64,000 bases of DNA, from positions 159,859 to 223,858 of the forward strand of contig MFTV01000016.1 of NCBI GenBank assembly GCA_001785445.1, in the 5' to 3' direction. The notes below the pieces were generated by a model. The model was given only the letters and a program-made list of their open reading frames with translations. It had not been told where the DNA came from and made no database searches. The position numbers and the translations under genes are program-made. Of the stretch, positions 1 through 64,000 are shown piece after piece. The DNA comes from Candidatus Nomurabacteria bacterium RIFCSPHIGHO2_02_40_30 (GTDB lineage: Bacteria > Patescibacteriota > Minisyncoccia > Phycocordibacterales > UBA9973). How positions within the stretch are numbered: the stretch's first letter is position 1; every line of letters begins with the position of its first letter.

Positions 1-165
1 TGCCTTGGTACTCTTCGAGTAAATAAATTTAATTGTCAGGAATAATTTTGTTTTCGTCAAAACAAAATTTTCACGACCCTACCTCGCCTGTTTTCTTTAC
101 TAAGAAAACATAGCTGTGGCTCAAACTAAATTAGAAAAAACCCAAGCAGTTGGATTTTCTCTAAT

Positions 166-1338
166 TTAGTTTGCCCAGCTCCAGTCAGTACCCGGATTTT
201 TAGCGTTGAAAACTTCGAAGTGAATATGCGGGCCAGTGGAGCGTCCAGTGTTGCCAACGTAGCCGATGACTTGACCACGCATAACGTCCGCGCCACTCTT
301 AGTATTAAGTCTAGACATATGCGCATACAATGTTTTTGTGCCATTTGGATGTTCTACTATGGCCATATTGCCGTATCCGCCACCACATCTTTTCTGGCCA
401 ACCTTACACCCTGTCTTGACTACCAGCACTTTTCCGGAAGCAGAGGCGTAAATTTCTGTGCCTGTCGGCGCTCCGATGTCTATGCCTCTATGCCCTGGGC
501 CATGCAGACCCTGAGTTTTGTGCCCAGCAGGGGCGGGATTTACAAAGTATCCAATTAGGTTTTGTATTGGATGTGTCGCGTAGTAATTTCTATCTCTCGC
601 TGGAGCAGAATTCAAATTTGGCGCAGGTTTGTCGCCTCCTTCATCAAACATCTCGCCACCCGGAATCATAAGTTTGTCTCCGACGTCGAGTTTGTCGTCA
701 GGAGTTATGCCGTTATAAAAAGCAATGTCATTTACATCTGCTTTATAAAGCTTAGCGATATTTTTTAGTGTTTGCCCTTTGGTAACTGTGTGTTCGAGTC
801 CGGAAATAGGTAAAATGAAAAGCACGTCACCTTCGACGAGCTTTTCTCCTTTTTTCATATCGTTGGCCGCAAGAATAGTATTAACAGAAACGCCGAACAT
901 GTCGGCTATGGCAGAGATAGAGTCACCTTTTCTTACTACATACACACTTGTCTCTTCAAGATCAGGGTCTGGGGTATAGTCTCCATCCGAAGACCCCATT
1001 GGACCAGTTGCGGGCACGAGAGCATTGTCGGAAAGAATACTGACACTTGTGTCAGTATTCAGAGTATCTTTTTTGCTAGACTTCTCGTTCTTTTCTTGAA
1101 TTATTGAAACGGAGGAAACATTTGCCTGAAGAAGGGCTAGGGTTTGAGAATTTTGCTGAATGTTTTTGTTTGGTTGAGTAGTGGTGTTCGTATCACTTTG
1201 CGCATAAGCGTCATCGCCTATGAGCGCAGAAAAGAAACCTGCTTGTGCCGGCAGAGGTGATAACGACAAAAACAACGACCCCAACAATAGGGAAATGCCC
1301 AGAAAAGAATGGAATATTTGAGTTAAAGTTCTCATCAT
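166..1338 (-). CDS. Secreted LysM-domain peptidoglycan endopeptidase, M23 family
   Basis: N-terminal signal peptide; two LysM-like segments (YVVRKGDSISAIADMFGVSVNTILAAN; HTVTKGQTLKNIAKLYKADVNDIAFYN); C-terminal M23 motifs (HRGIDIGAPTGTEIYA...GYGNMAIVEHPNG...GNTGRSTGPHIHFEV). Confidence 0.85.
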   Translation of the reverse strand: MMRTLTQIFHSFLGISLLLGSLFLSLSPLPAQAGFFSALIGDDAYAQSDTNTTTQPNKNIQQNSQTLALLQANVSSVSIIQEKNEKSSKKDTLNTDTSVSILSDNALVPATGPMGSSDGDYTPDPDLEETSVYVVRKGDSISAIADMFGVSVNTILAANDMKKGEKLVEGDVLFILPISGLEHTVTKGQTLKNIAKLYKADVNDIAFYNGITPDDKLDVGDKLMIPGGEMFDEGGDKPAPNLNSAPARDRNYYATHPIQNLIGYFVNPAPAGHKTQGLHGPGHRGIDIGAPTGTEIYASASGKVLVVKTGCKVGQKRCGGGYGNMAIVEHPNGTKTLYAHMSRLNTKSGADVMRGQVIGYVGNTGRSTGPHIHFEVFNAKNPGTDWSWAN

Positions 1339-1463
1339 AGTACCTAGCGTCCCTGATTCCAGTCATCTCAAGCGGTATCTGCCATATAAAGGTACTTAGG
1401 TAGGATAGTCCAAAATAGGTCAAAAGTCAACTGGGTGGGGATAACCCTAAAAACATCCAAAAT

Positions 1464-1492
1464 TTGACAAAATAAGATAAATAGTGTATAGT
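1464..1492 (+). promoter_or_regulatory. Sigma70-like promoter (TTGACA-N17-TATAGT) upstream of the 1551 CDS in the AT-rich divergent intergenic region
   Basis: ttgaca at ~1464-1469 and tatagt at ~1487-1492 with a 17-nt spacer; the position is appropriate for the + gene at 1551. Confidence 0.3.
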
Positions 1493-1550
1493 AGGAGTAC
1501 ATTTAGTTAAAAATTAGAGTTAAAAATTAAAATCTATATAATATAAATAT

Positions 1551-2684
1551 ATGTCACTGATATTAGATGCATTGAGAAAAGCAAAAAAAATAGTAGAAGC
1601 TAAAGACAAGCCTGTTGAGAAAAAGGTAGGTGGACCAATGCGAATTAATTTAAGTAACGAAGCAGAAAAGAAAAGACAAGAAAATAGGTCTGCGCCCGTT
1701 GTTGTACCTGAAAAAGTTGTAACTCCTGGCAGTGAGAATCTTGCGCCGCCTGATGATAAAACAGATGAGATATCTGCAAGAGGAGAATCCACAAGAGAAA
1801 GAGTTAGGAAAAATATAGAAAGAATTAAAGAAGAAAGAGAAGTAAGAAGGATAAGAGAAAGACTGCTTAATAGAGCAGATGGCAACATTAAGACTCCTGT
1901 AAAAAATGAGCAATATGCAGTAGCACCAGACGATCAAAGTCAAGAGTTTCTTACGGAGGTAAGAGAAAACCTGAGGTTAAAGAGTAAGCCTTTCTTTTTG
2001 CGATGGTATTATAAGAAAAAGGATACACCAGAGAAACTTGAAGAAAAAATCACAAGTATACGTAAAGACAATGAAAGAATGAGGCAGGAAAGTAATGAAT
2101 TTGCAGACGGAGTTTTGGATGCTGTTAAAAGAGCTCCGAAAAATTTTTTTAACTCTGTTAAAACAGAGTGGAATGGAGGAAAAATTGTAGAATTGAACAA
2201 AAAATTAGTAAGATTAAAAAATAAAATAGAAAGACAAAATAAGAGTAAACATGGACATACTGCTGGATATGGTGTCGAGCATAATGTAAGGGGAGATGCA
2301 GATAGGAGACGAGAAGTTCAACATAGTAGAGAAATAAGTCCGTACGACAATGGGGATGAGTCAAGTAGAGAAAATGACGAAGAAATCAATAACGTTAATA
2401 ACATACAAAGTAGAGAATTGACTGAAGTGTATGAAAATAACTTGAGAAAAGTTCTTCCAGAAAATACATATATAATTTGGCAAAATATAAATGCCCAAGA
2501 TACTATTATGTTAAAAGAAAACGAAGTGTCAGAAGAATTTAAAAGCTTGTTTTTTTATTTGCAAAAACTTCATAAGATAACTGAAGTTCAACCAACTTCC
2601 ACTCAAACTGTTGAGGAGTATATAAAATTTACTTTGCAAAAAGCAGAGCGAATGGGAAGGTTAGATCAAGTAAAGTTGAACTAA
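1551..2684 (+). CDS. Hypothetical highly charged (K/E/R-rich) protein
   Basis: Long ORF with coding-like periodicity and low-complexity charged composition; no recognisable catalytic motif. Confidence 0.5.
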   Translation: MSLILDALRKAKKIVEAKDKPVEKKVGGPMRINLSNEAEKKRQENRSAPVVVPEKVVTPGSENLAPPDDKTDEISARGESTRERVRKNIERIKEEREVRRIRERLLNRADGNIKTPVKNEQYAVAPDDQSQEFLTEVRENLRLKSKPFFLRWYYKKKDTPEKLEEKITSIRKDNERMRQESNEFADGVLDAVKRAPKNFFNSVKTEWNGGKIVELNKKLVRLKNKIERQNKSKHGHTAGYGVEHNVRGDADRRREVQHSREISPYDNGDESSRENDEEINNVNNIQSRELTEVYENNLRKVLPENTYIIWQNINAQDTIMLKENEVSEEFKSLFFYLQKLHKITEVQPTSTQTVEEYIKFTLQKAERMGRLDQVKLN

Positions 2685-2700
2685 TTTATGCTAGTATAAA

Positions 2701-4740
2701 TTGGTGGAAGACCACCTAAAGGAACTTAACAAAGAACAGAGGGAAGCGGCACTTCACATGAAAGGGCCGATTTTGATAGTGGCTGGCGCTGGAGCAGGGA
2801 AGACAAAAACTATCACGCACAGAATAGTGAATTTAATAAAAAACGGAGTTGCCCCTGAACGTATTTTGGCTGTAACTTTCACCAACAAAGCCGCCAAGGA
2901 AATGCGAGAACGCGTTATTGCCGAAATTGAAAAAAATGCCCAAATGACTCAAGAGCAAGACAATATTCCGTTTGTCAGCACTTTTCATTCGCTTGGAGTT
3001 TACATAATAAAAGAAAATGCGCGAATATTGGGGCTGACAAAATATTTTACAATTTTGGACGAGTCCGACTCTACTTCGCTCGTCAAAGAAGCGTTGAAAG
3101 AGATAGACATAGACCCCAAAATGTACGACCCCAAGAAAATAAAAAATATAATTAGCCGAGAAAAAGGAAAATTTATACACCTAGCCGACTATACAGAAAC
3201 AAACAGCAACAATACTTTGGGTAAAATAGTGGCGCAGGTTTGGAATTTATATGAAAAGAAAAAAGAAAAAGAAAATTCCTTGGATTTTGATGACTTGCTT
3301 TTAAAGGCGACAAAATTATTGAAAGATAACGCTGAAATTAGAAAAATATATCAGGAGAAATGGGAATATATACACATTGACGAGTATCAAGACACCAACG
3401 AAGTGCAATATTTGATGTCAAAATTGCTTTCGGAGAACAATAAAAACATCTGCGTGGTGGGAGATGCCGACCAAAACATATATTCGTGGCGGGGAGCAAA
3501 TTTGAAAAACATTTTAAGCTTTGAAAAAGATTATCCTGATGCGAAAATAGTTCTTTTAGAACAAAATTACCGTTCCACTCAAAATATTCTGGAAGCAGCC
3601 AATGTCGTCATCAAGAAAAATAAATACCGACCGGATAAAAATTTGTTTACCAAAAATAAAACCGGAGAAAAAATTTCTTTATACGAAGCACTCGATGAAA
3701 ACGACGAAGCAGACTTCGTCGCTACAAAAATTTTAGAAGTACTAGACAACGGAGTGGGCACTATTTTTGATAGGTCGCTGTCTGTGCGTGCTCGCACAGC
3801 GCTGCCTCTCGGCTCGTCAGCCTGCGAGACACCCCTCAAAAACACGCCCACTCCGTTGTCTGAAATAGCCATATTATATAGAGCCAATTTTCAGTCTAGG
3901 GCGCTGGAAGAAGCAATGCTCCGGTACAATATTTCATACCAAGTTTTAGGTGTGAAATTTTTTGAAAGAAAAGAAATTAAAGATACCTTGGCCTATCTGC
4001 GCGCTGCATTAAACAGAGACAGCCTTTCGGACGTAAAAAGAATCATAAATTTCCCTACACGGGGCATTGGCAAGGTCACCTTGGCTAAAATTTTTGCAAA
4101 TGACGTAGAAAGTCTGCCCATAAAAGTAAAAATCAAGGTTAATAACTTTTATAAAATTTTGGAAGACATAGGAGAAAAAATAAAAACTAGCAAAACCTCG
4201 GAAGTTATAAAGTTTGTGGTAAAAAAGTCCGGCATAGAAAGTGAATTATCAAATGGTACTGAAGAAGACATAGAAAGACTTGAAAATATAAAAGAACTAG
4301 CTACACTGGCGCTGAAGTATGATAATTTAGAAAATGGGGGAGGCGTAGAAAAGCTCTTGGAAGATGCGTCACTTGCAAGCGATCAAGACTCAATAATGAT
4401 TGAAGAGAAAAAAGAAACAAAAAACGCAGTTAAGCTTATGACGGTACACGCATCAAAGGGACTTGAATTTAAATATGTTTTTATCACTGGCCTTGAAGAC
4501 GGACTTTTCCCGCATCAGAAGCACAATGTGGAGGCAAGTGAAGATAGCGAAGAAGAACGTAGACTTTTCTATGTAGCGCTTACTCGCGCCAAAGAGAAGT
4601 TATTTCTATCATTTACAAATTTTCGCACCATCTTCGGTTCACGACAGATAAATGCGCCGTCGGAATTCGTTTCGGACATATCGGCAGGTTTATTAGAAAA
4701 AGAAGGGGAAAAAAATAAAATAAAAACTATCTATATATAA
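2701..4740 (+). CDS. pcrA: ATP-dependent DNA helicase, UvrD/PcrA/Rep family (TTG start)
   Basis: Walker A GAGAGKTKTITHRI; motifs AVTFTNKAAKEMRER, DEYQDTN, VVGDADQNIYSWRGA, ILYRANFQSRALEEA; C-terminal HASKGLEFKYVFITG and YVALTRAKEKL. Confidence 0.9.
   Translation: MVEDHLKELNKEQREAALHMKGPILIVAGAGAGKTKTITHRIVNLIKNGVAPERILAVTFTNKAAKEMRERVIAEIEKNAQMTQEQDNIPFVSTFHSLGVYIIKENARILGLTKYFTILDESDSTSLVKEALKEIDIDPKMYDPKKIKNIISREKGKFIHLADYTETNSNNTLGKIVAQVWNLYEKKKEKENSLDFDDLLLKATKLLKDNAEIRKIYQEKWEYIHIDEYQDTNEVQYLMSKLLSENNKNICVVGDADQNIYSWRGANLKNILSFEKDYPDAKIVLLEQNYRSTQNILEAANVVIKKNKYRPDKNLFTKNKTGEKISLYEALDENDEADFVATKILEVLDNGVGTIFDRSLSVRARTALPLGSSACETPLKNTPTPLSEIAILYRANFQSRALEEAMLRYNISYQVLGVKFFERKEIKDTLAYLRAALNRDSLSDVKRIINFPTRGIGKVTLAKIFANDVESLPIKVKIKVNNFYKILEDIGEKIKTSKTSEVIKFVVKKSGIESELSNGTEEDIERLENIKELATLALKYDNLENGGGVEKLLEDASLASDQDSIMIEEKKETKNAVKLMTVHASKGLEFKYVFITGLEDGLFPHQKHNVEASEDSEEERRLFYVALTRAKEKLFLSFTNFRTIFGSRQINAPSEFVSDISAGLLEKEGEKNKIKTIYI
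3745..3860. repeat. GC-rich palindromic element inserted in-frame in pcrA, bounded by perfect 15-bp inverted repeats
   Basis: gacaacggagtgggc (3745-3759) and gcccactccgttgtc (3846-3860) are exact reverse complements; an inner hairpin ctgtgcgtgctcgcacag (3782-3799) is present; the enclosed ~60% GC segment encodes TIFDRSLSVRARTALPLGSSACETPLKNTPTP, which sits between the conserved DNGVG and (A)ILYR(A/S)N helicase motifs and has no counterpart in UvrD/PcrA homologs. Confidence 0.55.
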
Positions 4741-4748
4741 GAAAATTT

Positions 4749-5597
4749 ATGAAAGCAAAAAAATCATTGGGACAGAATTTTTTGAAATCAGAGCCGGCTC
4801 TGCGAAAAATTGTTGAAGCAGGAGAAATAAAACCAGAGGACATAATTTTGGAAATAGGACCGGGGAAGGGTGCACTGACTAAAAAACTTTTGGAGAAGTG
4901 CAGGCATGTCATAGCTGTAGAAAAAGATTATGAACTTGTTTCTTTACTAAAAGAAAAATTCGCCGAACAGATAAAATCCAGCTCTCTTGTACTAGTGCAT
5001 GAGGACATACTGCAATTTAATATTGACGAAGCAGTTTTAACTTTTTCGAATGGTCTGGCCGGGAGAGGGACCCGGGAAACCGAGGACCTGAGAAAAAGTT
5101 CAAAACTGCGAAGTTATAAAATTATCGCCAACATTCCTTATAATATAACTGGAGCGATTTTGAAAAAATTTTTAACAGCAAAGAATCAGCCTACCACCAT
5201 GGTCTTAATGGTACAGCATGAAGTAGCTAAAAGAATAATGGCGTATGACGGCAAAGAGAGTCTCCTTTCACTTTCTGTCAAAATGTATGGTGAACCAAAA
5301 ATGGTCACGAAAGTTCCGGCGCGATATTTTTCTCCAAGCCCAAAGGTGGACTCGGCAGTAATTGCTATAAAAAATATTTCTAGAAAAATGTTTGAAGAAA
5401 ACAAAATTAATGAAGAAAATTTCTGGAAAATAGTGCATGCGGGTTTTGCCCACAAAAGAAAAAAGCTCTCTGGTAACTTAAAAAAGTTACAAATTTCGCA
5501 AGAACCGTTCTTGCGAAATTTAGGCAACAAAAGGGCGGAGGATTTGTCCCCAAAAGACTGGGTTGCTTTGGTGAAAAGTGCTATAATTAGGCCATAA
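4749..5597 (+). CDS. rsmA: 16S rRNA (adenine1518/1519-N6)-dimethyltransferase
   Basis: N-terminal KKSLGQNFL; SAM-binding EIGPGKGALT; ANIPYNIT motif; length typical of KsgA. Confidence 0.9.
   Translation: MKAKKSLGQNFLKSEPALRKIVEAGEIKPEDIILEIGPGKGALTKKLLEKCRHVIAVEKDYELVSLLKEKFAEQIKSSSLVLVHEDILQFNIDEAVLTFSNGLAGRGTRETEDLRKSSKLRSYKIIANIPYNITGAILKKFLTAKNQPTTMVLMVQHEVAKRIMAYDGKESLLSLSVKMYGEPKMVTKVPARYFSPSPKVDSAVIAIKNISRKMFEENKINEENFWKIVHAGFAHKRKKLSGNLKKLQISQEPFLRNLGNKRAEDLSPKDWVALVKSAIIRP
5042..5097. repeat. GC-rich palindromic mini-element inserted in-frame in ksgA; same family as the copy at 49921-49976
   Basis: tttttcgaatggtctggccgggagagggacccgggaaaccgaggacctgagaaaaa has conserved arms (gaatggtctggc ... 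ggaaaccgaggacctga) matching the reverse complement of the intergenic copy; it encodes ~19 extra residues (NGLAGRGTRETEDLRKS) immediately before the conserved NIPYNIT motif, where homologs have none. Confidence 0.55.
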
Positions 5598-5626
5598 TTA
5601 AATTAGATTGGTTAAAACACAAAAGG

Positions 5627-6517
5627 ATGCCTTGGATTGCTTTTGCAGTACTGTTTCTTTTGGCGCTTTTTTTCATAAAGAATAAATCTTCACTCCTAAA
5701 TAGCGTAAAAAATGAATCAACCACAGGGCTATCTTACGGCGATGCCATACTGGAAGACTTGGTAAATAAAGATACGGATCTAGATGGGGTATACGACTGG
5801 GAAGAGTCTCTTTGGGGGACTGACCCGACCAAAAAAGATACAGATGATGATGGGGTCTTAGACAACCTGGAAATAAAAGATTTATCGGCCCAGGGCGGAC
5901 TTGTCCCGGGAGGGCAGCAAGTAGAGCTTGGCAATGAAAAATTGACGGAAACGGACAAATTCTCCAGAGAGTTTTTTTCTATCGTTGCAACTCTCAATCA
6001 AAATGGACTGGTAGATCTGGCGACAGTGGACAAATTAGGTAGTTCCTTAGCTGACCGTATAAAAAATACCCTCCAGAGAAAAATGTTTTCTATTTCCGAC
6101 ATAAAAATAGCCTCAAGTGATACATTACAGGCTGTAAAAAACTACGACAACGCACTTACTAGTTTATATAAAAAATACCCCACTGGCAAAACAGTCATGG
6201 AAGTGTTGCAAAAATTTATGGTTGACGAGAACAATGTTGACGTGAATGTACTATCCGAGCTTGACCCTATAATAATTCGCATCCAAAAAATTATAACTGG
6301 GCTCTTGGAAATTAGTGTGCCGAAATCCCTCGCCTCCATCCATTTAGAGCTCGTAAATATCTTACAAAAGCTATCAGAAAATACGAGTGATATAAAACTT
6401 TATGAAAGTGATGTTATCGTAGCTTTGAGCGCCATCGGCCAGTATGAGGCGAATATCACTGCGCTGGAAACTACTTCAAATAAACTTGGTACTATAATTG
6501 AGCAAAAATTGAAGTAA
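5627..6517 (+). CDS. Membrane-anchored hypothetical protein with thrombospondin-type-3-like Ca-binding repeats
   Basis: N-terminal TM segment (IAFAVLFLLALFFI); DTDLDGVYDWEE and DTDDDGVLDNLE match DxDxDGxxD calcium-binding repeats. Confidence 0.5.
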   Translation: MPWIAFAVLFLLALFFIKNKSSLLNSVKNESTTGLSYGDAILEDLVNKDTDLDGVYDWEESLWGTDPTKKDTDDDGVLDNLEIKDLSAQGGLVPGGQQVELGNEKLTETDKFSREFFSIVATLNQNGLVDLATVDKLGSSLADRIKNTLQRKMFSISDIKIASSDTLQAVKNYDNALTSLYKKYPTGKTVMEVLQKFMVDENNVDVNVLSELDPIIIRIQKIITGLLEISVPKSLASIHLELVNILQKLSENTSDIKLYESDVIVALSAIGQYEANITALETTSNKLGTIIEQKLK

Positions 6518-6551
6518 AGAGTAAAAAACTGTATAATAACCTATGTAAACA

Positions 6552-9503
6552 ATGAAAAAAAAGACAAGTCAAAAATTAATCTCCTTTCTCATAATTATCG
6601 CAATACTGATTCCAGCTGTTTTATTTTCTAGGCCGAAACAGGCAGAAGCGCAGACTGCTCTCGGTGGCCCTAGCTGGCTAGTTGATATATTTACAGGCGG
6701 AACACTTGGTGCCTCCGGAGTAAGCGCTGGGCAAGAAACTATTCAGACAGGTTTTAAAATCAAAGAGTTCGCCAAAGACATTCTAAAACAAATTATAATG
6801 ACAGTGCAAAAAAGGCTTTTGGCGGAGATGACCAAGAGCACCATAAACTGGATCAATACTGGTTTCCATGGATCACCACTTTTCGTAGAAAATCCGAAAT
6901 CTTTTTTCACGGACATTGTAAAGTCGGAGGTAAAAACCATTGTGGACCAAATAGGCTACGATGTACTCCACCAGCCTTTCGGTAAACAAATGGCTTTGAA
7001 TATTATCAATAGCTACAAAAGCACCCTACAAAGCAATTCCGAATACACATTGAGTAGAGTTATAAATGACCCCAGACTGCTTCAGAACTATAGAACCGAT
7101 TTTAATGTTGGCGGGTGGAACGGTTTTTTTATCAATAACCTATACCCGCAGAATAATTATCTGGGGTACAACATGATAATCAGGGAAAGCCTTGGCAGAA
7201 AAGTAGACAACCCGATAAATAATGAAATAAAAAAAGTACAGGACACTTTACAAAAAGGGATGGGGTTCTTGTCGCCAGAGACTTGTCCGGGCAACAGCGC
7301 CAATTCTCAAGCATACAATAAAGTTATTGGCAATGCCTGGCAACGACCTAGCTTTAAAACTCCAGCTATGTCAGACAGTGAAAAAAATGCACTCAATGCC
7401 TGTTATAACAACAGTATTGGAGCCGAATCTGAGGCAGAAGCATGTGTCCAACGTGTACACGACCAATACAATACCAGAGTTGGCGCGGCTAAAGCCACTT
7501 GGGCGAACACCAATACTTGCAAGGCTGGTTTGGTTACTACCACTCCCGGCTCGGTGGTGGCAAGCCAAATCACCAATGCCATGGGCTCTAATTTCAGGCA
7601 AACGGAACTTGGCGCCGCTCTTGGCAATAGCATGTCGGCAATTTTTGATGCATTGCTAACTAAATTCTTAGGAGACGGCTTGAATGCGTTGGCCAGCAAA
7701 GTAAATCCAGAACCGGAGCCAGATACTTGGGATTATGATGGTCATACTCTTGGTGGTCCGGGAGATAATAACAGAGATCCATTTAGTGGTCCAGATGAAG
7801 TTGTGGACTTAGGTGACTTCAAAGAAACTGTAGACAGAGGAATAGAGAACACAAATATGGAGCTTGAACTTATCTTCAACGACATTACTGCTCTCATAGA
7901 TCCAGGTACAGGTAAGATTTTAAATAACCCTGGAATTATGCAAATACTTGGTTTGATTTGGCCAGCCACACGAGAACTCGATATATGTTTACCAGGTCCA
8001 GATTTGGGATGGCAGGCGCGAACACTCAAAGAGCTCGAAAGAAATAGTGGAAAACTTAACCAAAAATCTACTGATGATGATCCTAAAGAAGCAGCCACAG
8101 CCAGACTAGTTCTTCGAGAACTGCAATTTGCTGTAGATTTCTTTGAAGACTGGATAAATAACAAAATGATGATAGAACTTCCTAATGCCATATTGTATAT
8201 GGACGCAGTGGATGCGCTAGAAACCTTATATCAACAATCAGATGAGCTGGTTGCCCAAAAAAGAGCAAAGGCTTCGGCTCTAGCAAGATTGCAGGCTATT
8301 AAGTCTGGCCTAGACGATTTTACGACACAGCCAGAACCCAACTCGGGTGGGGAAAAAGTTTTGATCAATTTGAAAAAGCAGTACAATGCCATAAGTGCTA
8401 CTGTTTCCAATACTGCCAGCTTGGATGATACGCGAAACGATTTATCTATTGCTAAAGAGAAATTTGAAAAGTTGAAACAATTGACAAAACAGTGCACCGC
8501 AGAAAGAACAAAAAAGGGTTGGGCTAACCCAGGCGGGCAGAGTTCGCTCAATAACTCCGGCACAGAAAGACAACTATTTTGTGATTATCCAGTTAGTGGC
8601 GGGTACACTCATGAGTCATTTATAGGTCCTGACTCAACAAGACCTAAATTGCCAATGGTAAATGGAAAAAAAGTATTTAAATTTGACAAGGCTTTTGGTA
8701 GCGGCACCACTGACATAGCCATGGACTGCAATTTTATATACAAAGCGAATGTCTTGGATTATAAAGGCACTATTCCCGGCTTGACCACTGCCGTAGATTC
8801 ATCTCCAGCGTCACCCTTAGGCACATGTTCGTATTTAAACTACGAAGACGAACCAAGGGTTGATGAGAGTGTGACAGAAAGTGCCTGCCTAGACAGGGGC
8901 GGGACGTGGGGAGGAGTAGGGAGCTCAACTACCACAACCACAACTACCCCCCCCGGTACTCCACCACCTCCACCCCCAACAATTATCGGAAGCTGTGGAA
9001 CATCAAACGGGCAAATTTTCTCTTCCGGTTCTCTTACGACGAATCTATGTAGCACCGGCACTCCTTCTTCTTTATTTGGCTCTGGACCTTGGACTTGGAA
9101 TTGTAACGGCAGTGGTGTTGGCGGTTACGGCGCTACTTGTTCTGCCAACTTAGCGCAAGTAGTTACTCCACCACCTCCACCTACAGCCGGACAAGTAGCT
9201 TTGTCGGCTTCTTCTAGCATTGGTCCATCTTTCTCTATGGGGTCTGTAACACTTACCGCGACCAATCCTGACTCCGGACAATTTTATTATTACTTCTTTT
9301 GCAATCGCTCGCAGACTGACTCTCCTCCGCCAGTGCCAAATGGTTTTATAAATTCTCCCCTGTTGATCAGCGAGAGCACATATGTCTCTCCGGTAAAATG
9401 TAGTTACCCTACCGCAGGGACTTACCGTCCGAAAGTGATTAGTTTGAAACTTGGCAATCCGTTAATATGGCGGCAGGGCTGGGCAACGATAACTGTGCAA
9501 TAA
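6552..9503 (+). CDS. Large secreted protein (983 aa) at the head of the T4SS-like cluster; C-terminal Thr/Pro linker and a YYYFFCN/PKD-like domain
   Basis: Signal peptide (ISFLIIIAILIPAVLFSRPKQAEA); poly-Thr/Pro linker TTTTTTTPPGTPPPPPPT; C-terminal FYYYFFCN...C.YPTAGTYRPKV motif shared with the 2296-aa protein. Confidence 0.6.
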   Translation: MKKKTSQKLISFLIIIAILIPAVLFSRPKQAEAQTALGGPSWLVDIFTGGTLGASGVSAGQETIQTGFKIKEFAKDILKQIIMTVQKRLLAEMTKSTINWINTGFHGSPLFVENPKSFFTDIVKSEVKTIVDQIGYDVLHQPFGKQMALNIINSYKSTLQSNSEYTLSRVINDPRLLQNYRTDFNVGGWNGFFINNLYPQNNYLGYNMIIRESLGRKVDNPINNEIKKVQDTLQKGMGFLSPETCPGNSANSQAYNKVIGNAWQRPSFKTPAMSDSEKNALNACYNNSIGAESEAEACVQRVHDQYNTRVGAAKATWANTNTCKAGLVTTTPGSVVASQITNAMGSNFRQTELGAALGNSMSAIFDALLTKFLGDGLNALASKVNPEPEPDTWDYDGHTLGGPGDNNRDPFSGPDEVVDLGDFKETVDRGIENTNMELELIFNDITALIDPGTGKILNNPGIMQILGLIWPATRELDICLPGPDLGWQARTLKELERNSGKLNQKSTDDDPKEAATARLVLRELQFAVDFFEDWINNKMMIELPNAILYMDAVDALETLYQQSDELVAQKRAKASALARLQAIKSGLDDFTTQPEPNSGGEKVLINLKKQYNAISATVSNTASLDDTRNDLSIAKEKFEKLKQLTKQCTAERTKKGWANPGGQSSLNNSGTERQLFCDYPVSGGYTHESFIGPDSTRPKLPMVNGKKVFKFDKAFGSGTTDIAMDCNFIYKANVLDYKGTIPGLTTAVDSSPASPLGTCSYLNYEDEPRVDESVTESACLDRGGTWGGVGSSTTTTTTTPPGTPPPPPPTIIGSCGTSNGQIFSSGSLTTNLCSTGTPSSLFGSGPWTWNCNGSGVGGYGATCSANLAQVVTPPPPPTAGQVALSASSSIGPSFSMGSVTLTATNPDSGQFYYYFFCNRSQTDSPPPVPNGFINSPLLISESTYVSPVKCSYPTAGTYRPKVISLKLGNPLIWRQGWATITVQ

Positions 9504-9504
9504 A

Positions 9505-12354
9505 ATGAAAAAATTTTTACCCTTCATTTTAATACTATTTATACTGGTAGGACTATTTAGCCCGATAGGGCAAGTCTATGCATCTCAGGCAAACCCGAAG
9601 GAAATCTGTAATGCTGACCTTAGTAATACTCCCTGTACTCCTGAATTTTGTTTCACCTCTGAGGGCGCAATTTATCGTAGCGGAATATCAAAAGCAAATT
9701 GCCCTACCACAGGAGGATATAATTGGGGAACTAGGGAGCAATATGGAAGAGGAACTGAAGCTCGCACTGCGGCAACTGATATAGTGCCAGGAGATACACC
9801 TGCATCCGGGGAGTCAGAATTTGAAAAAAATAGTGGAAGCTGTACAACCCTGGTGGCAGGGAACGTTGAAGATTGCATAGTTAAATTAATTTATTATATT
9901 TTTTATGTTATTCCGGCTTTCTTGCTAAGCCTAGCCGGAAAATTTTTTAATGTAATTATATCTCTTACACTAAGCAGTCTTTTATACACTTCGTCCCCTT
10001 TCATATCGGAAGCATGGGGAATTGTGCGCGACCTCTCAAATCTTTTCTTTATACTTATTCTGCTTTACATAGCTATAAGAACCATCCTAGGCATAGGGGG
10101 TTCAGATGTGAAAAAAATGATAGTGCAGGTAATAATTATGGCTTTGCTTATAAACTTTTCCATGTTCTTTTCTAAAATAATTATTGATTCTGCCAATATC
10201 TTGGCTTTGGTTTTTTATAATAAAATTAATGTGGAGACCACAGTAAATGGACAACGAAGAGATAATTTACCAACAATCAATCAATCCAAAACCGGAATAG
10301 AAGAAAAAGATGTTGCAGGAGGAATACTGTCTGCTTTCGACCCTACTAAATTATTATCCGCAGAGTTTTTTAAAAAAGCTAAGGAAAAAACCCAAGCAGT
10401 GGGTATGGGTGTTATAGGTACCGCTGCCTATGTGGCGGGCGGAGCGTATCTCGGAACATTTATTCCAGTACCAATATTGGGAACAGTAATAGGAGCTGCT
10501 GGAGGGTATGTAACGTCACAAGTAGTGGGCTTGTTTATAAGTACAGATAAAGTACCCCCGGGGCTGATGATTGGGATTATTCTTACTGCTGGCATGATGA
10601 TGCTTTTTGCAGCGTACGCATTTTTTATAGCCGGATTAGCTTTTATATCAAGACTAATTGAGCTTTGGGTTTTGATCATCTTCTCTCCTTTTGCTTTTAT
10701 GTCTTCAACGATACCGTTGTTTCAAAAGATTGAAGGCATAGGGTGGGATGAATGGATAAAACGCATCCTAAAATTATCGTTTATGGCGCCGATTTTTATG
10801 TTCTTTCTTTACTTAATATTCAAACTAGTATCGTTAGACATATTCAAAAGTCTTGCGGATAGAAGTTTCCCAGACCAAGGCACGCTTGAAGCTTTAGTGC
10901 TTATGATTATACCAGCAATGGTAATTTTAATTCTTCTCCATAAATCTACAGAGTACGCTAAAAAGGTATCGGGTGAGTTAGGGGGGATGGTTATAAAGGG
11001 CGCAAGCGTGGCGCTAGGAATTGCAGGTGGGTTAGCAATAGGTGGAATAGCTCAAGGTCTCCAAGCAACTGCTGGCAGGGCTGGCAATCTTCTTGCTAGT
11101 TCTGCAAGATTAAAGGAAATGGAAGGAAGAGAAGGTCCTGGTGTGCGTAATGCTTTTGCCAGGTTTGCTGGTGGAAGGTTGAGAACTATTGGCAATGTGG
11201 CTGCTGATAGTAACTTTGATGCAAGGAAGGGAGCAGTGGGCGCTGTCTTGGGTGCGGCAGAAGGAGTAACCGGACTACAATTTGGGAAAGCGTCTAAACT
11301 ATTAACAGGAAAAGACAGCTATAGACAAGATAGGAAAAAGAGAGACGAACAAAGAAGAAAGAGGGCTGAAGAACTAAAAGTAGGACCGGATGAAGCATTG
11401 ACGCAAAACTTGCGAAAAGTAGAAGGTGCTCATCAAGATCTTCTAGTAGACCAGATTACAGATGAAGATGGGCATAAACATGGAAACGCAGAGTACATTG
11501 AATTATTAGATACTAGAATTACAGCGCAAAGAGCAAGAGCAAATAATTATTCAGCAAGGTCAAGAGAAAATCCTACTGGAATTAACTCAGCTACTGGAAA
11601 TACTTACAAGAAAGATGCCCAAATCGCTCAAGATATTGCAGCAGATTCTGAAGGAGAAAGAAAAGCAATTAAGGATGCAGGAGTATTTATTTCATCAACA
11701 GGAAAGATACTTGATTACAGTCAAAATACAACAACCAAGCAAGTAACAGAAGAGACACGAAATAATGTAACTAGTCTTGCAGCCAATACAAAATCACAAG
11801 TAGATACAGCACTAAAGAATATCGAAAAAGAAGAAGCAGAAAACGCAGAGGCCATAAAGGGGGCCACAGAAGTCTTGTCAGAGGCAGAAAAAGCTAGAAA
11901 TACAGCAACACAAAAGGGTGATACTGAGGCTATAGCTAGAACAACGAAAGCATTAAGAGATGCTACTGCTAACTTAGAAAAAATTAAGACTGATGGAACT
12001 GAATCTATAGCTACGGCTAAGTCTGCTCATGAAAAAGCAATAGAAAGAGCCGCCAAAGCTACGGAAGCCCTAAAGAAGGTTGAGGACAATGTAGCTAAAA
12101 ATGGAGTTGGAGGTAGGTCAATAAATGACTTAGAAGATAAAGATATTCCACATGCTCACCATGCAGTAGAACGTTCAACTAAGAAGAGACAAAGAGGTTA
12201 TGCCGAAGGGCTTGAAAGCTCAAATCGTTTCTGGAGTGGAGGACAATATAATCCGACAAATATTGGCAGGGCGGAAGTTAATGAAACGGTTCATAATATA
12301 AGAATGAATGCAAAATTAGATAGTGGACATGGAGGAAAAGGAGGAGGACACTAA
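9505..12354 (+). CDS. Polytopic membrane protein with a long C-terminal coiled-coil domain; VirB6/TrbL-like candidate
   Basis: Signal peptide, then ~6-8 hydrophobic helices between aa ~120-480, followed by a ~450-aa charged coiled-coil tail; position 5' of the VirB3/VirB4-like genes. Confidence 0.45.
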   Translation: MKKFLPFILILFILVGLFSPIGQVYASQANPKEICNADLSNTPCTPEFCFTSEGAIYRSGISKANCPTTGGYNWGTREQYGRGTEARTAATDIVPGDTPASGESEFEKNSGSCTTLVAGNVEDCIVKLIYYIFYVIPAFLLSLAGKFFNVIISLTLSSLLYTSSPFISEAWGIVRDLSNLFFILILLYIAIRTILGIGGSDVKKMIVQVIIMALLINFSMFFSKIIIDSANILALVFYNKINVETTVNGQRRDNLPTINQSKTGIEEKDVAGGILSAFDPTKLLSAEFFKKAKEKTQAVGMGVIGTAAYVAGGAYLGTFIPVPILGTVIGAAGGYVTSQVVGLFISTDKVPPGLMIGIILTAGMMMLFAAYAFFIAGLAFISRLIELWVLIIFSPFAFMSSTIPLFQKIEGIGWDEWIKRILKLSFMAPIFMFFLYLIFKLVSLDIFKSLADRSFPDQGTLEALVLMIIPAMVILILLHKSTEYAKKVSGELGGMVIKGASVALGIAGGLAIGGIAQGLQATAGRAGNLLASSARLKEMEGREGPGVRNAFARFAGGRLRTIGNVAADSNFDARKGAVGAVLGAAEGVTGLQFGKASKLLTGKDSYRQDRKKRDEQRRKRAEELKVGPDEALTQNLRKVEGAHQDLLVDQITDEDGHKHGNAEYIELLDTRITAQRARANNYSARSRENPTGINSATGNTYKKDAQIAQDIAADSEGERKAIKDAGVFISSTGKILDYSQNTTTKQVTEETRNNVTSLAANTKSQVDTALKNIEKEEAENAEAIKGATEVLSEAEKARNTATQKGDTEAIARTTKALRDATANLEKIKTDGTESIATAKSAHEKAIERAAKATEALKKVEDNVAKNGVGGRSINDLEDKDIPHAHHAVERSTKKRQRGYAEGLESSNRFWSGGQYNPTNIGRAEVNETVHNIRMNAKLDSGHGGKGGGH

Positions 12355-12397
12355 GTAGTTAAAAAATAGAAAGTTATAAAGTTTATAAAGAAAAAAC

Positions 12398-12913
12398 ATG
12401 ACTGATAAATTACAAAAAATAATTAAAGAAGAAGTGGCAAAATTGCCAAAAGATGCGCAAGATGCGATTAACGCTTTTGATTGGGCAAAAGCTGTGGAAG
12501 AAATTGGAAGTAAACACTTATTGGATGAAAGTGAAGTGAATGATTTTCAGGTGGAAACTCTATTAGTTTTAGTGGGGCTGATTGATCCGCAATTTTACCC
12601 AGTCAATATTGAAAACCACGTGGGCACTACTAAAGATAGCGCCACTAAAATGGCTGACGAGGCATATGAGAAAGTATTTACCCCCATAAGTAATACTATA
12701 GAAGAAAATATTAAGAAAAATTTAAAAAACAAAAAACCAAATGCGACGCAGACGCTAAATTTTATTCTCTCCGGCGGAGATTATTCTACTTTTGTTGCTC
12801 CCTCTCCTTCACAAGGAGAGGGTCGAGGTGAGGTGCATCCCACTCCTCCCAGCCTTGCAGACATCCAAGCTAATATGAATAAAACAAGTTTAAAAGATAA
12901 GTTAGTAATATAA
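12398..12913 (+). CDS. Hypothetical protein, tandem paralog A
   Basis: N-terminal region parallels the next ORF (KLPKDAQDAINAFDWAKAV.../LLVLVGLIDPQFYP vs ELPGDTQSAIAAVDWRAAI.../ELVLCGLLSPENYP); the C-terminus carries a GC-rich palindromic segment. Confidence 0.5.
   Translation: MTDKLQKIIKEEVAKLPKDAQDAINAFDWAKAVEEIGSKHLLDESEVNDFQVETLLVLVGLIDPQFYPVNIENHVGTTKDSATKMADEAYEKVFTPISNTIEENIKKNLKNKKPNATQTLNFILSGGDYSTFVAPSPSQGEGRGEVHPTPPSLADIQANMNKTSLKDKLVI
12800..12822. repeat. GC-rich perfect hairpin (10-bp stem) embedded in the coding sequence of the 12398 ORF
   Basis: ccctctcctt-cac-aaggagaggg; followed by a further GC-rich imperfect palindrome gaggtgaggtgcatcccactcctc; the cccactcc 8-mer is shared with the right inverted repeat of the pcrA element. 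Confidence 0.4.
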
Positions 12914-12921
12914 TCCCATAT

Positions 12922-13590
12922 ATGAATGATGTCATAGATTTATTACAAATAAAGATTGAAAAAGCCAAACGGGAATTGCCGGGGGACACCCAGAGTGCCA
13001 TTGCGGCTGTTGATTGGAGAGCGGCCATCTTGGGACTGCGCGCCAAATACGGCTATAATTTTGAACAGCTGGGAGACCTGGAGCTTGAAACAGAATTAGT
13101 GCTTTGCGGACTTTTATCTCCGGAGAATTATCCCAAAGAATTATCCAAGCGCATGGGAATTTCCAAAGCCCAAGTAGATGAACTGGTAAATGAAATGAAT
13201 ATGTCTGTTTTTGCAAAAATACGTGAAGAATTAATAAAAAATACCGAAAGAAGAAAAATATTCGCGAAGAATAAGGTTGTAACAAAAACTTTGGATAAAG
13301 TAAAACCAATCGAGCCCCCTCGAGTAGTTACTCTTAAAGATATCACTACTCCACCTCGGCCTCTAATAACCAAAGACGAAGGGAATAAACTGCCAGTACC
13401 GGAAAAATTAGAAATAAAGGGAGACGTAAAACCTATATTTGAACAAAAGTTGTCCAGTAGTTTTCAAATACCCACGATAAAAACAGATCACTCCTTAAAT
13501 AATATTTCCAAGCCTGCCGTCTCCGCTTCTGGGACAGCTTCCGCAGCTTATCCGCCCAAAGCCGACCCTTATCGTCTACCACCCGAGTAA
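12922..13590 (+). CDS. Hypothetical protein, tandem paralog B
   Basis: Paralogous N-terminal domain to the 12398 ORF; divergent Pro/Lys-rich C-terminus. Confidence 0.5.
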   Translation: MNDVIDLLQIKIEKAKRELPGDTQSAIAAVDWRAAILGLRAKYGYNFEQLGDLELETELVLCGLLSPENYPKELSKRMGISKAQVDELVNEMNMSVFAKIREELIKNTERRKIFAKNKVVTKTLDKVKPIEPPRVVTLKDITTPPRPLITKDEGNKLPVPEKLEIKGDVKPIFEQKLSSSFQIPTIKTDHSLNNISKPAVSASGTASAAYPPKADPYRLPPE

Positions 13591-13602
13591 AATATAAGAA
13601 AT

Positions 13603-14034
13603 ATGCAATTCAAAGTACCACAATTTTTAGACATAGAAGACAAAATTTTCGGCCCTTTTACTTTTAGGGAGTTCATTTACTTGGCCGGTGGCGCAGGGTT
13701 GTGTTTTGTGCTTTATAGATTATTGGGATTTTACTTAGGGGCTATACCAATTCTCGCCATGGCAGCGCTGGCGCTGGCGCTTACTTTCTACAAGCCTAAC
13801 AACAAGCCATTTATAAATATGATTGAAGCTGGACTCAAATACATGACTCAAGACAAGCTGTATGTGTGGAAAAAACCAGAAGCCAGACTAAATACCAAAG
13901 AGCAAAACAAAGTAGTAAGTGAAGAAAAAGGAATACCAAAGCCAAATGAAGAAATAAGACTAAGTGGAAGCAAGTTACGGGACTTAGCTTGGAGTCTGGA
14001 TGTAATGGATTTAAACCAGCATGCAGATAAATGA
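13603..14034 (+). CDS. Small two-TM membrane protein, VirB3/PrgI-like candidate
   Basis: 143 aa; two adjacent hydrophobic helices (FIYLAGGAGLCFVLYRLLGFYLGAIPILAMAALALALTF); sits immediately 5' of the VirB4-like ORFs, as in Gram-positive T4SS loci. Confidence 0.4.
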   Translation: MQFKVPQFLDIEDKIFGPFTFREFIYLAGGAGLCFVLYRLLGFYLGAIPILAMAALALALTFYKPNNKPFINMIEAGLKYMTQDKLYVWKKPEARLNTKEQNKVVSEEKGIPKPNEEIRLSGSKLRDLAWSLDVMDLNQHADK

Positions 14035-14045
14035 TATAAAAATAT

Positions 14046-14684
14046 ATGGCATTAAATGCAAAAGCAACTCAAGAGTTTGTCCCAATCAAGGAAGTACGTG
14101 ATGGCATCATCGTCCTAAAAGACGGCGGACTTCGGGCCATAATATTGGCGAATTCCACCAATTTATCCTTGAAGTCAGACGACGAACAAAAAGCGACAAT
14201 ACTTCAGTTTCAAAACTTTTTAAATACTTTGGATTTTTCTATTCAAATATCAGTGCAGTCAAGGAGGCTGGACATTCGGCCGTATCTTTTGCTTTTGGAA
14301 AATAGAATAAAATTACAAAATGAACCATTGCTTAAGTTGCAAACCAAAGAATACATAGAGTTTATTAGAAATTTTACCGATACGGTAAGCATAATGACCA
14401 AGAGTTTCTTTGTGGTGGTGCCGTACACGCACACTGTGCTAAAATCAGACACCGGCATTCTCGGGGGGCTCTTTTCCCGAAAAAACAAAGAAGAAATTAA
14501 GATTGCCAAACAAGAAGACTTCGAAGAAAAAAGATCGCAGCTGGAAGAGCGAGTAAGCGTCATCCAACAAGGTCTTAACCGTTGCGGTATAAAGTCGGCT
14601 CAACTAGGAACCGAAGAAATTGTGGAATTATTTTACAAGGTTTTTAACCCTGGGGAGTTGGAAGGTAAAATTAAGATGGAATAG
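14046..14684 (+). CDS. N-terminal portion of the VirB4/TraE/PrgJ-family T4SS ATPase, as a separate ORF
   Basis: FVPIKEVRDGIIVLKDGGLRAIILANSTNLSLKSDDEQKATILQFQNFLNTLDFSIQISVQSRRLD resembles the conserved N-terminus of Gram-positive VirB4-like ATPases; 212 aa plus the 628-aa next ORF gives ~840 aa, a typical VirB4 length. Confidence 0.5.
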   Translation: MALNAKATQEFVPIKEVRDGIIVLKDGGLRAIILANSTNLSLKSDDEQKATILQFQNFLNTLDFSIQISVQSRRLDIRPYLLLLENRIKLQNEPLLKLQTKEYIEFIRNFTDTVSIMTKSFFVVVPYTHTVLKSDTGILGGLFSRKNKEEIKIAKQEDFEEKRSQLEERVSVIQQGLNRCGIKSAQLGTEEIVELFYKVFNPGELEGKIKME

Positions 14685-14686
14685 TC

Positions 14687-14802
14687 CCGTTAGAAGCCGC
14701 GGTCGCAGTTTAATATATAATATGTTAATAGAAAATATAAAATTTAATAACTTAATCAAGCATAGTCTCGGTCTGATGACCGCGACCTGCTTCTAACGGG
14801 AT
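14687..14802. repeat. 116-bp element with GC-rich terminal inverted repeats and an AT-rich core, separating the two VirB4 ORFs
   Basis: tcccgttagaagc (left end) and gcttctaacggga (right end) are a perfect 13-bp inverted repeat, extended by imperfect GC-rich subterminal repeats (cgcggtcgcag / gaccgcgacc); the core contains a TATAAT-like box. Confidence 0.5.
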
Positions 14803-16687
14803 GGGAATCTTACAAAAGTGGTTTGGAAAAAAAAATAATGACGTAAACAGTAGTTCCGCGGGAAGGGGTGGGATGCAAGCGTCTACTCTCCCAGTGGTGC
14901 CGGAAGAGATTTACAAAAAAGCCAGTCTGGAATTCCAAGACATCATTGCGCCGTCGGCGCTTAAAATTGACTCGAAGTCTATAAGTTTGGGAGATAAAAT
15001 CGCCCGTACTTTCTTCATCATATCTTATCCTAGATTTTTGACCGATAATTGGTTTTCTCCGATAATTAATTTGGATAAAGTTTTCGATATTTCACTTTTT
15101 ATTCACCCGATAGATACTTCTCTGATGCTGCGGCAGTTCCAGAAAAAAGTAGCTGAAGTGCAAAGCCAAATAAATGTACGTGAAAGCAAGGGCATGGTTC
15201 GCGACCCCATGCTCGACACCGCCTACCAAGACTTGGAAGGCCTGCGAGATAACCTGATTCAAGCCCAACAGAAAATGTTCGATGTCGGCATTTACATTAC
15301 CATTTATGCCGACAATGAAATGGACCTATTCAAGCTAGAAAATGAAATCAAGTCAATGCTGGAGTCAAAGCTAATATACATCAAGCCAGCTCTGTTCCAA
15401 CAAGAAGATGGTTTTAAGAGCGTCATACCGATAGAAAATGACCTGTTAGGCATTAATCAAAAATTAAATTCGGAGCCGCTTTCAAGCGTGTTTCCATTTA
15501 TTTCTTTCGACCTAACCTCTGACAGAGGAATACTCTATGGCATCAACAGGCATAACTCCAGCCTGGTTATTTTCGACCGGTTTTCTCTGGAAAACTACAA
15601 CTCGGTAACCTTCGCCAAAGCAGGGTCCGGCAAATCATATGCGACCAAACTCGAAATTCTAAGGTCCCTAATGTTTGACATCGATGTTATCGTTATTGAT
15701 CCGGAAAGGGAATATGAATTTCTTTCCGAGGCTGTCGGGGGGAGGTATTTTAATATATCTCTTTCTTCCGACCACCACATCAATCCATTTGACTTGCCAA
15801 TACCGCGCGAAGACGAAACCGCCGAGGATGTTTTGCGATCAAATATTATAAACTTAGTCGGGCTTTTCCGGCTTATGCTCGGCGGGTTGACTCCGGAAGA
15901 AGACTCAATCGTAGATAAGGCTATTTCAGAAACTTATGCCATCAAAGATATCACTCCGGAGTCGGATTTTTCGAATATTGAACCGCCGCTCCTTTCGGAC
16001 TTTGAAATGGTGCTCTCTGGCATGGAAGGCAGCGATTCGATCGTGGTGCGTTTGGCAAAATATACCAAAGGCTCTTGGGCGACATTTCTAAACAGACCGT
16101 CAAATGTGGATATAAATAAAAAATTCGTTGTTTTTTCCGTTCGAGACATGGAAGACGAATTAAAACCGGTGGCCATGTATATAATCATGCATTATATATG
16201 GAATGCCATACGCAAAAATTTGAAGAAACGTTTACTGGTGGTGGATGAAGCATGGTGGATGATGAAGTCTGAAGATACCGCTTCATTCTTGTATTCCTTG
16301 GCTAAAAGAGGAAGAAAATACTACCTTGGGCTTGCTACTATCACTCAAGATGCGGCGGACTTTATGAATTCTCCGTATGGGGTGCCGATAATCACTAACT
16401 CCTCTATTCAACTTCTCCTGAAACAGTCTCCGACCACTATTGATATTTTACAAAAAACTTTCAACCTGACCGATGAAGAAAAGTACCTGCTTTTGGAGTC
16501 GGGCGTGGGCGAAGGGATATTCTTTGCGGGGCTGAAACATGTGGCCATTAAAATAATCGCTTCTTATACCGAAGACCAAATCATTACCTCTGACCCATCG
16601 CAAATATTATCAAACAGAAAAGCTAAAGAAGATTTTGAAAAAGGAGAAATGGCGCCTGCCAACCCTCCGGAAAAAGTGTTACAATAA
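14801..16687 (+). CDS. virB4: Type IV secretion ATPase, VirB4/TraC/TrbE family (C-terminal ATPase portion)
   Basis: Walker A FAKAGSGKSYAT; Walker B LLVVDEAWWMM; conserved LGDKIARTFFIISYPRFL region; ITQDAADF motif. Confidence 0.8.
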   Translation: MGILQKWFGKKNNDVNSSSAGRGGMQASTLPVVPEEIYKKASLEFQDIIAPSALKIDSKSISLGDKIARTFFIISYPRFLTDNWFSPIINLDKVFDISLFIHPIDTSLMLRQFQKKVAEVQSQINVRESKGMVRDPMLDTAYQDLEGLRDNLIQAQQKMFDVGIYITIYADNEMDLFKLENEIKSMLESKLIYIKPALFQQEDGFKSVIPIENDLLGINQKLNSEPLSSVFPFISFDLTSDRGILYGINRHNSSLVIFDRFSLENYNSVTFAKAGSGKSYATKLEILRSLMFDIDVIVIDPEREYEFLSEAVGGRYFNISLSSDHHINPFDLPIPREDETAEDVLRSNIINLVGLFRLMLGGLTPEEDSIVDKAISETYAIKDITPESDFSNIEPPLLSDFEMVLSGMEGSDSIVVRLAKYTKGSWATFLNRPSNVDINKKFVVFSVRDMEDELKPVAMYIIMHYIWNAIRKNLKKRLLVVDEAWWMMKSEDTASFLYSLAKRGRKYYLGLATITQDAADFMNSPYGVPIITNSSIQLLLKQSPTTIDILQKTFNLTDEEKYLLLESGVGEGIFFAGLKHVAIKIIASYTEDQIITSDPSQILSNRKAKEDFEKGEMAPANPPEKVLQ

Positions 16688-17678
16688 TGTTATGAAATTT
16701 AGACTTTTATTGCCATATTTTCTTACAGCATTTCTGGTGTTTTGCGTTGTCCAGCCTATTGAGATATTTGCCGCCTCCAGTAGCAACATCTTGGTTGATG
16801 TTACACCTTCAAATCCTGCTCCAAACGAAGATACTACTATTACCTTGAGCAGTTATGCGAATAATTTAGACAGTGTTTTGATACAATGGTCTGTTGACGG
16901 TAAAAATGTTTCTTCGGGTATTGGCCAAAAGTCTTTTTCTTTAATGGCGCCGGCGTCAGGCTCACAGGCAGTTATCTTGGCTCGAATATCTTTGCCGGAC
17001 GGTGAATTAGAAAAAAGAATAATTATTAGGCCTTCCGTCATGGTATTGCTCTCCCAGGCGAATGATTCTTACGTTCCTCCATTTTACAAAGGCAAAGCGT
17101 TGCCTACGGCCGACAGCGAAATAAAAGTAGTGGCTATGCCGGAAATAAAAATAAATTCTACATTGGTAGATGCTAAAAATCTGACCTATGCATGGAAAAA
17201 AGATTATACTAATATGCCGGGAGAGTCAGGCTACGGCAAGAATTCTTTTGTCTATGTCAATGATTACTTGGAAGATTCCAGCAATATCAGCGTAACAGTC
17301 TCAACTGTCAACCAGGATTTTTCTGTAGATGGAAATATAAATATAGGAATGTCAATTCCAAAAATAAATTTTTATAAAAACGACAACACTTTAGGAACTA
17401 TTTGGGACATTGCCTTGTCCGATCCTTACCAAATCCAAGGACCAGAAACAATAGTAGCCGTACCTTATTTTATTTCACCGAAAGAAATACAGAACCCTAG
17501 ACTAGTATGGAATTGGTCCATTAATGATAGTATTATCAATATACTGGGCTTTAAGAAAAATGTAATACCACTGCAACCGCAGAGTGGCGCATCTGGAACA
17601 TCCAAGTTGAAACTTGAAGTTGAAAACATGGATAAAATCTTTCAAACAGTAAGCAAAACTATGAGCGTAGAATTTTAA
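16635..17678 (+). CDS. Secreted hypothetical protein (the true start is probably the internal Met at ~16692)
   Basis: Signal peptide MKFRLLLPYFLTAFLVFCVVQPIEIFAA; no recognisable domain. Confidence 0.5.
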   Translation: MKKEKWRLPTLRKKCYNNVMKFRLLLPYFLTAFLVFCVVQPIEIFAASSSNILVDVTPSNPAPNEDTTITLSSYANNLDSVLIQWSVDGKNVSSGIGQKSFSLMAPASGSQAVILARISLPDGELEKRIIIRPSVMVLLSQANDSYVPPFYKGKALPTADSEIKVVAMPEIKINSTLVDAKNLTYAWKKDYTNMPGESGYGKNSFVYVNDYLEDSSNISVTVSTVNQDFSVDGNINIGMSIPKINFYKNDNTLGTIWDIALSDPYQIQGPETIVAVPYFISPKEIQNPRLVWNWSINDSIINILGFKKNVIPLQPQSGASGTSKLKLEVENMDKIFQTVSKTMSVEF

Positions 17679-17681
17679 AAT

Positions 17682-18674
17682 ATGAAAAAATTAGGTAAAA
17701 TAATAATAATTTTAACTTATGTAAGTTTTGTCCTGACGGGTGTTTTTATGCCATTAAATTTTAGTTTTGCTCAAACTGGGGGAGCAACTGGTTCGTTTGA
17801 TGATCCCAGATGTACTCCTCCACAAGTTATAAAAGACGGTAAATGTGTTACGCCAACAAGTACCCCTTACCAACTTTTAGCCCCAATCAAGATCTCACAG
17901 GGTCAAAATCTTGTAAATTTTGATCCTGGGGATAATAACGCATTGGGCAGATACCTGAATATAATGATAAAGCTAATAATAGGTCTGTCTGCTGTTATGG
18001 CAGTAGTGATGATAGTGATAGGTGGCATGGAGTATATGACCAGCGAGCTTGTCTCAAGTAAAGAAGCAGGTAAGGAAAGAATCAGAGACGCCCTTCTCGG
18101 ACTTGTTATAGCCTTAGGCGCCTATGCTTTGCTTTTTACCATAAATCCAGATTTGCTTAGTACTGATATAAATATAGATCCAGCAACTATTCAAGTGGTT
18201 TTGCAAGAAGATAGAGATGGTAGTCCGCCCAGCCTTAGTCCATTTACTGGAGCTTTACCTACTGGAGCCGTGGCTGGCTGTCAAGAAGGAGTAGTAAAAT
18301 CTGCTTCTACTGGAATTGTTGCCTGCAGTAACATCAGTGGTAATATTGACCAAATGGTTGCCGCTGCCAGACAAGCTAGTTTAGTAATATGGGCTGGAGG
18401 ATTCAGAACAGCTGCGCAACAAACAGCATTAAGGCAGCAACACTGCAATGGAAATGTGTCTGACCCAAGGGCACCATGTAACCCACCTACTGCTGTCCCG
18501 GGAACATCAAGGCACGAAAGTGGTCTAGCTTTAGACTTAACTTGTAACGGAACAACAATTCAATCACCTAGTAATGCTTGTTTCATATGGTTAAGAAATA
18601 ATGCTTCAAGGTATGGATTTCAAAACCTAATAGGTGGTACTGAACCTTGGCATTGGTCAACTGATGGGCATTAA
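17682..18674 (+). CDS. Fusion of a VirB2/TrbC-like pilin-type two-TM module with a C-terminal M15 (VanY-like, LAS) zinc peptidase
   Basis: Signal/TM, then a second TM (IIGLSAVMAVVMIVIGGMEYMT...LLGLVIALGAYALLFTI); C-terminal M15 motifs SRHESGLALDL and EPWHW. Confidence 0.55.
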   Translation: MKKLGKIIIILTYVSFVLTGVFMPLNFSFAQTGGATGSFDDPRCTPPQVIKDGKCVTPTSTPYQLLAPIKISQGQNLVNFDPGDNNALGRYLNIMIKLIIGLSAVMAVVMIVIGGMEYMTSELVSSKEAGKERIRDALLGLVIALGAYALLFTINPDLLSTDINIDPATIQVVLQEDRDGSPPSLSPFTGALPTGAVAGCQEGVVKSASTGIVACSNISGNIDQMVAAARQASLVIWAGGFRTAAQQTALRQQHCNGNVSDPRAPCNPPTAVPGTSRHESGLALDLTCNGTTIQSPSNACFIWLRNNASRYGFQNLIGGTEPWHWSTDGH

Positions 18675-18685
18675 AAATAAATTTT

Positions 18686-27286: not shown

Positions 27287-28153
27287 TTATAATGTGGTTT
27301 CCACTTTCATTTTTAATGCATCCCTCAACGACTTGATTGCGTCGTTCAAAGACTGATGCGCATTCTTTAATAATGTTTGTGTATCTTGCGCCAATGTTCG
27401 CAATGTTGTCCTGTTTTCAGTTGAAAGTTCGTCAATCGAAAGAGATAGTAAGGCATTTGCTTCTGCAATTTTTGTTTTTGCCTCATTTAATTTAGCTTCT
27501 GCCGTAGCTACAAAACTTAGGGCTGTCGTCACATCTACTCCTTTAGCTTCCAGCTTGGTTACTTGGGTATTAACCTTATCTTTGAGTTTACTGATTCTTT
27601 CAACAGCTGTGTCGAATCTTTCAAGAGCTTTTTCTCGTCCCAGCACCCTAGTTTCTTTTATTTTTGCCTTGACTGCATCTTTCTCGTCTTTGATTTTAGC
27701 TCGGAGGTCTTCCATTTTTTGCTTGGCCTCCTCTCTTTTTACTTCTATTACTTTTTTTACTTCTTCCCTTTTAGTCTTCATTTCAGTGCGTATTGCTTCA
27801 CGCTTCTCTTTCATCTCTGTGTTGAAAGCCTCTCTCTTTGTTTGCATTTCTTTTCTCACTTCCTCTCTTCCATCTTTCACTTTGTCTTTAGCTGCTTCTC
27901 TAACTGTTTTTATTTCAGCTTGGTTCGCTTCACGTCTGGCTTTTAAGTCAGCCTGAACTTGCATTTGGGCTTTTAGGCGCGCATCTGCATCTGCTCTTCT
28001 TTTTTGCGCCGGAGTCGTAACAGCTCCTATATTTGTTTCCGCAGTTACATTGGTGGTAGCAGAAACTTCCGCGTTTTCTTCGGCATATATAGTGTGTGCG
28101 TTCAAAACAAGTATTATTGCTAAAGGAATAAACAAAGTTAAATATTTTTTCAT
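27287..28153 (-). CDS. Secreted coiled-coil protein (K/E/R/A-rich repeats)
   Basis: Signal peptide MKKYLTLFIPLAIILVLNAHTIYA; repetitive KREE/EVKK heptad-like sequence. Confidence 0.5.
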   Translation of the reverse strand: MKKYLTLFIPLAIILVLNAHTIYAEENAEVSATTNVTAETNIGAVTTPAQKRRADADARLKAQMQVQADLKARREANQAEIKTVREAAKDKVKDGREEVRKEMQTKREAFNTEMKEKREAIRTEMKTKREEVKKVIEVKREEAKQKMEDLRAKIKDEKDAVKAKIKETRVLGREKALERFDTAVERISKLKDKVNTQVTKLEAKGVDVTTALSFVATAEAKLNEAKTKIAEANALLSLSIDELSTENRTTLRTLAQDTQTLLKNAHQSLNDAIKSLRDALKMKVETTL

Positions 28154-28194
28154 AAGTATTTTAGTATTAAACTATTAATAATAGACCTAGCCTA

Positions 28195-30210
28195 TTATAT
28201 CAAAAACGCCACCAAAAGTAACGCAACTATGTTTAGTATTTTGATCATAGGATTGATAGCAGGACCAGCTGTGTCTTTATATGGGTCTCCTACAGTGTCT
28301 CCGGTAACTGCAGCCTTATGGGCCTCACTACCTTTTCCGCCATGGTTTCCTTGTTCAATGTGTTTCTTGGCATTGTCCCATGCACCCCCTCCAGAAGTCA
28401 TTGAAATCGCCACGAAAAGTCCGGTAATAATAGAGCCTACCAGTAACCCTCCCAGAACCACAAAACCTTTCTCTTGACCAAAAAGCAAAATGACTAATAT
28501 CGGCGCGAATACAGGGATAAGAGCCGGCAGTATCATTTGTTTGATAGCTGCACCGGTAATAATTGATACGGCCTTGGCATAGTCCGGCAACGCTCTCCCT
28601 TCCATGATTCCTTTTATTTCTCTAAATTGTCTCCTGATTTCTTCCACGACTTTGCCGGCAGTTTTACCCACAGCTTCCATGCATAATGCTCCGAAATAGT
28701 ACGGCAAGAGTCCTCCGATAAAAAGCCCGACAATCACATATGGATTACTCAAATCAAAAGTTATGGCCTTGCCAGCTTTTGCAATCTCTTCTGTGTAGGA
28801 GGCAAAAAGAACAAGCGCGGCGAGTCCGGCCGAGCCTATAGCGTAGCCTTTAGTGACTGCTTTAGTAGTGTTGCCTACGGCATCTAGTGGATCAGTAACA
28901 TCGCGAACTTCTTTCGGAAGCTCGGCCATCTCGGCAATGCCTCCGGCATTATCGGTGATAGGGCCATAGGCGTCTATGGCCACAATAATTCCTGTCATGG
29001 AAAGCATAGACATTGCGGCCACAGCTATTCCGTACAGGCCAGCGTAGTTGTAGCTTACTAATATCCCAAGAACGATTGTAAATAAAGGCCAAGCAGTGGA
29101 CTTCATTGATATGGCTAAACCTTGAATCACATTTGTGCCGTGACCGGATACCGATGCTTCCGCAATTGATTTCACGGGAGCATATTTTGTCGAGGTAAAA
29201 TATTCTGTAATTATGACCAGAGCTCCAGTAACAAAAAGACCCACCACTGAACAAATAAATAAGTCCATTACCTCGTATTTGCCATTACCTGCCATCAATA
29301 ATTTAGTAACAGGGTAGAAAGAAATTAAAGCAAGAATTCCGGAAGCTACTAGACCTTTGTATAAAGCTCCCATTATATTACTCGATTGATTACCCAAACG
29401 CACAAACCAAGTGCCGACAATTGACGCAAAAATTGCTACTCCGCCAATTACTAACGGGTAAAGAATTGCATTTTCAAAACCGACAAAAAGTAGGGAACCG
29501 AGTAGCATTGTAGCCACTGAAGTAACAGCGTAAGTTTCAAATAAGTCCGCAGCCATACCGGCGCAGTCGCCAACATTGTCGCCAACATTGTCTGCGATAA
29601 CTCCAGGGTTTCTTGGGTCGTCTTCTGGTATGCCTGCCTCAAGCTTACCGACAAGGTCTGCGCCCACATCCGCTGCTTTGGTAAAAATTCCTCCTCCTAA
29701 TCTTGCGAAAATAGAAATTAGCGAAGCCCCGAAGCCAAGGCCGACAAGCGCGGTAATATCTTTGGTAATTGCATAAAATAAAGTGACTCCAAGTAAGGCA
29801 AGGCCCACTACCAGAAGCCCGGTAACTGTGCCGCCTTTAAATGCTAGAGAGAGAGCACTTTCTATACCTTGTCTGGCAGCTTCTGTTGTGCGGACATTTG
29901 CTCGCACAGAAACATTCATACCTATGTATCCAGCGAGAGCAGAGAAGACAGCTCCGATCAAAAATCCGAGAGCCATAGTCCAGCCGAGCTTGGGTACAAA
30001 ACCAATAATAAAGAAAAGTATTAATGCTATAACTGCAATAGTTTTGTATTGTTTATTTAAATAAGCACTAGCACCGTCTTGTATTGCTTTGGCAATTTCC
30101 TGCATGCGCGCATTTCCGGCGCTCTTTTTTAAAATTGACTTAGCTAAAAATAAACCGTAAACAATAGCCACAACGGAACTGATAATTGCAAACCATAAAA
30201 AGTTACTCAT
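28195..30210 (-). CDS. hppA: Membrane-bound H+/Na+-translocating pyrophosphatase
   Basis: [18 protein letters not shown] and [19 protein letters not shown] signature motifs; ~15 TM helices; 671 aa. Confidence 0.9.
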
Positions 30211-30214
30211 TTTT

Positions 30215-31372
30215 TTATTCGTTTATTTTATCACTAATAATTTCTTTGTCCGGAACTACTGTGCCATCGCCCTTGATATCTATTCTCCAACCAGTGAGTT
30301 TGGCGGCTAGGCGCACGTTTTGTCCGCCCTTGCCGATAGCCAGAGACAATTGGTCATCAGCCACTTCTACCACAGCTTTATGTTCTTTTTCGTCTACTTC
30401 GATAGAGATAACTTTGGCTGGGGACAGAGAATTAGAAACAAAAATTTTAGGGTCAGAAGACCAAGGAATAATATCAATTTTTTCTCCAGAGAGCTCGCTG
30501 GTAATAGTGTTTACTCGCGTGCCTTTCTGTCCGACGCAAGAACCGACAGCATCAATGTGTTCGTCATTAGAAAATACCGCTATCTTAGAACGCGCTCCCG
30601 GCTCTCTAGCTATAGACTTCAACTCTACAATTCCATTCTGGATTTCTGGCGCTTCAATGGCAAAAAGTTTCTCTATAAATTTAGGGTGCGTACGGGAAAG
30701 GCGCAAATTGATGCCCCTAGGGCTGTCTTCCACCGAGTATAGGTAGGCGCGGACTCGTTGTCCTCGCTCCCAAAATTCCCCTGGGATTTGTTCTTCCGCC
30801 GGCAAGATACCGGTCGCACGGTTAAAGTCTATATATATATTTCCTCTCTCAACTTTCTGCACCACTCCGCCAACTATTTCTCCCTCTTTGGTGCCATATT
30901 CGTCTATTATAGAAGTGCGTTCTGCCTCGCGGATTTTCTGGATGATGACTTGCTTGGCCGTCTGGGCGGCTATGCGTCCGTAGTCTTCTTTGGCCTCCAG
31001 TGGAAAAATAATTTCATCATTTAATTCTACCCCTTTTTTTATTTTCTTGGCGTCTTCGAGCATGATGTGATGCTCGGCGTTGAAGTGCACGCGTTCATCC
31101 TCGGTATCTTTTACCGAATACTCTTTCTCTTTTTTATTTTCTTCACCCACGATTGCGATACTTTCATCCACCACGATTTTCACTTGGAAGAATTCTGTCT
31201 TGCCGGTGTCTAAGTTAAATTTTGCGCGAATTATTTGTCCTTTTTTGCCGTAATCTTTTTTGTAAGCGGCAGCCATGGCTTGCTCTATGGCGTCTAGGAT
31301 TTTTTCTTTTGGAATTTTTCTCTCTTCTTCTAATTGCTCCAAAGCTGACTTGAATGTTTTGATGTCTAACAT
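30215..31372 (-). CDS. nusA: Transcription termination/antitermination factor NusA
   Basis: NusA N-terminal domain, S1 domain ([20 protein letters not shown]) and two KH domains ([12 protein letters not shown]; [21 protein letters not shown]). Confidence 0.9.
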
Positions 31373-31389
31373 ATATTTTTGTACCAGAT

Positions 31390-31418
31390 AGAGGCTAAAC
31401 CTCTATCTGGTGGTTATT
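31390..31418 (-). promoter_or_regulatory. Perfect 11-bp-stem hairpin in the nusA 5' leader
   Basis: ccagatagagg-ctaaa-cctctatctgg, immediately upstream of the nusA start. Confidence 0.3.
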
Positions 31419-31535
31419 AAATTTTTCTAATAAAAAAGCCCCGTTGTTACAGGACTTACCAATTGGGAGCATACCACACCCCTTTTTTTGATGCAAGCAC
31501 TTGACTTATATATATAACAAGTATATGGTGTATAT

Positions 31536-31808
31536 ATGAATAATGCAGTTATAAATTTTAATACAGATGCTAAACTTAAAAGCGAGGCGAAACAAGTCCT
31601 AGACGAGATGGGACTAAATTTCTCTATTGCCTTAAATGCTTATTTAAGGAAACTAGTTGTAGAAAAAAGGATAGAGTTTACTACACCAGAGATACCCAAT
31701 GCTCGTTTAAGAAAAGCGATAAGAGAAGGGCGCAAAGAGTATGCCACTGGAAAGATGAAAGTCTATAAAACTCACGAAGAATTGGAGAAGCATCTCCTGT
31801 CTTTATGA
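31536..31808 (+). CDS. dinJ: Type II antitoxin, DinJ/RelB family
   Basis: INFNTDAKLKSEAKQVLDEMGLNFSIALNAYLRKLV matches the DinJ N-terminus; overlaps the downstream toxin by 4 nt. Confidence 0.7.
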   Translation: MNNAVINFNTDAKLKSEAKQVLDEMGLNFSIALNAYLRKLVVEKRIEFTTPEIPNARLRKAIREGRKEYATGKMKVYKTHEELEKHLLSL

Positions 31809-32068
31809 TTGATATATTAACTAGTAAAAAATACGATAAATCTTTCAAAAAGAAAGATAAATTTGTGCAACAGAAAGCTCTTGAGCGAATAAGACTTTTT
31901 AGAGAAGACCCCTTTAATGCCTTATTAGATAATCACAAGTTACATGGAGAATATGAAGGGTGCAACAGCATAAATATTACTGGGGATTTTCGGGCAATTT
32001 TTGAATATATTACTAAAAATAAAGTAGTCTTTTACGACATAGGCACCCATCCGGAATTATATCGATAA
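31805..32068 (+). CDS. yafQ: Type II toxin, RelE/YafQ family mRNA interferase
   Basis: 87 aa; HKLHGEYEGCNSINITGDFRAIFEY...VFYDIGTHPELY matches the YafQ/RelE C-terminal pattern. Confidence 0.7.
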   Translation: MIDILTSKKYDKSFKKKDKFVQQKALERIRLFREDPFNALLDNHKLHGEYEGCNSINITGDFRAIFEYITKNKVVFYDIGTHPELYR

Positions 32069-32077
32069 ATGTGAAAG

Positions 32078-32112
32078 AAGACAAAAACGGTCTAAAAGCC
32101 GTTTTTGTCTTC
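32078..32112. terminator. Bidirectional intrinsic terminator between yafQ (+) and the GIY-YIG gene (-)
   Basis: gaagacaaaaacgg-tctaaaa-gccgtttttgtcttc, perfect 14-bp stem, T-rich run downstream. Confidence 0.7.
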
Positions 32113-32186
32113 TTAGTCTTTCTTTTTTTATTTCGTCCTTATAAATAAAGGTTTTTTATACACTATTTACCCCCACACCTTTTGTT

Positions 32187-32495
32187 TTATTGAAGACTTT
32201 CGGAGATTCTTTTTTTCAATTGCCCAAGTGCCTTACCATCTTTCTTTAACATATATTCTCTTGTCCTAGCGTCATCCTCACTCTTACAAGCTTCATAATA
32301 TCGAATTTCAAATGGTCTTCTAGCTTTAGTTGAACGATTAAGTCCCTTGTTATGTTCCGAAAGTCTTCGCTTCAGGTCATTGGTTGAGCCTATATATAGT
32401 TTGTCATCTTTTAAGCTTTTTAGAATATATACATAAAACATAATCATATTATAGGACCTGAAGCTATAAAACGAAAGGTGTGGGGGGTTATCCAC
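32187..32495 (-). CDS. Small GIY-YIG nuclease-domain protein (start probably at the internal MFYVYIL)
   Basis: FYVYILKSLKDDKLYIGSTNDLKRRLSEHN is the GIY-YIG signature; ~85-100 aa. Confidence 0.75.
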   Translation of the reverse strand: MDNPPHLSFYSFRSYNMIMFYVYILKSLKDDKLYIGSTNDLKRRLSEHNKGLNRSTKARRPFEIRYYEACKSEDDARTREYMLKKDGKALGQLKKRISESLQ

Positions 32496-32514
32496 CTTTT
32501 ATGCACAATATGTA

Positions 32515-32542
32515 TTGACAAACAGGGGAAGGGTGGTATAAT
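32515..32542 (+). promoter_or_regulatory. Near-consensus sigma70 promoter (TTGACA-N16-TATAAT), followed by a two-hairpin 5' leader
   Basis: ttgaca (~32515-32520) and tataat (~32537-32542); leader hairpins gcgtaaaca-gga-tgtttacgc (~32563-32585) and ccgtca-gaagat-tgacgg (~32600-32617). Confidence 0.45.
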
Positions 32543-32622
32543 TGACAGTAGGAATAATTCGTTGCGTAAACAGGATGTTTACGCTTTGACAATTTCGTTT
32601 TTTTTGGGTTTCCGTCAGAAGA

Positions 32623-33393
32623 TTGACGGAGCCCATGAAAGGGTTTTTTATGAAGAAGTTTTTGATGGCCGTAGCCATCATCGTTGTGATGACGACGATG
32701 GCTCATGGCCAGCAGGTAGTCTTGGCTCCCGGAAGAGTTCCGGGGGTCGAGGGCTACCTTCCTGTGGTCGTGGCTGGTGACGGAAACCAGACCACACTAC
32801 TAGTGCGGGGGCCAGCAGGCACAGCGAAAAAAGTTGGTTTCGACTTGTTCGACCAGGATGGTCAAGCGAGTCAGCTCCTCGTAAATGGGGAGCCAGCAGT
32901 TTTATTCGTGGCGGTTACTAATCCCATGACGGGAAAGGTTGTCACCGAACTGACATGGAGTGGTCAGTTCAAGGTGGTTTGGGTGAAAGTTACCCAGCCA
33001 CTGAACATAAACGGAGTGCCAGAGACCTCGGTCTCCATGGCGCTCCAAAAGGTTATCGGCGCAGGTGTCGTTCCCTTCGCCGCTGACCTTGCTCCCGTGG
33101 AAGCGACGAAAGTCGCCACCTTCTACGGCGGGAAAAGAACTGGGTTGGCTTTTTGCAACCCGAACGACACAACCGTAACGATTTCGATCACCAGAGAGGG
33201 GGCGGAGGTCGTTACAAAAAATCTTGCGCCAAAAGCGCAAGTCTCCCTTTTCCTGGGGGAGTTGTTCTCAAAGTTTTCTTCAGGAGTCGAGTTCATCCGA
33301 ATCGACTCCAGTCTGCCGGTGGCCGTCATGCCACTCGTCACAGACGGAGAAAATTTCTTCACCCTGTCGGTGGACAGAGTGAGGGGGAATTAG
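32623..33393 (+). CDS. Secreted hypothetical protein with atypically high GC (probable start at the ATG of MKKFLMAVAIIVV, ~32650; the ORF-track start is TTG)
   Basis: Signal peptide; gene body ~55% GC versus ~38% in surrounding genes; flanked by a local AT-rich promoter and a GC-rich terminator. Confidence 0.55.
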   Translation: MTEPMKGFFMKKFLMAVAIIVVMTTMAHGQQVVLAPGRVPGVEGYLPVVVAGDGNQTTLLVRGPAGTAKKVGFDLFDQDGQASQLLVNGEPAVLFVAVTNPMTGKVVTELTWSGQFKVVWVKVTQPLNINGVPETSVSMALQKVIGAGVVPFAADLAPVEATKVATFYGGKRTGLAFCNPNDTTVTISITREGAEVVTKNLAPKAQVSLFLGELFSKFSSGVEFIRIDSSLPVAVMPLVTDGENFFTLSVDRVRGN

Positions 33394-33415
33394 GGCGGTG
33401 CGAGGAGCACCGCCC
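33393..33415 (+). terminator. GC-rich hairpin terminator, followed by two further hairpins (~33416-33436, ~33459-33482)
   Basis: gggcggtgc-gagga-gcaccgccc; then ccagaagc-cttttg-gcttctgg; then gccggaagcaaaatgtcttctggc followed by attttttatt. Confidence 0.55.
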
Positions 33416-33526
33416 CCAGAAGCCTTTTGCTTCTGGTTCATATCGTTTTTATATGTGCCGGAAGCAAAATGTCTTCTGGCATTTTTTATTGCCCAAAATT
33501 GATTTGGTGTATAACTTTTTATTGCA

Positions 33527-34282
33527 TTGCAGTATAGCAGGGTATATAATTGTTCTATATATATGATGACCCAGAATTCTAAAATAGGCCTAGGACTAGT
33601 TGCTGTTATTATTTTGGTCTTGATAGTTTTCTGGTACCCGAGTTATAAAGTTCAAAATATTCAAAATGAACAAAAAGATAAGTTAATTTTGGACGATAAA
33701 GTTTACAAGCTCAACAAGCTAGTGCTAGCTCACGAATGCTCTCAAGTTTTAGAAGAAGCTGAAGCGTATCTCTCAACAAATGCCGACGCCGAGCAAATTT
33801 GGAGCGCATTAGGAGCTTGCCAGTTTGACCTCGGAAAATTTAAAGATGCAAAAGATAGTTTTCAAAAAGTTCTTGCATTAGAACCCGAAAATGTTGCCGC
33901 CAAGAACTATTTAAAACAAATGGAATTTAAAACAGGTGAAATTGTGGTTACCGGCACGGAAACTCCTTTTGATAAGATAGAGTTCGAGTCGAGGATGGGA
34001 CTCAACTTTGATGAGATTTTGACTTTTGTAAAGGCCACCGAGAAACCTTCCAATATATTGGAGTATTTATTAGCAAGCTATACCACTACCAACAGCTTGG
34101 ACAACACAATTTTATTTTTGAAAGATGCTTTGAAAAAAGCCGGCATGAATTTTACTTTTTCTGGAGCCAAAACAGGCACCATTATTTCTTATGGGAATGA
34201 AAAAGAAAGAAAAATAATCATGCTTGAGAAGAAGAATTCTTTAGTAAAAGTGGAAATGAATTATCAAAAATTAACAAATTAA
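33527..34282 (+). CDS. Membrane-anchored TPR-repeat protein
   Basis: N-terminal TM ([17 protein letters not shown]); TPR-like helices ([36 protein letters not shown]). Confidence 0.5.
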
Positions 34283-37200
34283 TGAAAAACAAACATTACA
34301 CATTATTATTCGCAAGCATAATTATCTCTATTTTTTTTGGGGTAAACCTTGCCAATGCTTCCACTCTCAATGTCTCCGGCTGGGCAAACTCTGCTTGTAA
34401 TGCAAGCAACGGTACTTCTTTTTCCATTACCGAAGACAGGTCTTTTTATATTACTAATGCTTGGATCGGAGGCAATGGAGTATGGGATGATCAGATAGGA
34501 TTTTCCGGCACATTTAACGGAAATGTTGTCGTAAATACCAGCGCTGGTTGGTCAGGTGGATGTAGTGGTGATGCTCAAGCTGGAAGTGGCTACACTGATT
34601 TTTATCCTCTCTCTATGACTGGCTCAACGGACAACGATACTTTTACTTTTTCTCTTCTGGCTCTGCAAAAAAGAGATGAGATATCATCAAGTAATACCTT
34701 TCATGGAAGCATTGAATATAGCTACACAAAAAATCTCTGTAGTCCCGGGCAATATACTTTAAACAATGGATGTGTATGGGACACCGGAACGATTTCCGTT
34801 AGCGCAGGTGGTACCACTGTCACCAGTAGCAACGCTAGTCCCGGAGGGTCTGTATCATGCACCGCTCCTTGTAGCCCAGTAATTAGTTGGAATGTAACCA
34901 GTGGTTTGCCTAGTTCTGGTCAAGTTAGAAAAAATAATGCGGTTTGGAACAGCGGGAACAATTCTGGCAATGTGACAGACTCTGGGCTTGGCGTCGGAAC
35001 TTACTCATATGATTTATATATTCAAGATGGCCACGGAGATTATCAAGGAATTCAAGGTCCGACTGTAACAGTTGCCGATGTTCCTATTGTCCCTACCCCC
35101 ACAGCCACTATGTCTGTTTTAGTAACTAAATTTGACCTTACTCCGACTAAAAAAAGTGACACGGCTACTGTAAAAAATGAAAGTGCGACAAGTGGTGGAA
35201 GTTTTGGTGTTATATGTACTGTTCCAACAGCTTTTCCTGGTCTTACATCAAGTTCAATAGATTGTCCTGACTCAGAATCATTTACTGCCAACTCCAGCAA
35301 ATCTTTTTCTGTAACACTTGACTCTAATACTCCAACTACTCCTGGAACTTACACAGGAGTTATGAGGATAAAAGCTACTGGAGAAAATGGAACAATTGTT
35401 TCAGGTGATTCAAAGGATATTGCCATTAGTTACGTTGTGCCTACAGTCGTAACTCCTGTTCCCACTTGTAGCGCTGACCCCACGACTGTTTTGGTTGGAC
35501 AAAATACCACTTTGACTGGGAGAAGCGGTGACGGTAGCAATTATTCTTGGTCAGCTTCAGGTGGCAATTTCAGCTCCACTAGCGGCAAGACGGTTACCGT
35601 AAACTTTGGTTCCACAGGGCAGAAAAATATATCCGTGACCAGTGGAGGCTCCACGGGTGCTTGCGCAGTTACTGTCAGCGCTACACCTGTTATGTCGGGC
35701 ACCCTTACTCCGTCGTCAACCTCTTGCGAAATTTATTCTGGTGCTTCTACTTGTAACGTAACCTTAACTTGGAGCACAACTAATCCAGAAGCTACATCTG
35801 CTGTGACAGCTGCTGCTTCACCATATGCGCCTGCTGTTAATGTAAGTGGAAATTCCGGCTCCCAATCTTTTGCTGTTCCGTATAGTAGTCGAACTTTTTA
35901 TCTTTATAACAACGCTAAATCTCTCGTTCCCACTTCTCCAAATGGCACTGGGGTAACTGTTACTTCAAGCTGTGTGGCAGGAACCACTTGGACTAGTGGT
36001 GCTTGTATTACAACTACAGCGCCACCGTCGCCTACGTGTCCTTCTGGCCAAACAGGAACACCTCCAAATTGTACAACACCTCCAACTTCAGGTAGTGTAA
36101 CTCTTACGGCTAATCCTAACTCAGGACCTGCGCCATTAAACGGAGTATCTCTCCGCGCAGCCGTTGGCGACTCTGCAGGATGGAAATATTATTATTATTT
36201 CTTCTGTAATGCCCCAAATCCAGTAGCCGTTCCTCCGGGTGGTTCTAATCCTCCATTTAATAACGATGGTGGGTCTGTGACGTATACTTCAAGTACAACT
36301 GCCAACTCAAGCAATAACTGCAATTATTCTTCTGCTGGTACTTACACCGGCAGAGTAGCTGTTTTGAAATATCAAGGTTCAGACCCGTTTACGACCAACT
36401 ACTGGCAGAATTCTTCAAACTGGAGACAGGCAACTGCTGCAGTGACAGCTACCACTCCTGTTTCTCCTATCACCGTCTCTCTCACTGCCAATCCACCTTC
36501 TATGACTCTACCTACCAACTCTACTATTCTGACTTGGACAACCACCGGTAATCCGACAAGTTGTATAGCATCCAACGGTTGGAGTGGAGCCAAAACAGCT
36601 AGTGGTGGAACTGAAAACAGAACAGGTCTGACTGCTCAAACCTATACCTACAATATTACCTGTTCAAAGTCAGGAGTGCCTGATGTTATAGACACAGCGA
36701 CGGTGGTGGTTACTGCCCCTGTTATGTCCGGCACTCTTGCTCCCACTAATCCTCCCGGACTTTCTTCTTGTATTATCGCATCTGGAGCTTCCGCCTGTAA
36801 CATAAATTTTTCTTGGACTACCACTAACCCTGTGAGCACTTCTTCTGTTACTAGAAATCCATCTTCCGGTTTTAATCCACCTCTTCAAAATTCTGGCACT
36901 AATGTTCCTTTTCCTGTGCCATACAACACCGCCACTTTCTTTCTTTATAATAATAATACCGAACTTGCTCAAAGCGCTGTCACTGCCAGTTGCGTGTCCG
37001 GCACTACTTGGGATGGGAGTAAGTGTGCTGTACCGTTGCCAGCGGCTCCGTCTAACCTGCAAGCGAGCAACGCTATCTGTGGAGCTATCCGCCTGACTTG
37101 GCAGGATAATTCCAACAACGAAACTGGGTTTAGAATTTACCGTAGTCGAAGCCAAAGCTTCAGCATTGGTGGATACTATGCTACCGTTGGAGCCAATGTT

Positions 37201-40200
37201 ACGAGCTATACTGACCCAACCCCAATGCAATTTTCCAGCAACTATTACATGATTGCATCTTACAACGGGGTTGGGGAGAATTACAGCAATGCCGTTTCCA
37301 TAACTCCTACCGGCTGTATGTCCGGCTGGTTAGATCCATCTGTTAGTTGCACTATTTCGGCAGGACAAAATAGTTGTAACGCAAACCTGTCTTGGAACAT
37401 AAATAATCCGGAAAGCACCCCAACAGCTATTACAGCCAGCGGTATGACCAATATAAATGTTTCCAATTCTTTGTCCACTCCCCAGTCAGGTACTCAAGCC
37501 GTATCTGTGCCATACAACAGCAGAACATTCTATCTTTACAACAATTCTAAACCTCTTGCTACCAGTGCTGCCACTGCTGATTGTGCCAATAATACCACCT
37601 GGACTGACGGTAAATGTTTGCTTAATTCATACACCGTCACTGCCACTGCCGGTCCTGGGGGCTCTATTTCTCTTGCGCCAAGTTCATTAAACACAAACAC
37701 GATTTCTTCGTGTGGCGAGATTAAAACCCCGGGGAATTATACTTTAGACAGAAACATATCTTCTTCGGGTACCATGTGTCTGAATGTGCATGATGTTTCA
37801 AATGTGCATCTTAACTGCAACAACTATTCAATTACCGGATCAAATGTTTACAGTGGCATGGCGACAGTTTATTTCAAAAATGTAAATAATTTTTCTCTCG
37901 AATCATGTACAATCGTTGCTGGTGGGGGTAGTCCAGTATATATTGGAAACAGTACACAAGGCACCATCAGAAAAAATACAGTTGGGAAATATGCTATGCA
38001 GGTTTTTAATAGCTCCGACCTCACGATCAAAAATAATACTTTCGATGCATCTTATTCGCAATACTATACCAACGGAAGTATCATAGAAAATAACTCATTT
38101 AGTGTGGTCATAGGTCCATCAAGTTTGGGACGTTCTTCTTATCCGGGAGTTGTTGTTTCAGCCGGAGGCTTTAATAATCGAATTGTGAACAATAATATTG
38201 ATGGAAAAGCTAGGGGTGTACTCAGTGAAGAAATAGGAGCAGATGACGGCATTGTTCTTGACGATGAAAGAGATGATTTTGTTCAAAACAATATCATCAA
38301 AAACAATTGGGATTGCGGGATAGAAACTGTCGGATTTATCAGAAATACCATTATGAGTGGCAATACAATTTCCAATTCTGGTCTGTGCGGAATAGGCGCT
38401 TGGTACCGCAATAGTTGGAAGGGAAATATAATTTCCGACAATATAATCAGTGATGCTCCTAACATGTTTTACTTTTTTCGGGTTTTTGGATTACAACCCA
38501 ACGAAACTTACGTTTATTTTGTTGATAACGCATTTAGTGGAAATAAATTTTTAAATCCACGAATCTCAAGCTCTGCACTTTTTAATTTTAGTTTCTTTGA
38601 TTACCGTAATAGTGGAAAAACAATCAATCCGGAAAATCTAGTCCTTGGGAACAATCGGTTTAGTAACAATGACTTTGGTGTTACAAACATGAATCCACCA
38701 CAATTTTATCCTGCCTCCATGATCGTTGATGGAGGCGGTAATAGATGCAGTAGTATAAACAGTTTCGGTAACCCTCTAGCTTGTTCGGGATCCGTGGCAT
38801 TTTCTCCTACTCCTACTTCTATTTCAGCGCTTGCTATTTCTTCCATTTTTTCTCCCACTCCAGCCCTCGCCGCTTCCGTTTCTTCCAGTACTTCTCAAAA
38901 AGTAAACTACGGTGATAAAGCCACTTTTACTGTTACCCCAGACACGGGCTATTCCACATATTCTATTACTGGTTGTAATGGTTTATTATTTGGCGCCACT
39001 TACACTACTGAACCTATTACTGGCGATTGCGCTGTCTCAGCTACGTTCAACATTAATAAATACACCGTTACTACATCTGCAGGTCCCGGCGGTTCAATAT
39101 CTCCAGCTTCCAGATCAGTGGACCATGGTTTAACTACAACCTTTACTGTTACCCCTGACTCCGGTTATTCCATAGGTTCCGTCACCGGTTGCGACGGCTC
39201 AGGTACTGCTAATTATACAACCGGCCCTATTGTCAGTAACTGTATTGTTTCTGCAACCTTTTCATTTATTCCAGTTATGTCCGGCACTCTTGTTCCCACT
39301 GACCCTCCCGGACTTTCTTCTTGTGTAATTTCCGCGGGACAAAATAGTTGTAATATAAATCTGTCTTGGAGTGTAACAAACCATGAAGGAGCTGTGACAG
39401 CTATAACTGCCAACGGAATGGCCAATAGAAATTACTTCAATATATATTCAGGCACTGATTCTTTTACTGTTCCATACAATGATTTGGGTGTATACTTTTT
39501 CCTTTACAACAGCGGCAACAAACTTGCGGAAACAAAAGTTTCCACTGTCTGCGACACTGGCACTAACTGGGATGTCAATGTTAGTAAATGTGTTTCTCTG
39601 GCTGCTGATTTGACAGCTGGCGCTGTTACGCCAACAACTGCCACGGTTAATATATCGACTACATTCTCATCTCCTGTTTCCAATATTGGCAGTGTTTCTA
39701 CCGGAAACTCTTTCTTCAACTTCTTTCAAGTTGCTACTGCTATCAACGGAGGTGGTACTATCACTGACCTAGGAGCAACCAACATGGGAACTCTTAATGC
39801 CGGTTCACAGAGTACGAGTACGAAATCACACATTTTTTCTTCCACAGGGAACTATTCTATTCGTGTTTGCGCGGACAAGAGTTCGTCCGGAAATTCGGGG
39901 ACTATCACTGAATCAGACGAGAACAATAACTGCGGGATCTGGACAAATATCACGGTTACTAGCACCGCAGTGCCTGCGGGGGACATCTCCGCCACTTCTT
40001 GCGTTATCGCAAGTGGTGCGTCTACCTGTAATTCGTCAGTGACTTGGAGCACTCAAAATCTTACTGCTGGGGCTACGGAAGTTACCAGAAACAATCCAAA
40101 TGGCACTCATGTTTCTTTCAATACTTCTGGGACTAATGTAAATAATGCAGTCAACAATGGAGAAAGTATTTTCTACCTATATCATAATATTAGCGGGACT

Positions 40201-41172
40201 CCTACTGTTTTAGACTCTACAGAGATAAATGCTTCTTGTGATGTCGGTACGGTTTGGGACGGAAGTAAGTGTGCGCCGAGCGCACAGCCTTCTGGTTGGA
40301 TCAGGTGTAATGATTTAGACACTATATGTACTATCTCTTATAATTCTTCAGCCACCATTACTTGGTTTACTGCCAACACCAGTTCATGTACAGTCGCCCC
40401 TACAGGTTGGACTGGCACAGCAAGTCAAACAGGAAAATCAACTGGTGCTCTAACTGCCAATACGGCTTACGACTTAAGTTGTAATGGGATAGATGGTTCT
40501 AATTTCAGCAAACACCTTGATGTTGTCGTTGATGCTCCTCTGGTACCGATTGACGGGGGGTGGAGCAATTGGGGAAATTGCAGTGAAATCTGCGGAGGGG
40601 GTATACAAACTCGTTTTTGTAACAATCCGGCGCCGAATAACGGTGGCGCCATTTGCTCTGGTGATTCCGTTCAATTATGTAACGTTCAATCTTGCAGTGG
40701 TGGTCGCGCCAATGGTTTATGTGCACCTATCGCCGCGCCGACACACTATAACTGTTCAGTAGGAGGGACCTATGTTCCAGATGGAGGCGTTGACCGTGAC
40801 GACGGCACGACTGATACTTGGACTTGGACATGCAAAGGTAATGCTGCGAAAAATTCATTTTGTTCAGAGTCAAAGTCAGTTGCTACTTGCGAAGATACAG
40901 CAGCTGTTAATTTCGGAGGAGCTACTCCGTGCTCTTATGTTGTTATTGACGTACAACGTTGTGACGACCCATCTGCCAACAACAACGGCAATCCTGTACC
41001 TTGTACCTACGATAGTCCAAATATTTGCAACGACCCAGAGGCTAACAACCTTGGAGCCAGCGCCTCCTGCACATATACTTCTGGGAAAGTATGCCGTAAT
41101 CCATTTGCTAGCAATTACGGCAGAGCGCTTCCTTGTAAATATCAGAAAAAACCAAGCTTCATAGAAAATTAG
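34282..41172 (+). CDS. Giant secreted or cell-surface multidomain protein (2296 aa), putative adhesin
   Basis: Signal peptide; InlB-B-repeat-like YTVT(A/T)SAGPGGSIS modules; FN3-like [34 protein letters not shown]; PbH1 beta-helix repeats ([28 protein letters not shown]) at ~37.8-38.5 kb; five ~105-aa Cys-containing repeats (SGTL.P...C.I.SGASACN..LSW.TTNP...(V/F)PY(N/S)...FYLYNN...C..GT.WDGSKC, two of them more divergent); a thrombospondin type-1 repeat at ~40555-40700; 4x CxDPxAxNxGxxxxCxY C-terminal repeats. Confidence 0.75.
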
Positions 41173-41174
41173 CA

Positions 41175-41201
41175 AAAAATCCCCCAATTGGGGGATTTTT
41201 T
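41175..41201 (+). terminator. Intrinsic terminator after the giant gene
   Basis: aaaaaatccccc-aatt-gggggatttttt, perfect palindrome with flanking A- and T-tracts. Confidence 0.75.
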
Positions 41202-41216
41202 GCTATACTTAAGTGA

Positions 41217-42977
41217 ATGCAAATAAATGAAGCACAGTTTAAAAAGTTTGTTTTAGAGTCCGGTCTAGTAACGCGCTCTGATTTTGAGCTCGGAGTGAAA
41301 GAAGCGGAGGCAAAAAAGCAGAAAATCGGAGACGTTCTCTTATCTTCAGGCAAGATATCGGAAACTGATCTAAAACGCATGGAGGCTTTTGTTCTAGGAA
41401 TACCGTTTATCAGTTTAACTAGTCAGAAAATTGACTTTTCCGTATTATCTCTCATTCCTGAACCCATAGCGCATAACTACAACATTGTTGCCTACAAGAA
41501 AAATGAAGATAGTCTGGAGGTGGCCATGCTGGATGTCGATGACCTACCAGTCATTGATTTTATTAAAAAGCGTTCTGGGCTTAAAATTCTTCCTCGCCTT
41601 ACCGACACAGTCTCAATCAAGGCCGTACTTGTACAGTACAGGAAAAGTCTAAAGGCCGAATTTCAAAATATTATACAAAAAGAGTCTACAACACTCGGGG
41701 AAAATTCTTCTCCAGATGCCGAAAAAATGCCCGAGAAATCCGAGTCGGAGTTAAAGCAAATGGCGGAAGATTTACCGGTAGTAAAAATTGTCGACTCCTT
41801 GATTTTCCATGCAATTTTGCAAAATGCATCTGACATTCATATTGAGCCGGGGGAAAAGGAGCTCACAGTACGCTACAGGATAGACGGCATACTGCATGAT
41901 GCTATGGTGCTCGACAAAGCTGCTGGGGCTGGCATAACTGCCCGCATTAAAGTGTTGGCTAATTTAAAACTGGATGAAAAAAGATTACCGCAAGACGGCA
42001 GATTCAAGAAAGAACAAGATGGAGAGAAAATTTCTTTTCGTGTTTCCACCTTGCCTACTTTTTTCGGAGAAAAAACCGTGATGAGAATTTTAAAAGAAAA
42101 TAATCATGGGTTTTCGCTGGAAGCTCTTGGTTTCCATGGCGAAGGACTGGAGCGAATTCATGCTTCTCTAACTCAAAAGACGGGAATGGTGCTGGCCACT
42201 GGCCCTACTGGTAGCGGTAAGACCACCACACTCTATACCATGCTTGATATCTTAAACAAACCGGAGGTAAATATTTCAACCGTGGAAGACCCGATTGAAT
42301 ATCAAATGCCGAGAGTGAATCAAACCCAAGTAAAGCCAGAAATAGGGCTGACCTTCGCGAACGGATTGCGGTCACTTCTGCGCCAAGATCCGGACATAAT
42401 AATGGTGGGGGAGATACGAGATGGCGAGACAGCTGGGCTTGCTGTCAATGCTTCGCTTACAGGCCACTTAGTGCTTTCTACGATTCATACCAACTCCGCC
42501 GCCGGCGCCATTCCTCGATTAGTAGACATGGGAGTTGAGCCATTTTTAATCACAGCGACGGTAAAAACAATTATCGCCCAAAGATTAGTCCGTAGGTTGA
42601 CTCCCAGTAAAGAAAAATATTTCTTATCCCCGGCCGAGATAAAAAATCTTGCCAAAGTTGTTGAGCTGGAAAGAGTTTTGGGATTTTTAAAAACTGAAAA
42701 TATTATAGGCCCGAATGATACTTGGGACAAAATTCCTTTCTATAAACCGATTAAAACTAGTGAATTTGAAGATGGATATTCCAGCCGTACGGGCATGCAT
42801 GAAGTTTTAAAAGTTAGTCCTACCATTAAAGATATGATTATAGCTGGCAAGTCTCAAGATGACATAGAAATACAGGCTAAAAAAGAAGGTATGATGACCA
42901 TGCTCGAAGACGGAGTTTTCCAAGCAGTTTTAGGTGTAACTACTTTGGAGGAAGTATTTAGAGTTGTTTCCGAATAA
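41217..42977 (+). CDS. pilB: Type IV pilus assembly ATPase (GspE/PilB family)
   Basis: N-terminal GSPII_E_N-like domain; Walker A ATGPTGSGKTTTLYT; Asp box, Walker B (IIMVGEIRD) and His box (TIHTNSAAG). Confidence 0.9.
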   Translation: MQINEAQFKKFVLESGLVTRSDFELGVKEAEAKKQKIGDVLLSSGKISETDLKRMEAFVLGIPFISLTSQKIDFSVLSLIPEPIAHNYNIVAYKKNEDSLEVAMLDVDDLPVIDFIKKRSGLKILPRLTDTVSIKAVLVQYRKSLKAEFQNIIQKESTTLGENSSPDAEKMPEKSESELKQMAEDLPVVKIVDSLIFHAILQNASDIHIEPGEKELTVRYRIDGILHDAMVLDKAAGAGITARIKVLANLKLDEKRLPQDGRFKKEQDGEKISFRVSTLPTFFGEKTVMRILKENNHGFSLEALGFHGEGLERIHASLTQKTGMVLATGPTGSGKTTTLYTMLDILNKPEVNISTVEDPIEYQMPRVNQTQVKPEIGLTFANGLRSLLRQDPDIIMVGEIRDGETAGLAVNASLTGHLVLSTIHTNSAAGAIPRLVDMGVEPFLITATVKTIIAQRLVRRLTPSKEKYFLSPAEIKNLAKVVELERVLGFLKTENIIGPNDTWDKIPFYKPIKTSEFEDGYSSRTGMHEVLKVSPTIKDMIIAGKSQDDIEIQAKKEGMMTMLEDGVFQAVLGVTTLEEVFRVVSE

Positions 42978-43052
42978 ATACCTGTCCCGTACTAAATTAA
43001 TGATTAAAAACAATGACCACTATTATTAACAATTTAAAATTTTAGTACTGGG

Positions 43053-44270
43053 ATGTTTTTCTCATACAAGGCAAAATCAAAGGCAGGGGATATAACAGAG
43101 GGAGTTTTGGAGGCGGCAGGTCGTCTGGCACTCGCGCGCGACCTGCGCGCGCGCGGTCTGATACCTTTGTCTGTTACCGAAGAAAACGTAAATTTTCTCA
43201 GCAAACTGTCGGCGCTCACAAATGTTTTTTCTAGAATCAGCGTTAACGAACAGATTGTTTTCACAAAAAATTTAAGTGGGATGCTGAAAGCTGGGCTTTC
43301 ACTTTTTCGGGCTTTATCAGTTTTAAAAAAACAGACAAAAAACGCTAAGATGGACAAGGTTCTGACTTCTCTATCCAATGACATAAATTCTGGAGAAACA
43401 TTATCTTCCGGACTTTTAAAATTCCCTGACATTTTTTCAAAACTTTTTGTATCCATGACCAAGGCTGGCGAGGAGTCCGGTAATTTAGATGGGGCGCTTT
43501 CCGATATCGGAATTAATTTGGAAAAATCGCATTCATTAACCAGAAAGATCAGAGGGGCGCTAATTTATCCCGGAGTGATTCTCTCCGCCATGGTGGTTAT
43601 CGGTGTTTTAATGTTTGCTTTCGTGGTGCCGACTCTCGCCAGCACCTTTAAAGAACTCGGTGTTGTTTTGCCCACTTCCACTCGTGTCCTTATTTTTCTA
43701 GGTAACTTTTTCTCCAACCACTTGATTCTAACCTTCATAATGATAATTGGCACAGCCTTGCTTTTGTATTTTCTTTTTATTTCTAAGTTTATGGCGAAAT
43801 ACATTGATTACACCGTTATTAGAATTCCAATTATCGGGAATTTAGCAAGGTCACTAAATACCGCCCGCACCGCCCGCACCATGTATTCTTTGCTGCTGGC
43901 GGGGGTTTCCATCACTCGGGCAGTAGAAATTACGCAAGACGTAGTGCAAAATATTTACTACAAGCAAGTTTTAAGTGAAGCTAAATTGGCAGTCGAAAAA
44001 GGAGCCCCATTTTCTCAAGCTTTTGAAAATAGTCAAAATCTTTATCCGGTAATGATGTCGGAGATGATCCAAGTCGGAGAAGAAACTGGAAAATTATCAG
44101 ATATGTTATTGCAAGTCGCTTTGTTTTATGAAGAGGAAATTGAAAATAAAACAAAGAACCTTTCGACGATCATCGAGCCAGTGCTCATGGTTGTCATTGG
44201 CGCTGGGGTCGGATTTTTCGCCATTTCCATGGTCTCGCCGCTATATTCAATTTTAGGCAGTATAAATTAA
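43053..44270 (+). CDS. pilC: Type IV pilus inner-membrane platform protein (GspF/PilC family)
   Basis: Two T2SS-F domains, 3-4 TM segments, 405 aa; synteny with pilB and the pilin genes. Confidence 0.9.
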   Translation: MFFSYKAKSKAGDITEGVLEAAGRLALARDLRARGLIPLSVTEENVNFLSKLSALTNVFSRISVNEQIVFTKNLSGMLKAGLSLFRALSVLKKQTKNAKMDKVLTSLSNDINSGETLSSGLLKFPDIFSKLFVSMTKAGEESGNLDGALSDIGINLEKSHSLTRKIRGALIYPGVILSAMVVIGVLMFAFVVPTLASTFKELGVVLPTSTRVLIFLGNFFSNHLILTFIMIIGTALLLYFLFISKFMAKYIDYTVIRIPIIGNLARSLNTARTARTMYSLLLAGVSITRAVEITQDVVQNIYYKQVLSEAKLAVEKGAPFSQAFENSQNLYPVMMSEMIQVGEETGKLSDMLLQVALFYEEEIENKTKNLSTIIEPVLMVVIGAGVGFFAISMVSPLYSILGSIN

Positions 44271-44732
44271 ATGATGAAAAACTTTTATCAAAAGGGGATA
44301 ACAATTATTGAACTACTGATAGTCATAGTCGTTATCGGCATAATGGCTTTAATTGTACTGCCGCAATTTTCATATATTAAAGAAAATCAAGTATTAAAAA
44401 ATGGAGTCAGTGACATTTTGTCATCCATAGATAAAGCTCGCGGACAAACTCTTTCCTCCCTCAATTCTTCAGAGTATGGAGTGCACTTCGAGTCCGATAA
44501 AGTTATAATATTTAAAGGCACAGTCTTTTCTGCTATTGCTCCGGACAATGAAAATATTGACCTTACTTCGCCGGCAACGATATCCGCCATTACACTTGGG
44601 GGAGGAGGCTCAGATATTTACTTCAATCGTCTTTCTGGAAGTCCTAGCGTTACTGGCACAGTAACTCTTTCTACTACAAATTATTCCAAAATTATTACGA
44701 TTTCAGCCACTGGGGTTGGGAGCTCAAACTAA
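44271..44732 (+). CDS. Type IV pilin (major pilin candidate)
   Basis: Prepilin class III N-terminus QKGITIIELLIVIVVIGIMA (G|xxxxE cleavage/methylation motif, hydrophobic alpha1). Confidence 0.75.
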   Translation: MMKNFYQKGITIIELLIVIVVIGIMALIVLPQFSYIKENQVLKNGVSDILSSIDKARGQTLSSLNSSEYGVHFESDKVIIFKGTVFSAIAPDNENIDLTSPATISAITLGGGGSDIYFNRLSGSPSVTGTVTLSTTNYSKIITISATGVGSSN

Positions 44733-45254
44733 ATGCTAAATTTTTTTAAAAAAAATAAAGCCTGCCCGCAATGCTTACAGCATAGCTGTTGCAGGCGGGG
44801 TTTCATGGTAATTGAGATACTTATCGTTGCATCTATTATTACTGTCTCGATTTTAGCAGCCATGGCAGTATCTCAAAAATCTATTTATGTCATGAGGCAA
44901 GCCTTTCACGCCACCCAAGCTGGCTTTTTGTTAGAAGAAGGAGCTGAAGCTGTCCGGATACTTCGCGATAATGCTTGGAGTAACATCTCTTCTCTCACCG
45001 CAGGGACAAATTACTATACCACTTTTTCAGGCGGGACTTGGACATTATCAGCCACAGCGAATACTGTGGGAATTTTTACCCGCACTGTGACTGTTGCAAG
45101 TGTCAGTAGAGATAATGTTACAAAAGACATAGTCACAAGTGGTGGGACGGATGACACAGGAACAAAATTAGTAACTGTAACTGTATTTTGGTCTGAAGCC
45201 GGCACAACTGTAACCAAGACTTTGAAATTTTATATAATAAATATTTTTTCTTAA
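44733..45254 (+). CDS. Minor pilin/pseudopilin
   Basis: RRGFMVIEILIVASIITVSIL prepilin-type N-terminal motif. Confidence 0.6.
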   Translation: MLNFFKKNKACPQCLQHSCCRRGFMVIEILIVASIITVSILAAMAVSQKSIYVMRQAFHATQAGFLLEEGAEAVRILRDNAWSNISSLTAGTNYYTTFSGGTWTLSATANTVGIFTRTVTVASVSRDNVTKDIVTSGGTDDTGTKLVTVTVFWSEAGTTVTKTLKFYIINIFS

Positions 45255-45260
45255 AAATAA

Positions 45261-45770
45261 ATGAAAATTACTAAATTAAAAATTAAAAATTATAAAAAAG
45301 GTTATGCGATTCTGGAACTTCTTTTTTATATTGCTTTTTTTGCGATTCTTTCTTTAGTAGTTATTAACGCCATGATTGTCATGACTCGGTCTTTCAGAGA
45401 AACTTCCATTCAGGGCGAATTAATACAAAGCGGAGTTATTATGGAGCGTATCTCTAGGGAAGTAAGACAGGCTTACAACATTAGCTCAATTAGCGCCACT
45501 GATTTAAACCTTGATTCTACAGACAATGGTGGGGCAAATAAAACTGTAGAGTTCTTGCTTTCTGGTACAGATATACAGCTTTTAGAAAATGGAGTTCTTA
45601 CCGGAAATTTGAATACTCTCAATATCACAGTTACTGCTCTAACTTTTACCCAAATAACTACCACTAAAGGCAAGGCCGTGAAAATAGCTTTCACTGTCAG
45701 GTCGAGCAACGACAAATTAAATCGCACCCAAGATTTCTACGACACCATTGTGCTTAGGGGTATATATTGA
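45261..45770 (+). CDS. Minor pilin/pseudopilin
   Basis: KKGYAILELLFYIAFFAILSL prepilin-type N-terminal motif. Confidence 0.6.
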   Translation: MKITKLKIKNYKKGYAILELLFYIAFFAILSLVVINAMIVMTRSFRETSIQGELIQSGVIMERISREVRQAYNISSISATDLNLDSTDNGGANKTVEFLLSGTDIQLLENGVLTGNLNTLNITVTALTFTQITTTKGKAVKIAFTVRSSNDKLNRTQDFYDTIVLRGIY

Positions 45771-47521
45771 CCATGAGAAAATATTTTAAAAAAATAAAAA
45801 GAAATCGAGGGGCGGCCATGCTCATATCTGTTATCTTTTTTACGTTTATTTCTTTGGCGATAATTTCCGGACTTGTGGCGCCGGCAGTGCGTGAATTTAG
45901 AAATGCCAGTGTATATTTAAATTCTAAAAAATCATATTTCTTGGCCGAGTCCGGCAGTGAAGATGCGTTATACAGGATACTAAATAATATGGCAATAGGA
46001 GCTAGTGAAACAATTACTCTAGATTCCAACGATGCCACGACAGACATTACAGATATTAGTGGAAATACAAAACAAATTACATCGCTGGGGGATGTTTCAA
46101 ATTACCAAAGAAAAACCAGCCTGACATTATCCACTAACAACGGTGTTTCTTTTAATTACGGCATGCAAATTGGCAATGGCGGCTTAGTTATGTCTAATAG
46201 CGCCACAATCAACGGCAATGTGTACGTCAATGGCGACATTACCGGCTCTAATAGCGCCACAATCACTGGGACTGCTATGGCCGCTGACCGTACTGCGGAA
46301 ATTATTGACCAAGTTAATGACACTGGTACGCCGACAGACACAATTTTATTTGGCAATGCTACTAGTACCCAAGACGGCGCGCAAAGCTTTACCGTTGCTA
46401 GCTCTGATGTTATTACCCAAATTTCTTTGTATATCAAAAAAGTCGGCTCGCCAAGCAACGCTACCGTTCGAATTACTGCGGATTCAAGCGGAAAGCCTGC
46501 AACCAGTTCTCTTGCCACAGGAACGCTTTCAGCTTCGAGTGTGACGGGTTCTTACGGATGGGTAAATATTGCTTTATCACCAAACGTTACTCTTTCTACA
46601 AGCACAACTTACTGGCTGGTCATAGATGCCGGTGTTAATGCGTCAAATTATTATATTTGGGGAGCAAACAACGCGCAATATGCGGGTGGTTTGGGCAAGT
46701 TGGGGCAATATGGGACTACAACGTGGAATAATACTAGTCCTTCAGGGCTGGACGCTTTTTTCAAAGCTTATCTTGGAGGCGTAAACTCTACTATCAGCGG
46801 GATGACTATCGGTCAGTCTGGGGTTGGCAATGCTTCGGCACATATTGTGAATGATTCAACTATCGCTGGCAGTCTTTATTGTCAGACTGGCAGTGGGAAC
46901 AATAAAAGTTGTGATACTTCACAAACGGATCCAGCGCCTCTTAATTTCCCCATTTCTGACTCACAAGTACAATCGTGGAAAGATGATGCAGTTGCTGGCG
47001 GAACCCAGAGCGGAGATATAAATTTATCAGATAGCGAGACGCTTACTATTGGTCCTAAAAAAGTAGTTGGTAATTTATATGTGAGCAATAGCGGAATTTT
47101 AACAATCTCGGGTACGCTCTGGGTCACTGGCAATATTGTTTTATCAAACAGCGCCCAAGTTAAACTTTCTGGTTCTTATGGGTCGGGCAGTGGCATGATT
47201 ATTTCTGATGGTACAGTTTCTACTTCTAATTCCGCCACTTTTAGCGGTTCTGGAGTTTCTGGCAGTTATATGATGATGCTCACTACTTCCACATCGTCCT
47301 CGGCAATAAATGTCGCTAATAGCGCAGGCACAGTTATACTTGTTGCTCCGTATGGAACGATTTCATTTTCCAACACTGCCGGCGCCAAAGAAGCCATAGC
47401 TAAGACGATAAGCATGTCCAACAGCGCGACATTAACTTATGAGTCCGGCTTAATGAATGTGAATTTTGTGAGCGGTCCTTCTGGGAGCTGGGAAGTGCAA
47501 ACTTGGAAAGAAGACCAATAA
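45767..47521 (+). CDS. Large pilus-associated protein with a pilin-like N-terminal TM segment (PilX/tip-protein candidate)
   Basis: RNRGAAMLISVIFFTFISLAIISG hydrophobic N-terminus; Ser/Thr/Gly/Asn-rich repetitive beta-rich body; last gene of the pilin operon with a 4-nt overlap. Confidence 0.45.
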   Translation: MTMRKYFKKIKRNRGAAMLISVIFFTFISLAIISGLVAPAVREFRNASVYLNSKKSYFLAESGSEDALYRILNNMAIGASETITLDSNDATTDITDISGNTKQITSLGDVSNYQRKTSLTLSTNNGVSFNYGMQIGNGGLVMSNSATINGNVYVNGDITGSNSATITGTAMAADRTAEIIDQVNDTGTPTDTILFGNATSTQDGAQSFTVASSDVITQISLYIKKVGSPSNATVRITADSSGKPATSSLATGTLSASSVTGSYGWVNIALSPNVTLSTSTTYWLVIDAGVNASNYYIWGANNAQYAGGLGKLGQYGTTTWNNTSPSGLDAFFKAYLGGVNSTISGMTIGQSGVGNASAHIVNDSTIAGSLYCQTGSGNNKSCDTSQTDPAPLNFPISDSQVQSWKDDAVAGGTQSGDINLSDSETLTIGPKKVVGNLYVSNSGILTISGTLWVTGNIVLSNSAQVKLSGSYGSGSGMIISDGTVSTSNSATFSGSGVSGSYMMMLTTSTSSSAINVANSAGTVILVAPYGTISFSNTAGAKEAIAKTISMSNSATLTYESGLMNVNFVSGPSGSWEVQTWKEDQ

Positions 47522-47551
47522 AGTCTTTAAATATATGCTATAATTTCGGCT

Positions 47552-48307
47552 ATGAAGAAAATTATTATTGGCAATTGGAAAATGAATCCGCTTACACTAA
47601 AAGATGCGGGAAAATTGTTTTCCAGTGTTACTAAGGGGATATACGGTATCAAAAAAACAGATGTAGTTATTTGCCCGCCAGTTTTATATATTGAAAGACT
47701 GAAAAAACTGTCTAAAAAAATATCCCTAGGCGCGCAAGATGCCTTTTGGGGGGAAGTTGGTCCTTTTACTGGGCAAATTTCCGCCCATATGCTTTATAAT
47801 GCAGGTATACGGTATGTTATTTTGGGGCATTCAGAAAGACGGGAACTGGGCGAAACAAGTGAAGTGGTCAATAAAAAAGTTAAAGAATCTCTCTCTGCTG
47901 GGCTTCGGCCGATACTCTGTATTGGGGAAAGTATCCGAGATGAAAGTCACGGATACTTTAACTTGGTTAAAAATCAACTAGAGGAATGCTTAAATGGGGT
48001 CTCTAAAAATTCTATTTCTAAAGTTATTGTTATGTATGAGCCAGTGTGGGCTATATCAAGTACTGCTAATCGCAGAGATGCCACTTCAGGGGACTGCCGC
48101 GAGATGGCTATTTTTATCCGCAAAATTCTTTCAGATAAATTTGGCGGGGAAGTTGCCAATGTGAGAATTATTTACGGCGGTTCCGTGAGTGGAAAAAATG
48201 CGGAAGATTTTTTAAAGAATGGCGGCGTGGATGGGTTGCTACCCGGTCGTGCGAGCTTGGATGCCAAAAAGTTTGTGGAAATTATCAAGATAGCAGAGAA
48301 AATATGA
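47552..48307 (+). CDS. tpiA: Triosephosphate isomerase
   Basis: IIGNWKMN; ILGHSERR; VMYEPVWAI; IIYGGSV. Confidence 0.9.
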   Translation: MKKIIIGNWKMNPLTLKDAGKLFSSVTKGIYGIKKTDVVICPPVLYIERLKKLSKKISLGAQDAFWGEVGPFTGQISAHMLYNAGIRYVILGHSERRELGETSEVVNKKVKESLSAGLRPILCIGESIRDESHGYFNLVKNQLEECLNGVSKNSISKVIVMYEPVWAISSTANRRDATSGDCREMAIFIRKILSDKFGGEVANVRIIYGGSVSGKNAEDFLKNGGVDGLLPGRASLDAKKFVEIIKIAEKI

Positions 48308-49512
48308 GGCTAAAAAGTTTAGAGAGTGTAAACTTGCAAGGCAAAACTATTCTTTATCGCGTGCCCTACGATATTGAGCTCGTGGAAATAAATGGCTCTC
48401 TAGGGCTCGCAGATGACATGCGCATAAAGGCAACGCTCTCAACTTTGCAGTATCTTTTAAAAGAAAATTGTAAGATTGTCATTTTGACTTATGTGGGGCG
48501 TCCTGATGGGAAAGTAGTGGAGAAACTTCGCACCACGCCTCATGCCAAAAGACTAAGCGAGCTTTTGGGTTGCAAGGTTGGTAAAGTGGATGACTGCATT
48601 GGAGAAGAGGTAGAAAGGAGAATTATAGCAATGCAGGCTGGAGATATTTTGATGCTGGAGAACGTAAGATTTTATAAAGAAGAGACTGATGATGATGATG
48701 AATTCGCCAAAAAACTCTGCATAGGCAAGGATTATATAGTGTTTGACGGTTTTCCTCAGGCGCACAGAATTCATGCATCTACCACTGGCATAGAACGGCA
48801 TTTACCGGCTGTTGCAGGTCTCTATCTTGAAAGTGAAGTTAAAATGCTGTCTAAATTACTGGAGAGTCCGGAACGCCCCTTCACTGTAATTATCGGTGGG
48901 GCAAAAATTTCTGATAAAGTGGATGCAGTAAATAATTTATTAAAAATAGCCGATAAAGTTTTAGTCGGCGGAGCTGTCGCCAATGTTTTCCTTAAAGCAC
49001 AAGGTCACGAACTTGGGTCTTCTTTCGTTGAGGATGTTTTTGTCGATGAAAAAAAGCGTGAGAAAAAAGACTGGGTCGTATATGCCAAAGAAATATTGGA
49101 AACATATAAAGATAAAATTATTTGTCCGACTGATTTGGTAATATCTGATGGTGTATCAACCAAGGTTATCAATATCACTTTTGATAAAGTGCCGGAGAAT
49201 TGGGCGGCGCTTGATATTGGTCCTGAAACACAAAAAATGTTTTCAGATATTATAGAAAAATCCAAAACAGTTTTTCTGGCCGGTCCCATGGGCAAGTTTG
49301 AAGACAAAAATTTTACACAAGGGTCAGAAGCAATACTTACTGCTATGAAAAAGGTAAATGGAGAGACCATTATTGCCGGTGGAGATACCATTGCCATGAC
49401 GCGCCAGTACGGAAATCTGGAAGATTATTCGCACGTGAGCCTTGCCGCTGGCGCAACTTTGGAATTTTTAGCCGGTAAAACTCTCCCGGCTCTCATGCCA
49501 CTTATGCGATAG
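48304..49512 (+). CDS. pgk: Phosphoglycerate kinase
   Basis: LQGKTILYRVPYD; VIIGGAKISDKV; AGGDT; 4-nt overlap with tpiA. Confidence 0.9.
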   Translation: MRLKSLESVNLQGKTILYRVPYDIELVEINGSLGLADDMRIKATLSTLQYLLKENCKIVILTYVGRPDGKVVEKLRTTPHAKRLSELLGCKVGKVDDCIGEEVERRIIAMQAGDILMLENVRFYKEETDDDDEFAKKLCIGKDYIVFDGFPQAHRIHASTTGIERHLPAVAGLYLESEVKMLSKLLESPERPFTVIIGGAKISDKVDAVNNLLKIADKVLVGGAVANVFLKAQGHELGSSFVEDVFVDEKKREKKDWVVYAKEILETYKDKIICPTDLVISDGVSTKVINITFDKVPENWAALDIGPETQKMFSDIIEKSKTVFLAGPMGKFEDKNFTQGSEAILTAMKKVNGETIIAGGDTIAMTRQYGNLEDYSHVSLAAGATLEFLAGKTLPALMPLMR

Positions 49513-49909
49513 CAGAAATAATTTTTTTTATTACCTCGTCTACTTCTCCTTTTTCATATTTTTTGGTGGCAAATTTAGGCAGACCGTCGCTGAAATATCT
49601 TGGAATCAAATGTATATGGAAATGCGGTACGTCTGTCCCTCCCACGGAGACTTGCACATAGTCGCATGATAATCCATTTTTTATGGAGAGCATTAATTTT
49701 TTAACTAATTTAAAAATCTCCGACACGGTTTCATCATCGGCTTCCTGCATCCAGACGAAATGCTTTTTAGGTATGACGAGGATATGGCCGCTGGAGACCG
49801 GCTCTATATCTAAAAAGGCGAAGAAACTATCATTTTCATAAATCTTGTCGCAAGGAATTTCTTTGTTTATAATTTTGCAAAAAATACAATCATTCATAGA
49901 AAGTTTCAC
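49502..49909 (-). CDS. HIT-family nucleotide hydrolase (probable GTG start, or the internal Met)
   Basis: Histidine-triad motif VPHFHIHLIP; 135 aa. Confidence 0.8.
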   Translation of the reverse strand: MKLSMNDCIFCKIINKEIPCDKIYENDSFFAFLDIEPVSSGHILVIPKKHFVWMQEADDETVSEIFKLVKKLMLSIKNGLSCDYVQVSVGGTDVPHFHIHLIPRYFSDGLPKFATKKYEKGEVDEVIKKIISAIA

Positions 49910-49920
49910 AAAATCAAAGT

Positions 49921-49976
49921 TTTTTCAGGTCCTCGGTTTCCTGGGGCCCCGCGCCCCAGCCAGACCATTCAAAAAC
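49921..49976. repeat. Intergenic copy of the GC-rich palindromic mini-element also found inside ksgA
   Basis: The reverse complement gtttttgaatggtctggctggggcgcggggccccaggaaaccgaggacctgaaaaa matches the ksgA copy in both arms, while the central stem differs but keeps self-complementarity (cggg...cccg vs tggggc...gcccca). Confidence 0.55.
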
Positions 49977-50020
49977 TTTATTTTGCAAAACTTTCTATAT
50001 TATATGCTAAAATTCCACTT

Positions 50021-51700
50021 ATGCAAAAGTATGGTGAATTACTGCGGACTCTTTTAGCAAAGAGAGGCATTACGGACGAGGCGCAAGCGGAGATTTTTCT
50101 GGAACCCGATTATCAAAGAGATTTGCATGACCCATTTTTAATGCGTGACATGGAGAAGGCTTGCGTTCGGCTCTTTGAAGCCATAGATAACAATGAAAAG
50201 ATAGTTATTTACGCTGATTATGATTGTGACGGCATTCCGGGAGCAGTAATATTACAAGATTTGTTTAGAGAAATAAAATATACGAACTACGAGGTCTATA
50301 TTCCACAGAGGAATTCCGAAGGCTACGGGCTCAACTTAGATGCTGTTAAAGATTTTGCAAATTCTAATGTGAAGTTAATAATAACCATTGATTTGGGGAT
50401 TACTGCTGTGGCTGAAGTAGCCCAAGCAGAAGTAGACGGCATAGATATAATAATTACCGACCATCACTTGCCTCGCCAAAGCGAGAGCAACGGCGGGCTT
50501 GCTTTCAATTTGCCACGCGCCTATGCTATTTTGAACCCAAAGGTAGATAATTACCCTGAAAAAATGCTCTGTGGCGCCGGAGTGATGTTTAAATTTGTGC
50601 AAGGATTTTTAAAAAAATATGGCGAATACTTCAAGGTAAAAGAAGGTGTAGAAAAATGGATGCTCGACATGGCTGGCGTTGCTACACTTTCCGACATGGT
50701 GCCACTTGTCGGTGAGAACAGGGCACTAGCTTATTTCGGCATGAAAGTTTTAAGAAAATCTCCGCGTCCTGGCTTGCAGAAACTTTTAGCAAAACTAAAC
50801 ATCGAGCAGAAATATCTTTCAGAAGATGACTTAGGCTTTATGGTAACTCCGAGGCTGAACGCCGCTTCACGCATGGATGACCCGATGCGAGCTTTTGAGT
50901 TACTTTCTACTGATGATGAAGTACAGGCTGAAGCGTTAGTGAAACATTTATCAAGAATAAATGATGAGAGAAAAAGTATTGTCACAGGAATCATGCGGGA
51001 TGTAAATAAGAATTTTGATAAGCGCCAAATGAATGAGGTAATAGTTATCGGCAATCCCGCTTGGCGTGTGGGGGTTCTGGGGCTAGTGGCAGGTAAAATT
51101 TGTGACGAATATCAAAAGCCTGTATTTGTGTGGGGCAAAGACGAGAATGAATGCATCAAGGGTTCTTGCCGTAGTGATGGCTCGGTGTCGGTAGTGGAGT
51201 TAATGACAGCTTCAAGCGAATCTTTCATTGATTTCGGTGGGCATGAGCTCGCAGGGGGGTTCACGGTTGAAAATGAAAAAATTCATTTCTTAGAAGAAGC
51301 TTTGTCTCTATCTTTTACAAAAGTGCAAAGACCTAAAAAAGAAAATGTAACAAGTTACGACATCAAATCTGACTTAAGCATAGTAAATATGAAAAATTGG
51401 CGAGAGATAGAAAAGCTTGTACCCTTCGGGCTCGCTAATCCAAAGCCTGTTTTTCTTTTTGAAGGTGTTAAGATAGAAAATATAAAAAAATTCGGCAAAA
51501 ATGGTTCGGGTGAGCATTTGGAAATTATTTTCTCTGATGTAAAAAAGAGTAAAGCTAAAGCTATCTCTTTTTTTTCTAATATAGACTCTTTTAAAAATAC
51601 TTTATCAGAAGGATTAAAGCTAAATTTACTGGCCACTTTTGACTTATCTCGCTTCAGGGGGAGAGAAGAGCTAAGACTTCGAATTATTGATATACTTTAG
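50021..51700 (+). CDS. recJ: Single-stranded-DNA-specific exonuclease RecJ
   Basis: DHH motifs (IYADYDCDGI, ITDHHLP), DHHA1 region; 559 aa. Confidence 0.85.
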   Translation: MQKYGELLRTLLAKRGITDEAQAEIFLEPDYQRDLHDPFLMRDMEKACVRLFEAIDNNEKIVIYADYDCDGIPGAVILQDLFREIKYTNYEVYIPQRNSEGYGLNLDAVKDFANSNVKLIITIDLGITAVAEVAQAEVDGIDIIITDHHLPRQSESNGGLAFNLPRAYAILNPKVDNYPEKMLCGAGVMFKFVQGFLKKYGEYFKVKEGVEKWMLDMAGVATLSDMVPLVGENRALAYFGMKVLRKSPRPGLQKLLAKLNIEQKYLSEDDLGFMVTPRLNAASRMDDPMRAFELLSTDDEVQAEALVKHLSRINDERKSIVTGIMRDVNKNFDKRQMNEVIVIGNPAWRVGVLGLVAGKICDEYQKPVFVWGKDENECIKGSCRSDGSVSVVELMTASSESFIDFGGHELAGGFTVENEKIHFLEEALSLSFTKVQRPKKENVTSYDIKSDLSIVNMKNWREIEKLVPFGLANPKPVFLFEGVKIENIKKFGKNGSGEHLEIIFSDVKKSKAKAISFFSNIDSFKNTLSEGLKLNLLATFDLSRFRGREELRLRIIDIL

Positions 51701-51702
51701 TC

Positions 51703-52179
51703 ATGCTAAAAAAGGAGATACACATATATACAGATGGAGCGGCGAGGGGGAATCCGGGGCCTGCCGGCTGGGGAGCAGTTTTCTTAGTGGGTACAAAGGT
51801 TTTTGAGATGGGCGGTAGGGCCGACCATGCTACCAACAACATTATGGAGCTTACGGCGCCAATAGAGACTCTCAAATATGTTAAAAAGCATAAAATAGAA
51901 GCCGAGATACTGTTTTTTGCCGATTCAAAATATGTGATAACAGGCATCAACGAGTGGATACATAATTGGCTGAAAAATAACTGGCGCACAGCCAACAAGA
52001 AGCCAGTATTAAATCAAGAGCTTTGGCAAGAACTTCATGCATTAAATCAAGAATTTAAAGCGAAATGGCATTACGTAAAAGGCCACAACGGCGACAAATG
52101 GAACGACCGAGCGGATGAAATAGCTACCAGCTTTGCCGACGATGCTCCGGTGGCTCTCAAGAAAAATAAATTATTTTGA
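51703..52179 (+). CDS. rnhA: Ribonuclease HI
   Basis: IYTDGAARGNPGPAGWGAV; NNIMELTAPIETL; ADSKYV; HYVKGHNGDKWNDRADEIA; ends in TGA abutting the comEC ATG. Confidence 0.85.
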   Translation: MLKKEIHIYTDGAARGNPGPAGWGAVFLVGTKVFEMGGRADHATNNIMELTAPIETLKYVKKHKIEAEILFFADSKYVITGINEWIHNWLKNNWRTANKKPVLNQELWQELHALNQEFKAKWHYVKGHNGDKWNDRADEIATSFADDAPVALKKNKLF

Positions 52180-53628
52180 ATGCGGGACAGGATTTTCTAC
52201 TCAATATGTTTTGGTTTTGTGCTTGGAGTACTGTGGGGTTCTTTTGTTTCTACAGATTTGTATTTGGTTTTCTTATTTGCTGAGATTGCTTTTGCGCTAT
52301 TTTTATTCTTTTCTTTAATTTCCCAAAATAGCTGGGGGATTATCGCAAGTATTTTTATTTTGACTTTTGTTTTTGGCTTATGGAGATTCAGCATAGCAGA
52401 CAGAGTTGCGCCAATTGTGGTTTCTATGCATGGCGAGATAGTGGATGAACCGACCATGGGAGAAAATAATCAAAAGTTGATAGTGCAAACCAAAGAAACT
52501 ATAATTTTAATTACTACTGATTTTGAAAATAATTATAAATACGGGGATATAATCAATTTTTCCGGTAAACTGGAAAAACCAGAAAACTTTATTACCGACC
52601 AAGGCAAAGAATTTGATTATATAAATTATTTAAGAAAAGATGGTATTTTTTATGTAATAAGTTTCCCCAAAGTAGAGATTATCTCACGAGGGAATGGTAA
52701 TTTTATTCAAGCTTTTTTATTTTCTGTTAAAGAGAAGTTTCTAGAAAAAATGAATCTGGCAATACAGACTCCAGAGAGTCTCTTGATGGGGGGTCTTATT
52801 TTGGGAGAAAAAGCTTCTTTTAGTGCCCCAATGAGGAAAAGTTTTGTTGATACCGGAACGATACATATAATAGCGCTCTCTGGCTATAATGTGACGATAG
52901 TGGCCGAATGGCTTATGAAGTTGTTTGCCCAAATACCCTATGCGTCCAAAAATCTTGGTATTGGTATAGGGATTTTCACAATCTTACTTTTCGTATTAAT
53001 GACAGGTGGCAGCTCCACAGCCATCCGGGCGGGGATTATGGCAGTTTTAGCATTAATTGCCCGTGCGACCGGCAGAAATTATGATGTCGCGCGGGCTCTC
53101 ATTCTGGCGGGGGTATTTATGATTTTACTCAATCCATTTGTGCTGGTGTATGACGTGTCTTTTCAGCTTTCTTTCATCGCTACAGTGGCGGTGATATTTT
53201 TTACACCAAAGATAGAAAAGTATTTTTTATGGGTGACGAAAAGTTTTGGTCTGCGAGACATTATTTCTGTTACCTGCGCCACATATATTTTCATCATGCC
53301 TTTTATTCTTTACAAAATGGGCAATCTTTCCATAGTAGCTCTGCCCGCTAATATTTTAATTCTTCCCCTTATTCCATTTACTATGTTCCTCGGTTTTCTC
53401 ACAAGTTTTGTAGGGCTTATTTCTTATGTACCTTCTGTGCCATTAGGCTATATTTCGTACTTATTTCTACACTACGAGCTTGGCGTTATAAATTTTTTCG
53501 CAAATATTCCTTTTGCCTCTCTTTCATTTCCTAATTTTCCATTTTTACTAACACTAGCTATCTACGCATATTTTATTTACGTGCTTTTCGGCAAAAGTGT
53601 TAAAAAAACTTTTGAAACAAATTTTTAA
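52180..53628 (+). CDS. comEC: DNA internalisation competence protein ComEC/Rec2, membrane channel portion (DUF4131 plus competence domain) without the C-terminal MBL domain
   Basis: Multiple TM helices; competence-domain motif LLMGGLILGEKASFSAPMRKSFVDTGTIHIIALSGYNVTIVAEWL. Confidence 0.75.
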   Translation: MRDRIFYSICFGFVLGVLWGSFVSTDLYLVFLFAEIAFALFLFFSLISQNSWGIIASIFILTFVFGLWRFSIADRVAPIVVSMHGEIVDEPTMGENNQKLIVQTKETIILITTDFENNYKYGDIINFSGKLEKPENFITDQGKEFDYINYLRKDGIFYVISFPKVEIISRGNGNFIQAFLFSVKEKFLEKMNLAIQTPESLLMGGLILGEKASFSAPMRKSFVDTGTIHIIALSGYNVTIVAEWLMKLFAQIPYASKNLGIGIGIFTILLFVLMTGGSSTAIRAGIMAVLALIARATGRNYDVARALILAGVFMILLNPFVLVYDVSFQLSFIATVAVIFFTPKIEKYFLWVTKSFGLRDIISVTCATYIFIMPFILYKMGNLSIVALPANILILPLIPFTMFLGFLTSFVGLISYVPSVPLGYISYLFLHYELGVINFFANIPFASLSFPNFPFLLTLAIYAYFIYVLFGKSVKKTFETNF

Positions 53629-53708
53629 GGGGTTTTGAGCTCGACGGAGCGAAAACTTCAAGATTTTTTAAGCTTCAAAAAATCTGTACCGACAAAAATT
53701 TCGGTTTC
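53629..53708. terminator. Conserved multi-hairpin intergenic module, copy 2, between convergent comEC and sodA
   Basis: ggggttttgagctcgacggagcgaaaacttcaagattttttaagcttcaaaaaatctgtaccgacaaaaatttcggt; same architecture as copy 1, with compensatory changes in hairpin 1 (gctc/gagc vs ggct/agcc). Confidence 0.55.
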
Positions 53709-53719
53709 TAAAGTTTTTT

Positions 53720-54391
53720 TTATAAAGCCTCTTTGAAGTTTTTTTCTATTACTTCCCAGTTTAAGTTTACGAAAAAGTCTTCCACGTAATCTTTTTTCCC
53801 ACCCGGGCTATAGTCTGCGATGTAGGCATGTTCCCACATATCCAAGGCGAGTACCACAGCGCATCCGGAGAGCTGTCCGAGCTCATGATCTCCGACATAA
53901 GCATTCAAGAGGCATTTGTCTTTTTTGTCATAATACAGCATCGCCCAGCCGATGCCTCGGCTCATGGCTATGGCCTTGAAACGAGCGAGCCAAGCTTCAA
54001 AGGAGCCCGAAGTAGATTCTATTGCCTTATGTAATTCTCCATCTTTTGAAATTATTTTTGCTCCGTTTGAAAGGGCGTCGAAGTATATTTCGTGGTTACG
54101 CATGCCATCATACTCGAAACCAAACCTTCTTTGTATTTCCCCCAGCTCGTAGGCATATTTCTCCGAGTCTTTTGCGAGCTCCTCTATTTTTTGTAAAATT
54201 AAATTTGTATTTTTTACATAGCCGGCATAGAGCTTCAAGTGGTCTTCAATGGTTTTGGCAGATATTCCTTTAAGTGCCGGGATGTTAAACTTTTTTTCTT
54301 CAAACTTCTTGAGCATGTTAATATTGTACCATGTTTCAAAGTCGCAAGAAGTATGCTCTGTTGATTTTCGCCCTGTTACTTTTGGTGGCAA
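53720..54391 (-). CDS. sodA: Fe/Mn superoxide dismutase
   Basis: N-terminal helical domain and C-terminal DMWEHAYIADY...NWEVIEKNF motif characteristic of Fe/Mn-SOD. Confidence 0.85.
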   Translation of the reverse strand: MPPKVTGRKSTEHTSCDFETWYNINMLKKFEEKKFNIPALKGISAKTIEDHLKLYAGYVKNTNLILQKIEELAKDSEKYAYELGEIQRRFGFEYDGMRNHEIYFDALSNGAKIISKDGELHKAIESTSGSFEAWLARFKAIAMSRGIGWAMLYYDKKDKCLLNAYVGDHELGQLSGCAVVLALDMWEHAYIADYSPGGKKDYVEDFFVNLNWEVIEKNFKEAL

Positions 54392-55200
54392 CTATGTACC
54401 TATTTTACCTTGACTTTAAAGGTTCTAATCAAGGTTTAACCTTTGCTATGCTAGATGTTGGTCAAGGAGACGCTCTTTTTATCGAGTCGCCCACCGGCAC
54501 ACAGATTATGTTTGACACGGGGTCGGCGCGTAGCGTCTTGGGTCAGCTCTCTAGAGTTATGTCTCCGTTTGATAAAAGTATTGATGCCGTAGTTGTTACC
54601 AATCCGGACGCAGACCATATAGCCGGCTTCATGGATATTTTGAAAAATTATAAAGTAGGCATGGTTTTTGAGCCGGGCACGGTAAATGATTCAAAAATAT
54701 ATCAAAATATTAAAACAGAAATAAAAAATAAAAACATTCCGAATATTTTAGCAAGAAAGGGGATGCGTTTAAATATTGGTGGCGGAGCTTTTATAGAAAT
54801 TTTATTTCCAGACAGAGATGTTTCTTTATGGGACACCAATGATGGCTCTATCATAGCGAAGTTAAGCTATGGCAAGATTTCCGTCATGCTTACTGGCGAC
54901 TCGACAATGCTGACAGAGAAAATAATTCTCAAGGAAAATTCCATAGGGAAACTCGCCAGTACTGTTTTAAAAGTCGGGCATCACGGCTCGCGGACTTCTA
55001 CCTCGGCAGACTTTGTAAAAACGGTGGCCCCAGCTTACGCGCTCATCTCTGACGGTAAAAATAATAAATACGGCCATCCGCACCAAGATACGCTAGACAC
55101 TCTGTCAAAATTTGGCGCGAAAGTTTTTCGGACAGACTTACTTGGTACTATAATCATGAAATCTGATGGGCAAAATGTGAAGTTTTCTTTTATGAAATAA
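54331..55200 (+). CDS. ComEC-type metallo-beta-lactamase-domain protein (separate C-terminal ComEC module with its own N-terminal TM); the start may be the internal Met at ~54394
   Basis: MBL motif AMLDVGQGDALFIESPTGTQIMFDTG...NPDADHIAG...VGHHGS as in the ComEC C-terminal domain; N-terminal hydrophobic helix; the ORF-track start overlaps the sodA 5' end. Confidence 0.7.
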   Translation: MFQSRKKYALLIFALLLLVATMYLFYLDFKGSNQGLTFAMLDVGQGDALFIESPTGTQIMFDTGSARSVLGQLSRVMSPFDKSIDAVVVTNPDADHIAGFMDILKNYKVGMVFEPGTVNDSKIYQNIKTEIKNKNIPNILARKGMRLNIGGGAFIEILFPDRDVSLWDTNDGSIIAKLSYGKISVMLTGDSTMLTEKIILKENSIGKLASTVLKVGHHGSRTSTSADFVKTVAPAYALISDGKNNKYGHPHQDTLDTLSKFGAKVFRTDLLGTIIMKSDGQNVKFSFMK

Positions 55201-55211
55201 TCTGTTATATT

Positions 55212-56405
55212 ATGAACATGCAAGATAAACAAATTGAGAAGCTTATTAAAAACGAGGAGAAAAGACAGAAAAGCATTATCAACTTAATTCCTTCTGAAAA
55301 CTATGTTTCTAAAGATGTTCTAACCGCCCTTGGGTCTATATTTGATAATAAATATGCTGAAGGCTACCCATACGCGAGATATTATGGAGGTCAAAGATAT
55401 ACAGATGAGCTAGAAACTCTTTGCCAAGACCGAGCCCGAAAACTCTTTAAGTTAAAAAAGGATTTTTGGCATGTAAATGTCCAGCCACTTTCAGGATCTC
55501 CTGCGAATTTGGCTGTGTACCTTGCCCTTGTTCCAAAAGGAGCGAAAGTTATGGGCCTACCTCTATCTTCCGGCGGGCATTTGACACACGCGCAGAAAGT
55601 TTCCATTACTGGTAAAGTCTGGGAACAATTACCCATAGTACTAGATTTGAAAACTGAACTTATCGACTATAAAAAAATGAAAGAGGATGCAGTCAGAGAA
55701 AAACCAGTTCTTATTATTGTTGGTTTTACCGCATATCCCCGAATTATTGATTTCAAAAAATGTCGAGAAATTGCAGATGCTTGCGGCGCGTATCTAATGG
55801 TAGATATGTCACACTTTGCTGGTCTTGTGGCAGGAGGTGTATATCCGACTCCGTTCCAATATGCAGATGTTGTTATGACTACCACTCACAAAACTCTCCG
55901 AGGCCCTCGAAGCGCAATTCTCTTTTCAAGAAAAGACAAAAAAATAGGCGACAAAAGTATCTCAACGCTTATCGATAAAGCCATATTCCCAGGTCTTCAG
56001 GGTGGACCGCATATGAGTCAAATTGCCGCTGTTGCAGTTATGCTAAAAGAAGATGATTCTCCAGCTTTTAAAAAATACACAAAACAAGTTCTTAAAAATG
56101 GGAAAGTATTAGCCAGTGAACTTATGCGACTAGGGTGGAGAATCGTTTCCGGTGGTACTGATTCCAATGTTATTTTGGTGGATACTTGGATGAATGGTAA
56201 AGGCATAGTCGGGAAAGAAGCCGAGGCCAAGCTCGAAAAAGCTGGAATTATTTGTAATAAAAATACTATTCCCGGAGAAACTCGTTCACCTTTTGACCCT
56301 TCTGGTATTCGTCTTGGTGCTCCCGCCGAGACAACAAGAGGTAAAAAAGAAAAAGATTTTATTTTGATTGCTAGAAAAATCGATAAAGTTTTGAAAGGGA
56401 AATAG
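55212..56405 (+). CDS. glyA: Serine hydroxymethyltransferase
   Basis: GYPYARYYGG; SGGHLTHG; PLP-binding site TTTHKTLRGPRSA. Confidence 0.9.
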   Translation: MNMQDKQIEKLIKNEEKRQKSIINLIPSENYVSKDVLTALGSIFDNKYAEGYPYARYYGGQRYTDELETLCQDRARKLFKLKKDFWHVNVQPLSGSPANLAVYLALVPKGAKVMGLPLSSGGHLTHAQKVSITGKVWEQLPIVLDLKTELIDYKKMKEDAVREKPVLIIVGFTAYPRIIDFKKCREIADACGAYLMVDMSHFAGLVAGGVYPTPFQYADVVMTTTHKTLRGPRSAILFSRKDKKIGDKSISTLIDKAIFPGLQGGPHMSQIAAVAVMLKEDDSPAFKKYTKQVLKNGKVLASELMRLGWRIVSGGTDSNVILVDTWMNGKGIVGKEAEAKLEKAGIICNKNTIPGETRSPFDPSGIRLGAPAETTRGKKEKDFILIARKIDKVLKGK

Positions 56406-56406
56406 A

Positions 56407-56778
56407 ATGGGAGCACACATTACATTAAACGATACGTTGCAGTTAACCCAAGAACAAGGGTTTCCTGTTGAGCTTAATTTGGAAAAGCATTTAGTTAGTC
56501 CTATTAGATTTGAAGATTTTAAAGGTAAAATTTTTGAGTTTAAAAACAAAGAAGATATTCGAGTGTATCAAGTTCCACCTGTCCGGAATTTTTTAGTGGA
56601 AAATAGAGGTGGTAAATGGATATATTGGGGTTTGGTGCATATTGTAGCTCTTACCTATGACTATGAGAATAAAATTACATCAGGGAAATTTAAAATTATT
56701 TACATCAATACTCCCGAAGAAATGAAAAAAGCTTACGAACTCGCTGATCGTCGCCCTAATTTAAACTACTTTACTTAA
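56407..56778 (+). CDS. Hypothetical small protein
   Basis: 123-aa ORF tightly packed between glyA and the CYTH gene; no recognisable motif. Confidence 0.4.
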   Translation: MGAHITLNDTLQLTQEQGFPVELNLEKHLVSPIRFEDFKGKIFEFKNKEDIRVYQVPPVRNFLVENRGGKWIYWGLVHIVALTYDYENKITSGKFKIIYINTPEEMKKAYELADRRPNLNYFT

Positions 56779-56800
56779 AAAAGTGCAAAATAAATAATTT

Positions 56801-57340
56801 ATGATTGAAGTTGAAAAAAAGTTTCAGCCAACAGAAGAACAGTTGAAAGTGCTTCTCGAAGGAGCAGAATTTTTGGGTGAGAAAATAGTGCATGATATTT
56901 ACTACGATTATAGTGATTATCGACTTCTGAAAAAAGATGTAAGATTGCGTAATAGAAATAACTTTTTTGAATTAAAAGTTGGCAAATCTTCCGGAGTAAG
57001 CCAAGAAATAGAAAAAAGGGAAGATATTGAGAAGTATTTTAGTACTAGTAACTTGGGAGAATTTATACAAAAAAACCTTGTTGTTATTATTGACTATCAG
57101 TCAAAAAGACAAAAATATAAAAAGGAAAATTTCAGTATTGATTTAGATGAGATGAATTTCGGATATAAGCTTTGCGAGATTGAGCTTTTAGTTGAAAAAG
57201 AGGAGCAAGTAAAAGATGCAGAAAATAAAATAATTGATTTTGCCCAAAAGTATAATTTTGATTTTAAAAGAATTCTTTCAAAAAGATTCGAATTTCTAAG
57301 GAAATTCAAGCCAGAAATTTACAAGGAACTCCGTAAATAA
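56801..57340 (+). CDS. CYTH-domain protein (triphosphate tunnel metalloenzyme family)
   Basis: N-terminal MIEVEKKF matches the ExExK signature of CYTH/CyaB-ThTPase proteins; size 179 aa. Confidence 0.45.
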   Translation: MIEVEKKFQPTEEQLKVLLEGAEFLGEKIVHDIYYDYSDYRLLKKDVRLRNRNNFFELKVGKSSGVSQEIEKREDIEKYFSTSNLGEFIQKNLVVIIDYQSKRQKYKKENFSIDLDEMNFGYKLCEIELLVEKEEQVKDAENKIIDFAQKYNFDFKRILSKRFEFLRKFKPEIYKELRK

Positions 57341-57381
57341 AAACAGTTTTGTTTTAAGGCTTTTTCTGCTATATTTTCTCT

Positions 57382-58083
57382 ATGGCAAAGAAAGGCAAAC
57401 TCATAGTAATAGACGGCACGGATAGCAGCGGAAAAGCCACGCAGACAGAACTTCTGATTAGGCATTTGAAACACGACGGTCGCAAAGTAAAAGTGGTGGA
57501 TTTTCCAGATTATTATTCAAACTTTTTCGGCAAATTTATCGGCCACTGTCTTTCCGAGCAGTATTATAATTTCGTGAAGGTACATCCCAAAATCGCTTCG
57601 GTGCTTTATGCGGCAGACCGATTCGAATCAAAAGATAAAACAAAAAAATGGCTTAAGAATGGATATATAGTAGTTGCCAACAGATATGCTAGCGCAAATC
57701 AAATCCACCAAGGTGGGAAAATCGAGAGTACGAAGAAAAGGGAGAATTTTCTTAAATGGCTGGCAGAGATGGAGTATGAAGTTTTTAAAATTCCCAAACC
57801 GGACGTCGTGGTTTATTTAGACGTTCCTATTCCCATAGTGCTGAAGTTAATAAAAGAGAGAAATAAAAATAGCCATAGAAGCTATCTAGGCAATAAAAAA
57901 GCAAAGAAAGTTGATGTCCATGAAAAAAATGTTAAATTTTTGGAAAATTCTCGCAAGAGCGCCCTCTGGCTCGCCAAAACTCAAAAGGGTTGGATTAAAA
58001 TAGACTGCATTAAAAATGGAATTATAGATACTCGTGAAAATATTCATAAAGAAATTTACGCAAAAGTTAAAAAGATTATTTAA
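57382..58083 (+). CDS. tmk: Thymidylate kinase-like nucleoside monophosphate kinase
   Basis: P-loop GKLIVIDGTDSSGKATQ; LYAADRFE (cf. Tmk LFAADRxE); VANRYASANQIHQG lid-region similarity. Confidence 0.55.
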   Translation: MAKKGKLIVIDGTDSSGKATQTELLIRHLKHDGRKVKVVDFPDYYSNFFGKFIGHCLSEQYYNFVKVHPKIASVLYAADRFESKDKTKKWLKNGYIVVANRYASANQIHQGGKIESTKKRENFLKWLAEMEYEVFKIPKPDVVVYLDVPIPIVLKLIKERNKNSHRSYLGNKKAKKVDVHEKNVKFLENSRKSALWLAKTQKGWIKIDCIKNGIIDTRENIHKEIYAKVKKII

Positions 58084-58106
58084 AAGTAAAGTATTAAAAA
58101 CTTGTT

Positions 58107-58138
58107 TAGCAATAACAAGCGGTCGCGTGTTATTGCTG
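58107..58138. terminator. Perfect hairpin agcaataaca-agcggtcgcg-tgttattgct between convergent tmk-like and PaaX-like genes; paralog of the element at 58715
   Basis: 10-bp perfect stem; loop aacaagcggtcgcgtg is shared with the second copy. Confidence 0.5.
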
Positions 58139-58140
58139 TT

Positions 58141-58704
58141 TTAGCATAAATCAAATTTTTTCATTAAATGTAACTGGTTGTCCACATTTTCAGCTAAAAT
58201 AAAACGCACGTGTTTTCTAGCATTATAAAGTTCTATAATAAATTCAATTTCTTTGCTACAAGGGTAAGGATAAACGAAGACTGATTTCTGAAGTTCAATA
58301 AGACCTATTTCTCTAAAATGCAAACGTAAAGAATCACGCAACCCCTTTAGCTTTTCTGGGATATCAAACATAACTATGCGCCATTTTCCGTCCCACTTTG
58401 CCGGCTTTTTTATTTCTATTTTATCAATATTAAATCGCAAGGCTTTTTTATTTCCATTTTCACTTAAGATCATAGTGGTTGTACCATCTCTGTTATGCCT
58501 TTCTTTGATTAAGTGAGAAGTATATAAAGAGTAAATTGCTCTTTGTAGTGCCTGGCGGTTTATTTTCTCCCATTCTTTTGGTATTTGTTTCAAAATCCAC
58601 CAATGCTTTTTGGGCGATCTAGTTAAGCCAAGAGCTAGACCTGCTAGTAAAAGTAGAAGAATTTTCTTTTTCAGATTTCCTATTCTTAAGTTTCTAGTTT
58701 GCAT
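58141..58704 (-). CDS. PaaX-like / VSR-family putative transcriptional regulator with an N-terminal hydrophobic segment
   Basis: KWDGKWRIVMFDIPEKLKGLRDSLRLHFREIGLIELQKSVFVYP matches the PaaX C-terminal W.G.W..V.(Y/F)DIPE...R..LR..L...G...LQ.SV(W/F) pattern. Confidence 0.45.
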   Translation of the reverse strand: MQTRNLRIGNLKKKILLLLLAGLALGLTRSPKKHWWILKQIPKEWEKINRQALQRAIYSLYTSHLIKERHNRDGTTTMILSENGNKKALRFNIDKIEIKKPAKWDGKWRIVMFDIPEKLKGLRDSLRLHFREIGLIELQKSVFVYPYPCSKEIEFIIELYNARKHVRFILAENVDNQLHLMKKFDLC

Positions 58705-59160
58705 TTTCTTATTATAGCATTAACAAGCGGTCGCGTGCTAATGCTGGGGTGGTTTTTGATGGCTGAAAAGTATATAATCAAGAGTAATATGCGAATTCCA
58801 ATTGTAAATGAACAAGACAACCTTTTATATTTTAAAGACAAAAGCGAACGCGATAAACGTAAGGAAATAACGCGGTCTTCAAGCCTGATAATTTTTAATG
58901 AAAAAGGTGAAGTTCTTTTGGCTAAGCGCTCAAAGAATAAGAAAAATTCTCCAAATGTTTGGGGTCCTTCAGCTGAAGGATCGTTGGAAGAAGGGGACAC
59001 CTATGAATCTAATGCTATTAAAGAGGCCGAAGAAGAAATAGGAATAAAATTGGATAATGTAATAATTGGTCCCAAACGCAGAGAATCTGATAACTACCAT
59101 GAGTATTTTATACAGTGTTTTTTTGCTACAATTTCTTCAAGCACCAAATTTACTCTTTAA
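58699..59160 (+). pseudogene. NUDIX hydrolase interrupted by an in-frame TAA (true start probably the internal Met at ~58762 or ~58789); the conserved C-terminus continues in-frame to ~59295
   Basis: Nudix box GPSAEGSLEEGDTYESNAIKEAEEEIGI; after the TAA at 59158-59160 the same frame reads ESEVDEVCWVSLEKLKNWYSKSREEFLSTFGNSLEVIKNYAYQS, resembling the usual Nudix C-terminal (W.sleel) region. Confidence 0.55.
58715..58748. promoter_or_regulatory. Second copy of the aacaagcggtcgcgtg hairpin, in the divergent promoter region between the PaaX-like gene and the NUDIX gene; candidate operator
   Basis: agcattaaca-agcggtcgcg-tgctaatgct (one stem mismatch); same loop as the copy at 58107. Confidence 0.45.
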
Positions 59161-59278
59161 GAGTCAGAAGTTGACGAAGTATGCTGGGTTTCTTTAGAAA
59201 AATTAAAAAATTGGTATTCGAAAAGTCGAGAAGAATTTTTGTCAACATTCGGGAATAGTTTGGAAGTTATAAAAAATT

Positions 59279-59701
59279 ATGCGTATCAAAGTTAAAAAAC
59301 TTAAGAAAAATGCAAAGTTGCCGAAGTATCATCATCCGGGGGATGTGGGCATGGATGTGTATGCTATGGAGACCGTGACGGTAAAGCCCATGGAGCATTA
59401 TCGTTTCTGGCATGGCTTTGCGCTCGAGTTTCCAGAGGGTTATGTAGCAACCATTATGGATAAAAGCAGTATTTCCAAAGAAGGTTTTCACGCTATCGGT
59501 GGAGTTTTTGATGCCGGTTATCGCGGGGAATACAACACACTATTAGTAAATTTATCAGACAAATCGTATACTTTTGAAGAAGGTGACAAAGTTTCTCAAC
59601 TTGTGATTTTGCCTGTAGTCATAGCAGAGATAGAAGAAACTGATACACTTAATGAGTCAGCTCGCGGAGAAGGAAAATTTGGCTCAACTGGCAAAAAATA
59701 A
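59279..59701 (+). CDS. dut: dUTP diphosphatase
   Basis: GDVGMDVYA (motif I/II) and GVFDAGYRGE (motif III); C-terminal Gly-rich arm (ARGEGKFGSTG). Confidence 0.8.
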   Translation: MRIKVKKLKKNAKLPKYHHPGDVGMDVYAMETVTVKPMEHYRFWHGFALEFPEGYVATIMDKSSISKEGFHAIGGVFDAGYRGEYNTLLVNLSDKSYTFEEGDKVSQLVILPVVIAEIEETDTLNESARGEGKFGSTGKK

Positions 59702-59704
59702 ATA

Positions 59705-61447
59705 ATGCAGGAAAAAATAAGAAATTTAATAGGAGAAGCGTTGGAGAGTCTCAATATTGGAGGTGTGGCTTTTGTTGTAGAGCATCCAGAAGATTTAAAG
59801 AATGGCGATTATTCCACCAATGTGGCTATGGCCTGTGCTAAAAATTTAAAAACCAATCCAAAAGAACTGGCAGAAAAGATTGTAGCCGAGATGTCAAAGG
59901 CTGCCTTTGACAATTTAGAAAAAATTGAAGTTGCTGGCGCCGGATTTATCAATTTCCACTTGTCTCGCAAATTTTTTGCAAAAAGTGTCGAAGAAATTTT
60001 GAATCAAGGAGAAGATGTTGGAAAAAATAATTCTCTGCAAGGTAAAAAAATAATGGTGGAGTATACTGACCCGAATCCTTTCAAGCCTTTTCACATTGGC
60101 CACTTGATGACCAATGCTATAGGCGAGTCCATAGCGAGAATTCTGGAGCATTCCGGCGCCGCAGTTTCTCGCGCCAATTATCAGGGGGATGTCGGGCTAC
60201 ATGTGGCCAAGGCCATCTGGGGTCTTTTGAAAAATCCGGAGCTAGCTGACCAGTCTATAGTTTCCAATGCTGCCGAAGCCACGAATATCGGCAAGGCTTA
60301 TGTAGCTGGCGCCACAGCTTACGAAAGTGATGAGAAAATAAAAAAAGAAATAGATGAAGTAAATAAAAAGATTTATGATAGGAGTGATAAAAAAATAAAC
60401 GAGTTGTATGATTGGGGGTTCAGGGTGACGATGGATGCTTTTGAAGACTTGTATAAAATACTTGGCACTAAATTTGATTACTATTTTGTAGAAAGTATCA
60501 TGGCGCCCATTGGAGAGAGAGTCGTAAAAGATAATTTAGATAAAATTATAGATTCAAGAGACAGCAAGATGATCTTTGAGAAATCCGATGACGCGATTGT
60601 ATTCAAAGCTGAAAAGTATGACCCCAAACTTCATACTCGCGTATTCATTACTTCTGGCGGTATTCCCACGTATGAGGCGAAAGAGCTTGGGCTGGCGCTA
60701 GAGAAATTCCGCACCGAGCCAAATTTAGACCTTTCTGTCGTTATCACTGCCAACGAACAAGCTGATTATATGAAAGTGGTGGCGAAGGCTCTCTCGTTGA
60801 TTCACCCGGAGTATGAAAATAAAATGCTACACATCACTCATGGCATGATGCGCCTTGCTACGGGCAAGATGTCTTCCCGAAAGGGGAATGTAGTTACGGG
60901 TGAATCATTGATTCGTGATACAGTGGAGTTAGTGCACCAGAGACTCGAAGCTCGGGATTGGGACCATGAGATTAAAGAAAAAGTTGCAAGTATAGTAGGC
61001 GTGGCAGCGCTCAAATATTCTATCCTGAAGCAGTCCACGGGTGGGGACATCATGTATGATTTTGATAAGTCAATTTCTTTTGAAGGGGACTCCGGGCCAT
61101 ACTTGCAATATTCTTATGCTCGGGCGAACTCTGTTCTAGAAAAAGCGAAAAAAGAAAATATTTTTCCAGACCCTCATGCTTTCGGAATGGAGATTTCGGA
61201 AGTAGAAAAATTATTGTACAGATTCCCTGAAGTAGTATCGAGGTCAGCCTCTGAATACGAGCCACACTACATAGCGAGCTATCTCATAGAAGTGGCTCGT
61301 GCCTTCAACAGCTTTTATGGCAACACCGTCATCGTAGATACAAAAGACAAAACTTCTTCATACAAAATTGCCCTAACTTTCGCATTTTCTTTCGTAATAA
61401 AAAATGGTTTACAACTCCTAGGCATACAAGTCCCAGAAAAAATGTAG
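59705..61447 (+). CDS. argS: Arginine--tRNA ligase
   Basis: N-terminal Arg_tRNA_synt_N-like region; HIGH motif EYTDPNPFKPFHIGHL; C-terminal DALR anticodon-binding-like helical domain. Confidence 0.9.
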   Translation: MQEKIRNLIGEALESLNIGGVAFVVEHPEDLKNGDYSTNVAMACAKNLKTNPKELAEKIVAEMSKAAFDNLEKIEVAGAGFINFHLSRKFFAKSVEEILNQGEDVGKNNSLQGKKIMVEYTDPNPFKPFHIGHLMTNAIGESIARILEHSGAAVSRANYQGDVGLHVAKAIWGLLKNPELADQSIVSNAAEATNIGKAYVAGATAYESDEKIKKEIDEVNKKIYDRSDKKINELYDWGFRVTMDAFEDLYKILGTKFDYYFVESIMAPIGERVVKDNLDKIIDSRDSKMIFEKSDDAIVFKAEKYDPKLHTRVFITSGGIPTYEAKELGLALEKFRTEPNLDLSVVITANEQADYMKVVAKALSLIHPEYENKMLHITHGMMRLATGKMSSRKGNVVTGESLIRDTVELVHQRLEARDWDHEIKEKVASIVGVAALKYSILKQSTGGDIMYDFDKSISFEGDSGPYLQYSYARANSVLEKAKKENIFPDPHAFGMEISEVEKLLYRFPEVVSRSASEYEPHYIASYLIEVARAFNSFYGNTVIVDTKDKTSSYKIALTFAFSFVIKNGLQLLGIQVPEKM

Positions 61448-61460
61448 TAGAATATCTTGA

Positions 61461-63062
61461 ATGACCCAAGAACAGGCGTTAAATATTTTGAAAACCGGTG
61501 CGAATATTTTTTTGACTGGTGAACCGGGAGCAGGGAAGACACATATAGTAAATACGTACGTAAATTATTTGCGCACCTCTGATGTGGAGCCTGCAATCAC
61601 AGCTTCCACTGGTATTGCCGCGACTCATATCGGTGGAATGACAATTCATTCTTGGAGTGGCATTGGCATTAAAACAAAATTAGATAAATATGATTTAGAT
61701 AAAATAGCTAGCAGTGAATATATTAGTAAACGTGTAAATCGTACTCGTGTACTTATTATTGATGAGATTTCTATGCTCTCGGAGAATATGCTCAATATGG
61801 TGGACATGGTTTGCCGGGAAATAAAGCAGAGCAGTGAACCATTCGGCGGAATACAAATTATTTTAGTCGGCGACTTTTTTCAGTTACCACCGATTGTTAA
61901 AAGAGATTTTGCAGAAGAAAAACAAAATAGTTTAATAGAAAATCCACAGGTCAGACCTGTGGGAACTTTTGCTTATGATGCAGGGGCTTGGAATAGGGCA
62001 AGGCTAGTTGTTTGTTATTTGACTGAACAGCATCGTCAGGATGATAAAGATTTTCTTTCTGTTCTCTCTGGAATACGCGCCAACAATGTAGAAAGAGAAC
62101 ATATGAATCATATTAATGCTCGGCAAATTGGTGTGGATGACATGCCGGAGAATATTACGAAACTTTTTTCACACAATATGGATGTGGATAGAGTAAATAA
62201 TACTGAACTTGCGAAGCTGGAAGAAGAAATAAAATTATTTAGAATGACAGAAAGTGGTAATGAAAAAATTATTGAAACTCTCAAAAAAGGTTGTTTGTCG
62301 CCAGAAAAACTAGAGCTCAAAATTGGCGCTGTTGTAATGTGTACCAAAAATAATCCCAAAGAAAGATTTGTGAATGGGACACTTGGCACTATTGCAGGGT
62401 TTGAAGAATTTAGTGGAAATCCGATTTTTAAAAATAGGAATGGAAGGAGTATTGTCATTGCACCGATGGGTTGGATAGTGGAAGAAAATGGCAAAATTCG
62501 CGCGCAGATAACTCAGATTCCACTTAGGCTGGCTTGGGCTATTACCGTGCACAAGAGCCAGGGGATGAGTATGGATGCGGCAGTGATGGATTTGTCGCAG
62601 GTTTTTGAATTTGGGCAGGGCTATGTGGCACTTTCACGTGTACGCAGACTCTCAGGGCTTTATTTGCTAGGTATTAATGAACACGCACTCAAAGTACATC
62701 CGAAAATTTTAGAAAAAGACATTGAATTTAAGAAAAATTCTGTTGAGGCCGTGGAAGTTTTTGGTAAACTTGCAGAAATTGAACTAAAGAAAATGCATGA
62801 CAACTTTTTGCTTGCTTGCGGAGGGAAGGTAAGACAAATATCCACCCCGACGCAAGCATCACCCCTTAAGAGGGGAATTAATGCATTTTCCGAAATTAGA
62901 GAAAAACATCCAAATGCCTATCGTCCATGGACCACAGAACAAGATGAAGAATTGGCAAAGTTATTTAGCTCTGGGATTTCTGTAGCAGATTTAACAAAAA
63001 AATTTGGCAGAAAAAGAGGAGGGATTACATCAAGACTAGAAAAACTAGGGTTAAGAAAATAG
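61461..63062 (+). CDS. PIF1/RecD-family ATP-dependent DNA helicase with a C-terminal basic extension
   Basis: Walker A LTGEPGAGKTHIV; TASTGIAATHIGGMTIHSWSGIG; Walker B LIIDEISML; C-terminal VHKSQGMSMD. Confidence 0.75.
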   Translation: MTQEQALNILKTGANIFLTGEPGAGKTHIVNTYVNYLRTSDVEPAITASTGIAATHIGGMTIHSWSGIGIKTKLDKYDLDKIASSEYISKRVNRTRVLIIDEISMLSENMLNMVDMVCREIKQSSEPFGGIQIILVGDFFQLPPIVKRDFAEEKQNSLIENPQVRPVGTFAYDAGAWNRARLVVCYLTEQHRQDDKDFLSVLSGIRANNVEREHMNHINARQIGVDDMPENITKLFSHNMDVDRVNNTELAKLEEEIKLFRMTESGNEKIIETLKKGCLSPEKLELKIGAVVMCTKNNPKERFVNGTLGTIAGFEEFSGNPIFKNRNGRSIVIAPMGWIVEENGKIRAQITQIPLRLAWAITVHKSQGMSMDAAVMDLSQVFEFGQGYVALSRVRRLSGLYLLGINEHALKVHPKILEKDIEFKKNSVEAVEVFGKLAEIELKKMHDNFLLACGGKVRQISTPTQASPLKRGINAFSEIREKHPNAYRPWTTEQDEELAKLFSSGISVADLTKKFGRKRGGITSRLEKLGLRK

Positions 63063-63103
63063 TATACTCATATAATTTTACATTACCAAAAGAATTTGGT
63101 ATA

Positions 63104-63131
63104 ATTATGACATTATTAATAATGTCATAAT
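63104..63131. promoter_or_regulatory. 28-bp perfect palindrome overlapping a TATAAT box, immediately upstream of the ArsR-family gene; candidate autoregulatory operator
   Basis: attatgacatt-attaat-aatgtcataat; overlaps the putative -10 tataat (~63100-63105), 7 nt upstream of the ATG at 63138; half-site attatgacatta recurs at 63387-63398. Confidence 0.5.
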
Positions 63132-63137
63132 TAAAAT

Positions 63138-63413
63138 ATGAAAAAAGCAGTAAATTATAAATATTTTGAAAAAATTATAAAAGGAGGGGCAAATCATCGC
63201 AGATTGCAAATACTTTTCTTGCTAGAGAAAAATCCAGGCTTGTCTGTAGAGCTTGTTTCTTCAAATCTCAATGTCGTGTTTGTTACCATTGCTAGCCACC
63301 TGCAGAAGCTCCATCATTCTGGCCTTGTTAGCAAACAATACATTGGACGAACAGTTGTTCATCATGTAACTAAACGAGGGAAGGATATTATGACATTATG
63401 TAGAATGTTATAA
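63138..63413 (+). CDS. ArsR/SmtB-family winged-helix transcriptional regulator
   Basis: NHRRLQILFLLEKNPGLSVELVSSNLNVVFVTIASHLQKLHHSGLV matches the HTH_20 pattern. Confidence 0.65.
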   Translation: MKKAVNYKYFEKIIKGGANHRRLQILFLLEKNPGLSVELVSSNLNVVFVTIASHLQKLHHSGLVSKQYIGRTVVHHVTKRGKDIMTLCRML

Positions 63414-63485
63414 TATAGATACTTTTCAAATAGTTTTCCACATTTTGTTTTATTTTTTATCTAAAATTTTGATATAATTATTCCA

Positions 63486-64000
63486 ATGTCTACGATAAAA
63501 CTCTTGCGTTTTTTATTTGCCCTAGTTATTTTTGTCAGTGTTTTTTCTTTTACTCCGAAAGTTTTTGCTTTTACTTCTAGTAATTTTAATTCTAACATTA
63601 ATACTTCTTTTTATACTGACAATACTTCTTATGGTTTTACTTGTCCGACTTCACATTTTACTTCTGGGATGTATGTAGATTACTATATTGCCCTCGACAA
63701 TCTCCCTCCTGTTCGTGTTTCAGCTGGTGGTGAAATCTGCTATCAGCATCAAGTTTTTCATTATAGTGATATTGATTCTGCCGGGATTCTTGCAGCCACT
63801 TTTCCTACAGCGGATTTAACTATAGGACATCATGTTCGTTTTTTCTTTTCTAATTCTGCTGACCCGAATGCAGATTATTTTGAATTTGACACTAATGGCG
63901 GTATTGCCCCTACTCCGCCAAGTCCTCCACCTAGCCCTGTTTGCACCGTAGATTGTTTTTCAAATGTACTATTTTTGCCTGGGCTGGAAGCAAGTCGTTT
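63486..64000 (+). CDS. Secreted hypothetical protein, 5' partial (runs off the window end; absent from the ORF track because it has no stop)
   Basis: ATG at ~63486, signal peptide MSTIKLLRFLFALVIFVSVFSFTPKVFA, open frame to position 64000 with a Pro-rich PTPPSPPPSP segment. Confidence 0.5.
   Translation, partial: MSTIKLLRFLFALVIFVSVFSFTPKVFAFTSSNFNSNINTSFYTDNTSYGFTCPTSHFTSGMYVDYYIALDNLPPVRVSAGGEICYQHQVFHYSDIDSAGILAATFPTADLTIGHHVRFFFSNSADPNADYFEFDTNGGIAPTPPSPPPSPVCTVDCFSNVLFLPGLEASR

Follow-up and report, generated by a model that had tools for sequence, protein, structure and literature searches.

The locus and its putatively secreted multi-domain protein

The stretch of DNA analysed here (the window, 64 kb in length) carries at positions 34282..41172 of the forward strand, on which all strand-specific features given below also lie, a gene for a 2296-aa multi-domain surface protein, as judged from its ORF and translation. 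With a cysteine content of 3.2% this is the only Cys-rich protein encoded in the window, and it holds the domain with which the present study is concerned, a thrombospondin type-1 repeat (TSR). Pfam searches recovered among the other genes those for NusA, trigger factor, a H+-PPase, TIM, PGK, RecJ and a type IV pilus cluster, and given the presence of these genes the contig is bacterial; Rfam and tRNA scans of the 64-kb window were empty. The protein is 100% identical to the NCBI entries KKR02089.1/KKR20777.1, annotated as 'Cell wall/surface repeat protein' in GW2011 MAGs of Candidatus Nomurabacteria and the Parcubacteria group, and the exact protein is also found in UniRef. In all, there are records of the identical protein on 64 contigs, which derive from several sources and reach 339 kb in length. 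One C-terminal fragment in NCBI carries the wrong name 'Plasminogen, partial'. We take the GW2011 samples to be groundwater from the Rifle aquifer, with no animal host. Homologue searches with the whole protein retrieved mostly low-complexity or Ig-repeat relatives that lack TSRs.

Inspection of the translation revealed a Sec-type signal peptide (34282..34359), with predicted cleavage before ST. The region at 35686..40290, delineated with regular expressions and sequence display, contains five copies of a ~110-aa repeat with the pattern PVMSGTL...C..SG.S.C...L.W...FYLYNN...C..GT.W.G.KC (approximately aa 469-575, 815-925, 1013-1113, 1665-1775 and 1898-2003), with other domains lying between them. 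This repeat matches no Pfam family and recurs in P0031, a protein to which we return below. Pfam models further detected a right-handed beta-helix region (aa 1159-1306, 37756..38199; PF13229, 32.7 bits against a cutoff of 25.9), a divergent InlB B-repeat (Flg_new_2; aa 1594-1661, 39061..39264; PF18998, 27.5 bits) and a CARDB domain (aa 1775-1884, 39604..39933; PF07705, 30.6 bits). Directly N-terminal of the TSR lies a beta-rich domain (approximately aa 2006-2084, 40297..40533), which was recognized by alignment with P0031, is common to the two proteins and has no Pfam match. The TSR itself, including an N-terminal cap, VPIDGG, spans 40543..40695 (aa 2088-2138), and is followed by a Cys-rich C-terminal tail of 158 aa (40696..41169, from the translation). 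The tail comprises a 'GLC...TWTWTCKG' domain, four repeats of the form C-x-[DN]-P-x-A-x-N-x-G-x3-[PS]-C-x-Y and the ending ...KKPSFIEN, none of which matched a Pfam or NCBIfam model; its last repeat and the protein ending are conserved in P0031, and the TWTWTC domain is present in P0135 as well.

The Sec-like N-terminus (by inspection), the 3.2% cysteine and the surface-type domains would place this protein outside the cell. Its translation displays neither an LPXTG motif nor a hydrophobic C-terminal stretch, TM segment or recognizable anchor, and no NCBIfam sorting-signal model matched it. Two more specific identities were considered and rejected: that of an LPXTG cell-wall-anchored protein, as implied by the NCBI name 'Cell wall surface anchor family protein', for want of both the LPXTG and the hydrophobic C-terminus, and that of a modular type IV pilin, as the signal is of the Sec type instead of the prepilin type (there was no match to Pfam N_methyl or to a prepilin regular expression).

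The adjacent type IV pilus cluster (41217..47521) was identified with Pfam T2SSE, T2SSF and N_methyl, NCBIfam and the prepilin regular expression. It consists of genes for a PilB-like ATPase (41217-42977; Pfam T2SSE) and a PilC-like platform protein (43053-44270; Pfam T2SSF), prepilin-type ORFs at 44271-44732, 44733-45254 and 45261-45770 (N_methyl, NCBIfam GspH/ComGC-like and PilV-like, and the regular expression) and a 584-aa choice-of-anchor-R protein (45767-47521; NCBIfam choice_anch_R). A consensus scan detected a bidirectional intrinsic-terminator-like hairpin at 41170..41205, with a 16-bp stem and T/A runs on both sides, which overlaps the stop codon of the TSR-containing gene. Since this hairpin separates that gene from pilB, co-transcription of the two is unlikely and was rejected as a model; the gene and the pilus genes are probably neighbors and not parts of one transcript.

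Identification and anatomy of a compact TSR

An earlier note on this DNA, prepared from the sequence alone, had proposed a textbook TSR in a bacterial surface protein at 40555-40700. The 47-aa peptide that it quoted (GGWSNW...CNVQSC) is encoded exactly by 40555-40695, as the ORF translation shows, and corresponds to aa 2092-2138 of the 2296-aa ORF at 34282..41172; thus, the start holds and the end lies 5 nt too far. The proposal of a TSR in a bacterial surface protein, here one predicted to be secreted, is borne out. In line with it, the isolated segment matched the Pfam TSP_1 model (PF00090) with 34.3 bits (E 2.7e-8) and the whole 2296-aa protein with 25.3 bits, both of which exceed the gathering cutoff of 21.6 bits; three related TSR models scored lower, each under its own cutoff. 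A phmmer search against all PDB sequences retrieved 38 chains at E <= 0.01, almost all of them TSR proteins, with human thrombospondin-1 (TSP-1) as the top match (chain E 6e-21; best single repeat i-E 5.7e-9). A local profile search recovered a single TSR in the 2296-aa protein.

The six cysteines of the domain are spaced C-3-C-8-C-11-C-7-C-4-C and all six align with those of TSR3 of human TSP-1 in the group-1 order. By homology with TSP-1 the disulfides would pair as C1-C5, C2-C6 and C3-C4. Over aligned columns the domain is 58% identical to human TSP-1 TSR3 and likewise 58% identical to TSR1 of UNC5B. The same note had credited it with the full TSR signature, which goes a little too far: the six cysteines, the W-x-x-W and the CS..CGGG are present, but the third tryptophan, the R-x-R and the full strand length of the canonical repeat are absent. 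The tryptophan ladder is reduced to two residues (WSNW), and strand B bears a single arginine (QTRFC), which is invariant across 56 short-form TSRs. Compared with TSP-1 TSR3, strands A, B and C are shorter by 3, 2 and 2 residues, respectively. The site of O-fucosylation is also absent, in that C-S-E-I-C-G-G-G has an isoleucine where the consensus C-x-x-S/T-C-x-x-G requires a serine or threonine, a eukaryote-type feature which does not define the TSR family. Hence the domain is a compact, two-layer variant with one layer fewer, and is not strictly 'textbook'.

An AF2 model computed from an alignment of 56 sequences reached a pLDDT of 94.1, a value that partly reflects the choice of these sequences, which were short-form TSRs only, picked by their cysteine spacing; the model from a 3-sequence alignment (pLDDT 41.5) was uninformative. 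In a Foldseek search against the PDB the 50 best matches were all TSR-containing entries, including TSP-1, ADAMTS13, UNC5, properdin, complement C6-C9, semaphorin-5A (Sema5A) and BAI1, with query TM-scores of 0.5-0.73 for the significant matches. The domain is accordingly predicted to adopt the three-stranded elongated TSR fold, and its cysteine spacing, which the note had named as a possible source of conflict, fits that fold. On all defining features that could be tested, its membership of the family holds, and the segment is confirmed as a genuine TSR, with a similarity far beyond chance.

Size classes and phyletic distribution of prokaryotic TSRs

A multiple alignment of 30 prokaryotic and animal TSRs showed that coordinated indels set discrete size classes: the TSR from the window belongs to a short class, those of TSP-1 to the canonical class, and those of a Bacteriovoracaceae protein (L012) are 3/2/2 residues longer. 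We tabulated the C2-C3 / C4-C5 spacings for the TSRs in the best 150 of the 9301 matches from the library search described below, and found 819 domains with the canonical 10/9 spacing, 121 with 12/11, 105 with 13/11 and 65 with the 8/7 spacing of the TSR from the window. The 8/7 spacing is thus a recurrent minority class. Short and long forms occur together within one protein (L002), and the short form was also observed in a protist protein from EukProt (P0072).

To survey prokaryotes, one genome per species was scanned with two narrow peptide patterns, and TSRs turned up in 18 or more species-representative MAGs, which represent some ten phylum-level groups; the count is a biased lower bound. 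Within the CPR the loci come from Saccharibacteria (3), Moranbacteria (2), Staskawiczbacteria, Magasanikbacteria and Wolfebacteria (1 each). Outside these we recovered two from Planctomycetales and one each from an unclassified MAG, a Nanoarchaeia (DPANN) archaeon, Bacteriovoracaceae, a gammaproteobacterial MAG, Binatia, an actinobacterium, a deltaproteobacterium and Labilithrix (Myxococcota). All 18 host ORFs scored above the cutoff of a Pfam TSP1-family model and possess one to seven TSRs each, and the best-matching subfamily varies by locus between TSP_1, TSP1_spondin, TSP1_ADAMTS and TSP1_CCN. The accompanying modules are VWA, SdrD_B, beta-helix, PKD, fn3, Ig-like, HYR, CBM, ricin-lectin and pilin, so that the proteins resemble adhesins in their architecture, and the pairing of beta-helix and TSR seen in the window recurs in the Magasanikbacteria locus (L009). 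A query with the C-terminal part of the protein detected P0031 and P0032, two small secreted proteins with one TSR each above the Pfam cutoff, which are built from repeats seen in the CPR-derived proteins of this analysis. Our scan for viral carriers found no phage with a TSR and only one giant-virus MAG.

An exhaustive phmmer search with a 57-aa segment against 1.84 billion cluster representatives returned 9301 proteins at E <= 1e-3. The best match (P0033) is a 1392-aa bacterial type IV pilin with a prepilin N-terminus (…HAGFTLVEVAIVLVIIG…) and 17 TSRs, whose gene sits beside clpP-clpX. Also among the high matches are two VWA-TSR proteins (P0042 and P0086) resembling the Saccharibacteria protein L001, a protein related to that of Magasanikbacteria (P0155) and animal proteins with names, namely starfish ADAMTS and mussel SCO-spondin. 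Since proteins with multiple TSRs dominate this list, a ranking by whole proteins says little on the nearest domain, and the relatives were re-ranked by scoring 2431 single TSR domains against that from the window. CPR loci and P0032 supply the seven top-ranking domains (68-72 bits), starfish ADAMTS supplies the best of the named animal domains (58 bits), and human TSP-1 TSR3 ranks 213th of the 2431 (42.6 bits). As the CPR domains lead this ranking, the TSR from the window belongs to a prokaryote-centered cluster of short TSRs. The earlier note had called such domains overwhelmingly eukaryotic; the present one is not an isolated case, given the 18 or more prokaryotic MAGs and a best library match that is a bacterial pilin.

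Suggestive association with type IV filaments

Contextual analysis pointed to type IV filaments in 5 of ~21 TSR contexts, namely the window, L008, L013, L012 and P0033. In the DPANN locus (L008) genes for a T2SSE ATPase and two T2SSF proteins lie directly upstream of the TSR gene. L013 displays pilB, pilC and two pilins followed by a pilin-DUF4215-TSR fusion, and the Bacteriovoracaceae TSR protein (L012; 3 TSP_1 stretches by Pfam, 4-5 by local profile) has a T2SSG pilin module and is surrounded by other pilin ORFs. A prepilin signal is present in P0033, L012 and L013. Within the window the link to the pilus is one of adjacency alone, and in ~16 of the 21 loci no pilus genes were found within 6 kb. 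Taken together, the association between TSRs and type IV filaments is suggestive. The grafting of adhesion modules onto pilins is an established pattern (PMC8179133), and Dataset S1 of that work lists, without comment, one prepilin-TSP1-TSP1 protein (IPR012902-IPR000884-IPR000884). Type IV pili have also been reported to drive episymbiosis in Saccharibacteria (PMC11623550).

Functional considerations

We consider it likely that the compact TSR serves as a rigid extracellular module of a giant secreted Nomurabacteria adhesin and was not imported from animals in recent times. By homology with TSP-1, three disulfides would hold its three strands around a minimal Trp-Arg-Trp stack, which would yield a small, rigid and protease-resistant extracellular module. 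Set between the body of the adhesin, with its Ig-like and beta-helix parts, and the Cys-rich tail, the TSR would most likely serve as a stiff element for connection and presentation, and may in addition offer a contact surface; the protein itself may attach the cell to another cell or to a surface alongside the neighboring type IV pilus. Other carriers of TSRs are found in the CPR, in DPANN and among predatory or attached bacteria.

The TSR from the window has one basic residue (K+R) and a net charge of -2. On average there are 1.7 basic residues in the TSRs from the GTDB loci, 4.9 in the bulk of the library matches and 6 in three reference TSRs from human and mouse. Given this single basic residue, binding of anionic glycans in the animal style is unlikely, and judging from its composition the domain probably does not engage them in the manner of animal TSRs.

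The main rival to the reading as an adhesin module is a purely structural role, whereby the TSR would be a stiff, disulfide-locked rod that acts as a spacer, with adhesion, if any, left to other domains. The nearly uncharged composition of the TSRs from the GTDB loci, 61% of which is small polar residues, favors this, as do tandem arrays of 3-17 copies (P0033, P0042, L002, L009 and L012), which are typical of stalk modules, and the stepping of layer number by 3/2/2 residues even within L002, which resembles a tuning of length. However, a single copy adds little length to a protein of 2296 aa, and the surface residues of the NNPAPNNGG loop and of CS..CGGG are strongly conserved across phyla. 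On balance we regard an exclusively structural role as rather unlikely for the TSR from the window. We note that the conservation of these surface elements would fit constraints of the fold and a binding face alike.

Origin of the domain

The earlier note had further suggested an interdomain acquisition, or mimicry of host modules that bind the extracellular matrix. A recent transfer from a eukaryote would agree with the 58% identity (aligned columns) to TSP-1 TSR3 and UNC5B TSR1 and with the eukaryotes that would make up most of the 9301 library matches, few of the metagenomic ones being named, and that the searchable literature deals with. In contrast, the composition of the segment is indistinguishable from that of the remaining gene: its GC is 0.489 against 0.439 +/- 0.050 and its GC3 0.426 against 0.340 +/- 0.088 (both the 83rd percentile of 47-codon windows of the same gene), and its codon-usage score, with 25 other ORFs of the window as reference, falls in the 31st percentile of such windows. 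As these values lie inside the gene's own range, they give no sign of recent foreign origin. Against such a transfer there is also the ranking of single domains, in which the closest are from CPR and other bacteria and score well ahead of starfish ADAMTS and human TSR3, and the spread of TSRs over many prokaryotic phyla and at least four Pfam subfamilies (TSP_1, TSP1_spondin, TSP1_ADAMTS and TSP1_CCN). For mimicry, the difficulties are a Parcubacteria/Nomurabacteria MAG known from the GW2011 samples, presumably aquifer groundwater with no animal host, and a domain that lacks the basic residues of the animal kind and with them a basic face of the glycosaminoglycan-binding type. We thus regard a recent, host-mimicking acquisition as very improbable; mimicry of an animal host is implausible, and the TSR is an established and compositionally ameliorated part of a bacterial gene. 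Eukaryotic contamination, a chimeric assembly or a convergent, non-homologous Cys-rich pattern is scarcely credible: contaminant contigs can occur in MAG bins and TSRs are short and Cys-patterned, but this one lies inside an uninterrupted 6.9-kb ORF of uniform composition, has on either side CPR-type repeats which also accompany the TSRs of P0031 and P0032, recurs in an identical protein on the 64 contigs from several sources, and yields HMM, PDB sequence and fold matches that are all TSR-specific.

A transfer between domains of life in the distant past may have occurred, in whichever direction. On the boldest reading, a conjecture that we ourselves hold to be improbable, TSRs would be an old and widespread prokaryotic extracellular module, repeatedly tied to type IV filaments, whether fused to pilins or as neighboring adhesins, from which the eukaryotic TSR superfamily descended. 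If so, thrombospondins, properdin, ADAMTS and TRAP would derive from prokaryotic TSRs and not vice versa, the users would chiefly be cell-attaching lineages (CPR, DPANN, and Bdellovibrio-like and myxobacterial predators), and the protein from the window would exemplify a conserved device by which episymbionts attach.

The literature treats TSRs as a domain of the eukaryotic matrix and of parasite adhesion. None of the papers listed by our full-text literature searches discussed prokaryotic type-1 repeats; the bacterial repeats that came up were of type 3, besides one uncommented table entry. Uncultured bacteria and archaea nonetheless harbor TSRs in considerable number and variety, including long pilin-fused arrays and a DPANN case by pilus genes, and this stock bears on the domain's place of origin. 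The TSR proteins are also concrete candidates for attachment proteins of CPR and DPANN episymbionts, few of whose host-binding molecules are known. The result for the window alone is modest, in that the protein was already deposited, annotation of the InterPro type would flag its TSR, and its role can be stated no more finely than that of an adhesin module; the chief interest lies in the wider pattern of TSR arrays on pilins, of DPANN and CPR carriers and of the direction of ancient transfer.

Comparison with known systems

TSR3 of human TSP-1 (PDB 1LSL, 3R6B and 7YYK), a group-1 TSR, shares with the domain from the window its Pfam family and its fold as matched by Foldseek, and the G-G-W start, the CS..CGGG, the arginine before C3 and the C-N-N-P-x-P-x-x-G-G loop align between the two. 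They differ in that the bacterial domain has two tryptophans instead of three and one arginine instead of two. It also departs from the human and mouse reference TSRs in its single basic residue, as against their mean of 6, and in lacking the O-fucosylation consensus, and from thrombospondin-1 as a whole in being a single copy, in a bacterial host and in a non-thrombospondin architecture.

The TSRs of apicomplexan TRAP/CSP-type adhesins are basic, bind heparan sulfate and are tied to the gliding motor via a transmembrane tail. In contrast, the TSR from the window is acidic and its protein has no TM segment. Common to both is the presence of one TSR in a protein on the surface of a small cell which has to attach to another cell (PMC3417536). 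With PilB of Streptococcus sanguinis, which bears a vWA module on a pilin (PMC8179133), the parallel is conceptual, namely a eukaryote-like adhesion module on type IV pilus systems. The protein from the window differs from it in having a Sec signal, in not being a pilin and in the terminator-like hairpin that precedes pilB; the actual fusions of pilin and TSR are P0033, L012 and L013.

Thrombospondin type 3 repeats of bacteria (PF02412), as in OmpA-like proteins and giant Omnitrophota proteins, have only the name and the extracellular location in common with the TSR. They are an unrelated, Asp-rich, Ca-binding repeat and are not what the protein from the window carries. In the literature 'bacterial thrombospondin repeat' usually denotes this type 3 form. 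Among the proteins studied here only L001 has both type 1 and type 3 repeats, its type 3 match being under the cutoff.

The closest counterparts are the CPR proteins with short-form TSRs (L001, L004 and L005 from Saccharibacteria, L003 from Staskawiczbacteria, L002, and P0031 and P0032). They are much smaller (398-1184 aa) than the protein from the window and have architectures unlike it, such as VWA, SdrD_B and three TSRs in L001 or Ig-like, HYR and TSR in L003. Nevertheless, their TSRs belong to the same 8/7 class with 57-70% identity and are the nearest by per-domain score, and they are accompanied by the same CPR repeats as that of the window.

Architecture and database annotation of the putative window adhesin

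A large share of the putative window adhesin, the probably secreted, Cys-rich surface protein with a single thrombospondin type-1 repeat (TSR), is made up of five copies of a repeat of about 110 residues (PVMSGTL ... FYLYNN ... C..GT.W.G.KC; window 35686-40290). This repeat is covered by no Pfam model, and is also present in the small secreted TSR protein P0031. The tail 3' of the TSR (window 40696-41169) likewise showed no family match; it contains a 'GLC...TWTWTCKG' domain, which recurs in another TSR protein from our library matches (P0135) as 'STWTWTCAGINGG', as well as four short repeats of the form C-x-[DN]-P-x-A-x-N-x-G-x3-[PS]-C-x-Y. A contig-end fragment corresponding to residues ~1748-2296 of the adhesin has been deposited as 'Plasminogen, partial' (NCBI KKR39691.1; P0021), and another fragment as 'Cell wall surface anchor family protein'. 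Neither name has support, because the adhesin shows no match to a kringle or a protease and lacks an LPXTG motif.

The adhesin stop codon is overlapped by a perfect palindrome with a 16-bp stem (TAGCAAAAAATCCCCCAATTGGGGGATTTTTTGCTA; window 41170-41205), which from its sequence reads as a putative intrinsic terminator for both strands. The pilus cluster ends with a gene (window 45767-47521) for a 584-residue protein, which contains a choice-of-anchor R domain (NCBIfam NF041539, 39.7 bits) and is possibly a surface protein associated with the pilus.

A shared C-terminal motif

We noted that secreted proteins from the loci of candidate phyla radiation (CPR) type have a similar motif, P-x-[FY]-x-E-x-COOH, at their extreme C-terminus. 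It is seen in the window adhesin (window 41146-41169), at the end of the TSR ORF of locus L002 (~7071) and in a further L002 ORF starting at +9001, in the saccharibacterial loci L004 (~7500) and L005 (~6666), and at the C-terminus of P0031, with the ending GDYQEF representing a looser fit. Among 261 ORF ends, 4 fit the relaxed pattern [FY]-x-E-x, where 0.86 would be expected; this count leaves out the V-start TSR ORF of L002, which is an additional carrier. All carriers of the relaxed ending have signal-peptide-like N-termini. The P-x-[FY]-x-E-x-COOH endings had no sorting-signal match in Pfam or NCBIfam. One possibility is that the motif serves as a signal for sorting or anchoring at the C-terminus that is specific to the CPR.

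Size classes and genomic contexts of prokaryotic TSRs

In our alignment of 30 prokaryotic and animal TSRs (A4), in loci L002, L009 (Magasanikbacteria) and L012 (Bacteriovoracaceae), and in the top 150 library matches, the lengths of the TSR strands change together in steps of 3, 2 and 2 residues, defining the spacing classes 8/7, 10/9 and 12/11. These steps are the gain or loss of whole layers of the Trp-Arg stack, and one L002 protein combines TSRs of different classes. The scan of viral collections found no phage contigs with a TSR of the window type; the only match came from a giant-virus MAG (IMG/VR GVMAG-M-2140918012-1, L021:5001-5150; 46% identity).

In a DPANN (Nanoarchaeia) MAG (L008:577-7267), genes for a T2SSE ATPase and two T2SSF proteins are directly followed by the gene for a 932-residue protein that combines TSR and PKD domains and is anchored by a C-terminal TM segment, an archaeal TSR adjoining type IV filament machinery. 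In L012, a pilin with tandem long-form TSRs (L012:5104-7521) is encoded directly downstream of a PMT-family protein O-mannosyltransferase gene (PF02366 and PMT_4TMC; L012:3511-5007, forward strand), which raises the possibility that TSRs or pilins of bacteria are glycosylated. Such glycosylation would be intriguing as a parallel to eukaryotic TSRs, which are mannosylated and fucosylated.
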